IMG/VR virus record: IMGVR_UViG_3300035156_000199
Strand: one strand, 5' to 3'
Source: a virus
DNA: 43,607 nucleotides
In this document: in pieces, positions 1-43,607 of the stretch
How positions within the stretch are numbered: the first letter of the stretch is position 1
Layout of the letters: each line of letters begins with the position of its first letter
The notes under the pieces: model-generated
Told to the model about the DNA's origin: nothing
Seen by the model: the letters and a program-made list of their open reading frames with translations, nothing else
Databases searched by the model: none
Position numbers and translations under genes: made by a program

Positions 1-127
1 CTGAAGAGTGACCGCCTGTGACAGGGGCCCCCGGGTCTCCGACCACGACCTGGCGCCACGGACAGGAGCGCCGTCGACGATGCCGAGGACCATCTGTACG
101 ACGACGTCGCTGACGTTCTCCATGGAC
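1..127. repeat. Terminal overlap copy 1 (identical to 43481-43607)
   Basis: Base-by-base reading shows both copies run ctgaagagtgaccgcctgtgacagg...gacgttctccatggac. Confidence 0.97.
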
Positions 128-285
128 AGCGTCTGCTCAGCGATGCGGTCGTCGACGTCGGGCCAGCGGTCGCGTACCCGGCGGCTGGCGAAGCTGAGGT
201 AGTACTCCGCGCGGGCCTTCTCCTCCGTGGACAGGGAGCGCCATGCCTGCTCGACGTCAGTGACTGCAGCGAGCGAGGCAGGCAT
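1..285 (-). CDS. Head-tail connector (gp6-like), N-terminal part; the ORF continues across the circular junction into 43480-43337 (142 aa in total)
   Basis: ATG at 285 has AGGAAGG about 8 nt upstream. It reads MPASLAAVTDVEQAWRSLSTEEKARAEYYLSFASRRVRDRWPDVDDRIAEQTLSMENVSD... with no stop before nt 1. It sits between the capsid module and the adaptor genes. Confidence 0.55.
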   Translation of the reverse strand, partial: MPASLAAVTDVEQAWRSLSTEEKARAEYYLSFASRRVRDRWPDVDDRIAEQTLSMENVSDVVVQMVLGIVDGAPVRGARSWSETRGPLSQAVTLQ

Positions 286-304
286 GGCGTTTCCCTTCCT
301 GGTC

Positions 305-589
305 CTACGAGCCGCCAGCAGCAGATTTGGCATCTGCGGCCTGCTTCACGCGTTCTGCCTCTGCGGCTGCCGCGTCAGCGATGGCCTTCTCCGCGGCTTC
401 CGCAGCTGCCTTCTGCTCGGCAGCGGTGAGGACCTTGACCTGTTCGACCAGGCCGAGGCCGACGAGGCGCTTCCGCTCGGCCGCGCCCACACCGGCCGGG
501 AGGACGGCGCCCTTCCGAAGGTAGGTCTCGCCGGAATCGGTCTTGGCCACGATGAGGGTGGCAGCGACCCTGTGGCTTGCGGTAGCCAT
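305..589 (-). CDS. Hypothetical capsid-module protein (94 aa, Ala/Lys-rich helical C-terminus)
   Basis: The start ATG shares one nt with the major capsid stop (TGATG). It reads MATASHRVAATLIVAKTDSGETYLRKG...AEAERVKQAADAKSAAGGS. The upstream part of track ORF 305..934 overlaps the capsid gene out of frame. Confidence 0.55.
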   Translation of the reverse strand: MATASHRVAATLIVAKTDSGETYLRKGAVLPAGVGAAERKRLVGLGLVEQVKVLTAAEQKAAAEAAEKAIADAAAAEAERVKQAADAKSAAGGS

Positions 590-1527
590 CAGAGCCCCGT
601 TCCCGTGATGACGACGCCGGCGTTGCCCTCGAGCACGACGGGGACCGTCGTGCGGCGAGCGCGCAGCATGTAGGAGTCGTTGTCCTCGTTGCGGATCGAC
701 TTCGTCTCGACGCCGACGCCGCCGGTCTTGACGTAGCCGGGACCGCCGATCTCCTCGTCGGCCATACCGCCGAGCTGCTCGGTGTCGAGCAGCATCGGGT
801 TGGCGACCGGCGTGTGGTTGCTGGCCATCCAAGTCAGCCCGAGGGCATCGGGCCAGACACCGGAGTTCACGGGGTTCCCTGCCTCGCGGGGAAGGAGTCC
901 GTTGGCGTTGAGCCTGGCGACGGCCTTCGCCCATTGCGCGTCGTTGAGGACGATCACGTCGGGGGAGTAGCCCTCGTCGAGGGACGTGACCTGCGCCTTG
1001 GCGAGGAGCACGCCCTCAACGATGCGGTTGCCCGCGTCGTCGCCGGTCCAGGCGCCGGGGCCGCCGGCGGCCGTGACGTCGAACTGCCGGGTCACCTTGG
1101 AGGCGATGACGCCGAGGGCGGCGCCGTCGACGAAGCGGACCGACTGGTTGACGAGCTTCGTGAACGCGCGATCGACCGGGTTGATGCCCAGCCGTGAGAT
1201 CGCTTCGTCGAAGACCGGGGAGTCCTGGCCCCACTTGCTGGTGCGCGCGGTCTGGAGCTCACCGGCGCTCATCTTCGTCTGCGGGTAGCCGGCGCCCGGG
1301 GTGACGGCCTCGGGGTCGTCCTCGGTGAAGATCGGTTCACCCGTCTCGTAGAGGATGGCGCCGCCGACCGCGAGGAAGCGGCCCTTGAGGAGTCGATCGG
1401 CGATGTAGCGCTGGTCGAGGAGGGTGCGCAGACGCCGCGCGATGAGCGTCGGCGACTTGAGCATCGTGTGGATCTCGATGGTGCTCGGGCCCGTGACCTG
1501 CACGGGCGGTACTGGGTAGGTGTACAC
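589..1527 (-). CDS. Major capsid protein (HK97-fold type)
   Basis: 312 aa, with a GTG start preceded by AGGAGG. It directly follows the protease/scaffold and decoration genes. Length and sequence character are typical of actinophage major capsid proteins. Confidence 0.85.
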   Translation of the reverse strand: MYTYPVPPVQVTGPSTIEIHTMLKSPTLIARRLRTLLDQRYIADRLLKGRFLAVGGAILYETGEPIFTEDDPEAVTPGAGYPQTKMSAGELQTARTSKWGQDSPVFDEAISRLGINPVDRAFTKLVNQSVRFVDGAALGVIASKVTRQFDVTAAGGPGAWTGDDAGNRIVEGVLLAKAQVTSLDEGYSPDVIVLNDAQWAKAVARLNANGLLPREAGNPVNSGVWPDALGLTWMASNHTPVANPMLLDTEQLGGMADEEIGGPGYVKTGGVGVETKSIRNEDNDSYMLRARRTTVPVVLEGNAGVVITGTGL

Positions 1528-1535
1528 GCGGCCTC

Positions 1536-1895
1536 CTAGCGGCTCAGGGCGATGTCGGAGCGCGCGTTGGTCACGCCGACGAATGCGGGGCCGACGGCGA
1601 GGGAAGCATCGCCTGCCCCGAGAGGCGCGACCTTCCCCTCCGCGGCCGGGATGACGAGGTCTCCGGCAGCAACAGTGCCGACCACCTCGAGGGACTGGAC
1701 GCCGCCCGGGTACACGGTGACGTCTTCGCCGGCCTTCGCGTCGAACGCGATGACGCCGAACCAGGCACGGCTGCCCGCGCCGGCGTGGGAGATCAGTCGG
1801 TCGCCGGTGATCGCGCCGAGGCGCCCGCCCACGACGTCGGTCTCAGCGGCGAACGTGACGCCGGCGCCCGGGTTGAACTTCCGGATGTGCTCCAT
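1536..1895 (-). CDS. DUF2190-like head decoration / capsid cement protein
   Basis: 119 aa from ATG 1895, with GAAGGGAG upstream. The Gly/Ala/Val-rich beta pattern (GVIAFDAKAGEDVTVYPGGVQSLEVVGTVAAGDLVIPAAEGKV) and its position between protease and capsid support the call. Confidence 0.6.
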   Translation of the reverse strand: MEHIRKFNPGAGVTFAAETDVVGGRLGAITGDRLISHAGAGSRAWFGVIAFDAKAGEDVTVYPGGVQSLEVVGTVAAGDLVIPAAEGKVAPLGAGDASLAVGPAFVGVTNARSDIALSR

Positions 1896-1897
1896 GG

Positions 1898-2380
1898 TCA
1901 GGCTCCCTTCTCGGTTGTGGCCGCGGGCGAGGCCCACACCTTGGAGTAGAGCGAATCCTCGTCGGAGGACTCGTTGATGCCGCCGGCGTAGCCCTTGGCT
2001 TCCAGCGGCACGAGGCCCTTGGCGAGGTTGCCAAGTGTCTCGGACATGCCTGGGTCGGCCTCGAGGACGGCCACCCAGTGGTCGCGGCGAGCCGGGGCGA
2101 TCCGGCCGTCGTTCACGGCTGCGTCGACGAGGTTCTCCCTGTCGGAGCGCAGCTGCTCGTTGCGGGCCTCACGGCCCTGGGCGGCGTCGTTGCGCAGCTG
2201 CGCGTACTGGGCCTCATCGAGGACGACGGTGCCCGGTGCGGTGGCCGCGGGTGGGACGGTGGTGGGTTCGTGCTCTGCGAGCGCCTCGTCGACGGCGGCG
2301 AGCAAGCCGTCGTCGTCGAGCGTTGCGGTGGCTGGGATGCCGAGCCGCTCACGGAGCCCCTTGGTCAGTTCGTCCGACAT
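1898..2380 (-). CDS. Possible nested in-frame scaffolding protein (160 aa) initiated inside the protease gene
   Basis: An in-frame internal ATG at 2380 (MSDELTKGLRERLG...) is preceded by GAGAGAAAGGAA about 8 nt upstream. This is analogous to lambda C/Nu3 nesting. Confidence 0.4.
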   Translation of the reverse strand: MSDELTKGLRERLGIPATATLDDDGLLAAVDEALAEHEPTTVPPAATAPGTVVLDEAQYAQLRNDAAQGREARNEQLRSDRENLVDAAVNDGRIAPARRDHWVAVLEADPGMSETLGNLAKGLVPLEAKGYAGGINESSDEDSLYSKVWASPAATTEKGA

Positions 2381-3205
2381 GGTGTCGGTTCCTTTCTCTC
2401 GGGGGTTGGTGCGTTCCGCCGGCTCGGCCGGAGGCTTGGTGGTGGCCTTGTCGACCAGGTGGGTGAGCATCGGCAGGGCGTGACCCTGGGCGAGGCTCAG
2501 TCGGTCCTTGCGGACGTGGTTGGTGGGAACGAGGGGCCGGGGCGCGTCGCGGCGTCCGGCGTGGGCGAAGATCGACAGGTCGAATCGCGCGGTGGCGTCT
2601 TCCTGCTCCTCGGCGGAGTCTCCGCCCTTGCTGGTCTGAACGCGGTCGGCGAGACCCGCGGCGACGGCTTCGTCCGCCGTGTACCAGGTCTCCGAGTGCA
2701 TCGCGGCTCGCCACTCGTCGGCAGTGCCTCCGGCCCTCTCGGCGTAGACGTTCGCGATGGTCTGGGAGAGCTGGTCCAGGATGTCGGCGGTCTCGCGCAT
2801 GTCGCCGGCGTTGCCCCAGCAAATCCCGGACGCATCGTGGATCATCATCTCGGAGCCGAAGCCCATGACGACCTCGTCGGCGGCCTGGATGATGAATGAC
2901 GCCGCGGACGCCGCGAGTCCGTCGACCGTGGCCACGACGTGCGCCTTGTGCCTGCGGATCGCGTTCATGATGGCCGTGCCGTCGAAGACCGAGCCGCCGG
3001 GGGAGTTGACGTAGAGGTTGATGGTCTCGACGTCGAGCGCTGCGAGCTCCTTCACGAACTCGGAGGCGTTCACGCCCCACCAGCTGTCGATTACGTCGTA
3101 GATGTAGACATCAGCAGTGGACCCGGACTTGGCCTCCATCCGGTACCACTGGGGGCCAGCGGCCGACTTCGGCAGCGGTCCTGCTGTGCTGCGGTTGCGG
3201 GTCAT
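1898..3205 (-). CDS. ClpP-like (S14) prohead maturation protease fused to a C-terminal scaffolding domain
   Basis: Motifs are NSPGGSVFDG, GLAASAASFIIQAAD (Ser) and MIHDASG (His), followed by a helical acidic C-terminal half. ATG 3205 overlaps the portal stop (ATGA); a GTG at 3217 is an alternative start. Confidence 0.85.
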   Translation of the reverse strand: MTRNRSTAGPLPKSAAGPQWYRMEAKSGSTADVYIYDVIDSWWGVNASEFVKELAALDVETINLYVNSPGGSVFDGTAIMNAIRRHKAHVVATVDGLAASAASFIIQAADEVVMGFGSEMMIHDASGICWGNAGDMRETADILDQLSQTIANVYAERAGGTADEWRAAMHSETWYTADEAVAAGLADRVQTSKGGDSAEEQEDATARFDLSIFAHAGRRDAPRPLVPTNHVRKDRLSLAQGHALPMLTHLVDKATTKPPAEPAERTNPREKGTDTMSDELTKGLRERLGIPATATLDDDGLLAAVDEALAEHEPTTVPPAATAPGTVVLDEAQYAQLRNDAAQGREARNEQLRSDRENLVDAAVNDGRIAPARRDHWVAVLEADPGMSETLGNLAKGLVPLEAKGYAGGINESSDEDSLYSKVWASPAATTEKGA

Positions 3206-4557
3206 GATCCTGGCCACCGTTCTGTGGTCTGCCGCGGCTCGGATGGCTGCGGTCGGGGCGGGTTGTGGGAGGGCCTTTGCTGGTCGCCGGACTGGCTGCT
3301 CGTGGAGGGCGGTTCGCGCTCGGTCGTCGGGTCCCGGTCGGGCAGGCTGTACTGGTTGCGCAGGTACGCCTCGAGCGGATCGTCGAGCCGTAGCGCTCCG
3401 ACCCTGACCAGACGCTCAATCGCATCCGCGGTCGCCGGGTGACGCGATCCGATCTCGTCGAACACGAGTTTCGGGGCCGGCTCGTTCGGCCCGTAGTTCA
3501 GATCGACGAGATCCTCGATGACGTGCTGGTTGACGACGTCGGCGATCTGCATCGCAATCGTCTGCAGGGAGAGCGTGAAGAAGTCCGCGAACGTCGAGCC
3601 GAGCGCCCAGGACCCTGTCTCGGTGCCGAGGTTCAGGAAGTGCGCGAGGACCGCGCGGGCAATCTGCTCGTCGTAGTAGCGGATCGGCTTCTCCGCGTCT
3701 GGCAGGTCGCCGTCCACGCCGGCCAAGGTGAGCTTTGCCTTCGCAGGAATCGACGCCCCAGAGTTATCCCCGGAACGGAGGCCCTGAGCGATCTTCAGAC
3801 CCTCGTCGACTTCCTTTTGCTGCCGCGCTTCGATGTCCGCCGCCTGCACGCCATCGGGTACCTCTGACGCCGTGTAGATCGGCACGCCCATGCCGTTCCG
3901 GTCGAGGGTCTGCGCCTGAACGCGGAGCCCCCGGTCCTTGAGCAGCCAGTACTTGTACGCCGGCCGGATGACGGACTGACCGAGCCAGTTCCCGCCCTCG
4001 CGCTCGTTCACGTACGCGACCAGGCGGGCTACCTCGATGCGCGGGTCACTCGAGCCCGGCTTCGACGCGTGCTGCTCGATGGCCACCAGCCCGCCGTCAG
4101 CGGCGACGTCGACCTTCGATATGGTCCGCGGCGGCCGCCACTCCAGCTTCCTTAGGTGAGCCTTGCCTTCCCGAATTTCGTAGACCTGCTCGAAGAACGA
4201 GTGCCCGAAGGGCAGCATCAGCAGCGCGTGCCGCAGGTGCTCGGCCCAGGAAAAGCGATTCTGCGAGCGCAGGACCTGACGGGCGGGCTGCCCGACGATG
4301 TTCAGCCCGAGGTCGTCTGCGACGTCCTGCACGACCTGCTCACGGGCGCCGCTCGGATCGATCCTCCACACCGTGCGCCGGACAGGGAGGGTGATGGCGC
4401 GGAGCACAGAGGTGACCTGTGCTTCCTGGCGCCGCATGCTGTCGAACACCGCGATGTTCTTCGGCCAGACGAGCTCGGGGGTCTCCTCCTCGTCGGGGGC
4501 CGCCCACCACGGGGAGACGTTGGTCGCGTAACCCTTCGCTGCTACCGGAACGGCCAC
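3202..4557 (-). CDS. Portal protein
   Basis: 451 aa, lying between TerL and the protease. The GTG start is preceded by GAGGAGG. Size and position are canonical for a portal. Confidence 0.8.
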   Translation of the reverse strand: MAVPVAAKGYATNVSPWWAAPDEEETPELVWPKNIAVFDSMRRQEAQVTSVLRAITLPVRRTVWRIDPSGAREQVVQDVADDLGLNIVGQPARQVLRSQNRFSWAEHLRHALLMLPFGHSFFEQVYEIREGKAHLRKLEWRPPRTISKVDVAADGGLVAIEQHASKPGSSDPRIEVARLVAYVNEREGGNWLGQSVIRPAYKYWLLKDRGLRVQAQTLDRNGMGVPIYTASEVPDGVQAADIEARQQKEVDEGLKIAQGLRSGDNSGASIPAKAKLTLAGVDGDLPDAEKPIRYYDEQIARAVLAHFLNLGTETGSWALGSTFADFFTLSLQTIAMQIADVVNQHVIEDLVDLNYGPNEPAPKLVFDEIGSRHPATADAIERLVRVGALRLDDPLEAYLRNQYSLPDRDPTTEREPPSTSSQSGDQQRPSHNPPRPQPSEPRQTTERWPGS

Positions 4558-4572
4558 GCGGACCTCCTCTCA

Positions 4573-6288
4573 TCAGAAACCCATCGTGGCGACGTCGTCA
4601 GACGAGGCCACGGAGGCTGTACGGACCGCAGCGGGAGGCGGCGGTGGGGGTGGTGGGGCGATCTCGCGCTCACTGAGGAGCCAGTACGCGGCGGTGAAAG
4701 CCATGAGCGGCGCGACGTCGGCAGGGGAAGCCCGGTCGTCGGGGATGGACGCGCCGCCGCTGAAGATTTTCACCACCGCGGTGGCGGCGGCGACGTCGAG
4801 GATCGGCTGCGGGTTGTGGCGGACCTTGTTGTCGCGGACGTCGTCGTAGACCTTCGCCCAACCGGCGGTGAGGTCCCCGCCGGACCACTTCACGACCGGG
4901 ATCGTGAAGGTGTCGTCCTCGTCGAGGTCCTTCATGAGAGGAGACACCGGCGAGCCGTTCGTCTGACCGGTCACCGCTGTGATTCGGTCACGGCGCTTTT
5001 CGTTCATCAGCCAGTCACGGACCCAGTCCGAGCCGAGGCGCTCGGCCACGACCTCGACCTGGGCTACGCCGTCGGCGCGGTGCCCGGCGAAGGCCACATA
5101 GACGCGCTTCCGGTCGATCGACTGGTGAATCCCTGCTTTCACGGGGCCGACAATTCGGTCCTCCTGTCGGACGACCTGGCGACCGTCAGGCCCCGTCTCC
5201 GGGGTGTTCCTGCTCTTCTCCCACGAGCCGGGCGGGAACGGGCCGTCTAGGGTTCCTTCGGACCACTGGCAGAGGTCCTCAGTGCGGAAGATCGGTTCGG
5301 GGTCGATCTCGCAGTCCGACGCGAGGATCGACTGCGTGTGGTTTGGGTTCCACCCGAGTGACGGGTTCGCCTGCGCCCACGCCTGACGGTCCCACTTGCT
5401 GCACCCGGGAGGCGCCGACCACTCGAACAGGGCCAGGGTGTCCGGGTCCTGCTCGTACTCCTCGAGGTCCTCCTCGTCGAACTCCTCGCCGTCCTCCTCG
5501 GCGACGTCTTGCAGCTCGGCTACGGTAGGGCCTTCGGTCAGGAGGTCCTTGTTGATGCCGTCCGGGTCGCCGATCGCGGCGTGCGCCATCTTCCGCAGGT
5601 ACCGGAGCACCACGGACGTCAGGTCGCCGGCGTTCGATAGCGCGAGGACCATCGCCTCCGAGCCCTGGGCGTTGGTCGTCTTCGTGATCGCCGCCCAGGC
5701 TTCCCAGCTCTGATGCTCACGCAGCTCGTCGAGCATGATCAGGTTGCCACTGAAGCCGCGCCCCGCCCGGCGGTTCGCGGCCTTTACCTTGTACCGCTTG
5801 CCCGACTTGAGGACCAATGACTTCTGGCCGTTGACTCGGCGGACGCCCCGCAGCATCTTCCGGAGCTCGCGGTCCTCCTCTACGAGGCTGACCGCTCCCT
5901 CCCAGATCTCCTCCGCGGTCTCGAGGTCCTGAGCCGTACCGAGGACCAGGGGCCAGCCCCACACGATGATGAACCACAGCGCGAGGACCTTCGACAGAGT
6001 CGACTTGCCGTTCTGCCGGGCGACCAGCACGACCACTTTCCGGAAGCGGAAGTTCCCGTCGTCCCCCAGCTCGAGCATGTGGACGAGCAGCCACTTCTGC
6101 CAGGGGAACAGCCCGACGTGCAGGATGTTCTCCGCGAAGTCGATGACCATGTAGCCGAGCGTGTGCTGCTCGGTCTCCGGCGAGCGCGGCTCCAACGGTC
6201 GCAGCGGCGGCGTGTAGACGCGGGGAGTCTCGATGCCGTATAGCGGTGGGCGCTTGCGCTTGGGGCGGGCGCTAACCTCCGTTGCCAC
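4573..6288 (-). CDS. terL: Terminase large subunit
   Basis: 571 aa with a Walker A-like LVARQNGKSTL motif. It is long enough to hold ATPase plus nuclease domains and sits downstream of TerS. The C-terminal tail contains PPPPPPPP. Confidence 0.9.
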   Translation of the reverse strand: MATEVSARPKRKRPPLYGIETPRVYTPPLRPLEPRSPETEQHTLGYMVIDFAENILHVGLFPWQKWLLVHMLELGDDGNFRFRKVVVLVARQNGKSTLSKVLALWFIIVWGWPLVLGTAQDLETAEEIWEGAVSLVEEDRELRKMLRGVRRVNGQKSLVLKSGKRYKVKAANRRAGRGFSGNLIMLDELREHQSWEAWAAITKTTNAQGSEAMVLALSNAGDLTSVVLRYLRKMAHAAIGDPDGINKDLLTEGPTVAELQDVAEEDGEEFDEEDLEEYEQDPDTLALFEWSAPPGCSKWDRQAWAQANPSLGWNPNHTQSILASDCEIDPEPIFRTEDLCQWSEGTLDGPFPPGSWEKSRNTPETGPDGRQVVRQEDRIVGPVKAGIHQSIDRKRVYVAFAGHRADGVAQVEVVAERLGSDWVRDWLMNEKRRDRITAVTGQTNGSPVSPLMKDLDEDDTFTIPVVKWSGGDLTAGWAKVYDDVRDNKVRHNPQPILDVAAATAVVKIFSGGASIPDDRASPADVAPLMAFTAAYWLLSEREIAPPPPPPPPAAVRTASVASSDDVATMGF

Positions 6289-6955
6289 GTCGCGCCCGGG
6301 CGCTGGCCTGCATATCCGTCACGGATGCGATCGGACCAGGTGCACCGCTCGTTCCGGTGCCAGCGGTCTCGTCATCGTCCAGATCCTCCGCGTCCGCGGC
6401 CCGCGTGGCCGCTGGCAGGGATGCGGGCGTGATGTGCAGCTCGGCGCAGGCCTTGAGGTAGTTCGGGATCAGCGTGACGCCCGCCTTCTGCAGCGCGTCC
6501 ATGCTCTCGCGCTGCGCCTCGTCGATCAGCCAGGCCATGGTCTTCAGCACCGCGACCGGCCCGAGGTACTTCTTCAACGCCAGGTGAGGCGCTGCGGCGA
6601 TCGACGCGGCGGTCGCGTCCGCCATGTAACCGCGCTTCCTCGTGGGCTTCACGAGGGGCGCGAACCGATCTCCCCAGATGCGGACCTGGTCGGCTGTTTG
6701 ACGCTCGATGGCGAGCGCGGGATGGGGTACCACGCGGCCGCGGGCGTCCTTCACGACCATTCCCTCGGTAGCGACCCGCTCTCGGGCTCCTCGCAGGCGC
6801 GCGATCAGGGTGCAGTAGGCCTCGAGGCCGGAGCGGTCGACGCGGCCCGCGAGATCGTTGGCGGAAACGATTTCCCGCCAGACGATGGCGACGTCCTCGG
6901 GCATGCTGTCCGGGGGCTCGATCGCTGCCGCGTCCTTGTGCTCGTCGCGGGTCAA
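6272..6955 (-). CDS. terS: Terminase small subunit (P27-family-like)
   Basis: 227 aa. The pattern PPDSMPEDVAIVWREIV...LEAYCTLIARLRGARERVATEGMVVKDARGRVVPHPALAIERQTADQV matches the P27-type TerS layout. The TTG start overlaps the upstream stop (TTGA). Confidence 0.7.
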   Translation of the reverse strand: MTRDEHKDAAAIEPPDSMPEDVAIVWREIVSANDLAGRVDRSGLEAYCTLIARLRGARERVATEGMVVKDARGRVVPHPALAIERQTADQVRIWGDRFAPLVKPTRKRGYMADATAASIAAAPHLALKKYLGPVAVLKTMAWLIDEAQRESMDALQKAGVTLIPNYLKACAELHITPASLPAATRAADAEDLDDDETAGTGTSGAPGPIASVTDMQASARARRGNGG

Positions 6956-7350
6956 CTCAGGATCACCTCCCCGATCTGCATCGTGCCGCAGCGGATGTCT
7001 GCGATGGACAGGACGCCGGCCTCGATACCCTCGATGGGCTGTGCGTCGATCGGCGAGCCCGAGGAGTACTCCGGGCGAAGGCGAGCGACGAGGTCCGACA
7101 GCGCCCGGCGTGAGTGCCGCCAGTCGATGATCAGGACGATGTCCGCAACGCTCATCGCCGGATAGTCGGCCAGGACGTCTCGGACAGCGGGCTCGGCCGC
7201 CTCCGCGAGAGACGCGCGGTGGTATCGGTCACGAGCGCCAGAGGCAAGGGCTCGACGCACAGCGTTCCGCGAGGCGCGCTGCGAGCGGGCGATGCCCCTG
7301 ATCGATTCGCCCTCACCATGTAGCAGGCGAAGATGCGGCCGATCGTGCAC
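6952..7350 (-). CDS. HTH DNA-binding protein resembling the N-terminal region of IS21-family IstA transposases (no DDE domain)
   Basis: 132 aa, with a GTG start preceded by GGAGGTG. By eye, LRLLHGEGESIRGIARSQRASRNAVRRALASGARDRYHRAS...VRDVLADYPAMSVADIVLIIDW...LVARLRPEY matches the IstA HTH region. It is coupled to terS. Confidence 0.5.
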   Translation of the reverse strand: MHDRPHLRLLHGEGESIRGIARSQRASRNAVRRALASGARDRYHRASLAEAAEPAVRDVLADYPAMSVADIVLIIDWRHSRRALSDLVARLRPEYSSGSPIDAQPIEGIEAGVLSIADIRCGTMQIGEVILS

Positions 7351-7599
7351 CCTGTCACCTCCGCGTACGTTTGCCTCTGCCTGTATCAGCCGCAGGTCTG
7401 AGGCGGTGCCCGGTGTTGCGTCCGACGTGCGCCTCGAGCTGCCCTAGGACGAGTGATGCGGTGCGGGCGCTCTAGCTGGTCGAGACGGTTGAGGGGGTCC
7501 ATTTTCCGCGCCAACATGCGGAACTTGGAGGGTTTCGTGGGGGGAAACTCAGGGGAGAGAGGACGCTGCCGGCCCGGAGGGGCCGCCTAGCCGCCCGCG
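7351..7599. promoter_or_regulatory. Gene-free region between the HNH endonuclease and the packaging genes; probable cos/packaging-initiation region and late-operon control region
   Basis: This is the largest spacer on the minus-strand arm. It is locally less G+C-rich (attttccgcgccaacatgcggaactt, with the TTCCGC/GCGGAA inverted repeat). HNH-cos-TerS is the usual arrangement in HNH-dependent cos phages. Confidence 0.35.
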
Positions 7600-7950
7600 C
7601 TAATTTTTCTCAGCTGCCCCGACATGTCGATTCCGGATACGAGCACTCGTAACACCGTGAACCGGGGTTCGTGATTGGAATCGGCGGAAGTTGTTCTCGG
7701 AGTAGGTCACGAGCTCGAGGTGCTCGGGGCGAACGCATGCCCGATCGAGGCACAGGTGGTCGAGGCACAGCCCCTCGGGGATGGCCTCGTTGTGAAGCTC
7801 CCACATCGCGCGGTGAGCGGTGACGTTGCGACCGTGCCGTGCGATTTGTCCGTAGCCGCCCCATGTGAGGGTGCCAGTCCAGATCCAGCAACCCGTCTCG
7901 GGCTCGACTCGATAGCGGCTGGTGAGTCGGTCTTCGTAGGTGATCGGCAT
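7600..7950 (-). CDS. HNH endonuclease (terminase-associated type)
   Basis: 116 aa. CWIWTGTLTWGGYGQIARHGRNVTAHRAMWELHNEAIPEGLCLDHLCLDRACVRPEHLELVTYSEN matches the classic phage HNH_3 pattern. Confidence 0.85.
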   Translation of the reverse strand: MPITYEDRLTSRYRVEPETGCWIWTGTLTWGGYGQIARHGRNVTAHRAMWELHNEAIPEGLCLDHLCLDRACVRPEHLELVTYSENNFRRFQSRTPVHGVTSARIRNRHVGAAEKN

Positions 7951-7959
7951 GGGGCCTCC

Positions 7960-8391
7960 TCACCACTCTTCGGATGTCACGCCGAGGTTCGGCTCCTCGA
8001 TGCGCGACCATCCATCGAAGCTCGGTACGCCGTCGTTTCGGTCGAAGCGATTGAGCCATGTCTTCACTCCCGCGATGGTTTGCACCCTGTCGTCGCGGCC
8101 GCGCTGCTTGATCCGGTTGACCAGCTCCTGCCGGTCGGCCAGCATCACGAGCACATGGGTAGCGTTGACCAGGCTGCGGGTCCGAGCCCGAGCGGCTGAT
8201 GTTGCACCCGATCTTATGACGACGGCGCGCGCGTGCGGGTCGTCGGCCAGCCGCGCGATCGTTGTCGTGAAGTGCTGCTCACTGGCCCATTGCGGATCGT
8301 CGCGGTCGAAGACGGTGAGGCCCGACTGCCGGGCTGCTGTCGTCTTGCCCGCACCGGGTGGACCGCAGAGCACCACGACCAGGCGCGTCAC
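7960..8391 (-). CDS. P-loop NTPase / kinase-like protein (143 aa)
   Basis: The GTG start overlaps the upstream stop (GTGA). Walker A is VVLCGPPGAGKTT. The protein ends in LGVTSEEW. Confidence 0.7.
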   Translation of the reverse strand: MTRLVVVLCGPPGAGKTTAARQSGLTVFDRDDPQWASEQHFTTTIARLADDPHARAVVIRSGATSAARARTRSLVNATHVLVMLADRQELVNRIKQRGRDDRVQTIAGVKTWLNRFDRNDGVPSFDGWSRIEEPNLGVTSEEW

Positions 8392-8687
8392 CACTCCTCC
8401 GATGTGACGCCGAGGTCGAGCTGCTGCTCGGCGCCGGCGCTCTTGTTGCAGTCGAGGTGCGCCGGCTTCCAGTTCGTCCGATCCCAGGTGAGGTGCGGGT
8501 ACAGCTTCCGGGACTTCACATGCTGCACGCTGCAGGACTGCGGGTGCGGGTACTCCAGCGAGTACTCGATGCCCTGCCTGCAGATGAAGCACGGGGCGTT
8601 CGTCCGGCTGCCCTCGGCCTTGACCAGCGCCAGAGCGTCAGCTCGGCGCCGGCCCGACCACTCCGGGATGTGCGCGCCTTCGGTCAC
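8388..8687 (-). CDS. Small HNH endonuclease (99 aa)
   Basis: The GTG start is preceded by GGGAGGTGAG. HNH elements are CFICRQG...SVQHVKSRKLYP...NWKPAHLDCNKSAG. It also ends in LGVTSEEW. Confidence 0.75.
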   Translation of the reverse strand: MTEGAHIPEWSGRRRADALALVKAEGSRTNAPCFICRQGIEYSLEYPHPQSCSVQHVKSRKLYPHLTWDRTNWKPAHLDCNKSAGAEQQLDLGVTSEEW

Positions 8688-8729
8688 ATTGCTCTCACCT
8701 CCCGGCTAGATGAGTGGGCCGGCAATGAC

Positions 8730-8761
8730 GAAGGCCCCGCCGGCGGACCGGCGAGGCCTTC
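8730..8761 (-). terminator. Strong GC hairpin (13 bp with one mismatch, CGGA tetraloop) lacking a U-tract
   Basis: gaaggcc c cgccgg cgga ccggcg a ggccttc. It lies in the 173-bp spacer between the 49-aa Cys-rich gene and the HNH gene. Confidence 0.4.
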
Positions 8762-8860
8762 ATGCTTGGGTGCAGAACACCACCATCCCTCAAAGAGTAG
8801 GGGAGTTTGTCAAGTAGCGCCAGCTGCTCGGGGGAGTCGGCGTGGCGGCCGAGCTACAGA

Positions 8861-9010
8861 TCAAGCGGTCTGAGGCTCGAAGACTAGGCGGCACCAGTCG
8901 CACTCGTCGTGGGTCCACACGTGGTTGCAGTGATGACCGCAGGGCCTTTGCGACTTCGGGCACTCGTTCGGCTGCGTGCCAACCTCGCCGCACGATCCGC
9001 ACTCGTCCAT
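8861..9010 (-). CDS. Small Cys/His-rich (zinc-finger-like) protein, 49 aa
   Basis: ATG 9010 has GAGAGG upstream. It reads MDECGSCGEVGTQPNECPKSQRPCGHHCNHVWTHDECDWCRLVFEPQTA. Confidence 0.45.
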   Translation of the reverse strand: MDECGSCGEVGTQPNECPKSQRPCGHHCNHVWTHDECDWCRLVFEPQTA

Positions 9011-9071
9011 GCTGCATCTGCCTCTCTCGTGGGGAACTGGACTACAGAACAGAAGGTTCGGACGCCGCTGG

Positions 9072-9884
9072 TCACGACGACGCCCCGTACTTCGCGGCGA
9101 GCTTGGCGGCGCGGTTGCTCTGCTTCGTGGCGCGGTGGCCTGATACTTGCAACCACTTCTCGATGGGCATGGAGTGCATTGGGTCCTCGGAGCACTCCAC
9201 GATCTTCGAGCCCGCGACACCGATGACCGCCTCGAGCTGGCCGGGGCACGGAGCCCGACCACCCTCTTCGGTGGTGATCCACTGATGGCAGGTCGACTCG
9301 ATCGGCCGGCGGGCGCTCGGCGGATGGACTGCCTTCTCGACTTTCCGTCCGGCCGACCAGGCCATTCGGTACACGCGCTCGGTGAAGTCCTGGTCAGGGT
9401 GAGTGGCGATGTAGTCGACGTAGTACCGAGCGAGGAGACCGGCGAGTGCCCACGTGCCTTCGTCGGTGCGGAAGGTGACGAGCTTGCCGTCGCGGCCGAG
9501 CACGTGGTCGCGGGAGATGCTGGCGATGATCGCCCACACGACGTTGCGCGCTTCGCCCATGGCTTCGGAGATCGTGAGGTCGATCGGGGCTGCGGAGCCT
9601 TCGGTGCTGGAGCCCGGGCGTTCGCCGTCGGACTTCCGTCGGCTGGTCATGAGTGCGTCCTCGAGGTTGTCCCACCGGTCCTCGATGAGTCGGAGGTCGG
9701 CGCGCAGCTGTGTGGTGCAGTCGGTGCAGAGGTTCGAGCTCATGTCCGCGAGGTTGTGGACGTCTCCGATGATGCAGTACTTCGGGTGGTCGGCGGCTTC
9801 GACGGCGGCCGAGTAGGGAACCGGTTGGCCGTCGATGAGGTAGCGGCGCCGCTTCGTGAGCTGCGGGTGGGTCGGGGGCGTCAT
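9072..9884 (-). CDS. Hypothetical early protein, 270 aa, with a C-terminal Cys cluster
   Basis: ATG 9884 overlaps the VRR-NUC stop (ATGA). It reads MTPPTHPQLTKRRRYLIDGQ... and G+C at third codon positions is high. I recognised no family. Confidence 0.6.
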   Translation of the reverse strand: MTPPTHPQLTKRRRYLIDGQPVPYSAAVEAADHPKYCIIGDVHNLADMSSNLCTDCTTQLRADLRLIEDRWDNLEDALMTSRRKSDGERPGSSTEGSAAPIDLTISEAMGEARNVVWAIIASISRDHVLGRDGKLVTFRTDEGTWALAGLLARYYVDYIATHPDQDFTERVYRMAWSAGRKVEKAVHPPSARRPIESTCHQWITTEEGGRAPCPGQLEAVIGVAGSKIVECSEDPMHSMPIEKWLQVSGHRATKQSNRAAKLAAKYGASS

Positions 9885-10219
9885 GCTGCTGCTCCTCGGA
9901 GTTCGCGCTGGATGGATTCGTTGGCCCAGTCGGCCGGCCACTTCACGGCGGCGTTGATGCCGACCGAGCGGAGGCCGGCGACCCAGGCGAGCTGAGAGGT
10001 GGAGGGCTTGCCCCTGCGGGACTTCAGTTCCCAGATGATGAGCTTCCTTCGGACGGGGTGCAGCAGGACGAGGTCCGGCCACCCTGAGGGTGAGCGCTGG
10101 CTGTTGTGGGTGTGGTAGTGCATCCAGCCGAGCCGGGTGGCGAGGCTGATGATCTCGGTCTGGAACTCCTGCTCGGTCCAGGCGTTGCAGAGGTTCAGCC
10201 GGTAGTCGACGGCCTTCAT
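9881..10219 (-). CDS. VRR-NUC domain nuclease
   Basis: 112 aa. GWPDLVLLHPVRRKLIIWELKSRRGKPSTSQLAWVAGLRSVG is the PD-(D/E)xK VRR-NUC signature. The start is ATGA-coupled. Confidence 0.8.
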   Translation of the reverse strand: MKAVDYRLNLCNAWTEQEFQTEIISLATRLGWMHYHTHNSQRSPSGWPDLVLLHPVRRKLIIWELKSRRGKPSTSQLAWVAGLRSVGINAAVKWPADWANESIQRELRGAAA

Positions 10220-11319
10220 GAGCTGGGGTCCTTGGTAGGCCGGGCTCTGGGTCGTCGTCTTCGGTTGCGTCCTGGTCGTTGTGATCTCGGGTCAGGATTA
10301 CGGGTCTGGTTGACCCGAGGAAGATCCGGAGGTGTCAGCTGAGAGCGGGGCGGGGTAGGTGCTGGGCTCCCGCCCCTGCCCTTACCGTCCCGACCCGTCC
10401 CGACCCGTCCCGTCCCGGTACCGCTGTCTTCTGTAGTTGGGTGTCCTGCTGTTTCTGCTGAGCTCTGCAGATGGGCCGTGGGAGGCTCGTCGACCGCGCC
10501 GGGGGTGCCGTTGCGCGGGAGTGCCTGCTGGTCCGCGCCGGGGATGCCGTCGCGCGGTCGGGGCTGTTCCGTCTGGCCGGGGGTGCCGTTGCCTGATGGG
10601 TCGCCTGGCTTGATCTGCTTGCGGGGTGCCGCCGGTATCTTGATGCCGTTGCGGGCCGCCCAGTCGTTGTTTTGCAGCCACGTGATGGTGTAGCTCGAGT
10701 AGTAGGGCTCGATAGGTGGGGGGAGCAGTGGAAGCCGCTCGTCGGCGTCCGGCTTGTTGCCGCGCGCGGTGTTGCATCCCTTGCAGGACACGACGTACGT
10801 CTCGAACGTCGCGGCCTGGCCGGGCTCCCGGTGATCGTACGTACCGACGTGTCGACCGGTCCGGGCGCCCGGAGCGAACTTGACCACCATCCCGCAGTAC
10901 CTGCAGGCGTCGCCGTCGCGAAGCCTGACAGGCACGACCAGGGCGGGGTCTGAGTTGTCGCTTTTCCGTTGGCGCTCGAACTCGATCTCCTCGCGAGTCC
11001 GCATGTGGATGAACTCCGGGTCATCGATGAGCTTGTACACCCGCCGAGGCTGCCCGTTCTCCTCGAGCTCCTGCTCCGTCCAGTAGCCGGCGAACGTGGC
11101 CACGGCCACCAGCTCCTTCACGCGGCTGATTCCCGCCATCTGAATCGCGGTGCCATGAGACACCACGTAATCCGTCAGGTGAGCGGTCGAGAGCAGCGCG
11201 CAACGGACCACGAACCCGAAGACCTCGTTCAGCAGCCGGTCGTCGGCGAGGTCGTGCTCGAGTACTCCGAGCACGACGGGGTGATTGGGGGAGGTGTCTC
11301 CCTGTCGAAGCCAAGCCAT
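10216..11319 (-). CDS. HNH-domain protein with a conserved prophage-type N-terminal domain and a low-complexity repeat tail (367 aa); possible replication/DNA-binding role
   Basis: It starts MAWLRQGDTSPNHPVVLGVL... The HNH module is LRDGDACRYCG...TYDHREP...CKGCNTARGNK. The C-terminus carries 13-aa repeats and a basic tail. The last ~45 codons have poor third-position G+C. Confidence 0.6.
   Translation of the reverse strand: MAWLRQGDTSPNHPVVLGVLEHDLADDRLLNEVFGFVVRCALLSTAHLTDYVVSHGTAIQMAGISRVKELVAVATFAGYWTEQELEENGQPRRVYKLIDDPEFIHMRTREEIEFERQRKSDNSDPALVVPVRLRDGDACRYCGMVVKFAPGARTGRHVGTYDHREPGQAATFETYVVSCKGCNTARGNKPDADERLPLLPPPIEPYYSSYTITWLQNNDWAARNGIKIPAAPRKQIKPGDPSGNGTPGQTEQPRPRDGIPGADQQALPRNGTPGAVDEPPTAHLQSSAETAGHPTTEDSGTGTGRVGTGRDGKGRGGSPAPTPPRSQLTPPDLPRVNQTRNPDPRSQRPGRNRRRRPRARPTKDPSS
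10389..10416 (-). repeat. Six phased G3 tracts with 2-nt spacers (GGGAC/GGGTC)x6 on the coding strand; G-quadruplex motif
   Basis: The plus strand reads ccc ga ccc gt ccc ga ccc gt ccc gt ccc. It encodes GTGRVGTGRDG. Confidence 0.8.
10495..10592 (-). repeat. Three imperfect direct repeats phased at exactly 39 bp (13 codons)
   Basis: cgcgccgggggtgccgttgcgcgg (10495) and cgcgccggggatgccgtcgcgcgg (10534) match at 22/24 positions. A third, shorter copy ggccgggggtgccgttgc starts at 10575. They encode NGTPG/DGIPG/NGTPG units. Confidence 0.8.
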
Positions 11320-11324
11320 GAGGG

Positions 11325-11585
11325 CTAGCAGACCCGCTTCCGGTCGAGGATGGCCTGCACGAGCTGCTGGCCATCCGTGTCTGCGAGCGCGAGGTTGAGC
11401 GTGTCCAGGTGAAGTCGGCAGGTCGCGCACTCGGCCCGGACGTCCGGCAACGGGAGACCCGCGACAGCGGCATTCAGATCGGCGTCGTTCGCGTCACCGA
11501 TCGAGTCCCCGCAACCGTTGCAGCACCGCTGGACGGTGATCAGACGGCGAGCGCCGTCTGTCTGGACGGGAGTTGATAACCTCAT
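11325..11585 (-). CDS. Hypothetical early protein, 86 aa, Cys-containing
   Basis: The start is ATGA-coupled. It reads MRLSTPVQTDGARRLITVQRCCNGCGDSIGD...ECATCRLHL. Confidence 0.55.
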   Translation of the reverse strand: MRLSTPVQTDGARRLITVQRCCNGCGDSIGDANDADLNAAVAGLPLPDVRAECATCRLHLDTLNLALADTDGQQLVQAILDRKRVC

Positions 11586-12058
11586 TGGTCACCTCGGCCA
11601 AGCTGCATGAGAGGCGGCAGAGTGCCGGTGCGGTACGCCTCGTCGACGGCGGGCTGCACCTCGGCGTAGACGCTGCGGCCGTTCGGCAGGACCATGTGCG
11701 CGAGGAACTCCTCGTCGAACGTCACGATGCCGGCGGCGACGGCTTCGAGCTTCGCCTTCACGACGAGGGCGAGCGCCCTCCAGCGCTGCCGGACGGCCTT
11801 CTCGTACTCGGTCGCGACGCCGCTCTCACTGCGACGCTGACCGCGGCCTGGCGTGTGCGTGAACTCCCGATCGCCGCGATCGGGCATGGGCAGCACGAAC
11901 CGGACCTGGCGGCCGTTGGCTGTGAAGCCGATCGCGGCGCGGCCGTCGTCCCAGCCGTACGCGAACGATGTCGCGCCGTACCGGGCCAGCGTCCGCTCGA
12001 TCTCGGCGCGCGAAGCCACGCTGTCTACCGTCGTACCCTCGGCGTAACGGGCGGTCAT
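11582..12058 (-). CDS. Conserved hypothetical phage protein, 158 aa
   Basis: ATGA-coupled at both ends. It reads MTARYAEGTTVDSVASRAEIERTLARYGATSFAYGWDDG...RQRWRALALVVKAKLEAV... and third-position G+C is high. Confidence 0.65.
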   Translation of the reverse strand: MTARYAEGTTVDSVASRAEIERTLARYGATSFAYGWDDGRAAIGFTANGRQVRFVLPMPDRGDREFTHTPGRGQRRSESGVATEYEKAVRQRWRALALVVKAKLEAVAAGIVTFDEEFLAHMVLPNGRSVYAEVQPAVDEAYRTGTLPPLMQLGRGDQ

Positions 12059-12291
12059 CCTTCACCCCTCGCGTCTGCCGCCTCAGCCATCACGCGCAAG
12101 GTGCTCAAATCGTTTCGATTGATCATCTGCGAGTAGAGCTGGCCTTGTTCAGCCAGTCCTTCGACGCCCTTGACTGCGTAGAAGCCGTAGTTTCTCGGGT
12201 ACTCGACGACGACTGAGATAGGGACAATCACTCCTTCGGAGGTCGTCAGCTTCATCTCGACTTCGATCGTTTCCTTCTCTGGTCCGGCCAT
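12055..12291 (-). CDS. Hypothetical early protein, ~78 aa
   Basis: ATG 12291 has GGAG 7 nt upstream; ATG 12297 is an alternative. It reads MAGPEKETIEVEMKLTTSEGVIVPISVVVEYPRNYGFYAVKG... Confidence 0.55.
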   Translation of the reverse strand: MAGPEKETIEVEMKLTTSEGVIVPISVVVEYPRNYGFYAVKGVEGLAEQGQLYSQMINRNDLSTLRVMAEAADARGEG

Positions 12292-12355
12292 GGTCATGCT
12301 CCGTTGCTGCCGATGTCGGCGTAGTCGGTGTCTTCGAGCCCCTCGAGCTGGGCGG

Positions 12356-12799
12356 TCACGCCGTCCTCCCCGGCGCCCGGACGCGCAGGAAGGCCGCCCA
12401 CCCGGCGCAGAGCACGCCAGGAGCACCGTCAGCCTGCCAACAGCGGTCCCCGGCTATCTCAGGCTGGTAGTCGCCCTCCCACGTCGCAGGCACCGGCTCA
12501 GGCAGATCAGGGTGCTCGTACGCGATCGCGCGCGGCATGCCGTCGTGACAGTAGAAGCGCGCGCCGGCTGGGACATATGGCATGCCGTCTTCGGGGCTGC
12601 CCGGGCGGTACGCGCAGTCGCCACACATCAGGTCCCTGATTGGCGACGGGCCCTCGTCCCGGAGACCGGTGCGCGCCGGATGCAGGACGGGCTCCCAGCA
12701 GGTGCAGTTATCGCCCGTACTGTAAGCCGCCGCCTCGCAGCACGGCACGACGACGTCAGGCGCCGGCAGGACAGGGCCCAGGCGGTCCAGCGCGGTCAT
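12356..12799 (-). CDS. Hypothetical Cys-rich early protein, 147 aa
   Basis: The start is ATGA-coupled. It has many Cys residues (CCEAAAYSTGDNCTCW...CGDCAY...YCHDG...). Confidence 0.6.
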   Translation of the reverse strand: MTALDRLGPVLPAPDVVVPCCEAAAYSTGDNCTCWEPVLHPARTGLRDEGPSPIRDLMCGDCAYRPGSPEDGMPYVPAGARFYCHDGMPRAIAYEHPDLPEPVPATWEGDYQPEIAGDRCWQADGAPGVLCAGWAAFLRVRAPGRTA

Positions 12800-13200
12800 A
12801 CCCGCGTCACCCTGCTCAGGTCAAAGAGGTGACGGTCGGGGTGATTGCGTTCCCTCGTGCATTGCGCGACATCTTGAGGAAGCCCCGTGATCGCGCTGTA
12901 AGGCGGCGTGAGGAGCATGCAGCGCTCGGTCGTGCCGTCGCTCATCATCGAGTCCAAGATCGTTACCGACGGCTGCCGCATGACAGGCTCGTCTGGCAGC
13001 GCGCGCCAGTCGACGTCGACGGCGTGATCCCACTCCGCAGACCAGGTCCAGTACCGCTCGTCGCCGTTCTGACCCGCATGCGAGCTCACATGCGCGTCGG
13101 CGGGGACGAGCGCCGCGAGCGCCGACTGGGTTTCCGCGGTGCAGTAGCCGGTTCCGCGGGCTTCGATCTTGTGGATGATTTCGACGTCGTCGAGGCTCAC
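12796..13200 (-). CDS. Hypothetical early protein, 134 aa
   Basis: GTG 13200 overlaps the upstream stop (GTGA). It reads VSLDDVEIIHKIEARGTGYCTAETQ... Confidence 0.55.
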   Translation of the reverse strand: MSLDDVEIIHKIEARGTGYCTAETQSALAALVPADAHVSSHAGQNGDERYWTWSAEWDHAVDVDWRALPDEPVMRQPSVTILDSMMSDGTTERCMLLTPPYSAITGLPQDVAQCTRERNHPDRHLFDLSRVTRV

Positions 13201-13619
13201 TGCTGCTCCCCGCGTTCCTCCGCCAGGCGGTGGATCTCGTCCCACTCCTCGCGAGTGAGGACGTGCTCGTCGCGGCCGGTGTCGTTCTTCAGCCGCAGCA
13301 GACCGTTGGGCGCCATGTCGTGATGCAGGTAGCGAGGTGTTGGCTCTTCGGCGCCGCCGCAGCGCAGCTCGCCAGGTACGAGGGCGAAGTCGTCCTGCAT
13401 CTGCTCCCTGCTCCCACGGAGAGCCTTGGCGGCCGCGACGAAGCTATCGGCGAGCGCGAGGAACGGAGCGAAGACAGCCGCGCCGATTGCCGCCAACGCG
13501 TCGAGGACAGAGGCTGGGTCGGTCGGGTTGACGCGGCGGGCTTCAGCCTCCGCGCGGAGCTTGGCGCGGTAGTCCTTCATCGCGCCGGGGTACTGTCGGC
13601 CGCTGAATCGAGGTGACAT
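13197..13619 (-). CDS. Hypothetical early protein, 140 aa
   Basis: ATG 13619 has AGGAAGG 6 nt upstream. It has a hydrophobic central segment (ALAAIGAAVFAPFLALADSFVAAA). Confidence 0.6.
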   Translation of the reverse strand: MSPRFSGRQYPGAMKDYRAKLRAEAEARRVNPTDPASVLDALAAIGAAVFAPFLALADSFVAAAKALRGSREQMQDDFALVPGELRCGGAEEPTPRYLHHDMAPNGLLRLKNDTGRDEHVLTREEWDEIHRLAEERGEQQ

Positions 13620-13620
13620 G

Positions 13621-14220
13621 TCAGGCCTTCCTGATGGTGCTGAGTGGGACGCGGATCCGGAACCGGCGGCGCTTCGTCGGGATCTCGAGGCCGGCGGGCA
13701 GCCGCTTCGGCCGCAGGGTCCAGACCTGCTGCCGGGTGCGGAGCGGCCAGGTGTCGACCTCGACGTAGTGGCCGCGGATGCGGATGACGGCGCCCGCCGG
13801 GACGAACCACCTGCAGCCGTTCGCGCGCAGCCACTCCATGACCTGGCGCTCAGCGTGGAAGCTCAGCCTCCGGCCGTCGATGACCGGGCCGCGCACAACG
13901 CTCGTCCGGTGCTCGGTAACCAGCAGAGGGCTCAGGCTGGACGGGTGGAGCCGGCGGCCGTCGTTCAACTCACTGAGCACGAAAAGGGCGCCCTCAGCCA
14001 CGTCGGCGTCCTCGAACGGCTCGCCCCGCTCCGGTCGCGGCGACGTCGCGGTGAGCGCGCCGCGGACGCCCTGCTCAAGGTCGAGCACCTGGTACTCGTC
14101 GGTCGCGTCGTAGACGACGAGCACGTAGCGGCCATCGAGGGCATCATCGATGACATCCCAGCGGCCCGGGGCGAGCGCGAACCGGACCTGGTCGTGAGGC
14201 CGCAGCGTCGGGGTCAGCAT
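13621..14220 (-). CDS. Hypothetical early protein, 199 aa
   Basis: ATG 14220 shares one nt with the upstream stop (TGATG). It reads MLTPTLRPHDQVRFALAPGRWDVIDD... Confidence 0.6.
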   Translation of the reverse strand: MLTPTLRPHDQVRFALAPGRWDVIDDALDGRYVLVVYDATDEYQVLDLEQGVRGALTATSPRPERGEPFEDADVAEGALFVLSELNDGRRLHPSSLSPLLVTEHRTSVVRGPVIDGRRLSFHAERQVMEWLRANGCRWFVPAGAVIRIRGHYVEVDTWPLRTRQQVWTLRPKRLPAGLEIPTKRRRFRIRVPLSTIRKA

Positions 14221-15275
14221 CAGAACCCGCGCTCTGCTGCGTCGTCGCTCAGCTCGCTGGTGTCGATGAGCTCGAACGGTGCCAGCTCGTCCGCGACAAC
14301 CATCAGACTCGTCACGAGGTCGGGGTGCAGGCCTCTCTCGGCGAGCGCCCGTGCGGCCCCGCGAAGGTTCCACCCGACGGCCTCATCGGCGGTGAGCTCG
14401 ACGAACGGCACGAGCGGGATGACGTCGCCCTCGAGCTCGTCCTCGCGCACTGCCCGCACCAGGCCGCCCCAGTCGATCGACTCGACGGCGCCCTCGGCCG
14501 CGGAGCCGAGTGATTGCAGGATCTCGGCGAACTTCGCGAGGAACGGCTGCAGCGCCTTTGTCAGGTCCTTGTGCTCGACGTCGGTGAGCTCCTCGTCGCG
14601 GGTCTTCAGCTTTTCCAGCGCGCGGCGCAGCGGTTCGACGTCGGAGTAGTCAGCGGACCCTGTGAGCGGTGACAAGCCCGCCGGCATGAGGACCGCGTCG
14701 TCCTGGCTACGGGCGAGCACCCGGGCAAGCACTCGGGCGACGTCGTGCTGGTTACCTGACGTGCCCTGGACCCGCGCGTACTGGTCGATCTCGTCGTCGT
14801 CGACGTTCCCGTTGCGCTCGTAGATCACGGCCAGCTCGCAGATGATCAGCTCGTAGCCCCACCCCTCGACCTCGAAGCGTTCGCCGGCGGCCGCGCGGAA
14901 CCGAGCCAGGCGTGCGCGCGCCCACTCAGGGAGGGCCGCCTCGCGCTTCTCCCAGTCCACGCGGTTCGTGGCAAGCCGGTCCCGCTTCTCCTGATCCCAC
15001 TTCGCCTGCGTCTCGGCGGCGAGCTGCTCGAAGTGCTGATCCGACCGGCGGAAGATCCACTCCTCGGAACCCTCGGGCCTGATGCCGCCCACGTAGTTCG
15101 GGCCGAAGTTCTCGAAGACGACCGCCGCGCCCTCGACGTAGTGGTCGGAGTCGACAGGGGACAGGAAGGACCAGCCGCTGCTCAGCTTCAGGGTCACGTG
15201 TCCGCTGTCCGAGCGGTCTACGCGGTCGATGGTCAGATGCTGAGGACGGCGGTCGGTGAAGGTATCGGTGCTCAT
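14220..15275 (-). CDS. Hypothetical acidic early protein, 351 aa
   Basis: The ATG start overlaps the stop of the 34-aa gene (ATGA). The protein is strongly acidic, third-position G+C is high, and I recognised no family. Confidence 0.65.
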   Translation of the reverse strand: MSTDTFTDRRPQHLTIDRVDRSDSGHVTLKLSSGWSFLSPVDSDHYVEGAAVVFENFGPNYVGGIRPEGSEEWIFRRSDQHFEQLAAETQAKWDQEKRDRLATNRVDWEKREAALPEWARARLARFRAAAGERFEVEGWGYELIICELAVIYERNGNVDDDEIDQYARVQGTSGNQHDVARVLARVLARSQDDAVLMPAGLSPLTGSADYSDVEPLRRALEKLKTRDEELTDVEHKDLTKALQPFLAKFAEILQSLGSAAEGAVESIDWGGLVRAVREDELEGDVIPLVPFVELTADEAVGWNLRGAARALAERGLHPDLVTSLMVVADELAPFELIDTSELSDDAAERGF

Positions 15276-15376
15276 GGCTTGTGCTCTCTCTCGATGTGGT
15301 CGGCGACCAGAGAGGTCACCGGGTGAACGTACGGGCAGTAGAGGCAGCGGTTAGGGTCGACGCGGTCGTCTCGCAC
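15272..15376 (-). CDS. 34-aa mini-protein with classical C2H2 zinc-finger spacing
   Basis: GTG 15376 lies 6 nt after a perfect AGGAGG. It reads VRDDRVDPNRCLYCPYVHPVTSLVADHIEREHKP, which gives C-x2-C-x12-H-x4-H. Third-position G+C is very high. Confidence 0.5.
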   Translation of the reverse strand: MRDDRVDPNRCLYCPYVHPVTSLVADHIEREHKP

Positions 15377-15746
15377 GAGTCGCCTCCTGCTGGGTCGGGC
15401 CGGTGTTCCGGTGCCGGCGGAGGTGCAGGGCCCGCTCGCGAGGGTCCTCGGGTATCGCCGGCTGGATCGCAGCGAATCTGCGTACGAGGCCTGCGTCGAG
15501 GACCCGGTCCGATGACGAACTTCATGGCAGGTCGAGCGACGGTGATGAGGACCGCCCGCTCGTACCAGGCCCGGCGGGTGAACAGGATGCCGTCGCGCGC
15601 GGCCGAGCGCCTGCAGTAGCCGGGAAAGCCATTGGAGGCGTTCGCGGTTCATTCGTCGTTGCGAAGTGTTCGGTGAGGCTATCCATGGTGGCTCACCGCC
15701 CGCCACATGAGGATCAGGACAATCAGTCGTAACCGCTCGTACCGGG

Positions 15747-15905
15747 TCACTGGCCCTCACCTCGGAAGCGGGCGCGCGCTGCCGCCCGGGCACGGCCCGC
15801 CGAGCGGTCCTCGATTGCCTGCAGGACTCGCACCACGCCGAGCATGAGGACGATCCAGATGGTCCCGCCGATCGCGGCGCCGGCGTACAGCTCGACCGCG
15901 TTCAC
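15747..15905 (-). CDS. Small single-TM membrane protein, 52 aa
   Basis: The GTG start overlaps the upstream stop (GTGA). It reads VNAVELYAGAAIGGTIWIVLMLGVVRVLQAIEDRSAGRARAAARARFRGEGQ. Confidence 0.5.
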   Translation of the reverse strand: MNAVELYAGAAIGGTIWIVLMLGVVRVLQAIEDRSAGRARAAARARFRGEGQ

Positions 15906-16276
15906 GAGCCAATCCTCTCGACGCCCCAGATGACGTCCTCGACGCTTTTGAGATGGACGGCGCACCTCGAGCAGAAGTACTCACCGCGCGCGCCGACGCT
16001 GGCCGCGCGGCCCAGGTGATGCTTCACCGATGCCCACATGCTCTTCATGTGCTTGTCGCAGACCAGGACGATGCTCGGGCACACGCCGGACGGGGCTTCC
16101 CCCATGCCGTCGTGTGTCCTCAGCGCCCACACCGCGAGCGCCTGACACGGCCCGTGGCCGTGCGCGCGAGACACCGGCTCGTTCCCAACCGCGCACCCCG
16201 GCGCTGCGTCGGCGAGCGCGATGACGGCGTCGAGTTCGCTGACGACGGCTCTCTCCTCGCGGGCTTGGTCGTTCAT
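15902..16276 (-). CDS. Cys/His-rich protein, paralog B (124 aa)
   Basis: ATG 16276 is ATGA-coupled. It shares the pattern G.C.A.A.WA.RTH...CP...L.CD.H...C..C...D.IWG.ERI.S with the upstream gene. Confidence 0.65.
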   Translation of the reverse strand: MNDQAREERAVVSELDAVIALADAAPGCAVGNEPVSRAHGHGPCQALAVWALRTHDGMGEAPSGVCPSIVLVCDKHMKSMWASVKHHLGRAASVGARGEYFCSRCAVHLKSVEDVIWGVERIGS

Positions 16277-16617
16277 GACGCGATCCTTTCGATGCCCCAG
16301 ATCAGGCAGTCGAGGTCGCGGATCGGTTGTCTGCAGGTCACGCAGATGTGCAGGTGGGTGGGGGCGTGGCTGAGTTGCTCCCAGATCCTCGCGTAGGCGC
16401 TCTGCGCCTGGTGAAGGTGCGTGTCGCAGAGCAGCATCACGCGCGGGCAGCCCGTGACGAGCGCCATGCCGTGCGTTCGGATCGCCCACTGGGCTCGCGC
16501 TTTGCACGAACCGGCGTCCGGTGAGGATCCCGCCTGGGGGTGCTCGCACACGATGACCAGGTTCGGCAGCGCGGCGAGCGCCGGCGTCTCGCGGTTCGGC
16601 TCTGAGCTGCTGTTCAT
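16273..16617 (-). CDS. Cys/His-rich protein, paralog A (114 aa)
   Basis: ATGA-coupled. It ends ...CVTCRQPIRDLDCLIWGIERIAS, compared with ...CSRCAVHLKSVEDVIWGVERIGS in paralog B. Confidence 0.65.
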   Translation of the reverse strand: MNSSSEPNRETPALAALPNLVIVCEHPQAGSSPDAGSCKARAQWAIRTHGMALVTGCPRVMLLCDTHLHQAQSAYARIWEQLSHAPTHLHICVTCRQPIRDLDCLIWGIERIAS

Positions 16618-17759
16618 ACCTGCACCTTCCGATCAAGGTAGACGGGGGTCGGCCTGTTACCGCGTGCGTGGCGGCGGGCCATGAAGCTGTTGAGGGTGTG
16701 CAGGGTCTGCTCGAACGGGTCCACAGGGCCGGTGATCGGTCCGGAACCGAGGACGGTCACCGGCGGCGGCGGCGGCGGCTTCGGCGGGGGCGAGGGTGTG
16801 GGCGCCGGCTTTGGGCGGGCGGTCGGCACGACGGCGCTCCGCCGCGGCTCCTCGAACGCCTTCGGCATGGGTGTCTGGGCAGCGGCAGGTGCGCGGCCCG
16901 CCGCGCGGTTCGCCCGGTTCTGGTCGGCGCCCTTCTTGCACGACAGACACGTCCCGTCGACCCGCGCCATGGGCACCGTGCCAGGAGCCTCACCGGCCTT
17001 CGTGTTCGCCGGCCGGACCGCGCGACCGCAGGCAGGGCAATGCGTCGCCGGCGCCGGTCGACGGCCACCCGACTCCGACACGACGACGTCGGGCGCGTCA
17101 GGATCCCGCACGGCCCGCGCCGGGGACGACTTCGTCGGCTTCTTCGCGCCCTGGTGCGCCCTTCCCTTGTCGGCGCGCGGCTTCCTCGCCTTCGGCTTCG
17201 ACGGCTCCGGCTCGAGCTGCTCGACCAGGGCCTTGGCCTCGACGTTGATGGGGGTCAGCGGGGGCATCTCGTCGATGCGCACGGTCGGCGCGGGCTCGAT
17301 GACAATCGTCGCGGCGGCCGCGGGCGCGGGCTGCTCCTCGGCCGCCACTGCCGCTGCGTCGGCTTCCGCCTGCACCTGCTTCTTGCACTTCGCGCAGTGC
17401 CCCAGCTTGTCCTTCATCGTTACGGAGCCGGGCCACATCGACGCCGGCTCAGATGCTCGACGCACACGGCACCGGCACGACGGGCACCTCGTCGGCACCG
17501 GGACAGGCAGGACGCTACCCGGCGCAGCCGGCGCCGGTGGCGGTGGCGTGACGGCAGCCAGCGGATCCGGAACGGCCACCGTCGCTGCCGTGACACCCTG
17601 CTCCTCGACCCACGTCCTCGCCGCGGCGAAGGCGTCGAGCTGCGAGTCGTGCTCGCCCGGGACGTCGACCGCGCGGTCCTCGGAAAGCAGCACTGTCGCG
17701 AACCACTTCACGCCGTGCCGGCCGACCCGGGCCCGCGGGTAACTACGCTGCGTCGGCAT
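16614..17759 (-). CDS. Putative DNA-binding protein with two repeated CxxC...CxxCKK zinc-ribbon units and poly-Pro linkers (about 381 aa)
   Basis: ATG 17759 overlaps the ParB-like gene by 17 nt. The N-terminus (RVGRHGVKWFATVLLSEDRAVDVPGEHDSQLDAFAAARTW) is weakly AP2-like. The repeat units are TRCPSCRCRV...GHCAKCKK and THCPACGRAV...GTCLSCKK. Confidence 0.5.
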   Translation of the reverse strand: MPTQRSYPRARVGRHGVKWFATVLLSEDRAVDVPGEHDSQLDAFAAARTWVEEQGVTAATVAVPDPLAAVTPPPPAPAAPGSVLPVPVPTRCPSCRCRVRRASEPASMWPGSVTMKDKLGHCAKCKKQVQAEADAAAVAAEEQPAPAAAATIVIEPAPTVRIDEMPPLTPINVEAKALVEQLEPEPSKPKARKPRADKGRAHQGAKKPTKSSPARAVRDPDAPDVVVSESGGRRPAPATHCPACGRAVRPANTKAGEAPGTVPMARVDGTCLSCKKGADQNRANRAAGRAPAAAQTPMPKAFEEPRRSAVVPTARPKPAPTPSPPPKPPPPPPVTVLGSGPITGPVDPFEQTLHTLNSFMARRHARGNRPTPVYLDRKVQV

Positions 17760-19113
17760 CTTCGCCCTCCGCATTTTCGTCGTCTGGCTCAAGGGCCGGG
17801 GTCGGGAAGTACTCGAGCGCTTCCTTCTCAGGGTCAGACAGCCGGTACCCGTAGATTTCCTGCAGCGCCGCGAGCCACGGGCCGGTCTGCTCCTCGTACC
17901 AGTAGGAACGCCGGTCCCAGCTGTTGAGGATGCGCAGTGAGCCCTCCGCCTCGACCTGGTTGAAGTGCAGGAGGAGGGCAAGCTGCTCGAGCTGCAGCCG
18001 CGGCAGCCGGTCGAACACTTCCTGCTCGTCGAGGCACTCGGACCAGGTCATGCCGGTTGCCCATGCGACGCGGCGAACAGGGACGTCCTGCACGATCAGC
18101 GCTTCCAGCGCCTTTCGCGCCATCGCGTGGCTGCTCGCCTTCAGCTGCTCGAGCACGTGTGCCTCACGAACTTCCGCTGCGAGCGCGAGCGCCGCGTCGA
18201 TGTCGTGGCGGCGCTGCCTCTCCGCGAGCTCCTCCGCAGTGGGCTCGGGCGGCACGAAGGCCACGTGCGCCTTCCGCTTGCGGGCCCAGATGATCTTCGC
18301 CGTGCCGCCATAGGGGTGTTGCGTTTCCGCGTCGACGATCGCGTGGTCATAGCCCTGCTCGAGGGCTTCCTCCGCGGTCGTGGGGTCACTGTAGGTGCAG
18401 GGCACGAACTCGGACCACTGGTAGTACGGCCCCTCGGGAGGTTCGATGAGCGTGATGCCGCCAGCCTCGAGCTCCTTCCGGAGCTTCGGGAGGCCAGCCT
18501 TCCAGTCGCGCTCCTTCTGCAGCCGCTTCACCTGCACCTGCCACGTGGAGTGATCACGGGCGGGGATGCATTCAAGCTGGTTCACGGCCGTCGGGTCGTC
18601 CTGGAACTCGACGAGGACGAGCGCCCGCTCGAGCGTGAGGGCGCCGTCGTGCAGGCTCTCCGCCTGACCCTCGCTCAGCTTCCCGAGCTTCAGCCGCTCC
18701 TTCACCGTCCGCTGCGAGCGCCCCGTGCTCTTCGCCAGGCGGGCGACGTCGTACCCGTCGAGGTCGATCAGGTACTGGTACGCGCGGGCCTCCTCGACAG
18801 GGCTGATGTCCACGCGCTGCAGGTTCTCGACGAGCATCGCCTCGACCTGCTGCGCCTCGGTCTTCAGCCCGGTGTTGATGATGCACGGCGCCGTCGAGAT
18901 CCGGGCGGATCGGGCCGCGGCGAGACGGCGGTGGCCGGCGATGACCGTGAACTCGTCCTTCACCTCAGGGTGCGGGGCGACGATCAGTGGCTCGATGATG
19001 CCCTGCGCCTTGATCGAGTCCGCCAGCTCGGCGACGTCGTCGACCTTCGTGCGCACGTTGTTCGGGTGAGCGTGCAGCTGCGTGAGCGGCAGCTCCTTCA
19101 GTCTCATGGCCAT
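17743..19113 (-). CDS. ParB/Srx-domain protein (orphan ParB-like, 456 aa)
   Basis: ATG 19113 has GAGAGGAAAG upstream. Motifs are LTQLHAHPNNVR, IIEPLIV and VIAGHRRLAAARSA (the ParB arginine patch), followed by the HTH DVARLAKSTGRSQRTVKERL. Confidence 0.8.
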   Translation of the reverse strand: MAMRLKELPLTQLHAHPNNVRTKVDDVAELADSIKAQGIIEPLIVAPHPEVKDEFTVIAGHRRLAAARSARISTAPCIINTGLKTEAQQVEAMLVENLQRVDISPVEEARAYQYLIDLDGYDVARLAKSTGRSQRTVKERLKLGKLSEGQAESLHDGALTLERALVLVEFQDDPTAVNQLECIPARDHSTWQVQVKRLQKERDWKAGLPKLRKELEAGGITLIEPPEGPYYQWSEFVPCTYSDPTTAEEALEQGYDHAIVDAETQHPYGGTAKIIWARKRKAHVAFVPPEPTAEELAERQRRHDIDAALALAAEVREAHVLEQLKASSHAMARKALEALIVQDVPVRRVAWATGMTWSECLDEQEVFDRLPRLQLEQLALLLHFNQVEAEGSLRILNSWDRRSYWYEEQTGPWLAALQEIYGYRLSDPEKEALEYFPTPALEPDDENAEGEDADAA

Positions 19114-19171
19114 AGCAGGGCTTTCCTCTCGGGTCGGGGTTGCTTCGGTAGTGGTGTTCTGAACGTCTGCC

Positions 19172-19357
19172 TCACGGCTTCCCGCCCTTGTGGATGAGCT
19201 GAGGAGCGCGGGCCGGCATGATGCCCTGGATGTTCCGGCCGCGGTGACTTCGGCGAGCACGGCGCACTATCAGCCGCACAGCCTGCCGCGCGTACATCGG
19301 GATGCCGCCGTCGACTGAGACGGTCATCTTCGACGACCCGAACCAGCCGCGCTTCAT
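19172..19357 (-). CDS. Small basic protein, 61 aa
   Basis: ATGA-coupled. It reads MKRGWFGSSKMTVSVDGGIPMYARQAVRLIVRRARRSHRGRNIQ... Confidence 0.45.
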   Translation of the reverse strand: MKRGWFGSSKMTVSVDGGIPMYARQAVRLIVRRARRSHRGRNIQGIMPARAPQLIHKGGKP

Positions 19358-19539
19358 GGCTTCCACTCCGTCTCGATGACGATGCCGGCGGCCGCGCCGA
19401 AGATCATGAGGTGGCGGAAGTTGAACGCTGCGGTGAGCCAATCACCCGGGACGGCGACCGCGACCAGGCCGACGGCGAGGACAGCCCACCAACCGAGTAA
19501 CCGCAGCGCGTGCCGGCCCTCCGGGGTCCGGGGAGTCAT
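19354..19539 (-). CDS. Small 2-TM membrane protein, 61 aa
   Basis: ATGA-coupled. It reads MTPRTPEGRHALRLLGWWAVLAVGLVAVAVPGDWLTAAFNFRHLMIFGAAAGIVIETEWKP. Confidence 0.5.
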   Translation of the reverse strand: MTPRTPEGRHALRLLGWWAVLAVGLVAVAVPGDWLTAAFNFRHLMIFGAAAGIVIETEWKP

Positions 19540-19838
19540 GAGCTGGCCGAGGGCTTGAGCACTGCACGGAATCCGGTGACGGTCGGATACTCGGGATGCG
19601 GCACCTGCTCGTGCGTCACGACGTAGTCGAACGCGCCCAAGCTCCTGCTCGAACCGAGCTCCCGCATCCGCACCTGCGCGCGGCACCTCGTCTCCCACTG
19701 CGAGCGCGTGAACCACTGGCCGCGCAGCGGGCCGCGGCCGCAGACCACGAGCTCCTCGCGCGCCCAGTCCGGGAGCTTCCCCTCGGCGTCGACCTCGAGA
19801 CCCGGCTGCCGGGTGTTCCGTGCTGGCCTGCGCGCCAT
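19536..19838 (-). CDS. Hypothetical early protein, 100 aa
   Basis: ATG start with high third-position G+C. I recognised no family. Confidence 0.55.
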   Translation of the reverse strand: MARRPARNTRQPGLEVDAEGKLPDWAREELVVCGRGPLRGQWFTRSQWETRCRAQVRMRELGSSRSLGAFDYVVTHEQVPHPEYPTVTGFRAVLKPSASS

Positions 19839-19853
19839 CGCTGATCCCCGCGC

Positions 19854-20414
19854 TCATCGCCGGGTCCGAGCGGCGCGCACCGCGGCGGCCACATTCGCGG
19901 GTGTGACCCCCGGCGTCCACGTGGGGCGGTCGGCCGGTCTTGTGCCGAAGTTAGCTGCGGCCTGCTCGAGCGTCGCGCCGTCCGACGGCGCCGGTAAAAG
20001 CTTCACGGGCGCCTGGTCAAGGATCTCCATGGCCTTCCGCCCGTTCTCGCGCCACAGCACGGCATCAGCGTCGATGGCTGCGGCGAGCTGCTGGACCTCT
20101 GCCTGGAAACGCCGGGTCGCCGTGCGGAGGTTCTCCGCTGCATCAGGGCCCTGACCGTTCCGATCGAATGAAGGCAGTGCGCCGGCGGCGATCTTCACGT
20201 AGTGGAGGTGATCCATGAGACGCGGCAGCTTCGCTACGCGCTCCTCGCGGACCTTGCTGCGCTCCTCCTCAGCACGCCGTCGTGCGTCGCGGTCGTTGTG
20301 GTCGTACGTCGACCAGTGCGGGTGATTCAGCGCACCGAAGTAGAGGTTGAACGGCAGCGAGATTTCTTCGTCAGGCTGCTCGTGCCCTGATTCGGGCATA
20401 GGCGTAGCTGTCAT
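19854..20414 (-). CDS. Hypothetical early protein, 186 aa
   Basis: ATG 20414 has GAGGA 6 nt upstream. It reads MTATPMPESGHEQPDEEISLPFNLYFGALNHPHW... Confidence 0.6.
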   Translation of the reverse strand: MTATPMPESGHEQPDEEISLPFNLYFGALNHPHWSTYDHNDRDARRRAEEERSKVREERVAKLPRLMDHLHYVKIAAGALPSFDRNGQGPDAAENLRTATRRFQAEVQQLAAAIDADAVLWRENGRKAMEILDQAPVKLLPAPSDGATLEQAAANFGTRPADRPTWTPGVTPANVAAAVRAARTRR

Positions 20415-20451
20415 CGTTGGTCCTCGAGAGCGTGGTGATGGTGGGGGAGGG

Positions 20452-20525
20452 GGCTGGGGAGCGCGGGTCTCAGGCACGCTCCCCAGCCGGTTGGACTCCT
20501 GCGGCGATGGGGGACGCCGCAGGAG
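20452..20525 (-). terminator. Two tandem perfect GC hairpins (12-bp and 11-bp stems) just downstream of the 418-aa gene
   Basis: The first is ggctggggagcg/cgctccccagcc (20452-63 with 20477-88). The second is ctcctgcggcg/cgccgcaggag (20496-506 with 20515-25). Neither has a U-tract. Confidence 0.45.
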
Positions 20526-20528
20526 GGT

Positions 20529-21785
20529 CTAGTGGTCGCTGATGTACTGAGCGAAGGTGTGCGGGCCGACGCGCGAGGGCGGGGTGTCGCAGGTGACGCA
20601 GCGGATCATGTACATCCCATCCGCTCGTGGGTCGCCGGTGAGCGCGAACGAGTGCAGTCGGGGAGGATCGAATCGATCCGGATCAGAGGCCGGTACTCCC
20701 GCCGATGCGAGGAACTCGCGAGTCGACTGGCCGTATCGCGGCGAGGACGGAGCTGGCAGAAGTGTGCCGCGGGTAATGCTGTGAGCCCGGCACCCGACGA
20801 CGACGTTCTCCGCAGTCAGAGGCCGGTAGATGTCGAGATGTACATAGACGCCCGAACTCACGACGCCCTCTACAGCCCACGAGACGCCGCACCCGCAGTA
20901 GCGGCACTGGTCGCCATCGCGCCGGCGAACCTCGGCGAGCGCGTCGCCAATCCGCTCCGCGGCCCCGTCGTGCTCGGCCGCCGACAATGGAGGGGAGGAC
21001 GCGATATTCCGAACCCCGTTACGGGCCTTCTCAAACGCCGAGGGTGCAGCCGGCGCGTCAGCAGGGGGAGCCGACGCGCCGCCTTCCTCTGCTCCTACAG
21101 TTGGGGTCATCACACCCGCACCAGACGGTGCACCAACCGAAGGAGAAGTCTCATGGCCGATCGAGATGAAGACGTCGCGCTGCCCATCAGTGCTGAGCTG
21201 ATCAAGGAGCTCACCGACCTGGCGGAGAACGCCGGACTCGAGCGCGCTATCGCTGACAGTGATGTGAAGGCTCTGGGTCTTGTCATCAGCCAACTGATCT
21301 CGTTCAACACTCGACTGCTGGTAGGCGTTGCCCGGCTTGAGGCTCAACACCTCGGAGTGCAACTGCCTGAGGTTTTCGGCGAGAGCCCGGATCCGTGGGG
21401 CGAACTGCCCGGCGTGTGACTGAGCGTCGCGGGTCGCCGCTGCAGCGGACTCCGCAGCGCACGAGCGTAGGAACTCCAGGGTGCGCTTGCCGTACACGGG
21501 ATCCGCAGGGACCGGACGAACCGCGAGCTTGCCACCCGTGGCTACTTCAGCCTCATGCTCCTGGCACGCGACGACGAAGCCATCCGATATCCACCGCCAG
21601 GAATCGACCTCCGATTGAGGAACGGCGCTGTACGTCGCGGCCAGCCCACTCTTGCGGTCGCCACCCCAGGTGACCACCGCGTTGCAGTAGCGACACTGGT
21701 CGCCGTCCCGCTCCCGGATCGCCCGGCGCACATCCGCGCGGCCCGCCAGGCCAAGCTTGTCGGAATCGAGCTTCCACGGGCTCAT
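20529..21785 (-). CDS. Immediate-early protein with two degenerate HNH-like (RDGDQCRYC) modules, 418 aa
   Basis: ATGA-coupled to the Cro/Xis-like gene. N-terminal IRERDGDQCRYCNAVVTW and C-terminal RRRDGDQCRYCGCGVSW modules are each followed by a ...YG(K/Q).T.EFL... segment. The canonical DH...N...CN..K residues are absent. Confidence 0.6.
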   Translation of the reverse strand: MSPWKLDSDKLGLAGRADVRRAIRERDGDQCRYCNAVVTWGGDRKSGLAATYSAVPQSEVDSWRWISDGFVVACQEHEAEVATGGKLAVRPVPADPVYGKRTLEFLRSCAAESAAAATRDAQSHAGQFAPRIRALAENLRQLHSEVLSLKPGNAYQQSSVERDQLADDKTQSLHITVSDSALESGVLRQVGELLDQLSTDGQRDVFISIGHETSPSVGAPSGAGVMTPTVGAEEGGASAPPADAPAAPSAFEKARNGVRNIASSPPLSAAEHDGAAERIGDALAEVRRRDGDQCRYCGCGVSWAVEGVVSSGVYVHLDIYRPLTAENVVVGCRAHSITRGTLLPAPSSPRYGQSTREFLASAGVPASDPDRFDPPRLHSFALTGDPRADGMYMIRCVTCDTPPSRVGPHTFAQYISDH

Positions 21786-22021
21786 GCCGACGCCGCCTCA
21801 GACTCGGCGGCCGTCGCGGACCCGATGCTGGCGCGCTTCACACGGAGGGCTTCGACCGCGGTTGCGTCGAACAGATAGCCGCCGCGTTTCCCCGGCAACT
21901 TCGCCAGGGGCGTGAGATCGCCGGTGTCGACCAAGCGGAGCGTGGTGCTCACGGAGAGGCCGAGAATGTTGGACGCAACACTCGTCGGCACCGCGTCAGT
22001 CTTGTTGTTTTCGTCAATCAT
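21782..22021 (-). CDS. Excisionase-family (MerR-like) HTH protein in the Cro position
   Basis: 79 aa. VASNILGLSVSTTLRLVDTGDLTPLAKLPGKRGGYLFDATAVEALR matches the HTH_17 pattern. It is divergent from the repressor, has no SD and appears leaderless. Confidence 0.65.
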   Translation of the reverse strand: MIDENNKTDAVPTSVASNILGLSVSTTLRLVDTGDLTPLAKLPGKRGGYLFDATAVEALRVKRASIGSATAAESEAASA

Positions 22022-22027
22022 GGTGCC

Positions 22028-22056
22028 AGCATGGCTAACGTTTGCGATTTAAGCAA
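22028..22056 (-). promoter_or_regulatory. Candidate leftward (lytic) promoter: -35 TTGCTT, 17-nt spacer, -10 CATGCT, 6 nt to the A of the ATG (leaderless)
   Basis: Read on the minus strand as ttgctt-aaatcgcaaacgttagc-catgct-ggcacc-ATG. Confidence 0.4.
22034..22045. promoter_or_regulatory. Candidate operator: imperfect 12-bp palindrome GCTAACGTTTGC centred on AACGTT
   Basis: It lies in the spacer of the leftward promoter. A related GCTAAACGTTC sits at 22068-22078, and a GCAAC-N7-GTTGC inverted repeat at 22053-22069 spans both -35 boxes. Confidence 0.35.
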
Positions 22057-22065
22057 CCCCGACTG

Positions 22066-22095
22066 TTGCTAAACGTTCTTCATCTGCCGTACCTT
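22066..22095 (+). promoter_or_regulatory. Candidate rightward (repressor/int) promoter: -35 TTGCTA, 18-nt spacer, -10 TACCTT, 7 nt to the ATG (leaderless)
   Basis: ttgcta-aaacgttcttcatctgccg-tacctt-tggcgtt-ATG. There is no SD upstream of the repressor ATG. Confidence 0.4.
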
Positions 22096-22102
22096 TGGCG
22101 TT

Positions 22103-22504
22103 ATGAGCACTGAGACCCATTCCAACATCAGCCAGCCCAGGCGGATTCCTGCTTGGACGATAGGTGACCGCCTCCGGAAGGCTCGAGAGGTGACCGGACT
22201 TAACCAAGCCGAGTTCGCGGCAGAGATTGACGTGTCCGCTGGGACCATCCGCAACTACGAGCTGGGCAAGGTCGAGCCGCGCCGAATCGTGCTCAAGCAG
22301 TGGGGCCTGCGCTCGGGTGTACCGCTGTATTGGCTGGTCAGGGGTATCGGAGAAAATGAAGAGTCCCCGTCAGGTGGACCTGACGGGGACTCTGGGGTGC
22401 ACCCCTCGGGACTTGAACCCGAAACCCATTGGTTAAGAGTCGTCCGGGATGCAGGGTTGAGCGTACCCGAGCGTCAGCGCGAGTTCGAACCGGCAGCAGC
22501 ATGA
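22103..22504 (+). CDS. XRE-family (CI-like) repressor, 133 aa in the viral form
   Basis: The HTH is WTIGDRLRKAREVTGLNQAEFAAEIDVSAGTIRNYELGKVEP...LYWLVRG. The C-terminal tail runs through the attP core and ends EFEPAAA. Its stop overlaps the next ATG (ATGA). Confidence 0.8.
   Translation: MSTETHSNISQPRRIPAWTIGDRLRKAREVTGLNQAEFAAEIDVSAGTIRNYELGKVEPRRIVLKQWGLRSGVPLYWLVRGIGENEESPSGGPDGDSGVHPSGLEPETHWLRVVRDAGLSVPERQREFEPAAA
22394..22440 (-). other. attP common-core candidate: 3' half of a tRNA-Lys(CUU) (anticodon loop to discriminator), not a complete tRNA
   Basis: The minus strand reads A CTCTTAA CCAAT GGGTT TCGGG TTCAAGT CCCGA GGGGTGC A. It has a perfect T-arm with a canonical T-loop, plus U33 and A37. 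No D-arm or 5' acceptor lies upstream. Confidence 0.65.
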
Positions 22505-22761
22505 GCCCGGCGAAGGAGCTCACCGCGCGCGGTGTGAAAGTACGGCTGACCCGCGCCGGCGTCGATCGCTCGAAGCTCGAGATCACCGACGTCATGCAGC
22601 GATTCCGCCACGTCGACCTCCACATGACCGGGGCGTGGAAGCGACGCAACACCGTCGTCATCACCGGGACGCGTGACGAGCGGCGGAAGGCCGACGATGT
22701 GCTTTCTTCGGCAGGCTTCTGGTGCGCGCCGTACCCGGACCGGAGCGAGTGGCACGCGTGA
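22501..22761 (+). CDS. Hypothetical protein, 86 aa, coupled to the repressor
   Basis: The ATG overlaps the repressor stop. Third-position G+C is high. It reads MSPAKELTARGVKVRLTRAGVDRSKLEITDVMQRFRHVDLHMTGAWKRRN... Confidence 0.6.
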   Translation: MSPAKELTARGVKVRLTRAGVDRSKLEITDVMQRFRHVDLHMTGAWKRRNTVVITGTRDERRKADDVLSSAGFWCAPYPDRSEWHA

Positions 22762-22865
22762 GCGGATGGACTCCGAAGGTAGTGGTCGATAACGACACGG
22801 TACGTGCGCCAATAGTGCGCAAACCCTTAGGGTTGCTTTCGGCAACCACTAAGTACCCTTCCAGA

Positions 22866-23690
22866 ATGATTCCGAAAGAGATGCCTAGTCAATGGGGTGT
22901 TCAGGTAGATCTCTGGCTGAACTGGCTTCGCGCAGCCGGGCGTCCAGCGTCCACGCTCTACCTGCGGAAGTCTCAGCTACGAAGGCTCGCCCACGCCTAT
23001 CCTCATGCCGACCCGTGGAGCCTGACACCGGACGAGCTTGCCGGCTGGATTGCCGGACAGCAATGGGACAACGACACCATCCGATCACACCGCTCGGCGC
23101 TCAGATCGTTCTACGCCTGGGGGCTGTCATCGGGCCGCACGGGAGTGAATCCCGCGCACGCGTTGCCGAGCGTGAAGGCGAAGCCGGGCAGGCCGAAACC
23201 GGCGCAGGAGGCGACATGGAAAGCGGCGATGCTCGCAGCCGACGACCGCGACGCGCTCATGATTCGCCTCGGCGCTGAAGCCGGTCTGCGCTGCTGCGAG
23301 ATCGCACAAGTGCACACGTCCCACGTCGAGCACGACCTCGTCGGCTACACGCTCAGGGTCCTTGGGAAGGGATCCAAGACGCGCATCGTGCCGCTCTCAC
23401 CACGGCTCGCGCTCGAGCTGCGCTCCAGGCCACCAGGGTGGGTGTTTCCGGGGAACATCGAGGGGCACCTCTCGTCCGCGTACGTCTCGAAGCGACTCAG
23501 CTGGGCCCTCGGCAAAGGCGTCACCGGGCACCAGCTCCGCCATCGCTTCGCTTCGGTCGCCTACAGCGCCGAGCGGGACATCAGGGCGGTGCAGGAACTG
23601 CTCGGACACTCCACGCCGGAAACCACCGCGCGATACACCGCGATACCGAACGGCGCCCTACGAGCCGCGGTGCTCGCCGCGAGCGCCTGA
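22866..23690 (+). CDS. int: Tyrosine integrase (XerC/D-like)
   Basis: Catalytic pattern: AEAGLRCCEI (R), HQLRHRFAS (H-x-x-R), LLGHSTPETTARY (H, Y). I chose the ATG 22866 start because 22760-22865 has low third-position G+C. Alternatives are the coupled GTG at 22758 or the ATG at 22881. The protein ends ...AAVLAASA. Confidence 0.85.
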   Translation: MIPKEMPSQWGVQVDLWLNWLRAAGRPASTLYLRKSQLRRLAHAYPHADPWSLTPDELAGWIAGQQWDNDTIRSHRSALRSFYAWGLSSGRTGVNPAHALPSVKAKPGRPKPAQEATWKAAMLAADDRDALMIRLGAEAGLRCCEIAQVHTSHVEHDLVGYTLRVLGKGSKTRIVPLSPRLALELRSRPPGWVFPGNIEGHLSSAYVSKRLSWALGKGVTGHQLRHRFASVAYSAERDIRAVQELLGHSTPETTARYTAIPNGALRAAVLAASA

Positions 23691-23741
23691 CCCGTGCGAG
23701 ACTTCTCCTCACTTCGACCGAGAGTGATGAGGAGCAAGGTC

Positions 23742-24056
23742 ATGGCAAACCGCGAGTTGGAACAGGCCGCGAAAGAGGTGCGGTGGGCGGTGGACAACGC
23801 GCAAAAGGCCGGGGCCGCCGTCGTGCACGCCGGTGTCATCTATGGTGCCGGCGCCGCGCGGCGAGCGAACAAGCGAGCGCAGGAGGCGAAGGCGAAGCTA
23901 TGTCAGGTCGCTCAAGCCTCGACGCTGTCGGATGACCCGACGCCGCTCGAGCTCGCCGCCGAGAAGTACCGCAACCCGGACAAGGGGTGGCTCGGGCCGA
24001 AAAGCCTCGCGGCCGCCGTCAACCTCTGGGAGGTCGCATTGATGGAGGGTTACTGA
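23742..24056 (+). CDS. Hypothetical cargo protein downstream of int, 104 aa
   Basis: ATG has GAGGAG 7 nt upstream. It reads MANRELEQAAKEVRWAVDNAQKAGAAV... and is predicted helical with no TM segment. It converges on the late operon. Confidence 0.5.
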   Translation: MANRELEQAAKEVRWAVDNAQKAGAAVVHAGVIYGAGAARRANKRAQEAKAKLCQVAQASTLSDDPTPLELAAEKYRNPDKGWLGPKSLAAAVNLWEVALMEGY

Positions 24057-24203
24057 CGGCGTTGTCGATCTGTGAGATCGCGCCCACGGACGTAGCTGGC
24101 CCGTACCCACGCCTCGCGCGCAACGCTGAACTCCACCCGCATCCCACCCTCAAGGGACAGATACGTGCCGCCGATCGGCCTTCCGGAGCCACCAACGACA
24201 AGA

Positions 24204-24236
24204 ACGCCCCCACCCTCACGAGGAGAGTGGGGGCGT
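24204..24236 (-). terminator. Strong hairpin (14-bp stem with one mismatch, 5-nt loop) ending the late operon; possibly bidirectional
   Basis: acgcccccaccctc acgag gagagtgggggcgt, lying 9 nt after the fibre gene stop. On the minus strand it is followed by TCTTGTCGTT. Confidence 0.65.
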
Positions 24237-24244
24237 CCCGGTCG

Positions 24245-26776
24245 TCACGTCCAGGAGTTCACGAAAGACACGGGGCGTAGGGATCCCCCCGCGACGAGCT
24301 TCCACCAGACGTGTGCGGCGACCGCGATCGTCACTGTTTTCTCCGGTGAAGTGCCGGTGGCGTTCGTCGCACGAACCCCAAGCACGATCGTCGCTCCGTC
24401 CTGCGTGGCGGGGGCGACGAACGCAACGGACGCGCTGTCCGTCCCGCTGAGTGTTACGCCGGGCCCGCTGACCTGCCGCCAAGCCCAGCTCGTCACCCCA
24501 CCAACTGCTGATGCTGCGACCGTGACGACCTTCAGGCTGTCGGTCGTGATCGCGGCGAGGTCGTTCACAGTGGGCGCCGCTTCGATGAACACGTAGGCGG
24601 GCGGTTCGATCATCCGGTCGCCGATGCGGATGGTGTCGAACATCGTTGCGCCGTCGACGTTGTTGTAGGTGCCGAAGTCCATCTGGGTGATGGGCACGCT
24701 GCCGAGGGCGGCGCCGGTCACGTTCCGGGAGCCGACGAGATCACCTGTGGTGAAGTCGTATGCGCGGGCGTGATACTCGCCGGTCGTCGTGTCGCCCCAG
24801 AAAGTCAGCCGGTACGCTTTACCGCTTACCACGGCCGCGGGTTCGATCAGGTTGCCCGGTGACGCGTTGTTCCGGTCGATCATGTACACGCCGCTACCTG
24901 CACTGTGGAGGACTTGCAGCAGTCGGGCGCCGGCGCTGGCACCGACCGTCCCTGAGAGCTGAATGAGACCGCGAGGCGCCGTTGGTGCGCTCTCTCCGAT
25001 CCATTCCACCTCGAGTTGGAACGGCCCGTGTGGGCTGTCCGGGGTATGGCGTCCGAACACGCCCGCGACGTTGCCGCCGGCGGGCCGGTTGAACCGTCCG
25101 CCGTGGACTCCGCGTACTTTCGCGAGCGTGGACGCGGTGCCACTGTTGCCGCCAGTCGCGCCCTGGAGGGCGAGGCCCGAGTTGGCGAGGGTGAGGGCAG
25201 TGCCGTTCGGTATTTCGTCGAACGTGATCGTCTTGTAGATGTTCGATGCGATGCGGGCAGTGACGTTGACGGTCAATGTCCGCTCAGCGGAGCTGCCGCC
25301 CGCGTTGGTAGCGACCACGCCGAGGACGACGGTCGAGGCTGTCGTCTGATCCGGCGCCGCGAAGATGCGAGTGGCACCCGAGCCGGTGAGGTTGACAGCT
25401 GGTCCGCTGATCTGACGCCAGGTGTAGGAGGTGGGATTGTTCGTGGCGGTAACGGTCGTTGAGACAGTGGACCCGGGTCCGACGGTCCGGGCAGCAACAG
25501 TCGAGATGGTGGGCGCCGACGGCGTGGGCTCGTCGAGGAAGGTGGCCACATTCGAAGCGATCAGTTCGTTCAGCAGCCCGTACCCGGTCGAGCCGCCTTC
25601 CATATGCACGCCGTCCGCGTTCCAGCTGATCGGCTGACCGGTTGCTTCACGCGCACGCATGAAGCTGTACTGGTCGATCATCCGGGCCTTTGCCTTGCCG
25701 GCAACGAAGCCTTCGTACCAGGCGTTGAACGCAGCGCCGTCGTTCGGGTCCTGGTAGGCGAGGTTGACGCAGAAGATCTGCCGGGCACCGTTGTCGACCA
25801 GCGCGAAGAGGGAGTTGAACTGGGACTGCCACGTTGCCTGGGAGTTGGTGCGGATGTTCCCACCGAGGATCAGGACGACGTGCTGCGGGTTGAAGCCGCC
25901 CGACTGCCACGCGTTCCACGACGTCTCCGTCGTCGGGGTGATCGTGCCACCCCAAGGTACTCGAGAACTTACCCCGGACACGGTGATCTGACTCGCAGTC
26001 CACCCGTGATTCGCGAACGCGGCGGGAATCGTTGTGACGCCCGTCCCGCCCTGATGGGCCTTCGAGTCGCCGAGTACGCCGACGACCGGCCGGGTGCTCG
26101 CGGGCGGTTCCACCGGTGGGGCGGGCTCGGACATGGCAGGGAGGAAAACGGCAGTCCCGTCGTCCCACTGAAGGTCGTCAATGTCGACGGTCCGGCCCGC
26201 AGTGCCGACGTTCACGCAGCCAGCGTTGAGCTTCGTCACCGGGGCCGTGCCGAGATTTGCGGCCGTCGATGCGACCGCGAGACCGACCTGGTTCCCCGCG
26301 GCGTCATACCGGCGGGCGTTGATCGTCCCGGCGGTAGCAGTCGTCGGGTTGATGGTGATGTTCAGGGCGACCCGGAACTTCGTATTCAGACCGCTGTCCG
26401 CAACAGCGTTCGACATGGGAAACACGGCTCCGGCCGCGTCGGTGATCGCAATGTACCCGGTCGTCGACCTGTACTCGATCTTCAGGATCGCGGCGTCCGC
26501 AGCGGTTGCGAGGGAAATGACCTGTGTCCCGAGGGCTGACGCCCGGAACACGACGCTGACGCTCAGGACCATCGACGACGGCGGGGCGTATCGGATAAGG
26601 TCCGACGCTGTTCCTGCCGCAGTGAAGCGCAGACCGTAGAGGCCGTGCGCCGCAGCGTCCGCAGTGTAGGCGATCGTGCCATTACCGGCGACCGTGCGAA
26701 GGACACCGCCGTCGTCGCCGATCGCATACTCAGCGCCAGCCGGGCCCTTCTCGAATTCCTTCTGTACGAGTGCCAT
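24245..26776 (-). CDS. Tail fibre / receptor-binding protein with an SGNH (GDSL) esterase domain, two lectin-like and two Ig-like domains (843 aa)
   Basis: SGNH blocks are VGVLGDSKA, VLILGGNIR and NADGVHM (aa ~229-410). Repeated Ig-like units are YTWRQISGPAVNLTGSG... and WAWRQVSGPGVTLSGTD... The start shares one nt with the upstream stop. Confidence 0.75.
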   Translation of the reverse strand: MALVQKEFEKGPAGAEYAIGDDGGVLRTVAGNGTIAYTADAAAHGLYGLRFTAAGTASDLIRYAPPSSMVLSVSVVFRASALGTQVISLATAADAAILKIEYRSTTGYIAITDAAGAVFPMSNAVADSGLNTKFRVALNITINPTTATAGTINARRYDAAGNQVGLAVASTAANLGTAPVTKLNAGCVNVGTAGRTVDIDDLQWDDGTAVFLPAMSEPAPPVEPPASTRPVVGVLGDSKAHQGGTGVTTIPAAFANHGWTASQITVSGVSSRVPWGGTITPTTETSWNAWQSGGFNPQHVVLILGGNIRTNSQATWQSQFNSLFALVDNGARQIFCVNLAYQDPNDGAAFNAWYEGFVAGKAKARMIDQYSFMRAREATGQPISWNADGVHMEGGSTGYGLLNELIASNVATFLDEPTPSAPTISTVAARTVGPGSTVSTTVTATNNPTSYTWRQISGPAVNLTGSGATRIFAAPDQTTASTVVLGVVATNAGGSSAERTLTVNVTARIASNIYKTITFDEIPNGTALTLANSGLALQGATGGNSGTASTLAKVRGVHGGRFNRPAGGNVAGVFGRHTPDSPHGPFQLEVEWIGESAPTAPRGLIQLSGTVGASAGARLLQVLHSAGSGVYMIDRNNASPGNLIEPAAVVSGKAYRLTFWGDTTTGEYHARAYDFTTGDLVGSRNVTGAALGSVPITQMDFGTYNNVDGATMFDTIRIGDRMIEPPAYVFIEAAPTVNDLAAITTDSLKVVTVAASAVGGVTSWAWRQVSGPGVTLSGTDSASVAFVAPATQDGATIVLGVRATNATGTSPEKTVTIAVAAHVWWKLVAGGSLRPVSFVNSWT

Positions 26777-27942
26777 TAGTTGATGACCCTGCTTCCGTTG
26801 TATGGGTCGACGAGGAAGTACTGCAGCAGCGTCACGCCGTCCGGGCCGTACACCGTGGGCGGTTTGCGCTGCACCTGGTTCGCGCCGAGGTTCCAGATCT
26901 CGGCATAGAACCGGCCGCCGCCGACACCCGTGGCGTCCCACTTCGGGTTGTAGACGGTGAGGGTGTTGTCGACGCCGCCGCGCGCGCTGTCCGAGTTGAT
27001 GGACATGTGGCCTGTGCCGCCGGTGGTGTTCCGGTCGGAGATCATGTCGGGGTTGTAGTAGACGATGTTGTTCGCCTGTTCGTGGTTGAACGAGTACCCT
27101 GCGAAGATCCCGGACCCAGTGCCGATGTAGTGGGAGCGGCAGTTGCGCACGACGCCGCCGTCGTACACGTACCAGGCGATGCCGCCGCCGCCGTACCGGG
27201 TGTGGTGGAAGTAGCTGTCCTCAACTGTCAGGTTCGACCCGTTGTTGGGCATGAGGAGGGCTGCGGACACGCGGGTGCCGTTGCGGCGGCCGTCCAGGTC
27301 GACACGACGGATCGTGCCACCGGTGTTGCGGAACAAGCTGATCGACCCGGTCTCGCCGGGCGGGATCTTGTTTGACCCCTTGATTCCGGTCACCCACACG
27401 TCCTCGACGAGGAGGTTTAGGCAGGAGTCGAAACGGAGCCCATTGTGGTCATGGTCCGCACCGAGCTGAGTGCCCTCGAGGGTGAACTGCGAGAACTCCA
27501 TCCCGGGTCGCCGGCCACCAGGCCAGTTCTCCCCGTTGGCTTGCATGAGGAAGAAGTTGTTGGCCTCGAACTCCGCGTAGTTCGGTTGCGTCGCGGTGCT
27601 GGTCAGCATCTTGAAGACGGTGTTCTTGCCAGACCCGCTGATGCCGTTGCAGTTCGTGGCCCCGCCGTTTCCCACACGGATGCCGTCCTTGAAGCCTTTC
27701 GAGAAGGACGGGGGGATGATGAACTCGCCCTCGGGGAACGTCATCTTATCGAGGTTCTGGACCTTGTTGAGGGTGACCTGAAGGTCCGAGTCGTTGCTCG
27801 AGTACAGGTCCTCGTACCGGACGTAGCCCGCGCCGGACTTCCGTTCGACGCCGGACCCCGATCCGAGGATCGTGGCGGGGACGTCCGGGTAGCCTTTGCG
27901 GGCCCACCCGGACGGCTTGAGCTTCCAGATCTCCGGGGGCAT
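26776..27942 (-). CDS. Right-handed beta-helix (pectate-lyase-fold) tailspike/depolymerase-like protein, 388 aa
   Basis: Gly/Asn-rich beta-helix repeat character (LRFDSCLNLLVEDVWVTGIKG..., GGIAWYVYDGGVVRNCRSHYIGTGSGIFAG...). TGATG-coupled at both ends. Confidence 0.6.
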   Translation of the reverse strand: MPPEIWKLKPSGWARKGYPDVPATILGSGSGVERKSGAGYVRYEDLYSSNDSDLQVTLNKVQNLDKMTFPEGEFIIPPSFSKGFKDGIRVGNGGATNCNGISGSGKNTVFKMLTSTATQPNYAEFEANNFFLMQANGENWPGGRRPGMEFSQFTLEGTQLGADHDHNGLRFDSCLNLLVEDVWVTGIKGSNKIPPGETGSISLFRNTGGTIRRVDLDGRRNGTRVSAALLMPNNGSNLTVEDSYFHHTRYGGGGIAWYVYDGGVVRNCRSHYIGTGSGIFAGYSFNHEQANNIVYYNPDMISDRNTTGGTGHMSINSDSARGGVDNTLTVYNPKWDATGVGGGRFYAEIWNLGANQVQRKPPTVYGPDGVTLLQYFLVDPYNGSRVIN

Positions 27943-28604
27943 CAGAAGTTCAGCCAGAAGTCGTTGTCGAGCGCGTAGCCGGTCTCGCGGGACGGGGGCG
28001 TGGGCATGTCCCAACCCACCCGCACGTCGGAGGGAAGGGTTCCGCGGGCGTTCCGGAGCTCCTGCACGCCGTTGACGAGGCCGCGGACGACGAAGGCGCC
28101 CACGAGTGAGGACCCACCGCCGCCGCCGATGAGCTGCCAGAACGCGTTCGTCCCTGTAGGTGCGGGGTTCGCGGACGTGTGGTCCTGGAGGGCGTAGAAC
28201 GTCTGCGCACCGGAGACGATGAGGTCGTTGGTCTTGTACGCGACACCTGGGGCGAACGCGCCACGTGGGCGCAGGCGGGCGGCCAAGGCGGCATCCAAGG
28301 CGGCTGACCCGCTGATGGTGATGATGTCGCCGAGGTCGTTGGCTACGACCGACACCATGCCCTGCCCGATGAGGGCAGCACCGATGATGTCGCGGACCAC
28401 TTCCGGGTCAGCGGATGAGGAACCGGTCCCGCCCGAGGCGGAGATCGTGAGCGTGCCGGCGGTGTCGTCGTAGGAAAACGAGACGTTGTTCCCTGACCGG
28501 AGGAAGCCGTTGACGCCGCCCGCGCCGGCGATCATATCCTGAAGTAGCTCGACGGCCTTCGGGGCGAGCTTGCCGTCTGATGTCAATCCGATTACTTCGC
28601 CCAT
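27942..28604 (-). CDS. Tail fibre protein with a CBM5/12-like motif, 220 aa
   Basis: It has Gly-rich stretches. AYKTNDLIVSGAQTFYALQDHTSANPAPTGTNAFWQLIG resembles the carbohydrate-binding CBM5/12 pattern. Confidence 0.5.
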   Translation of the reverse strand: MGEVIGLTSDGKLAPKAVELLQDMIAGAGGVNGFLRSGNNVSFSYDDTAGTLTISASGGTGSSSADPEVVRDIIGAALIGQGMVSVVANDLGDIITISGSAALDAALAARLRPRGAFAPGVAYKTNDLIVSGAQTFYALQDHTSANPAPTGTNAFWQLIGGGGGSSLVGAFVVRGLVNGVQELRNARGTLPSDVRVGWDMPTPPSRETGYALDNDFWLNF

Positions 28605-28606
28605 GG

Positions 28607-29125
28607 TCAGGCTCCTGTCAGGTAGATGCCGGGGTTGGCTGGGTCCTCGAGGAGGCCCGAGCCGGTGGTGAGGTACATGCCGGGGTTTGCAGTGTCAGCG
28701 ACGAGACCGCCGGTCCCACCCCCACCGCCGCCCCCGCTCGCGATGAGGGTCTGCACCTGCTGAAGGGAGTCACCGGCGCTCAGCGCCGCCTGCTGCGCGG
28801 CAAAGAGCGCCGCGGCGACGGCCTGGTCCTTCGCGTCCTGCGAGTCCCGGCGAAACACGAAGGACCCGGACTTCCAGTTGTGCGCGAAGTTCGGTGACAC
28901 GACGTACACGTCGGGAAGGATCGGCAGGGCGCCGACGGGAACTCCGGTCGCGGTCTGACCTGCGGGTGTCTTGATCGTCAGCGGCGTCGTGAACGCTGTA
29001 TCCGCGATCTCGTACACCTGGTAGGTGGCATTCGGGGTAACGATGGGGCGCACCACACCGTCGCTGCCGATCGACGCGGCGTCGCCGGCGGCGATACCCG
29101 GGTAGAAAGCTTCTCCTGCAGCCAT
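28607..29125 (-). CDS. Minor tail/fibre protein, 172 aa
   Basis: It has a poly-Gly stretch. The repeated DTANPGMYLT / DPANPGIYLT motifs are typical of actinophage minor tail proteins. Confidence 0.55.
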   Translation of the reverse strand: MAAGEAFYPGIAAGDAASIGSDGVVRPIVTPNATYQVYEIADTAFTTPLTIKTPAGQTATGVPVGALPILPDVYVVSPNFAHNWKSGSFVFRRDSQDAKDQAVAAALFAAQQAALSAGDSLQQVQTLIASGGGGGGGTGGLVADTANPGMYLTTGSGLLEDPANPGIYLTGA

Positions 29126-29128
29126 GAG

Positions 29129-29179
29129 GGGCCTTTCCTAGTGGGGTGAGGTTACGAAGAAGGCCCCACTAGGAGGCCC
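29129..29179 (-). promoter_or_regulatory. Large hairpin (10-bp plus 5-bp stems) between the holin-like gene and the fibre genes; its 3' arm contains the SD of the next gene
   Basis: The inner stem is cctagtgggg/ccccactagg and the outer stem is gggcc/ggccc. On the RNA, ...CCCCACUAGGAAAGGCCCCUC-AUG places AGGAAAGG inside the stem. Confidence 0.45.
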
Positions 29180-29204
29180 GTCTGTGGTGGTGCACGTCTG
29201 CTTG

Positions 29205-29558
29205 TCAGGCGCGGTGGCGTCCGGGCGGGTCGTTGTCCGGCGCGAGGAACGCCAGGTAGCGGCGGAACCACTCGACGACGCCGGGGATCGCCATGATCCT
29301 GGTGATACCCGCCGCGGCCGCGGTGATGAACGCTGCAGCCGCGAGGAGCCACGCGACGAGGCCGGGCGGCAGGTACGCGCCGATCGGCCCGTTCACGATT
29401 TCGGCGAGGATCAGCGGCAGGATCACTGCGAGGCCCGCGAACGCGGAGATGCCGACCGCGAACGCTGTGCGGAGCGTCGCTTTCCACGGGTGCGCGACCT
29501 GCGTCGTCGGTGCGACGCCGCCCTCCTCGGGTGTGTGGAGGGGGGTTTGCTCGGTCAT
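29205..29558 (-). CDS. 2-TM holin-like membrane protein, 117 aa
   Basis: ATGA-coupled. TM segments are AFAVGISAFAGLAVILPLILAEIV and LVAWLLAAAAFITAAAAGI, with a charged C-terminus. It lies downstream of the lysins. Confidence 0.5.
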   Translation of the reverse strand: MTEQTPLHTPEEGGVAPTTQVAHPWKATLRTAFAVGISAFAGLAVILPLILAEIVNGPIGAYLPPGLVAWLLAAAAFITAAAAGITRIMAIPGVVEWFRRYLAFLAPDNDPPGRHRA

Positions 29559-29980
29559 TTCTTCTCACCCGCCGGGATCTCGCCGAGGTCCTTGAGGGGT
29601 TCGACTTCGCGGACCTGCATCGTTGTCGTGGTGCGGGTCTGCTCCACGGAGTTGATGAGCTTCGCGAGGGCCGCGGCGTTCAGCTCGGCCTGCTTCTGCG
29701 GGTCGAGCGCGACGTTCTGCGCTGCCGCGACGTGCTGCACGAGGCCGATGAGCGCGTCGATCTTCTGCCCGAGGAGGCCGATGCCCTGCAGGATGTTCGC
29801 GAAGTTCGTCGGCAGCCACGAGATCTCCGTGCCGAGGTTCGTGTCCTTCCCGTCGATCTGCCGTTTGACCGGGAGGTTCAGGACTACGGACGCGAGCAGG
29901 CGCATCCAGGTGGTCTGCTGGTCCCCGCTGATGTGGGAGTGCAGCTGCTTGAGCATGACGAGGTTCGGGTGATCTGCCAC
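29555..29980 (-). CDS. Hypothetical protein within the lysis cassette, 141 aa
   Basis: GTG start with GAAAGG upstream. It has no TM segment and I recognised no family. Confidence 0.5.
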   Translation of the reverse strand: MADHPNLVMLKQLHSHISGDQQTTWMRLLASVVLNLPVKRQIDGKDTNLGTEISWLPTNFANILQGIGLLGQKIDALIGLVQHVAAAQNVALDPQKQAELNAAALAKLINSVEQTRTTTTMQVREVEPLKDLGEIPAGEKK

Positions 29981-29992
29981 GGTGGTGCCTTT

Positions 29993-30613
29993 CTAGGAGG
30001 TGGCGCCGACGATGCCGTCGATGCCTTCGATGAGGAGTTGCTCGGTGGTTGCGGTGGCTCCCTGACCGCCGACGCCGAGAGGGATGAGCAGGCCAGCCGG
30101 GAAGTGCAGGAGCGGGTCTTCGCGGCCGTACAGCCAGCCGTCGTGCGGGGCCGGTAGCTGGGCGACGAACTCGAAGTGGCAGTGGACCCCGGTGGAGCGG
30201 CCAGTGCTGCCAGCCCATCCGAGTACGGTGCCGGCTTTCACGAAGCTGCCGTCAGGGATCGGGGCTTCCCGCACCATGTGGGAGTACGTGGTGCCACTGC
30301 GCCGGTCAGGGCTTGCCAGCAGGGCATTCCACCCAGACGGCCACCCAGCAGCACCTCGGGCGTGCATCCACCGGTCAGCGATGTGGTCAGGCATCAGCCG
30401 CGCATCGCCGGAGTGGTCGAGCCAACCGTCGTGCGCGGCGTAGATCTCCTCGCCCAGGTCGGCCTCGAAGTCGAGGCCGTTGTGCCCGGCGGGCTGGTAG
30501 TCGCCGTACTCGAAGAACGCGACCGAGTTGCGGTAGGCAGGGTCGCGGGTGCTGTTGACCCCGAACCGTTGCGAAATGAAACCCCGAACCGGCATCACAG
30601 TCAGGAGAACCAT
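29993..30613 (-). CDS. M23 (LytM-type) peptidase endolysin component, 206 aa
   Basis: It has the H-x3-D motif (HNGLD) and the H-x-H motif (HCHFE). The start shares one nt with the amidase stop (TGATG). Confidence 0.8.
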   Translation of the reverse strand: MVLLTVMPVRGFISQRFGVNSTRDPAYRNSVAFFEYGDYQPAGHNGLDFEADLGEEIYAAHDGWLDHSGDARLMPDHIADRWMHARGAAGWPSGWNALLASPDRRSGTTYSHMVREAPIPDGSFVKAGTVLGWAGSTGRSTGVHCHFEFVAQLPAPHDGWLYGREDPLLHFPAGLLIPLGVGGQGATATTEQLLIEGIDGIVGATS

Positions 30614-31248
30614 CAGGCGTACACCCCTTCCCATCCCTCGACGAGCAACGGTTTGAGCTGCACTGCGGGCACTGCGGGCGTCGCGGGCGTGAGGGATGGC
30701 ATGGGGCCGGGGTCGACGTGGTTCTCGCCGGGGACCTGCGCGTGCGCGTAATGCCCGGCACGGGTGTTCCAGATGCTGTCGTGGTCTTCCTGCCGGCGCC
30801 CATTCGGAGCGCCGAGCGGCCAGACGCGCGGGACTCCCCAGCTGTCCGTCCAGGCGAGAATCCGCTCGAGGCCAACCAGCGGGGTTTCCGCGATCGTGTC
30901 GAACCGGGTTGACTTCCCGTTGACGTCTCGAAGCGCGCCGGCGGAAAAGTACACCTCCACCTGGATGTGGACCGCTCCGTCCTGATTCCAGCGCGACAGT
31001 GCGCGGCCGCCGACGTCGGCGGGGTACGCCTGCTCGAGGTGCCCGTCGACCGGGTCCCACAGGAGGGTCGGCCAGTAGGCGACGGACGCCAGGTAGTCGC
31101 CGACGTTCTTCCGGGGCGGCTGGTAGCCGGCGGCATTGATCCGGTCCGCTGTCGCGTGCCACGTGCACCGGGGCGGCAAGGAACGGTCCAGGGGTACCCC
31201 TCCGGGCTGGGGGCGGCGGACGGCCCCGGGGAGCCACAGATCAGGCAT
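30613..31248 (-). CDS. Putative N-acetylmuramoyl-L-alanine amidase-type endolysin component, 211 aa
   Basis: ATG has ACGGAGA upstream. The C-terminal GHYAHAQVPGENHVDPG resembles the amidase_2 H...DPG motif. It is adjacent to the M23 gene. Confidence 0.55.
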   Translation of the reverse strand: MPDLWLPGAVRRPQPGGVPLDRSLPPRCTWHATADRINAAGYQPPRKNVGDYLASVAYWPTLLWDPVDGHLEQAYPADVGGRALSRWNQDGAVHIQVEVYFSAGALRDVNGKSTRFDTIAETPLVGLERILAWTDSWGVPRVWPLGAPNGRRQEDHDSIWNTRAGHYAHAQVPGENHVDPGPMPSLTPATPAVPAVQLKPLLVEGWEGVYA

Positions 31249-31286
31249 GGCTATCTCCGTTCTCGTGTAGGAAGGACCCTCGCGGG

Positions 31287-31691
31287 TCAGAAGTCGTACA
31301 GTGTTGACGGCCAGGGCGGGGCGGGTGGACCCTTCTCGTCCTCGATGTGTTTGCGCAGGTCGTTGATGTAGTCGTCGCGGACGTGCTCGCGGCGCTTGGA
31401 GCGTTCCTGTTCCTTTTCGACCGCCTGGATTCGGTCGGCGGCTCTGGCCTCGGCGTCGCGCACGCGGTTCTCTGCATGCGCGTCCACCAGATCTATGCGT
31501 TCGACGGCCCGCTGCAGCTCGGCCCGGAGATCCTTGATCGTTGAGTCCCTCTCCGCGAGACCGTCACGCCGCTCGGTCAGCGCGTTGGTATCCTCATCGC
31601 TTCTGCGGCCCCGGAGCAAGACGAGGACCGCGCCGCCGAGGGAGCTGACCAAGCCGACGACCGCGATGATGATCGCCGTGGTGTCACTCAT
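31287..31691 (-). CDS. Type-II membrane protein with a long coiled coil, 134 aa
   Basis: The N-terminal TM segment is AIIIAVVGLVSSLGGAVLVLL, followed by a charged heptad-like helix. It overlaps the upstream gene by 8 nt. Confidence 0.5.
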   Translation of the reverse strand: MSDTTAIIIAVVGLVSSLGGAVLVLLRGRRSDEDTNALTERRDGLAERDSTIKDLRAELQRAVERIDLVDAHAENRVRDAEARAADRIQAVEKEQERSKRREHVRDDYINDLRKHIEDEKGPPAPPWPSTLYDF

Positions 31692-32109
31692 GGGAGTCCA
31701 GGGTCTCGACTTTGTTGATCATCGCCGCCAGTGCTCCGATGATCACTGCGAGCGCGAGGTACACGGTGGCCGTGATCCACGCTCCGATAGAAGCTTGGAT
31801 TCCGGCGTCGACGGTTCGGGTGGCGGCGGCGTAGCTGTAGACGAGTGCCCACAGGATGGACATGCCGGCAATCACGGCGAGGGCCGGCACCTGTTTGCGC
31901 TGGAACGCGCCGACCGTGACCACCACTGCGGTGAGCGCCCACAGGATGCCGTACGCGATGGTGGGGATGATGTGGTCGAGCTCGATCAGGATGTCCGGGG
32001 TGAAGGGCGGGGACGTAGGTTGCACGTAAGCAATGGAGCGTCCGGCGGCGAGGACGGCGAGCGCGAGCATCGCGACGCCGCGAGGCCCGTAGGGTTTCAT
32101 GCGGTACAC
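31684..32109 (-). CDS. 4-TM membrane protein (holin candidate), 141 aa
   Basis: GTG start 5 nt after AAGGAGG. It has four hydrophobic segments and sits immediately upstream of the lysis genes. Confidence 0.45.
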   Translation of the reverse strand: MYRMKPYGPRGVAMLALAVLAAGRSIAYVQPTSPPFTPDILIELDHIIPTIAYGILWALTAVVVTVGAFQRKQVPALAVIAGMSILWALVYSYAAATRTVDAGIQASIGAWITATVYLALAVIIGALAAMINKVETLDSHE

Positions 32110-32119
32110 GGTCGCCTCC

Positions 32120-32992
32120 TTAGTAGCCGATGAGGGTGATGTCGACGATGAACGTCTCGCCGTTCGCTGACGCGTTCGAGTCGTTCCGGTAGAGGCGCCA
32201 CCTGATGCGGCCGTTGGTCAGGTCAATCTTTCGATATTCCTTGATGGGGGAGCCGCTGTAGAACGTCTGGTCTGAGAAGAACGCTGCTGTGACGCCGTTG
32301 GGGAAGGGGGTGAAGAACGTGTCCCGCTCGGCGTTCTGGGCATTGACGGCGCCGTCAGCTCGGACTGTCCTCACCTGAAGCGGCGCGGTCTGCAGCGGGT
32401 AGCCACGGTGCGCCCAGTTTCCGTTCCCGATCGCCTCGTAGTACCAGAGGGACCCGCTCGACTTCACCGGGTGGCCAGGAAACTCCAGGTACTTCAGGCC
32501 GAGAGAGTCATACAGTTCCAGTCCCCCGATGAGGCGCAGGTCCGTGATCGACTGTGGTTGGGTTTGCCCGCCCAACCACTCGACCAGCCACAGCGGCTGA
32601 TCGTCGATCTCGCCCGGCTTGCTCAGACGTCCGCCGGGCAGGGCTCGTGCCGATGAACCCTGCACTCCTCTGAGGACGGTCGGGCCGCCTCCGGTTGCCG
32701 TCCAGTCGCGGCGGGCCACCACCAGGTCGAAGCGGCGTGCCCCGTTCGCTGGTGGTGTGAATGTGATCGTGACCACGGCGTCGGAGGTGTCCCACACGCC
32801 GTGACCCCAAAAACCCTTCGGGGCAGGGCTGATGTTCACCGTGTAGGGCGTCGACGCGTGCGGAGTGCACAGCAGCTCGGACGCGGATGCGACCCCGTAC
32901 AGGGACCTGCGGGACTGCGCCGCTTCGGCCCACTCGACCTCGTTGATCCCCACACCGGGGACTGTGTCGTAGAAGTGCGATTCGATGGCCAT
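32120..32992 (-). CDS. Minor tail protein, 290 aa
   Basis: The ATG overlaps the upstream stop (ATGA). The MAIESHFYDTVPG... N-terminus and its position after the Gp37-like protein support the call. Confidence 0.6.
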   Translation of the reverse strand: MAIESHFYDTVPGVGINEVEWAEAAQSRRSLYGVASASELLCTPHASTPYTVNISPAPKGFWGHGVWDTSDAVVTITFTPPANGARRFDLVVARRDWTATGGGPTVLRGVQGSSARALPGGRLSKPGEIDDQPLWLVEWLGGQTQPQSITDLRLIGGLELYDSLGLKYLEFPGHPVKSSGSLWYYEAIGNGNWAHRGYPLQTAPLQVRTVRADGAVNAQNAERDTFFTPFPNGVTAAFFSDQTFYSGSPIKEYRKIDLTNGRIRWRLYRNDSNASANGETFIVDITLIGY

Positions 32993-34200
32993 CAAGCTCT
33001 CTCTTCCTTGCGTTGGGATGCGTTCAGGGCGGCGAGGGCTTTCTGCGTTTCGGCAGCCGAGTCGACGCGCTCACCGATGACCGGCTCCGACGTGATGACG
33101 TTCGGGGCGAGCACGGTTCGGACCGCTTCGGTGACCTGCTGATTGATGACCCCGGCCGGCGTACGGATGGGCACGACGTCACCGACCAGCACGCCGTCGG
33201 ATCCGTACCGGAACGCTGTGGTCTCGGCGAGGGTGATGGACAGGCTGTCGACCTTCCCCGCCTCGAGGAGCGATTGCCGGCCGCGGGCGTCCATCGTCGC
33301 AAGGGTGTTCGCGACGTTCTCCGGCTCGGAATCGTCCTTCGCGTCGCGCGCGTCGACGAACCCCTCGCCGCAAAACCCCCACTCGGCTTCCGCCGCGGTG
33401 TCTGTAAGCCTCAGGTATCGCCGGGCCTTCGCCTCGCCGGGACCGCCCACGACGACCCGGGTCATGGTCGGTCTTCGCCGAGTGTGCGTGTAGTCCTTCA
33501 GCGTTCCTGCTTCGACACTGAGGGTGAACGGGTAGACACGGGGGACGTACACGTCGAACCGGAGAAAGCCCGGCGCGCCGTTCTCGCCATCGACCTGCTT
33601 GATGGTGAGGCCGATACCGGCGTTCGCGATGGCTGGGAACATGCGGTCCTGCAGCGGATGCATGCGCAGTGCCACACCTCCGCTCACGGTTGCCCCGCGG
33701 CCGAGGTCAGGGGCGATGCTCAGCCCGGGGATGGCGAGCCGGGTCACCCCGTTCTCGCGGACGATGTTCTTCGCCACGGTCTCCGCCTTGCCCGTATACG
33801 TCCGGTACTCGGCCGACGACTGGTCGATGAAACCACCGACACCCACCAAAGGGCCCGCCGGGGCTTGCCAGCCGAGGATCCCCGTGAGCAGCTGGTCGTC
33901 CGAGAGCACGGTCACCTCGAGCGAATCGCCGGCGCTGCTAATCGTCGCCTCGTCGACCACCCCTGAGAACAGGGCGGCCGGGTCGCCGTCGTCGAACACC
34001 ACCCGTGCGGACGGACCCCTCAGTGCGGCCACCGCGTCGGCGTGCACCATGCGGTCCGCCTGACTATCACCGCGAACGAGCGGCACGACCATTCGGGCCG
34101 TGCCGATCAGCGGAAACACCCGAGGCGTGATGGTCAGCTCGATGGGCGCCCCGAGCTGCTGCTGGAACACCCGATCCTTGTCGTACAGGGTGATCTTCAC
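32992..34200 (-). CDS. Siphovirus Gp37-like minor tail (baseplate hub/Tal-position) protein, 402 aa
   Basis: It directly follows Dit. MKITLYDKD... and its length are typical of this actinophage family. Confidence 0.6.
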   Translation of the reverse strand: MKITLYDKDRVFQQQLGAPIELTITPRVFPLIGTARMVVPLVRGDSQADRMVHADAVAALRGPSARVVFDDGDPAALFSGVVDEATISSAGDSLEVTVLSDDQLLTGILGWQAPAGPLVGVGGFIDQSSAEYRTYTGKAETVAKNIVRENGVTRLAIPGLSIAPDLGRGATVSGGVALRMHPLQDRMFPAIANAGIGLTIKQVDGENGAPGFLRFDVYVPRVYPFTLSVEAGTLKDYTHTRRRPTMTRVVVGGPGEAKARRYLRLTDTAAEAEWGFCGEGFVDARDAKDDSEPENVANTLATMDARGRQSLLEAGKVDSLSITLAETTAFRYGSDGVLVGDVVPIRTPAGVINQQVTEAVRTVLAPNVITSEPVIGERVDSAAETQKALAALNASQRKEERA

Positions 34201-34207
34201 TCGACGA

Positions 34208-35212
34208 TCACCACGCTCTCTTGTACAGAGACGGCAGGTACAGCTCGACCACGCCCGTCCCCTCGAAGTTCACGGACAGGCCGACCCGACGACCGACCGG
34301 CACCGGCGCGAAGTCCGGTGACGCGCCCAACTGCCGTGACCGGTTCAGCGGGTTGACCAGGTCCACGCCGACAACCCGCTCCGACGGCTTCCTCGGAGCG
34401 TCCGCGGCGACGTCGTACAGCACCGCGCCGATCCGTGTCGGCTCCGACTCGATCACCAGGCACTGCCCCGCGGGCACCGAGAACGGGACCGGGATGGTCC
34501 TCGAACCGACTCCGACCACCGCCCCGGGCTCGGTCTCCCCGTCGATGTACCAGCGGCCGTACGACTCGACGTCGCCCAGGTTGTCGATCGTCGCGTTGGC
34601 CGAGGTGAACCCCTGCCCGATGTTGAACAGGTGAGGCCCGCTCTCCTCGAAGAACGGCTCCGGCGGCTTCGGGGGGTCGAACGACTGCACCGACGGAGCG
34701 CCGACCCAAAACGGCTGATCCGCGGTGAGGTACAGCCCGTAGTTCGCCCAGCCCTTCAGCGACGGCACAGTGTCGAAGCCCTCGTCCGATCCCTTCTCCG
34801 GGTCGTAGCGCAACTCCAGGTGCCGCTCCGTCGTGCCGTCCGGGTGCGTGATGACCCACCGACCCGGACGCTCAGGATCAAGGCCAGCGAAGAACGCCCG
34901 ATCGCGGACCATCCACTGCGCGCCACGCGCATCGTGCCAGGTGTTGATCGGCCAAAACACCTCCCGCTCGTCCCACCTCGTCCCACGATGCTGTGAGCCG
35001 TTCATCGACGCCGGGCTGTCACGGAACCGCTGCCCGCTCGGGCGGTCGAGGCCGCGCGTGCCGGCGAGCAGCAGCACGCCGCTTCGACGGTCCGTCAGAT
35101 CCCACACCAGACCGTTCGGGTCCTCCCACCTGAGCCTCATGCCGTTGGCGGGAAGCGCCCGCGGGGGCTTCGCCGGCGCGGGTGCGTACAGAGCCAGCAT
35201 CAACTGTGGCAT
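34208..35212 (-). CDS. Distal tail protein (Dit-like), 334 aa
   Basis: This is the first gene after the tape measure. ATG has AGGAAGGA upstream. Confidence 0.65.
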   Translation of the reverse strand: MPQLMLALYAPAPAKPPRALPANGMRLRWEDPNGLVWDLTDRRSGVLLLAGTRGLDRPSGQRFRDSPASMNGSQHRGTRWDEREVFWPINTWHDARGAQWMVRDRAFFAGLDPERPGRWVITHPDGTTERHLELRYDPEKGSDEGFDTVPSLKGWANYGLYLTADQPFWVGAPSVQSFDPPKPPEPFFEESGPHLFNIGQGFTSANATIDNLGDVESYGRWYIDGETEPGAVVGVGSRTIPVPFSVPAGQCLVIESEPTRIGAVLYDVAADAPRKPSERVVGVDLVNPLNRSRQLGASPDFAPVPVGRRVGLSVNFEGTGVVELYLPSLYKRAW

Positions 35213-35224
35213 GCGGCATCCTTC

Positions 35225-38200
35225 CTATCTGCGGTTGCCGTAAGCAGCAGCCATGTCCCTCGACCGCTGCTCACCCTGACGCGCGATGTCCTGCGCGTAC
35301 CTGTGAGCCAGACCCGGCTCCGCACTGATGTGCCACTGATGAGTCGTCCCGCCGCCCCCGGCGAGCGCGACCTGGCTGATGTCGCGCCACTGCTGAGGAT
35401 TGAGGATGGCCTCGTTCTGGCCGGTGTCGTTGCGGACCCGGTGGACGCCGGGTGGGAGCCAGCCGCCGTCGTCCCGGTACAACTCGCCAGCGGTGGCAGC
35501 TCCGCCTCCGAAGAAGCCGCGGATGCTGTCGACGACGTCGCCCGCAATGTTCTTCAGCCCCTCCTTGATGTCGGTCACCCACTGCACGACCTGCCCGATG
35601 CCGTTCTTCGCGAGCCCGCCGGCAACGTCGACGAACATCCCCTGGTCCGGGAACGCCTTCTTGATCTCGCCGATCAACGAGTCGATGAGCCCGTCGAACG
35701 GATTGGCTGCTGCCACACCCTCTCCTGCCTTTCCGCTTCCGCCCGGGAAGAGTCGCTGCAGGTTTCGGATGTCGACGCCCGTAGGCGTCGCGGCCATATC
35801 GCCCAGGTTCGGCTGCATGATCGAGGACAGGCTGTTGTGCGGGAGCCCGAGCGCATGCCCGATCTCGTGTGCTGCGACCGTGAGCCGCTGCTGCGGGCCA
35901 AGGCGCGCCATCCACGACGGCGACATGTCGATGTTGTTCCCCGTCGTGTACCCGAGGATCCCGTTTCCGCGCTCGAGCGGCCGCACGCGGCCCTGCAACT
36001 GCCCGGACCCGACGGCGACCTTCACACCTGCTGCGCCGTCCCAGAGCTTCGCCGCTCCCGGGAAGTTCCAGCCACCCATACCGCCGGCGACGTCGAGGTA
36101 ATACGCACCGTGACGCCGGATGGCGGCCGCATTGCCCTCGAAGAACCCGCCGAGGTTGCCCTCCCCGGCAGAAGCTGCAGCACCGTGCATGCTGCGCCCG
36201 GCAGCGTGCGCTGCTCCTTTCGCTTCCTCGAATACCGCAGCGGACTGCTTCGCTGTGTAGACGCGGCCGGGGTTGGTGAAGTTGACCAGCTCGGGGCCTT
36301 CCTCACCCACGACCGCCCAGCCAGGAGCGGCATAGCCTCCCTTCGCGAAGAACCGGGTCGGGCCACGCTGGCCCGGAGGAACGGCCGCGGTCGCCGCCGC
36401 CTCGTTGAAGCCGGGAGGCAGAGCCAGGGGCTTGATGTCAACGCCCGGGATCTCGTTGAACGTCTTGATCAGGCCCTCGTTGATGACCTTGTCGATCACA
36501 AATCGGATCGGCGCGCGGACAGCTTCCTGGATGGCTTCCCAAGCGGTAGCGATACCGTTCTTTGCTGCCTCGAACGCTGCAGGTATTAGGCCCACCGCTG
36601 TCTTGATCGCGTCGAAGACAGGGCTGACCTTGTTGTTCCAGACGTCTGAGATCTTCGAGCTGATCACGTCCCACACAGGGCCGATCACGTCACGCAGCCA
36701 CTCGAAGACCGGACCGAGCTTCGCCCTCAGGAACCCCACGACTGCGTCGAAGATCGGCTGGATGATCAACCGCCACGCGGCGCCGATCAGCTGACCAATG
36801 ACGTCGAACACGAAGCCGACCACCGTGCTGAAGTACTGGAAGCCGGGGATCAAGACGTCCCTCACGAACCCGACGACAGCGCCGAAGATCGCGCTGACCA
36901 CCGCCCACCAAGCACCGATGTACAGCTGGATGCCGGCGAACACGGGCTTGATGATGTTCTCGTACAGCCACGAGAACGCGGCACCGAGGAAGCTGAGGAC
37001 CTGATCGAGGACCGGCTGCACGTAGGTCTGGAACCAGGACACGACCCCAGCGACGGCAGCCTGGATCCCAGCCCACGCCGCCTGCACGATAGCCCGGCCG
37101 GTCTCGGTCTGCGTGAAGAACCACACGAGACCGGCAACCAGCGCGGTGATCGCCAAAACCACCAGTGCAATCGGGTTACCCGCGAGAACGGCATTGAACG
37201 CCGCCGTCGCGGCGGTCACGATTCCCATCGCCGCCGCACCCGCAACCGCTGCGATCCTGTAGCCGACCATCGCTACCGTGTTGCCGGCAATCGCGGCCGT
37301 GCCGGCACCCGTGGCCGCGGCGAGGATGCCCTGCGCGAACGAGACGCCGGCGGTGATGGCTGCCCACGTCTTCATCACGATGACCTGTACGTTGCCTGCT
37401 GCGGTCAGGAGGGCTGACGCCGCTGCGGTGGCCGCGAACGCTCCGATGAGCAGGCCGAGGACCAGCGGGCTGCCAGCGATCGCGGACAGGAACGGAGTCA
37501 GGAACGTCAGGACCCCCGCGATGCTCTCGCCGAAGAACGTGAAGACCTCGACCAGGCTCGGCCCCAGTTGCTCCACCAGCGGACCCATCGCCGCCAGCAC
37601 GTCCCCGAACGCCGAGGTAAGTCCCGGCAGCAACGGCACGAGATCTCCGACGCCGCGCTGCACGGCCTCGAGGAACGTGACCAGCCCCGCGCCGAAGCCG
37701 GGGTCGGACAGAGCCGTGAACACGCCGCCGACGAAGGTCCCCGCGATCTCGCCGCCCAGGCGCAGGAACTCCACCAGCGCCGGCGCGCCGGTGCGGAACG
37801 CCTCACCGATCGGACCGAGCGCGTCGGACAGTCCCTTCGCGCCGGCGGCCGCGCCGGAGAAGATCGTCGCCATGGTGGTCTGGAAGGCTTCGCCCTGCAT
37901 GGCGGTTTCGATGTCGTTCAACCCGGCGGCGATGCTGCCGAGCGTCGTGTCGATGCCGCCCGCGCGGGCCGCGTCGGCGAGCGCCGTGAAGATGCCGGAC
38001 ACGGAGCCGATGATCGACGCGACGTCCTTGAAGCCCTGGATGCCGGCGTCGATCCAGCCGCGCAGCGAGCCGTCCGCCGCGGCACCCTGGATGAAGGTGT
38101 TGAACTGGTCGGCCATGTCGCGGATCGCGGTGGCGAGCTGCGGCATGTAATCCATGCCAACGACGCCGAGGGTGACGAAGGCCTGCACGATCGGGTCGAT

Positions 38201-40372
38201 CGCCCCGTTCAGGATGGAGATGGTGTCCGCGACACCGGTGAGGAGGCCCTCGAGTACTCCGCCGCCGAGCGCCGTCGTGAGTGAGGTCATGAGCTGCTGA
38301 GCGCCGCCGCCGAAAGCGCTGGCGATCGCCTCCACCCCGGTGGCCAGCTGGGGCAGGACGGTGTCCGCGAGTCCCTGCAGCGGGCCGGTGAAGCCCTCGA
38401 AGAAGCTCTCCTGCGCGATGCGCCTGATGTTGCCGAGCTGCTCGTACACGCCGAGCAGCGCGCCGACGGCGAGCTGCGCGTTCGGCGTCAGCTTTCCCAT
38501 GGCGTCGGCGGCCTTCTGGCCGGCCTTCGCCGCGGCGTCCGCCTGCTGAAGCTGCAGCCGCTCGAGGTTCCGGTACGCGTCGGCGACCGACTCCACCGAA
38601 TCGCTCTCCACCTTCGTGGCACTGGCAATGGCGTCGGACACGGCGAGCGCCGCGTCGGCCCGCGCCGCGTCTGCCTCGATCGACGCCTCGGTGACGGCGG
38701 CTCGCGCCTCGGCGATCTCCTCCAGGCCCTGGCGTTCGACCGAGACGGCGTTCTGGGTGGCTTCCTGCTGCGACCGCAGTGCACCCTCGCGGGCTTCGAC
38801 TGCGTCCGCGACGGCTCGCTCCGCGGTGATGACCTGGGCGTTGCCGTCGACGCCGGCTTTCGACGCGGCGGCCTGCTCAGCGCGCAGCTCCTCGGTGCGG
38901 GACTTCGCTTCCTCCAGACCGAAGGCGGCCTGGTCGAGGTCGAGCTTGAGCTTGCGGTACTCGAGGTTCGGGGTATCGCCTGCGGTGGCGCCCTCCTCGA
39001 ACGCGGCCTTTGCCTCCTCGAGGCGGATCGCTGCTGCACGCTCGGACAGGCCCGCACTCTCCAGGGAGCGGCTGAGGTCGCGGACGCGCTGCACTGCTTC
39101 GGCGCGCGCGTCGTTGAGGGCGTTCTGCGAGTCGGTGACCCGGCGGTTCGCCCGCTCGACGTCGAGCTCCGCCTCGGAAACCCGGCGCACCGCGGCGGCC
39201 TGCTGCTGCGCTGTCTGCTCGGCGACGTCCGCGAGGTTCCGCTTGGCGTCCTCGACCCTGCGGGACGATTCGGCCTGGACCTCGGCCTCTCGCTTCTCAG
39301 CGTCGGACACCCGGCGCGCGGCCTGTGTGCGAGCCTCTGCCGCGCCCTGCTGGGCGCGGGTGATCTGCCGCGACGCGTCGGTGAGTGCCATCGCGTCGAG
39401 AGCCGAGCTGCCCGCCATGTTCGAGGACTGCTCCGTGGCAGCCTTCAGCGCATCGCCCACCCCGAAGAGAGCAGCCTTCATCACACCGACGCCAGCGCCG
39501 ACCGTGATCAGCGCGGCCGGGGCCAGCGCGGCCACGCCGACGAGGTCCTTCATGGAGGAGGCGAGCGTGACGACACTGCCCGTCGCGCCTAGCAGGGCGG
39601 CGCCTGCAGCCCCCGCAGCGGGCGTGACGGCCGAGAGCCCGCCGACGACCCCCACGAAGGCCTGAGTGAACGCACGGCCGCCGCGAGTGCCCTCACGGCT
39701 GACGCGCTGCGCCATGTTGTGCAGGTCGAAGTCGATCTGAGCGCTGTCCTCGCGGATGCCCCGTGCGATCTCGGCCATGGGGCGGCCCCGGAAGGAGCGG
39801 TTGAGGATGTTGCCGAGCCGCCCGAAGCTGCGCTCCGTGTTGGAGGCCTCCGCGGACACGGCGCGCAGGTGCGTCTCGAGGTCCTCCGAAGCACGCGACG
39901 CGAGGTGCTGGTTCGTGCCGAGATCCTTGGTGGCCCGGGACAGGCTCTGCTCCGCCGTCTCCCGCGAGCGTGTGGACGCCGCGGCCCGCGAGCGCGCAGC
40001 GGACAGCGCTTCCTCGGCCGCGGCGATCTGGGAGGCCTTCGCGCGGGCGTTCTCACGGATCTCGGTGAGCTTCAGTTCCGCCACGCGGACGGCGCCGAGA
40101 GCGCGTTCCTCGGCGGCGAGCGCGGCCTCGGACCGGGTGCGCGACGCGGTGACTTTGTCCTGGGAGCTGGCGACAGCCTTGCCCAGGCGTGAGACCTCCG
40201 CCTCGAGCCCGGACGTCTCTGCGGCAAGACCCTGGGCCATGCTCGCGCCCATGGCCGAACCGGCCCTACGGCCGGCCTTTTCGGCAGCAGGTCCGAGGTG
40301 CTTCGAGATCGCGCGCTGCGTCCCGGTGAAGGAGGGGGTGACCAGGACCTCGGCAAGGCTCACTACAGGCAC
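35225..40372 (-). CDS. Tape measure protein (1715 aa) with an embedded metzincin-type zinc-peptidase motif
   Basis: It has a long Ala-rich coiled-coil N-terminal half and a hydrophobic Gly/Ala core. VGEEGPELV is present. HEIGHALGLPHNSLSSIMQP lies at 35810-35869. Confidence 0.92.
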   Translation of the reverse strand: MPVVSLAEVLVTPSFTGTQRAISKHLGPAAEKAGRRAGSAMGASMAQGLAAETSGLEAEVSRLGKAVASSQDKVTASRTRSEAALAAEERALGAVRVAELKLTEIRENARAKASQIAAAEEALSAARSRAAASTRSRETAEQSLSRATKDLGTNQHLASRASEDLETHLRAVSAEASNTERSFGRLGNILNRSFRGRPMAEIARGIREDSAQIDFDLHNMAQRVSREGTRGGRAFTQAFVGVVGGLSAVTPAAGAAGAALLGATGSVVTLASSMKDLVGVAALAPAALITVGAGVGVMKAALFGVGDALKAATEQSSNMAGSSALDAMALTDASRQITRAQQGAAEARTQAARRVSDAEKREAEVQAESSRRVEDAKRNLADVAEQTAQQQAAAVRRVSEAELDVERANRRVTDSQNALNDARAEAVQRVRDLSRSLESAGLSERAAAIRLEEAKAAFEEGATAGDTPNLEYRKLKLDLDQAAFGLEEAKSRTEELRAEQAAASKAGVDGNAQVITAERAVADAVEAREGALRSQQEATQNAVSVERQGLEEIAEARAAVTEASIEADAARADAALAVSDAIASATKVESDSVESVADAYRNLERLQLQQADAAAKAGQKAADAMGKLTPNAQLAVGALLGVYEQLGNIRRIAQESFFEGFTGPLQGLADTVLPQLATGVEAIASAFGGGAQQLMTSLTTALGGGVLEGLLTGVADTISILNGAIDPIVQAFVTLGVVGMDYMPQLATAIRDMADQFNTFIQGAAADGSLRGWIDAGIQGFKDVASIIGSVSGIFTALADAARAGGIDTTLGSIAAGLNDIETAMQGEAFQTTMATIFSGAAAGAKGLSDALGPIGEAFRTGAPALVEFLRLGGEIAGTFVGGVFTALSDPGFGAGLVTFLEAVQRGVGDLVPLLPGLTSAFGDVLAAMGPLVEQLGPSLVEVFTFFGESIAGVLTFLTPFLSAIAGSPLVLGLLIGAFAATAAASALLTAAGNVQVIVMKTWAAITAGVSFAQGILAAATGAGTAAIAGNTVAMVGYRIAAVAGAAAMGIVTAATAAFNAVLAGNPIALVVLAITALVAGLVWFFTQTETGRAIVQAAWAGIQAAVAGVVSWFQTYVQPVLDQVLSFLGAAFSWLYENIIKPVFAGIQLYIGAWWAVVSAIFGAVVGFVRDVLIPGFQYFSTVVGFVFDVIGQLIGAAWRLIIQPIFDAVVGFLRAKLGPVFEWLRDVIGPVWDVISSKISDVWNNKVSPVFDAIKTAVGLIPAAFEAAKNGIATAWEAIQEAVRAPIRFVIDKVINEGLIKTFNEIPGVDIKPLALPPGFNEAAATAAVPPGQRGPTRFFAKGGYAAPGWAVVGEEGPELVNFTNPGRVYTAKQSAAVFEEAKGAAHAAGRSMHGAAASAGEGNLGGFFEGNAAAIRRHGAYYLDVAGGMGGWNFPGAAKLWDGAAGVKVAVGSGQLQGRVRPLERGNGILGYTTGNNIDMSPSWMARLGPQQRLTVAAHEIGHALGLPHNSLSSIMQPNLGDMAATPTGVDIRNLQRLFPGGSGKAGEGVAAANPFDGLIDSLIGEIKKAFPDQGMFVDVAGGLAKNGIGQVVQWVTDIKEGLKNIAGDVVDSIRGFFGGGAATAGELYRDDGGWLPPGVHRVRNDTGQNEAILNPQQWRDISQVALAGGGGTTHQWHISAEPGLAHRYAQDIARQGEQRSRDMAAAYGNRR

Positions 40373-40411
40373 GAGCCACCCCCGTTCTCTCTTCAGTTGT
40401 CAGCTCCGGCG

Positions 40412-41184
40412 TCAGAGGTCCTCCGGGGAGAAGCCCAAGAGGCCTGCGATCTGCTCGATGTGCTGTCGTTCCATTGCCTCGACGGCGCGGTCGATTGCCG
40501 TGCGGGGCTGGGGGAAGAGCTTCGGTTGCTTCGGCTTGCCGTGAGCCAGGCCGACCAGCTGCTGCGAGATCGTCATCAGCAGGTTGATCTGCTCGCGCGC
40601 CATGATGGCGGGCAGTCCGTACTCGGAGACCCGGGGGGACCAGCGTTCCGTCGACGGCGGCATGGCCGCCAGCCGCGCAGCCTCATCCGGATCGTTCACT
40701 ACTGCCTCGTGTAGCCGGCACGCGGTGGGCAACATGTCGACGTACTCGAGGACGGCTACCCACCGCTTGCGCGCGATCAAGACCGCGAGGTCCACGCCGA
40801 ACTCATGGGAGAGGTCAGCGCGGACCTGCGGCCCGTATCGGTTGATCAGCGACGCGAGGCGCGCCCTTTCCCCTTGTCACCGAGCGTCGACTCGTAGTAG
40901 GCGCCGACCTTGCGGAGAACGTGGGTCTGCGTGCGGAGGGAGAGCTTCGCTTCCCTGAAGGTCTCGTAGTCCTCCGCCGACAGCCACTTCTCCAGCACCT
41001 CGCTATTGCGGCCTGCGTCCTCGATGTCGTCGAGGAAGTCCTCCGCTTCCTCCGCAGGCATCGCGCCGACGTCGGGGAAGGTGACGCGCTTGCTGTCATG
41101 CATGGCGATGACGTACGGCTCGACGATGCCGATCTCGGCTTCGAGAGCGGCAATGGACAGGTTGACATTCGGCTTATCAGCCAT
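40412..41184 (-). CDS. Tail assembly chaperone GT-type fusion, made by a -1 frameshift near 40864-40875
   Basis: The downstream frame is -1 relative to G. It is open from 40876 (...QGERARLASLINRYGPQVRADLSHEFGVDLAVLIARKRW...) to the stop at 40412, and has no independent SD/ATG. Confidence 0.6.
40846..41184 (-). CDS. Tail assembly chaperone (G-type), 112 aa
   Basis: ATG has GGAGGA upstream. It is an acidic protein lying between the major tail and tape measure genes. Confidence 0.7.
   Translation of the reverse strand: MADKPNVNLSIAALEAEIGIVEPYVIAMHDSKRVTFPDVGAMPAEEAEDFLDDIEDAGRNSEVLEKWLSAEDYETFREAKLSLRTQTHVLRKVGAYYESTLGDKGKGRASRR
40864..40875 (-). other. Candidate slippery sequence AAGGGGAAAGGG
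   Basis: This is the only homopolymer-rich stretch in the 30-nt overlap window between the -1 frame opening (40876) and the G stop (40846). Confidence 0.4.
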
Positions 41185-41229
41185 GGGAATCCTCCGGGTG
41201 TGAGGTCATGCGAGTGGGGGTGGGTGGTT

Positions 41230-41487
41230 CTAGGACGTGACCGTTCCGGCCGACCCTCCGGGCGTACCGGGCTGCTCGGCGCCGGCGAGGCGCGTCACGA
41301 GGTCCGGCTTCTTCCCGCTGACGGGCAGCTGCCGGGCCGCGAGCTCCTTCCGGAGGTCATCAACGTTGAGCTCGGCGAGCGCTTCCTCCGTCGCCGGTGC
41401 TTCGCGGAATCCCTGCGAGCGCAGGCGGACGATTTCCCTGGGGACGGCGGTGGTGATGCTGTGGCCGTCCTTGGTGAGAGTGGGCAT
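41230..41487 (-). CDS. Small protein with a SAP/Rho-N-like motif, 85 aa
   Basis: ATG has GAAGGAGA upstream. LNVDDLRKELAARQLPVSGKKPDLVTRL matches the SAP/Rho_N helix-extended-helix pattern. Confidence 0.5.
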   Translation of the reverse strand: MPTLTKDGHSITTAVPREIVRLRSQGFREAPATEEALAELNVDDLRKELAARQLPVSGKKPDLVTRLAGAEQPGTPGGSAGTVTS

Positions 41488-41505
41488 TGCTGTCTCCTTC
41501 GAGTA

Positions 41506-41563
41506 CTCCGGGTGTGGGGAAGAACGGTGCGCCCTGTCACACCCGGAGCAGCAGGGCGCACCG
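41506..41563 (-). terminator. Two interleaved perfect stems (11 bp and 12 bp) downstream of the major tail gene; mutually exclusive hairpins or a pseudoknot
   Basis: Stem A pairs 41506-16 (ctccgggtgtg) with 41538-48. Stem B pairs 41525-36 (cggtgcgccctg) with 41552-63. Confidence 0.45.
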
Positions 41564-41574
41564 CATTCAGGGGG

Positions 41575-42246
41575 TTACGGGGTCGCGGTGGCCCCGAAGC
41601 CGAGGAGCGCCTTGTGCTTGAGGGCGCCGGTGCCGCCGAGGTAGTGGCGGCCGGGGGATCCGAGCTCGTCGTCGGTGAAGACGTTGAGGCCGAACTCGTG
41701 CTGTACGGCGCCTTCCTGGCCCCAGGTTTCGTCGCCCGAGGACGTGAGTTTGACCCGGCCGAAGCCGCGACCTTGGATCCAGTTCTCCAGGGCAGGCCCG
41801 TCGGCGCCGAGGACGACGAAGCGGTACTCCTCGTTGATGGGAAGGTCCGGCTCGTCCCAGACGATTTCGCCGGTCACGGGATCCTGCTCGACGCCGGTGA
41901 GGGCGACGCCGTACTTCAGCTCGAGCAGGTGGCGCTTGCCGGACTCGAGTGCGGTGAAGTTGATGCCGCGCACCACGGTGTCGGTGTCGGTGCGGATCGC
42001 GGAGGTGTAGCCGAGGGCGTTGACGTCCGAGGTGCTGATCTCGCGGGTGAACGAGTAGCCATCGGGAGTGACGAGGCCGACCGGCTTGTAGCCGGCGGCC
42101 TTGAAGTCCATGATCGACCCGTTGGCACCGTAGATGCTCTCGGGGAGCTCGGCGGTGATCGGTGCGAGCATGCCGAGCGCGATCTGGATCTTCCGGACGA
42201 GACTCCGGCTGTCGGCTTCCTGCCGCAGTTCTTCGAGCGTAGGCAC
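41575..42246 (-). CDS. Major tail protein, 223 aa
   Basis: GTG start 6 nt after GAAAGGGG. Its position upstream of the chaperones and its size and sequence character are typical of actinophage major tail subunits. Confidence 0.75.
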   Translation of the reverse strand: MPTLEELRQEADSRSLVRKIQIALGMLAPITAELPESIYGANGSIMDFKAAGYKPVGLVTPDGYSFTREISTSDVNALGYTSAIRTDTDTVVRGINFTALESGKRHLLELKYGVALTGVEQDPVTGEIVWDEPDLPINEEYRFVVLGADGPALENWIQGRGFGRVKLTSSGDETWGQEGAVQHEFGLNVFTDDELGSPGRHYLGGTGALKHKALLGFGATATP

Positions 42247-42298
42247 AGTGGGCCCCTTTCGTGAGGGTGGAGCTGGGTTGGGATCCCCGGGAGTGGGG

Positions 42299-42700
42299 CT
42301 AGCTGACAGGCCGGGATGTCACGTCGAACGTGGCGAAGGCCTTGTTGAGGGTGTTGGTGTAGTAGACGTCGTCCGGGGTCGATGTGACCGCGATCTTGTC
42401 GAGGTAGCCGGAATCGGTCTCGATCGCGACGCCGCAGATCATCGCCTTGATCGATTCGAGGACGTCGCGGGCGAGGTTGCCCTCGGCGTAGCACTCGAGC
42501 GTGACCGGATCGACCCGGTCGAGGAAGCCCTCCGTGCCCGGGGCCGTGATGATCTGCACGAGGGGGAAGGGTCCGGCGAGCTTTCCCTCCTCGACCACGA
42601 GGTGCCAGACGCACGTGACCTCGCGACCGAGATGCTCCGTGCCGTCGATGAGGTCCTGTAGGCAGCTGCGGGCGTCGGGGAACACAAGCCCCCCACTCAC
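42299..42700 (-). CDS. Tail terminator-like protein, 133 aa
   Basis: GTGA-coupled and immediately upstream of the major tail gene. The call is based on position. Confidence 0.45.
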   Translation of the reverse strand: MSGGLVFPDARSCLQDLIDGTEHLGREVTCVWHLVVEEGKLAGPFPLVQIITAPGTEGFLDRVDPVTLECYAEGNLARDVLESIKAMICGVAIETDSGYLDKIAVTSTPDDVYYTNTLNKAFATFDVTSRPVS

Positions 42701-42996
42701 CTCCGGGCCCTCACCTTCATCTGCTCGGTGACCCTGATGAGGACCTTGTCGCGTGAGTCGCGCCAGTCCTTCTTTACCTCACGGGCGACGGCTCCGGCGC
42801 GGGCTTCGTTCTGCCAGCCCGCCCGGACGCTCTGGTTCTTGGCTACATACGACGACCGGCCACGCGCGGACGCCGCGCCGGCGATCTTCTGCGCGACCTT
42901 CAGGGACAGCGCGCCCATCCCCGGGCTCCGACCGATCTCGCTCAAGCCCTTGTTGCTCGGCCGGATGCGGACCTTGGCGGAAGGATCGTCTGCCAT
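42697..42996 (-). CDS. Head-tail joining (neck) protein, 99 aa
   Basis: TGATG-coupled. It reads MADDPSAKVRIRPSNKGLSEIGRSPGM... The call is based on position. Confidence 0.4.
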   Translation of the reverse strand: MADDPSAKVRIRPSNKGLSEIGRSPGMGALSLKVAQKIAGAASARGRSSYVAKNQSVRAGWQNEARAGAVAREVKKDWRDSRDKVLIRVTEQMKVRARR

Positions 42997-43337
42997 CAGG
43001 CCGCCCTCCTCAGCTTCAGCTCGACCGTGCCGGGCCACTCCGACGGGCGCCCGTCGACCTCCCACTCGCCAGCCATCCGCTGACCGACCGGAACGACGAT
43101 CCTGTCGGTCGACTCGAAGACGAACGGCCCGTCGTAATAGAGCAGCGCTGTGTCCTCGGGGACGTCCGACCGGTCCAGGCGCGGATCCGAGGCGTCCAGC
43201 GGCGTGACCTGACACTGGTCGACAGGCAGCTTCTCGACCCCGTTCGGATTGCCTCGAGCGTCGCGGCCGCCGCCGCGCTGCACCTCGACCGCCGTGCGGA
43301 GATCTTCGGTCAGGAACGTCTCACGGAAGAAGCTCAT
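42996..43337 (-). CDS. Head-tail adaptor / head closure protein, 113 aa
   Basis: TGATG-coupled at both ends. It reads MSFFRETFLTEDLRTAVEVQRGGGRDARGNP...TALLYYDGPF... The call is based on position and size. Confidence 0.45.
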   Translation of the reverse strand: MSFFRETFLTEDLRTAVEVQRGGGRDARGNPNGVEKLPVDQCQVTPLDASDPRLDRSDVPEDTALLYYDGPFVFESTDRIVVPVGQRMAGEWEVDGRPSEWPGTVELKLRRAA

Positions 43338-43607
43338 CAGTACCGCCCCTCCTTGTGCCGGAAGATCTGGTCGAAGCCGCCCGAACGCGGGAACGAACCG
43401 CGAGGGATAGGCCCGCCGCCGCCTGGTTCGAAGACCTTGACCATCCAGTCTTCGAAAGCGATCAGCTGTTGACGTCCCGCCTGAAGAGTGACCGCCTGTG
43501 ACAGGGGCCCCCGGGTCTCCGACCACGACCTGGCGCCACGGACAGGAGCGCCGTCGACGATGCCGAGGACCATCTGTACGACGACGTCGCTGACGTTCTC
43601 CATGGAC
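43337..43607 (-). CDS. Head-tail connector (gp6-like), C-terminal part of the junction-spanning ORF (see 1-285)
   Basis: ...VTLQAGRQQLIAFEDWMVKVFEPGGGGPIPRGSFPRSGGFDQIFRHKEGRY*. Nt 43481-43607 duplicate nt 1-127. Confidence 0.55.
   Translation of the reverse strand, partial: SMENVSDVVVQMVLGIVDGAPVRGARSWSETRGPLSQAVTLQAGRQQLIAFEDWMVKVFEPGGGGPIPRGSFPRSGGFDQIFRHKEGRY
43481..43607. repeat. Terminal overlap copy 2 (identical to 1-127)
   Basis: Exact 127-nt identity with the window start. Confidence 0.97.

Follow-up and report, generated by a model that had tools for sequence, protein, structure and literature searches.

Two adjacent genes in this phage genome encode proteins of different fold that end in the same eight residues, LGVTSEEW, followed at once by a stop codon, and the question that the locus raises is why they should do so. 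The window, by which we mean the whole stretch of DNA that was analysed (~43.6 kb, 67.5% G+C), is essentially a complete HK97-like siphophage or prophage. Both genes lie on its minus strand: a small HNH endonuclease (8687-8388) and a P-loop protein (8391-7960), whose C-termini read QQLDLGVTSEEW and EEPNLGVTSEEW, respectively, each directly before its stop. In the HNH protein the octapeptide occupies residues 92-99 (8391-8414, with the stop at 8388-8390) and forms the end of a tail covering residues 89-99 (8391..8423); in the P-loop protein it occupies residues 136-143 (7963-7986, with the stop at 7960-7962) of a tail covering residues 135-143 (7963..7989). AlphaFold2 models built from family alignments predict both tails to be disordered extensions, with pLDDT <50, on confidently folded domains.

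The two 27-nt stretches of DNA that encode the tails, CTC GGC GTC ACA TCG GAG GAG TGG TGA in the HNH gene and CTC GGC GTG ACA TCC GAA GAG TGG TGA in its neighbor, are identical at 24 of 27 nt, and all three differences (GTC/GTG, TCG/TCC and GAG/GAA) are synonymous. The original prediction for this DNA had described exactly this, the same octapeptide at the end of two adjacent proteins with synonymous changes only, and had called the two folds unrelated; both statements hold as written, the one protein being an HNH of PHROG 338 and the other having a P-loop kinase fold. A chance origin of the shared tail was ruled out by two counts. A degenerate 27-nt tail pattern allowing up to 3 mismatches found two sites in the window, both of them the known tails, where 100 shuffles gave an expectation of zero, and an S-x-x-W ending occurs in 2 of the 373 window ORFs of at least 40 aa, namely the HNH and the kinase. 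The tail finding is real and no artefact.

The HNH protein (99 aa; 8388..8687) belongs to the terminase-associated kind that actinophages encode at the cos-proximal end of their genomes. It matches PHROG 338 (E 2.7e-19) and, weakly and under the curated cut-off, the Pfam HNH family (E 0.0048), and it is 66-69% identical to the HNH encoded by the last gene of the Arthrobacter phages Elesar, Ryan, Popper and Cole. Its model has a mean pLDDT of 85, with values >90 across residues ~10-86, and the residues of the beta-beta-alpha-metal catalytic motif (C33, C36, Q55-H56, N72, H77, C80 and N81) are invariant.

The 143-aa neighbor (7960..8391) had been predicted to be a P-loop NTPase; the P-loop fold stands, and a more precise identity can be given. 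The best description is of a kinase domain similar to the one in T4 polynucleotide kinase (Pnk), with putative kinase activity, on the combined basis of Pfam AAA_33, the AlphaFold2 model (mean pLDDT 92), Foldseek and hhalign. Its GTG start at 8391 overlaps the HNH stop as GTGA and is backed by homologues of 141-147 aa that open with M-x-R-x-V-V-L-C-G-P-P-G. In the profile comparison hhalign aligned the family with residues 1-152 of T4 Pnk (probability 87%, E 4e-6; the query was 100% identical to T4 records) at the P-loop (GPPGAGKT/GCPGSGKS), at the motif DRDD/NRDD, and at the lid (ELV.R...RGR/ELVKRNSKRGT). The NRDD/DRDD motif contains Asp35 of T4 Pnk, which we take to be the general base, as we likewise assume the other residue roles in that enzyme; the family thus carries the P-loop, general-base Asp and lid Arg motifs within a P-loop kinase fold. 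The best Foldseek matches are two GDP-bound fungal kinase structures (9drz and 9d8a), presumably polynucleotide kinases, and mammalian PNKP (1yj5 and 3zvn; TM 0.6-0.65) and gluconate, shikimate and adenylate kinases follow at lower rank. Unlike T4 Pnk, the protein lacks a phosphatase domain, is encoded next to or fused with an HNH, and bears the tail, and the equivalent of T4 Pnk Arg38 is not kept in its family.

Sequence searches with the kinase were less telling. Curated family models, NCBIfam included, gave none at cut-off, the best match in a PDB sequence search was named merely 'phosphate-loop protein', which is uninformative, and tblastn against 50,697 phage records gave no match. A scan of GTDB genomes with the kinase alignment yielded 7 loci holding at most two kinase relatives (L044 and, weakly, L049), since generic P-loop patterns dominated. 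The family is found mostly in prophages and metagenomes.

The original prediction had also placed the pair beside the packaging genes, and the gene order bears this out. Reading along the minus strand, the HNH and the kinase are followed by an HNH_3-type endonuclease (7950-7600), a gap of ~250 nt with a probable cos, an HTH-like ORF (7350-6952), the small terminase subunit TerS (6272-6955), the large terminase subunit TerL (4573..6288; PHROG 9, E 8.9e-68), portal (3202-4557), protease, scaffold and major capsid protein, which puts the HNH gene next to cos and terminase in a module of HK97 type. The probable cos region (7540..7612, minus strand), downstream of the tail-bearing genes, was recognized by its likeness to the genome ends of Elesar: CGTCCTCTCTCCCC (7565-7552) resembles the left physical end of that phage, and the A-tract GAGAAAAATTAGC resembles CCGAAAAAATCCAGC beside its right end, a kind of sequence that also follows the kinase stop in relatives. 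Because the gap carries these Elesar-end-like sequences, the HNH and kinase genes are the last conserved genes ahead of the probable cos; the nearest relatives lack the HNH_3 gene at this site. Elesar and its relatives have the HNH as their final gene on the right, 57 nt from the genome end in Elesar itself. A promoter and terminator scan of 6800-9200 gave nothing informative.

If the tail matters to these proteins it should be kept by their homologues, and in both families it is. The consensus common to the two is [LMI]-G-[VLA]-[TMV]-S-x-[DE]-W-COOH, and in each the motif forms a conserved island preceded by a variable linker of low information. Among database homologues of the HNH, 70 of 88 end in Trp, typically as ...LG[VAL][TM]S[EQ][DE]W, and the profile of these 70 reads L/M(-7) G(-6) V(-5) T(-4) S(-3) E/Q(-2) D/E(-1) W(0). 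Tailed HNHs occur in phages of Arthrobacter, Microbacterium, Gordonia, Mycobacterium, Corynebacterium and Propionibacterium. Arthrobacter phages that have no kinase and carry the HNH as last gene end in ...DLGMGVTSEDW, and distant actinophage HNHs, in which the anchors are retained, in IGTPSEDW (Bipper), LGPLSEEW (Trine), LGRQSRQW (Vendetta), LGNQSEQW (IME1320), GTVSQQW (PFR1) and LGELSEEF (AnnaLie). In phage Bran the HNH is without the tail. Among the best-scoring 120 kinase homologues, 112 are W-terminal; 86% have Ser at -3 and 72% have Gly at -6, and the tail persists down to ~50% identity, its anchors being those of the HNH tail.

This survey also corrects the analogy with acidic tails that had been drawn for the octapeptide. 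The aromatic end was rightly seen, but the anchors are Leu, Gly, Ser and Trp, and the supposedly acidic positions hold Arg in about a third of the kinase homologues. Since position -2 of the kinase tail is Glu or Arg equally often (33% of homologues each, with SRRW, SREW and SRAW tails common), acidity is not the defining property, and an acidic run before the terminal aromatic of the kind seen in SSB or T7 gp2.5 does not characterize the kinase family. The product of gene 1 of Corynebacterium phages, in the TerS position, has an acidic end with terminal Trp, EDDEDW, yet this is not the motif.

The tail is also close to exclusive to these two families. Among 13,989 ORFs from ~110 related loci, the pattern [LIMV]G..S..W-stop was found in 41 HNHs, 18 kinases and a single further protein, whose locus had been fetched with the pattern itself, and no third tail-bearing family was found within +/-10 kb across the ~110 loci. 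The protease and scaffold of the window are without the motif. Degenerate DNA patterns run against IMG/VR gave 0 matches and then 8, seven of them HNHs; the eighth, L093, is a 133-aa protein of no relation to them that probably matched by chance. In the literature that we consulted on the motif and on the HNH-TerL interface we found no description of the tail.

Whether it is the peptide or the DNA that is conserved can be judged from the codons. Over the distinct tail DNAs the codons for Gly(-6) are GGC, GGT, GGG and GGA, those for Ser(-3) are TCG, TCC, TCA, TCT and AGC, and the stop following the tail is TGA, TAA or TAG, depending on the locus. In paired tails from one genome the codon is shared at 35 of 69 positions with identical residues, where codon usage predicts 24.3 +/- 3.8. 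Because about half of the identical residues are thus encoded by different codons, selection acts on the peptide, and nucleotide conservation beyond what the peptide needs was not found. The excess of shared codons is modest, and occasional homogenisation of the DNA is therefore possible; in addition, the rare codon ACA, used in both window copies, is over-represented at Thr(-4) (8 of 27, against a background of 7.8%). The earlier claim that the peptide and not a recent DNA duplication explains the likeness is borne out by the tails native to both families and by the diverse codons at their invariant Gly and Ser.

The two tails also change in step. In 20 non-redundant genomes with separate HNH and kinase genes, we compared the final eight residues of each pair and found 89 of 160 positions identical. 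Random re-pairing gave 40.5 +/- 6.5, and 89 was not reached in any of 20,000 shuffles. The HNH and the kinase both end in TSRRW in one locus (L022) and both have TVREW in another (L026), and departures from the common motif are matched as well: LGLMTE in the HNH goes with LGLMTD in the kinase (L017), LGVVGQW with LGVIGTVW (L007), APSREWFTS with APSRAWFFS (L032) and, in a locus where the kinase gene comes first, YPPALEW with YPPPLDW (L020). Even position -4 of the window pair, Thr in both proteins, is Met in both proteins of the closest relatives (L111 and L112).

In several loci the two enzymes are a single polypeptide. Fusions with the HNH first were found in nine cases (L005, L011, L016, L018, L023, L034, L035, L041 and P0110), and fusions with the kinase first in L021, L044 and gp71 of the M. 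abscessus prophage prophiT37-1, a protein that carries the annotation polynucleotide kinase and has the C-terminus IDIGLPSEQW. In either order there is a single tail at the extreme C-terminus, whichever domain comes last. The occurrence of natural fusions in both orders indicates that the HNH and the kinase are functionally linked. One clade of HNH-kinase fusions ends in ...LRLKRSGSLA.

On balance we consider it probable that the tail serves as a C-terminal linear motif by which the HNH and the Pnk-like kinase are tethered to one common receptor, most likely TerL. The octapeptide on its disordered extension would act as an address label, a role suggested by the presence of one tail per polypeptide on two linked enzymes and by tails that change in step. 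Each polypeptide that carries it, whether the cos-associated HNH or the Pnk-like kinase, would be tethered to the same receptor site, and tethering would bring both DNA-end enzymes to the site of genome cutting and packaging. Fused enzymes would need one tail and separate genes one each, and both tails would follow evolutionary changes in the receptor. The idea of a single partner agrees with three results: the co-variation within genomes, the predicted disorder and the single tail on the fusions. We infer that the tails bind, that both bind the same partner and that this partner is TerL, and regard docking as a plausible mechanism.

The logic is known from other phage systems. Hub-docking C-terminal tails include those of T4 gp43, gp33 and gp55 on the gp45 clamp, the acidic tails of T7 gp2.5 and gp4 that end in Phe, and the SSB tip. 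As in these, a short motif with an aromatic end lies at a disordered extreme C-terminus and is common to unrelated folds, an arrangement by which several enzymes could dock at a single site; in contrast to them, the motif here is LG-x-x-S-x-x-W, its acidity is not conserved (SRRW), it belongs to the packaging and not the replication module, and its docking is putative. What differs is therefore the motif, the module and the pairing of an HNH with a Pnk-like kinase. Genome cutting depends on a small HNH nuclease in many cos phages, and the HNH of the window resembles those of the HK97 gp74 type in its small size, in being encoded next to cos and terminase in an HK97-like head and packaging module, and in its expected role of aiding cos cleavage by TerL. 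To our knowledge no TerL interface has been defined for gp74, which ends in ...GARNERPHH without the tail, whereas in the window a kinase-like protein with the same tail accompanies the HNH.

The receptor is most likely the large terminase, with portal, TerS or a host hub protein less likely candidates. TerL leads because it is the commonest packaging homologue in the related loci (phmmer found a TerL homologue in 76 loci, a portal homologue in 47 and a TerS homologue in 42) and because an interaction of HK97 gp74 with TerL has been reported: according to a review, gp74 makes physical contact with TerL and has a stimulating effect on cos cleavage (PMC13595911; see also PMC9410871). A lactococcal phage HNH did not co-purify with TerL and formed no stable complex (PMC12967558), and the sole HNH with a reported TerL interaction is the tailless gp74. 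In a charge-compensation scan of TerL the top columns, 298-301 and 424-433, track phylogeny and not tail type. Within the kinase domain Arg115 and Arg118 correlate with acidic tails, a correlation confounded by phylogeny, which tail class follows in 63 of 70 cases; because of it the kinase tail might fold back onto its own domain.

Should the docking reading hold, packaging motors would recruit plug-in enzymes through interchangeable C-terminal tags, much as replication hubs do. A portable, conserved eight-residue tail common to an HNH and a previously unnoticed Pnk-like accessory kinase offers an experimental handle on the recruitment of accessory enzymes to cos-type packaging machines, and it could mark packaging-associated HNHs and kinases when actinophage genomes are annotated.

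The co-variation on which much of this argument turns could equally stem from a host receptor or from occasional gene conversion between the copies, and the first of the alternatives takes up the latter. The kinase tail may have been copied from the HNH tail and re-homogenised since by gene conversion or by fusion and fission, the tail having no function or a merely structural one. The excess of shared codons, the near identity of the window pair and the fusions in both orders, which mark a locus repeatedly rearranged, are what such a history would leave behind. We nevertheless think it unlikely: the kinase tail is present in nearly all of the best homologues with the anchors of the HNH tail, synonymous sites are nearly randomised in many pairs (L020, L022 and L032, for example), and a disordered tail without function would be expected to decay or vanish.

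We give as little credence to a role of the tail as a degron or inhibitory tag at the C-terminus, which a host protease or chaperone would recognize and which would limit the lifetime of two potentially harmful DNA-end enzymes. An exposed, disordered C-terminus with a terminal aromatic would suit this role, anchors conserved over phages of many actinobacterial genera are what a conserved host machine might impose, and adaptation of both tails to the same host would also yield co-variation. The tail is, however, unlike the actinobacterial ssrA-type degron, which ends in LAA; phages of a single host, Gordonia terrae 3612, differ in their tails (SEEW, SRQW); and the variant endings YPPPLDW, RSGSLA and KPIAPIITY are hard to square with one conserved host protease.

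A somewhat smaller chance still attaches to the possibility that the tails are cargo-loading peptides placing the HNH and the kinase in the HK97-fold procapsid or on the portal. Encapsulin cargo and the HK97 maturation protease, with its C-terminal tail, are known cases in which short peptides at the C-terminus direct unrelated proteins to a shell of HK97 fold, and the RSGSLA ending of the fusion clade recalls the encapsulin GSL motif. Carried along with the genome, both DNA-end enzymes would work on its ends during ejection, and the variants LGxxSxxW, YPPPLDW and RSGSLA would co-evolve with the shell or portal. The likeness ends, however, at the protease and scaffold of this phage, which do not carry the motif, and the HNH would be expected to function outside the capsid.

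A DNA-level element would make the peptide a by-product of a 27-nt direct repeat that serves as a site of recombination, of terminase or cos recognition, or of regulation. The copies flank the kinase gene exactly, with a spacing of 428 nt, the distal copy usually lies near the cos region, and relatives with the HNH only are what gain and loss of a cassette by recombination between repeats would produce; codon sharing slightly above chance and the enrichment of ACA point the same way. We nonetheless hold this to be very unlikely. Synonymous codons of every kind are used at the invariant residues across lineages, and within a genome the paired tails differ in codon at about half of their identical residues, which answers the earlier question whether the repeat is merely conserved DNA. 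Moreover, the tail persists where the HNH occurs without a kinase, where the two genes stand in either order and where they are fused, and it is followed by any of the three stop codons; no non-coding copy was found in the window or the ~110 loci. On these grounds, family-wide conservation of the tail and the codon analysis together, recent duplication and a DNA-level repeat were rejected.

Least probable is translational coupling, that is, the keeping of tail codons as the Shine-Dalgarno sequence and overlapping start of the next gene: the window stretch TCG GAG GAG TGG TGA does hold GGAGGAG and the kinase GTG start, and the TGGTGA overlap recurs at many HNH-kinase junctions, but this cause was rejected because the tail persists on last genes with none following, such as the Elesar HNH, on kinases with only the cos region after them, and with TAA and TAG stops, while R-type tails (TCC CGG CGG TGG) have no Shine-Dalgarno sequence and coupling accounts for at most four of the eight residues.

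Within the kinase family (represented in the window by the 143-aa Pnk-like P-loop protein), the charge of the C-terminal tail is associated with the identity of two residues. Positions 115 and 118 are Arg or Lys in 87-89% of cases where the tail is acidic, whereas they are basic far less often (16-59%) where the tail is of the SR.W type, in which Arg replaces the acidic residue at -2 relative to the terminal Trp. This association could reflect a contact between the tail and the domain or plain phylogeny. At the codon level, Thr(-4) of the octapeptide LGVTSEEW is specified by the rare codon ACA in the tails of both the kinase and the small HNH endonuclease (7972-7974 and 8400-8402), and among 27 distinct tail DNAs across relatives, 8 have ACA at this position, compared with 7.8% of Thr codons overall.

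Other conserved C-termini occur in related loci. HNH-kinase fusions of a more remote clade (L028, L034, L036, L037 and L041) have a conserved tail of another kind, ...LR[LR][KR]RSGSLA-stop, reminiscent of the GSL core in encapsulin cargo-loading peptides. In Corynebacterium phages, a small acidic protein of PHROG 10594 in the TerS position (L105:2898-3221 in IME1320_01; L108:62-379, Bran gene 1) terminates in an acidic run followed by Trp (EDDEDW, EDNDEW), and this ending is conserved up to and including the final residue in 15 records from these phages. TerL in the window ends in ...SSDDVATMGF (4573-4602, minus strand), matching the pattern D-[DN]-[LVI]-x-x-[IMV]-G-F-stop found also in L003, L010, L017, L052, L060, L061, L066 and L106. 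This tail is kept throughout the Micrococcales clade and shows no co-variation with those of the HNH and the kinase. Lambda gpA and T3 gp19 provide models for a portal-docking tail at the TerL C-terminus, and by analogy the tail described here may serve the same role.

An inverted repeat of 21 nt, 81% complementary and with a loop of 4 nt, lies just upstream of the HNH start (8723-8768). It could be a terminator between the replication genes and the HNH/packaging operon; a simple terminator scan of 6800-9200 did not call it. Farther upstream on the minus strand are genes for a VRR-NUC/Holliday-junction-resolvase-like protein (9881-10219) and, at 10216-11430, for another HNH protein, this one large (PHROG 15463); three different HNH proteins are thus encoded inside 4 kb.

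A probable cos region (7540-7612, minus strand) resembles both genome ends of Arthrobacter phage Elesar: CGTCCTCTCTCCCC at 7565-7552 is similar to the left end, and the A-tract GAGAAAAATTAGC is similar to CCGAAAAAATCCAGC, which adjoins the right end and has counterparts after the kinase stop in relatives. On this evidence the window is a circularly permuted or prophage copy. The A-tract of the probable cos region, which recalls that of the HK97 TerS binding site (PMC11331095), is overlapped by the final codons of an HNH_3-type, homing-like endonuclease gene (7600-7950, minus strand) that separates the kinase from the probable cos site. This gene looks like a lineage-specific insertion because it is missing at the corresponding position in the nearest relatives, L111 and L112.

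Follow-up and report, generated by a model that had tools for sequence, protein, structure and literature searches.

A phage attachment site located within the reading frame of a repressor gene raises the question of whether immunity depends on integration. Integration-dependent immunity has been described in mycobacteriophage Clusters G, I, N, and P, in Bifidobacterium prophages, and in Streptomyces Cluster BC. The experimentally defined prototype is the cassette of the Cluster G mycobacteriophage BPs, comprising int (gene 32), rep (gene 33), and cro (gene 34) (Broussard et al. 2013; PMC3694055, PMC4557955). A sequence-only reading had proposed a switch of this type for the window, the whole 43,607-nucleotide stretch of viral DNA analyzed here (IMG/VR record IMGVR_UViG_3300035156_000199), on the basis of a partial tRNA-Lys gene within a repressor ORF. 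The present analysis upheld this proposal, in that the window very probably carries a BPs-type integration-dependent immunity cassette within a complete free phage genome, with Arthrobacter or a related member of the Micrococcaceae as the likeliest host. Support for this reading comes from a 43/44 match to a host tRNA, homology of Rep and Int to the characterized BPs proteins gp33 and gp32, division of the repressor family into two classes, and truncation of the repressor upon integration in silico. The features of the locus are as follows.

21782-22021, minus strand: divergent 79-aa HTH gene, located where BPs-type cassettes have their cro-like gene (Pfam HTH_17, E = 1.2e-4)
22022-22102, no strand assigned: 81-bp control region separating the two divergent genes and containing inverted repeat I19, a candidate operator
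22103-22504, plus strand: viral-form repressor of 133 aa, comprising an XRE HTH, a linker encoding a hairpin, the peptide VHPSGLEPETHWLRV, and the tail ...EFEPAAA
22360-22393, minus strand: perfect 15-bp hairpin plus T-rich tail, directly past the tRNA 3' end and inside the repressor linker
22398-22441, minus strand: attP common core, tRNA-Lys(CTT) positions 30 to 73 (43/44 nt match to host tRNA)
22430-22432, plus strand: codon 110, TGG (Trp), with the sole attP/attB mismatch at its third base, where the host base would make the codon TGA
22433-22501, plus strand: part of the ORF that integration would separate from the gene, residues 111 to 133 (...VVRDAGLSVPERQREFEPAAA), a putative C-terminal degradation tag
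22501-22761, plus strand: 86-aa accessory ORF with an ATGA overlap with the repressor stop, translationally coupled
22762-22865, no strand assigned: low-GC spacer of 104 nt upstream of int, with palindromes, a possible separate int control region
22866-23690, plus strand: armless tyrosine integrase of 274 aa, ending ...AAVLAASA (Pfam Phage_integrase, 3.4e-17)

The attP core and its host tRNA match

The tRNA 3'-half string quoted in the sequence-only reading was present on the minus strand; the tRNA-derived block extends from 22398 to 22441 rather than from 22394 to 22440 and additionally includes G30 and A31. The core reads GACTCTTAACCAATGGGTTTCGGGTTCAAGTCCCGAGGGGTGCA and is composed of GACTCTTAA-C-CAATGGGTTTCGGGTTCAAGTCCCGAGGGGTGCA. 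From 5' to 3', it consists of the final two bases on the 5' side of the anticodon stem (G30 and A31), the CUU anticodon loop, the 3' stem strand, the variable loop, the T-arm, the 3' acceptor strand, and the discriminator. The four bases just past the tRNA block (22394-22397) are CCCC and not CCA. The core lies inside the 133-aa XRE repressor ORF, as had been proposed, and occupies codons 99 to 113 rather than approximately 98 to 113, encoding the peptide VHPSGLEPETHWLRV. No intact tRNA was detected by ARAGORN in the whole window, in agreement with the earlier expectation. The segment covers only positions 30 to 73 and does not form the complete cloverleaf of a tRNA gene, and the Rfam tRNA model scored 16.5 bits against a threshold of 29, a low score expected from the presence of only half a tRNA.

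A host tRNA sharing this 3' half had been set as a test of the proposal, and tRNA-Lys(CTT) of Arthrobacter and other Micrococcaceae provided one. The commonest form of this gene in these bacteria is GCACCTCTAGCTCAATTGGCAGAGCAATTGACTCTTAATCAATGGGTTTCGGGTTCAAGTCCCGAGGGGTGCA, to which the phage is identical at 43 of 44 nt over positions 30 to 73; this level of identity was observed in approximately 45 genomes of Arthrobacter, Paeniglutamicibacter, and other Micrococcaceae. The match is far above chance. Exact searches were empty, with the 42-nt phage core absent from 185,579 species-representative genomes and a 39-nt core without a match in IMG/VR, due to the single mismatch at tRNA position 39. 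A 25-nt pattern covering the T-arm and acceptor detected 64 loci, nearly all in Arthrobacter, Paeniglutamicibacter, and other Micrococcaceae. Many Arthrobacter genomes contain two to three copies of tRNA-Lys(CTT), and the A. agilis group is one example of hosts with the matching gene.

A direct repeat of 127 nt at its termini indicates that the window represents a circular, free, nonintegrated phage genome of approximately 43.5 kb and not a prophage; a circular free genome is consistent with carriage of the long form of the repressor. The terminase shares approximately 70% identity with its counterparts in Arthrobacter globiformis phages, and Arthrobacter or a related species of Micrococcaceae appears from these sequence matches to be the most likely host.

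A terminator-like hairpin past the tRNA 3' end

The hairpin at 22360-22393 has a folding energy of -31.2 kcal/mol (z = -6.1) and was the sole terminator-like site found between 21700 and 23000. A T-arm was detectable in the 3' part of the repressor gene in 57 of 81 family loci, and a hairpin with a z of less than -2 followed the T-arm in 33 of the 50 unique family members. The hairpin is predicted, from its folding and recurrence, to be a phage-supplied terminator of the rebuilt tRNA, its sequence forming part of the repressor linker. The peptides resembling GGPDG that recur in this part of the repressors, and its low GC3, are due to the linker encoding the hairpin. There is a partial resemblance between this hairpin and the tRNA-Lys terminators of the A. 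agilis group; yet hairpins follow every kind of tRNA fragment found in the family.

The repressor and its control region

Residues 21 to 84 of the repressor match Pfam HTH_19 (1.1e-9) and HTH_3. In pairwise alignment, the protein and BPs gp33 share 39% identity across 113 aa (E, 2e-19), with the tRNA-encoded peptide included in the aligned region, and the protein is 45% identical to the 'immunity repressor' of Brevibacterium phage AGM1; further homologues were detected (P0002-P0013). The GC content by codon position is atypical in the tail region, and hence the case for translation of the tail is made by the open frame and by conservation in the family.

The cassette is compact, with the divergent HTH gene, the 81-bp spacer, rep, and co-oriented int following one another and the 86-aa ORF interposed between the last two. 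The control region contains the inverted repeat TTAAGCAAC-N7-GTTGCTAAA at 22049-22073, and the 9-mer AAGCAACCC was present in three copies in the window (22051, 22830, and 19137) against an expected 0.09. No E. coli-type promoter was called within 22022-22102. The HTH_17 match of the divergent gene (GC3, 0.81) is weak and excisionase-like, at 22.7 bits against a cutoff of 27 bits; an HTH_17 gene was found at the equivalent position in the related loci L002, L005, and L006. The divergent gene was considered as a homologue of BPs Cro (gp34) or of AGM1 Xis (gp34) and rejected, no similarity to either being detectable. The AGM1 counterpart of this gene is annotated as 'excisionase', while systems of the BPs type have a small armless integrase and lack a separate excisionase.

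The integrase and the ORF between rep and int

As described previously, a co-oriented integrase ending ...LAASA lies downstream, preceded by an ORF with an ATGA overlap with the repressor gene. The integrase is 41% identical in pairwise alignment to residues 56 to 334 of BPs gp32 (281 aa; E, 8e-59) and 42 to 45% identical to the integrases of Cluster CW, Rabbs, and Sneeze. It has no N-terminal arm-binding domain, aligning with BPs Int from residue 56 of the latter, and the GLR, KGxK, HxxR, GHS, and RY motifs are readable in its sequence. The ...AAVLAASA end is a candidate C-terminal degradation signal of the kind carried by BPs-type integrases; related integrases end in ...LAAVAA, ...LAASIVA, or ...LAAAIVA. 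In the spacer upstream of int, the palindrome GGGTTGCTTTCGGCAAC at 22830-22846 carries the AAGCAACCC motif.

The 86-aa ORF is probably a real gene since its GC3 (0.86) is like that of the terminase (0.88). Two homologues only were detected in a large protein collection, one (P0018) located between rep and int in the related locus L157 and the other (P0019) in an unrelated gene context. No usable match was obtained for its family or fold in Pfam, PHROGs, NCBIfam, or a Foldseek search of the PDB, and its AlphaFold (AF2) model had a pLDDT of 67. Two assignments were rejected. The ORFs in the rep-int slot of the window, GMA5, AGM1, L006, and L007 do not form one family, as they exhibited no pairwise similarity and had different PHROG hits or none. 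The 398-aa length of BPs Int prompted the idea of a split-off arm-binding domain of Int, but the ORF is unlike BPs Int, the extra length of the latter is C terminal, and the P0019 context is unrelated. The 86-aa ORF is most plausibly an accessory gene occupying a permissive slot rather than a conserved component of the switch; judged by its position, it would be expressed alongside the repressor before integration only.

Two classes of repressor in the family

The survey comprised 80 IMG/VR relatives together with the window and, in addition, protein homologues. One class of 31 repressors, with a mean length of 139 aa and including that of the window, has int downstream; the last residue is Ala in 29 of these, and in 15 the last two residues are Ala-Ala. 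The other class consists of 37 shorter repressors (mean, 114 aa) that lack a downstream int and whose ORFs terminate either within an intact tRNA in antisense orientation (Arg-ACG, Arg-TCT, Asn-GTT, or Lys-CTT) or precisely at the edge of the provirus. Among unique viral-form tails, 26/28 have an Ala end and 15/28 an Ala-Ala end, compared with 17/79 and 3/79, respectively, in a background of 79 proxy genes of the window phage (P values of ~1e-15 and ~1e-14). In the L002 junction, the repressor gene is closed by a TAG within an intact tRNA-Arg(TCT), with host genes immediately beyond. The repressors of two proviruses, L091 and L105, have the ending ...GLEPRTH*, with the stop a TGA formed by T39-C40-A41 of a tRNA-Lys; this ending is exactly the form predicted for the window phage. 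Both natural forms, long and short, are represented among the relatives.

A single mismatch and the position of strand exchange

The mismatch at 22432 corresponds to tRNA position 39, where the phage has C and the host T. Host tRNA genes translated in the repressor frame read ...VHPSGLEPETH*, and replacement of this T by C opens the frame. Past the mismatch, identity with the host tRNA resumes for 9 nt (GACTCTTAA, 22433-22441, in the anticodon loop region), an extent not expected by chance.

Integration was performed in silico with an Arthrobacter attB. Exchange 3' of position 39 generated an attL with a 109-aa repressor ending ...EPETH* and restored a perfect tRNA, while exchange in the anticodon loop generated a 118-aa repressor ending ...HWLRVNCSAN*, whose last six residues (VNCSAN) derive from the host tRNA 5' half, with the V being the same as in the viral form. 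Both products are shorter than the 133-aa viral form and lose its ...EFEPAAA tail, and integration shifts the 86-aa ORF and int to the other end of the prophage, away from the repressor promoter. Replacement of the last ~20 residues by host-encoded sequence had been proposed. Loss of the viral tail was borne out in silico, the most likely change being removal of 24 residues by truncation at His109 due to a tRNA-templated TGA; a host-encoded replacement end arises only with exchange in the anticodon loop.

A minimal stop-destroying edit was present in every homologous system examined. In the window and AGM1, TGA is changed to TGG; in GMA5, TAA is changed to TTA; and in GRU3, the TAA is deleted. 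In BPs, whose attP (29014-29055) is annotated inside gene 33, the phage has A where tRNA-Arg(ACG) has T at position 39, converting TGA to TGT (Cys104), and the annotated core begins at the next base, C40. Alignment places BPs F103 and C104 opposite H109 and W110 of the window. The prophage form of the BPs repressor is gp33^103, Cys104 being the residue just past its end (PMC4557955). In both BPs and Cluster CW, the published or annotated core is 3' of the stop-destroying change, and only exchange 3' of this change would let the prophage regain the stop. On this analysis, the 109-aa form is favored over the 118-aa form as the probable prophage repressor.

Proposed switch

In the free phage, the repressor would be read through attP, since the edit at 22432 makes TGA into TGG, yielding 133 aa with an Ala-rich ...EFEPAAA tail that would mark the protein for proteolysis. 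The 86-aa ORF and the integrase (...LAASA) would be expressed within the transcription unit of the repressor, and the integrase would recombine the attP block with a host tRNA-Lys gene, with strand exchange placed 3' of tRNA position 39 on the model of BPs and Cluster CW. The repressor-side junction would then take host T39, generating a TGA stop after His109 (...GLEPETH*), and tRNA-Lys would be rebuilt perfectly and terminated by the phage hairpin at 22360-22393. The expected attL has the form GCAGAGCAATTGACTCTTAA(T/C)CAATGGG... joined to hairpin AGAGTCCCCGTCAGG, and the expected attR the form ...CCCGGACGACTCTTAA(T/C)CAATGGG...GGGGTGCA joined to the host DNA that follows tRNA-Lys. Integration would leave the tail, the small ORF, and int approximately 43 kb from the repressor promoter, and the stable short repressor would keep up immunity. 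The location of attP inside the repressor ORF is observed. From homology and sequence statistics, the tail may act as a degradation tag, the viral form may be inactive, and immunity would depend on integration; the exact position of exchange is likewise inferred.

Alternative explanations

The same switch could operate with strands exchanged within the anticodon loop, to the 5' side of the mismatch as read along the tRNA, such that the prophage retained TGG, encoded the 118-aa repressor, and carried a rebuilt tRNA-Lys with an A31-C39 mismatch. The nonchance 9-nt identity past the mismatch would be accounted for by such an exchange, one imperfect copy could be tolerated in the many Arthrobacter genomes with multiple tRNA-Lys(CTT) copies, and exchange in the anticodon loop ahead of the first mismatch is known in other actinophages (PMC10865867). 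This position nevertheless appears rather unlikely, as the homologous cores begin only past the stop-destroying change (C40 in BPs and approximately A38 in the 37-bp core of Cluster CW) and the natural tRNA-Lys proviruses L091 and L105 stop at TGA. A scan of JGI metagenomes for an attL of the anticodon-loop type or for a host variant with C39 detected nothing, in a collection that is uninformative here: a scan for the tRNA-end/hairpin junction was also empty and did not return the window's own contig.

It is considerably less probable that the module is a decaying relic, in which the tRNA fragment derives from an ancestral attP or from imprecise excision and the phage no longer integrates or controls immunity in this way. 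Such modules can persist in a decayed state, as illustrated by AGM1, in which the layout is the same but the integrase is a 65-aa fragment and the repressor has a ...VDAK end instead of Ala-Ala, and the core of the window does contain a mismatch. Lysogens of the window phage were also not found, there being no repressor-like ORF entering any of 76 tRNA-Lys copies in species-representative genomes, no truncated repressor of this phage in a collection of 15 billion proteins, and no junction in the uninformative JGI scans. Against decay, the integrase retains its full length and every catalytic motif and can be aligned with BPs Int from one end to the other, the repressor frame stays open right up to the ATGA overlap, with AAA as its last residues, the sole mismatch is precisely the edit needed for an open frame, and the sequence was identical across independent metagenome assemblies. 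The phage is present in ENA ERZ27253086 and ERZ27253112 as well as in the JGI sample of the 43,607-nt contig. The least credible explanation, to which almost no weight is given, is that the tRNA-like segment functions at the RNA level, as a minihelix or tRNA-like structure on an antisense transcript, rather than as a recombination site. Hits to the Rfam tRNA (16.5 bits) and mascRNA (21.7 bits) models, which use a GCAUCCC element (22446-22452, minus strand) able to pair with the acceptor 3' strand, point in this direction, but every one was under the gathering score, a D-arm is lacking, only two bases of the 5' anticodon-stem strand are present, and identity of the segment to a host gene is what an attP should show. 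The GCATCCC element as the pseudo-acceptor strand of a tRNA-like RNA was rejected, being missing in AGM1 and part of subthreshold hits only.

Implications

The BPs-type reading adds a phage from an Arthrobacter-type host, a group in which such systems are poorly documented, to those using a well-studied if unusual lysis/lysogeny switch, and it supplies a precise attP/attB pair usable for integration vectors in the Micrococcaceae. Considered together, BPs, Cluster CW, AGM1, and the window make explicit that the tRNA antisense strand supplies the prophage stop and that a one-codon edit opens the viral frame. This stop-codon edit provides a compact rule for recognizing such systems in metagenomes, a tidy but incremental insight. 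A wider rule can be offered as a doubtful suggestion: that the tRNA-antisense stop is generally the prophage stop and the viral frame is opened by the smallest edit, that exchange on either side of the edit could produce two kinds of lysogen (109 aa with a perfect tRNA or 118 aa with A31-C39), and that the rep-int slot might serve for accessory expression prior to integration only.

Comparison with known systems

Ordinary tRNA-targeting temperate phages with a lambda-like Int-Y resemble the window in that an attP with a tRNA 3' half rebuilds the gene, but they differ in having an intergenic attP, an arm-binding Int, a separate Xis, and immunity that is independent of integration. Among Arthrobacter phages, the only statement found in the literature searched concerns Galaxy, which was described as 'reminiscent' of the system but without tags and without attP in the repressor (PMC5513430).

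In BPs, as in the window, the 3' part of a tRNA serves as attP antisense within the repressor ORF, rep lies upstream of a co-oriented armless int, a small divergent gene is present, an edit at position 39 turns TGA into a sense codon, the C-termini are Ala rich, and the prophage repressor ends at the aligned residue (F103 in BPs and, as predicted, H109 in the window). The target is a Mycobacterium tRNA-Arg in BPs and a Micrococcaceae tRNA-Lys(CTT) in the window, and the 4-bp rep/int overlap of BPs is replaced by the 86-aa ORF and the 104-nt spacer. Annotated gp32 has a C-terminal extension of approximately 64 aa that is missing from the window Int, the divergent gene of the window has no similarity to BPs gp34, and only the window regains tRNA identity (9 nt) past the altered base.

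AGM1 (MN023176) and its group of Brevibacterium phages have a Xis-like gp34, the 'immunity repressor' gp33, gp32, and an integrase fragment, gp31. The layout is the same as that of the window, with a small ORF overlapping rep by 4 bp, a hairpin past the tRNA end, and the same tRNA-Lys 3' part, in which position 39 is C (TGG, Trp) and the T-stem contains a compensatory pair. AGM1 differs in its 65-aa integrase and its repressor ending ...VDAK, so that the module looks inactivated, and its small ORF is unrelated.

The Gordonia Cluster CW phages (GMA5, GRU3, Jeanie, and McGonagall) have the closest integrases among isolated phages (approximately 45% identity), repressors of the same family ending ...GAAA or ...VTAA, and an attP core in the repressor gene matching tRNA-Lys. 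They differ in genome size (approximately 17 kb), in the Gordonia host, and in the use of another frame over the tRNA, such that the templated stop is a TAA in the anticodon loop. The extra rep-int ORF of GMA5 has the same 4-bp overlap, but it encodes an HTH protein unrelated to the 86-aa ORF of the window. The sequence-only reading had presented the extra ORF and the tRNA-Lys target as departures from the known systems. Neither is new: according to Pope et al. 2017 (PMC5559632), a 37-bp attP common to the Cluster CW phages corresponds to a tRNA-Lys gene, and a further ORF separates the integrase and repressor genes of GMA5. The window is a typical further example of this known switch, and the mechanism is not a new one.

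Genome form and neighboring reading frames

An exact direct repeat of 127 nt is present at the termini of the window (1-127 and 43481-43607). Such a repeat is the signature of a circular assembly, and the window therefore represents the complete genome of a free phage, about 43,480 bp in length. The phage was also present in two ENA samples, ERZ27253086 and ERZ27253112.

The divergent HTH gene adjoins a further reading frame:
20529-21785, minus strand, 418-aa ORF

This product had no Pfam match but contains the motif RDGDQCRYC...W twice, at residues ~25 to 40 and ~300 to 315, which suggests a duplicated Cys-containing module of an HNH- or zinc-finger-like kind. The product of 22501-22761, together with P0018 and P0019 (its homologues at loci L157 and L158), forms a very rare small protein family with the signature LTARGV..LTRAGVD...APYPD..EW and a predicted structure of a helix, four strands and a helix. 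No relatives of this family are known, and members were detected in three actinophage-like contigs only.

A 7-nt GCATCCC stretch (22446-22452, minus strand), located upstream of the tRNA fragment, could pair with the acceptor 3′ strand and gave sub-threshold Rfam matches to tRNA and mascRNA. This stretch was not conserved in Brevibacterium phage AGM1, and the pairing is probably due to chance.

The tRNA-Lys gene and related cassettes elsewhere

Pseudarthrobacter sp. PS3-L1 (L019, 4800-4833) carries part of a tRNA-Lys, with identity running from position 40 through the 3′ end. This fragment abuts a different prophage, with an M23 peptidase lysin nearby and neither an integrase nor a repressor gene at the tRNA-Lys end, indicating that the same tRNA-Lys also serves as attB for unrelated Micrococcaceae phages. 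Position 39 is an A in this element, such that the TGA stop is avoided there too.

Arthrobacter-type tRNA-Lys(CTT) genes were also observed in a Vibrio cholerae 35D contig (L060), a Sporosarcina assembly (L051) and an Acidobacteria MAG (L042). The flanks in L060, as far as shown, were identical to those in an Arthrobacter MAG (L014); all three are probably contaminant contigs within public assemblies.

Phage AGM1 (L001, 2698-3613) and about 30 sibling phages carry the same cassette as the window in a decayed form: the annotated "immunity repressor" contains a tRNA-Lys fragment with C39 and has a tail ending ...VDAK, while the integrase is reduced to 65 aa. No mention of an integration-dependent-immunity ancestry for this cassette was found in the paper library searched.

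An unusual gene order was observed in Arthrobacter phage Cole (L076, ON392166), which is among the nearest isolated relatives of the window as judged by terminase. Region 1961-4163 contains, in order:
tyrosine integrase
intact tRNA-Arg(TCT)
81-aa HTH protein, resembling the N-terminal 81 residues of the window's repressor
second tyrosine integrase, convergent to the 81-aa HTH gene with a 4-bp overlap

A candidate repressor half-site

The 9-mer AAGCAACCC occurs three times in the window, versus 0.09 expected, and none of 100 shuffles contained three copies. All three occupy regulatory positions:
22051-22059, plus strand, within the inverted repeat of the repressor/HTH intergenic region
22830-22838, minus strand, within a palindrome upstream of the integrase gene
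19137-19145, minus strand, ~25 nt upstream of the start of a ParB-like gene

This 9-mer is a candidate half-site for the repressor, and its repetition is comparable to the multiple operators of gp33, the repressor of mycobacteriophage BPs.
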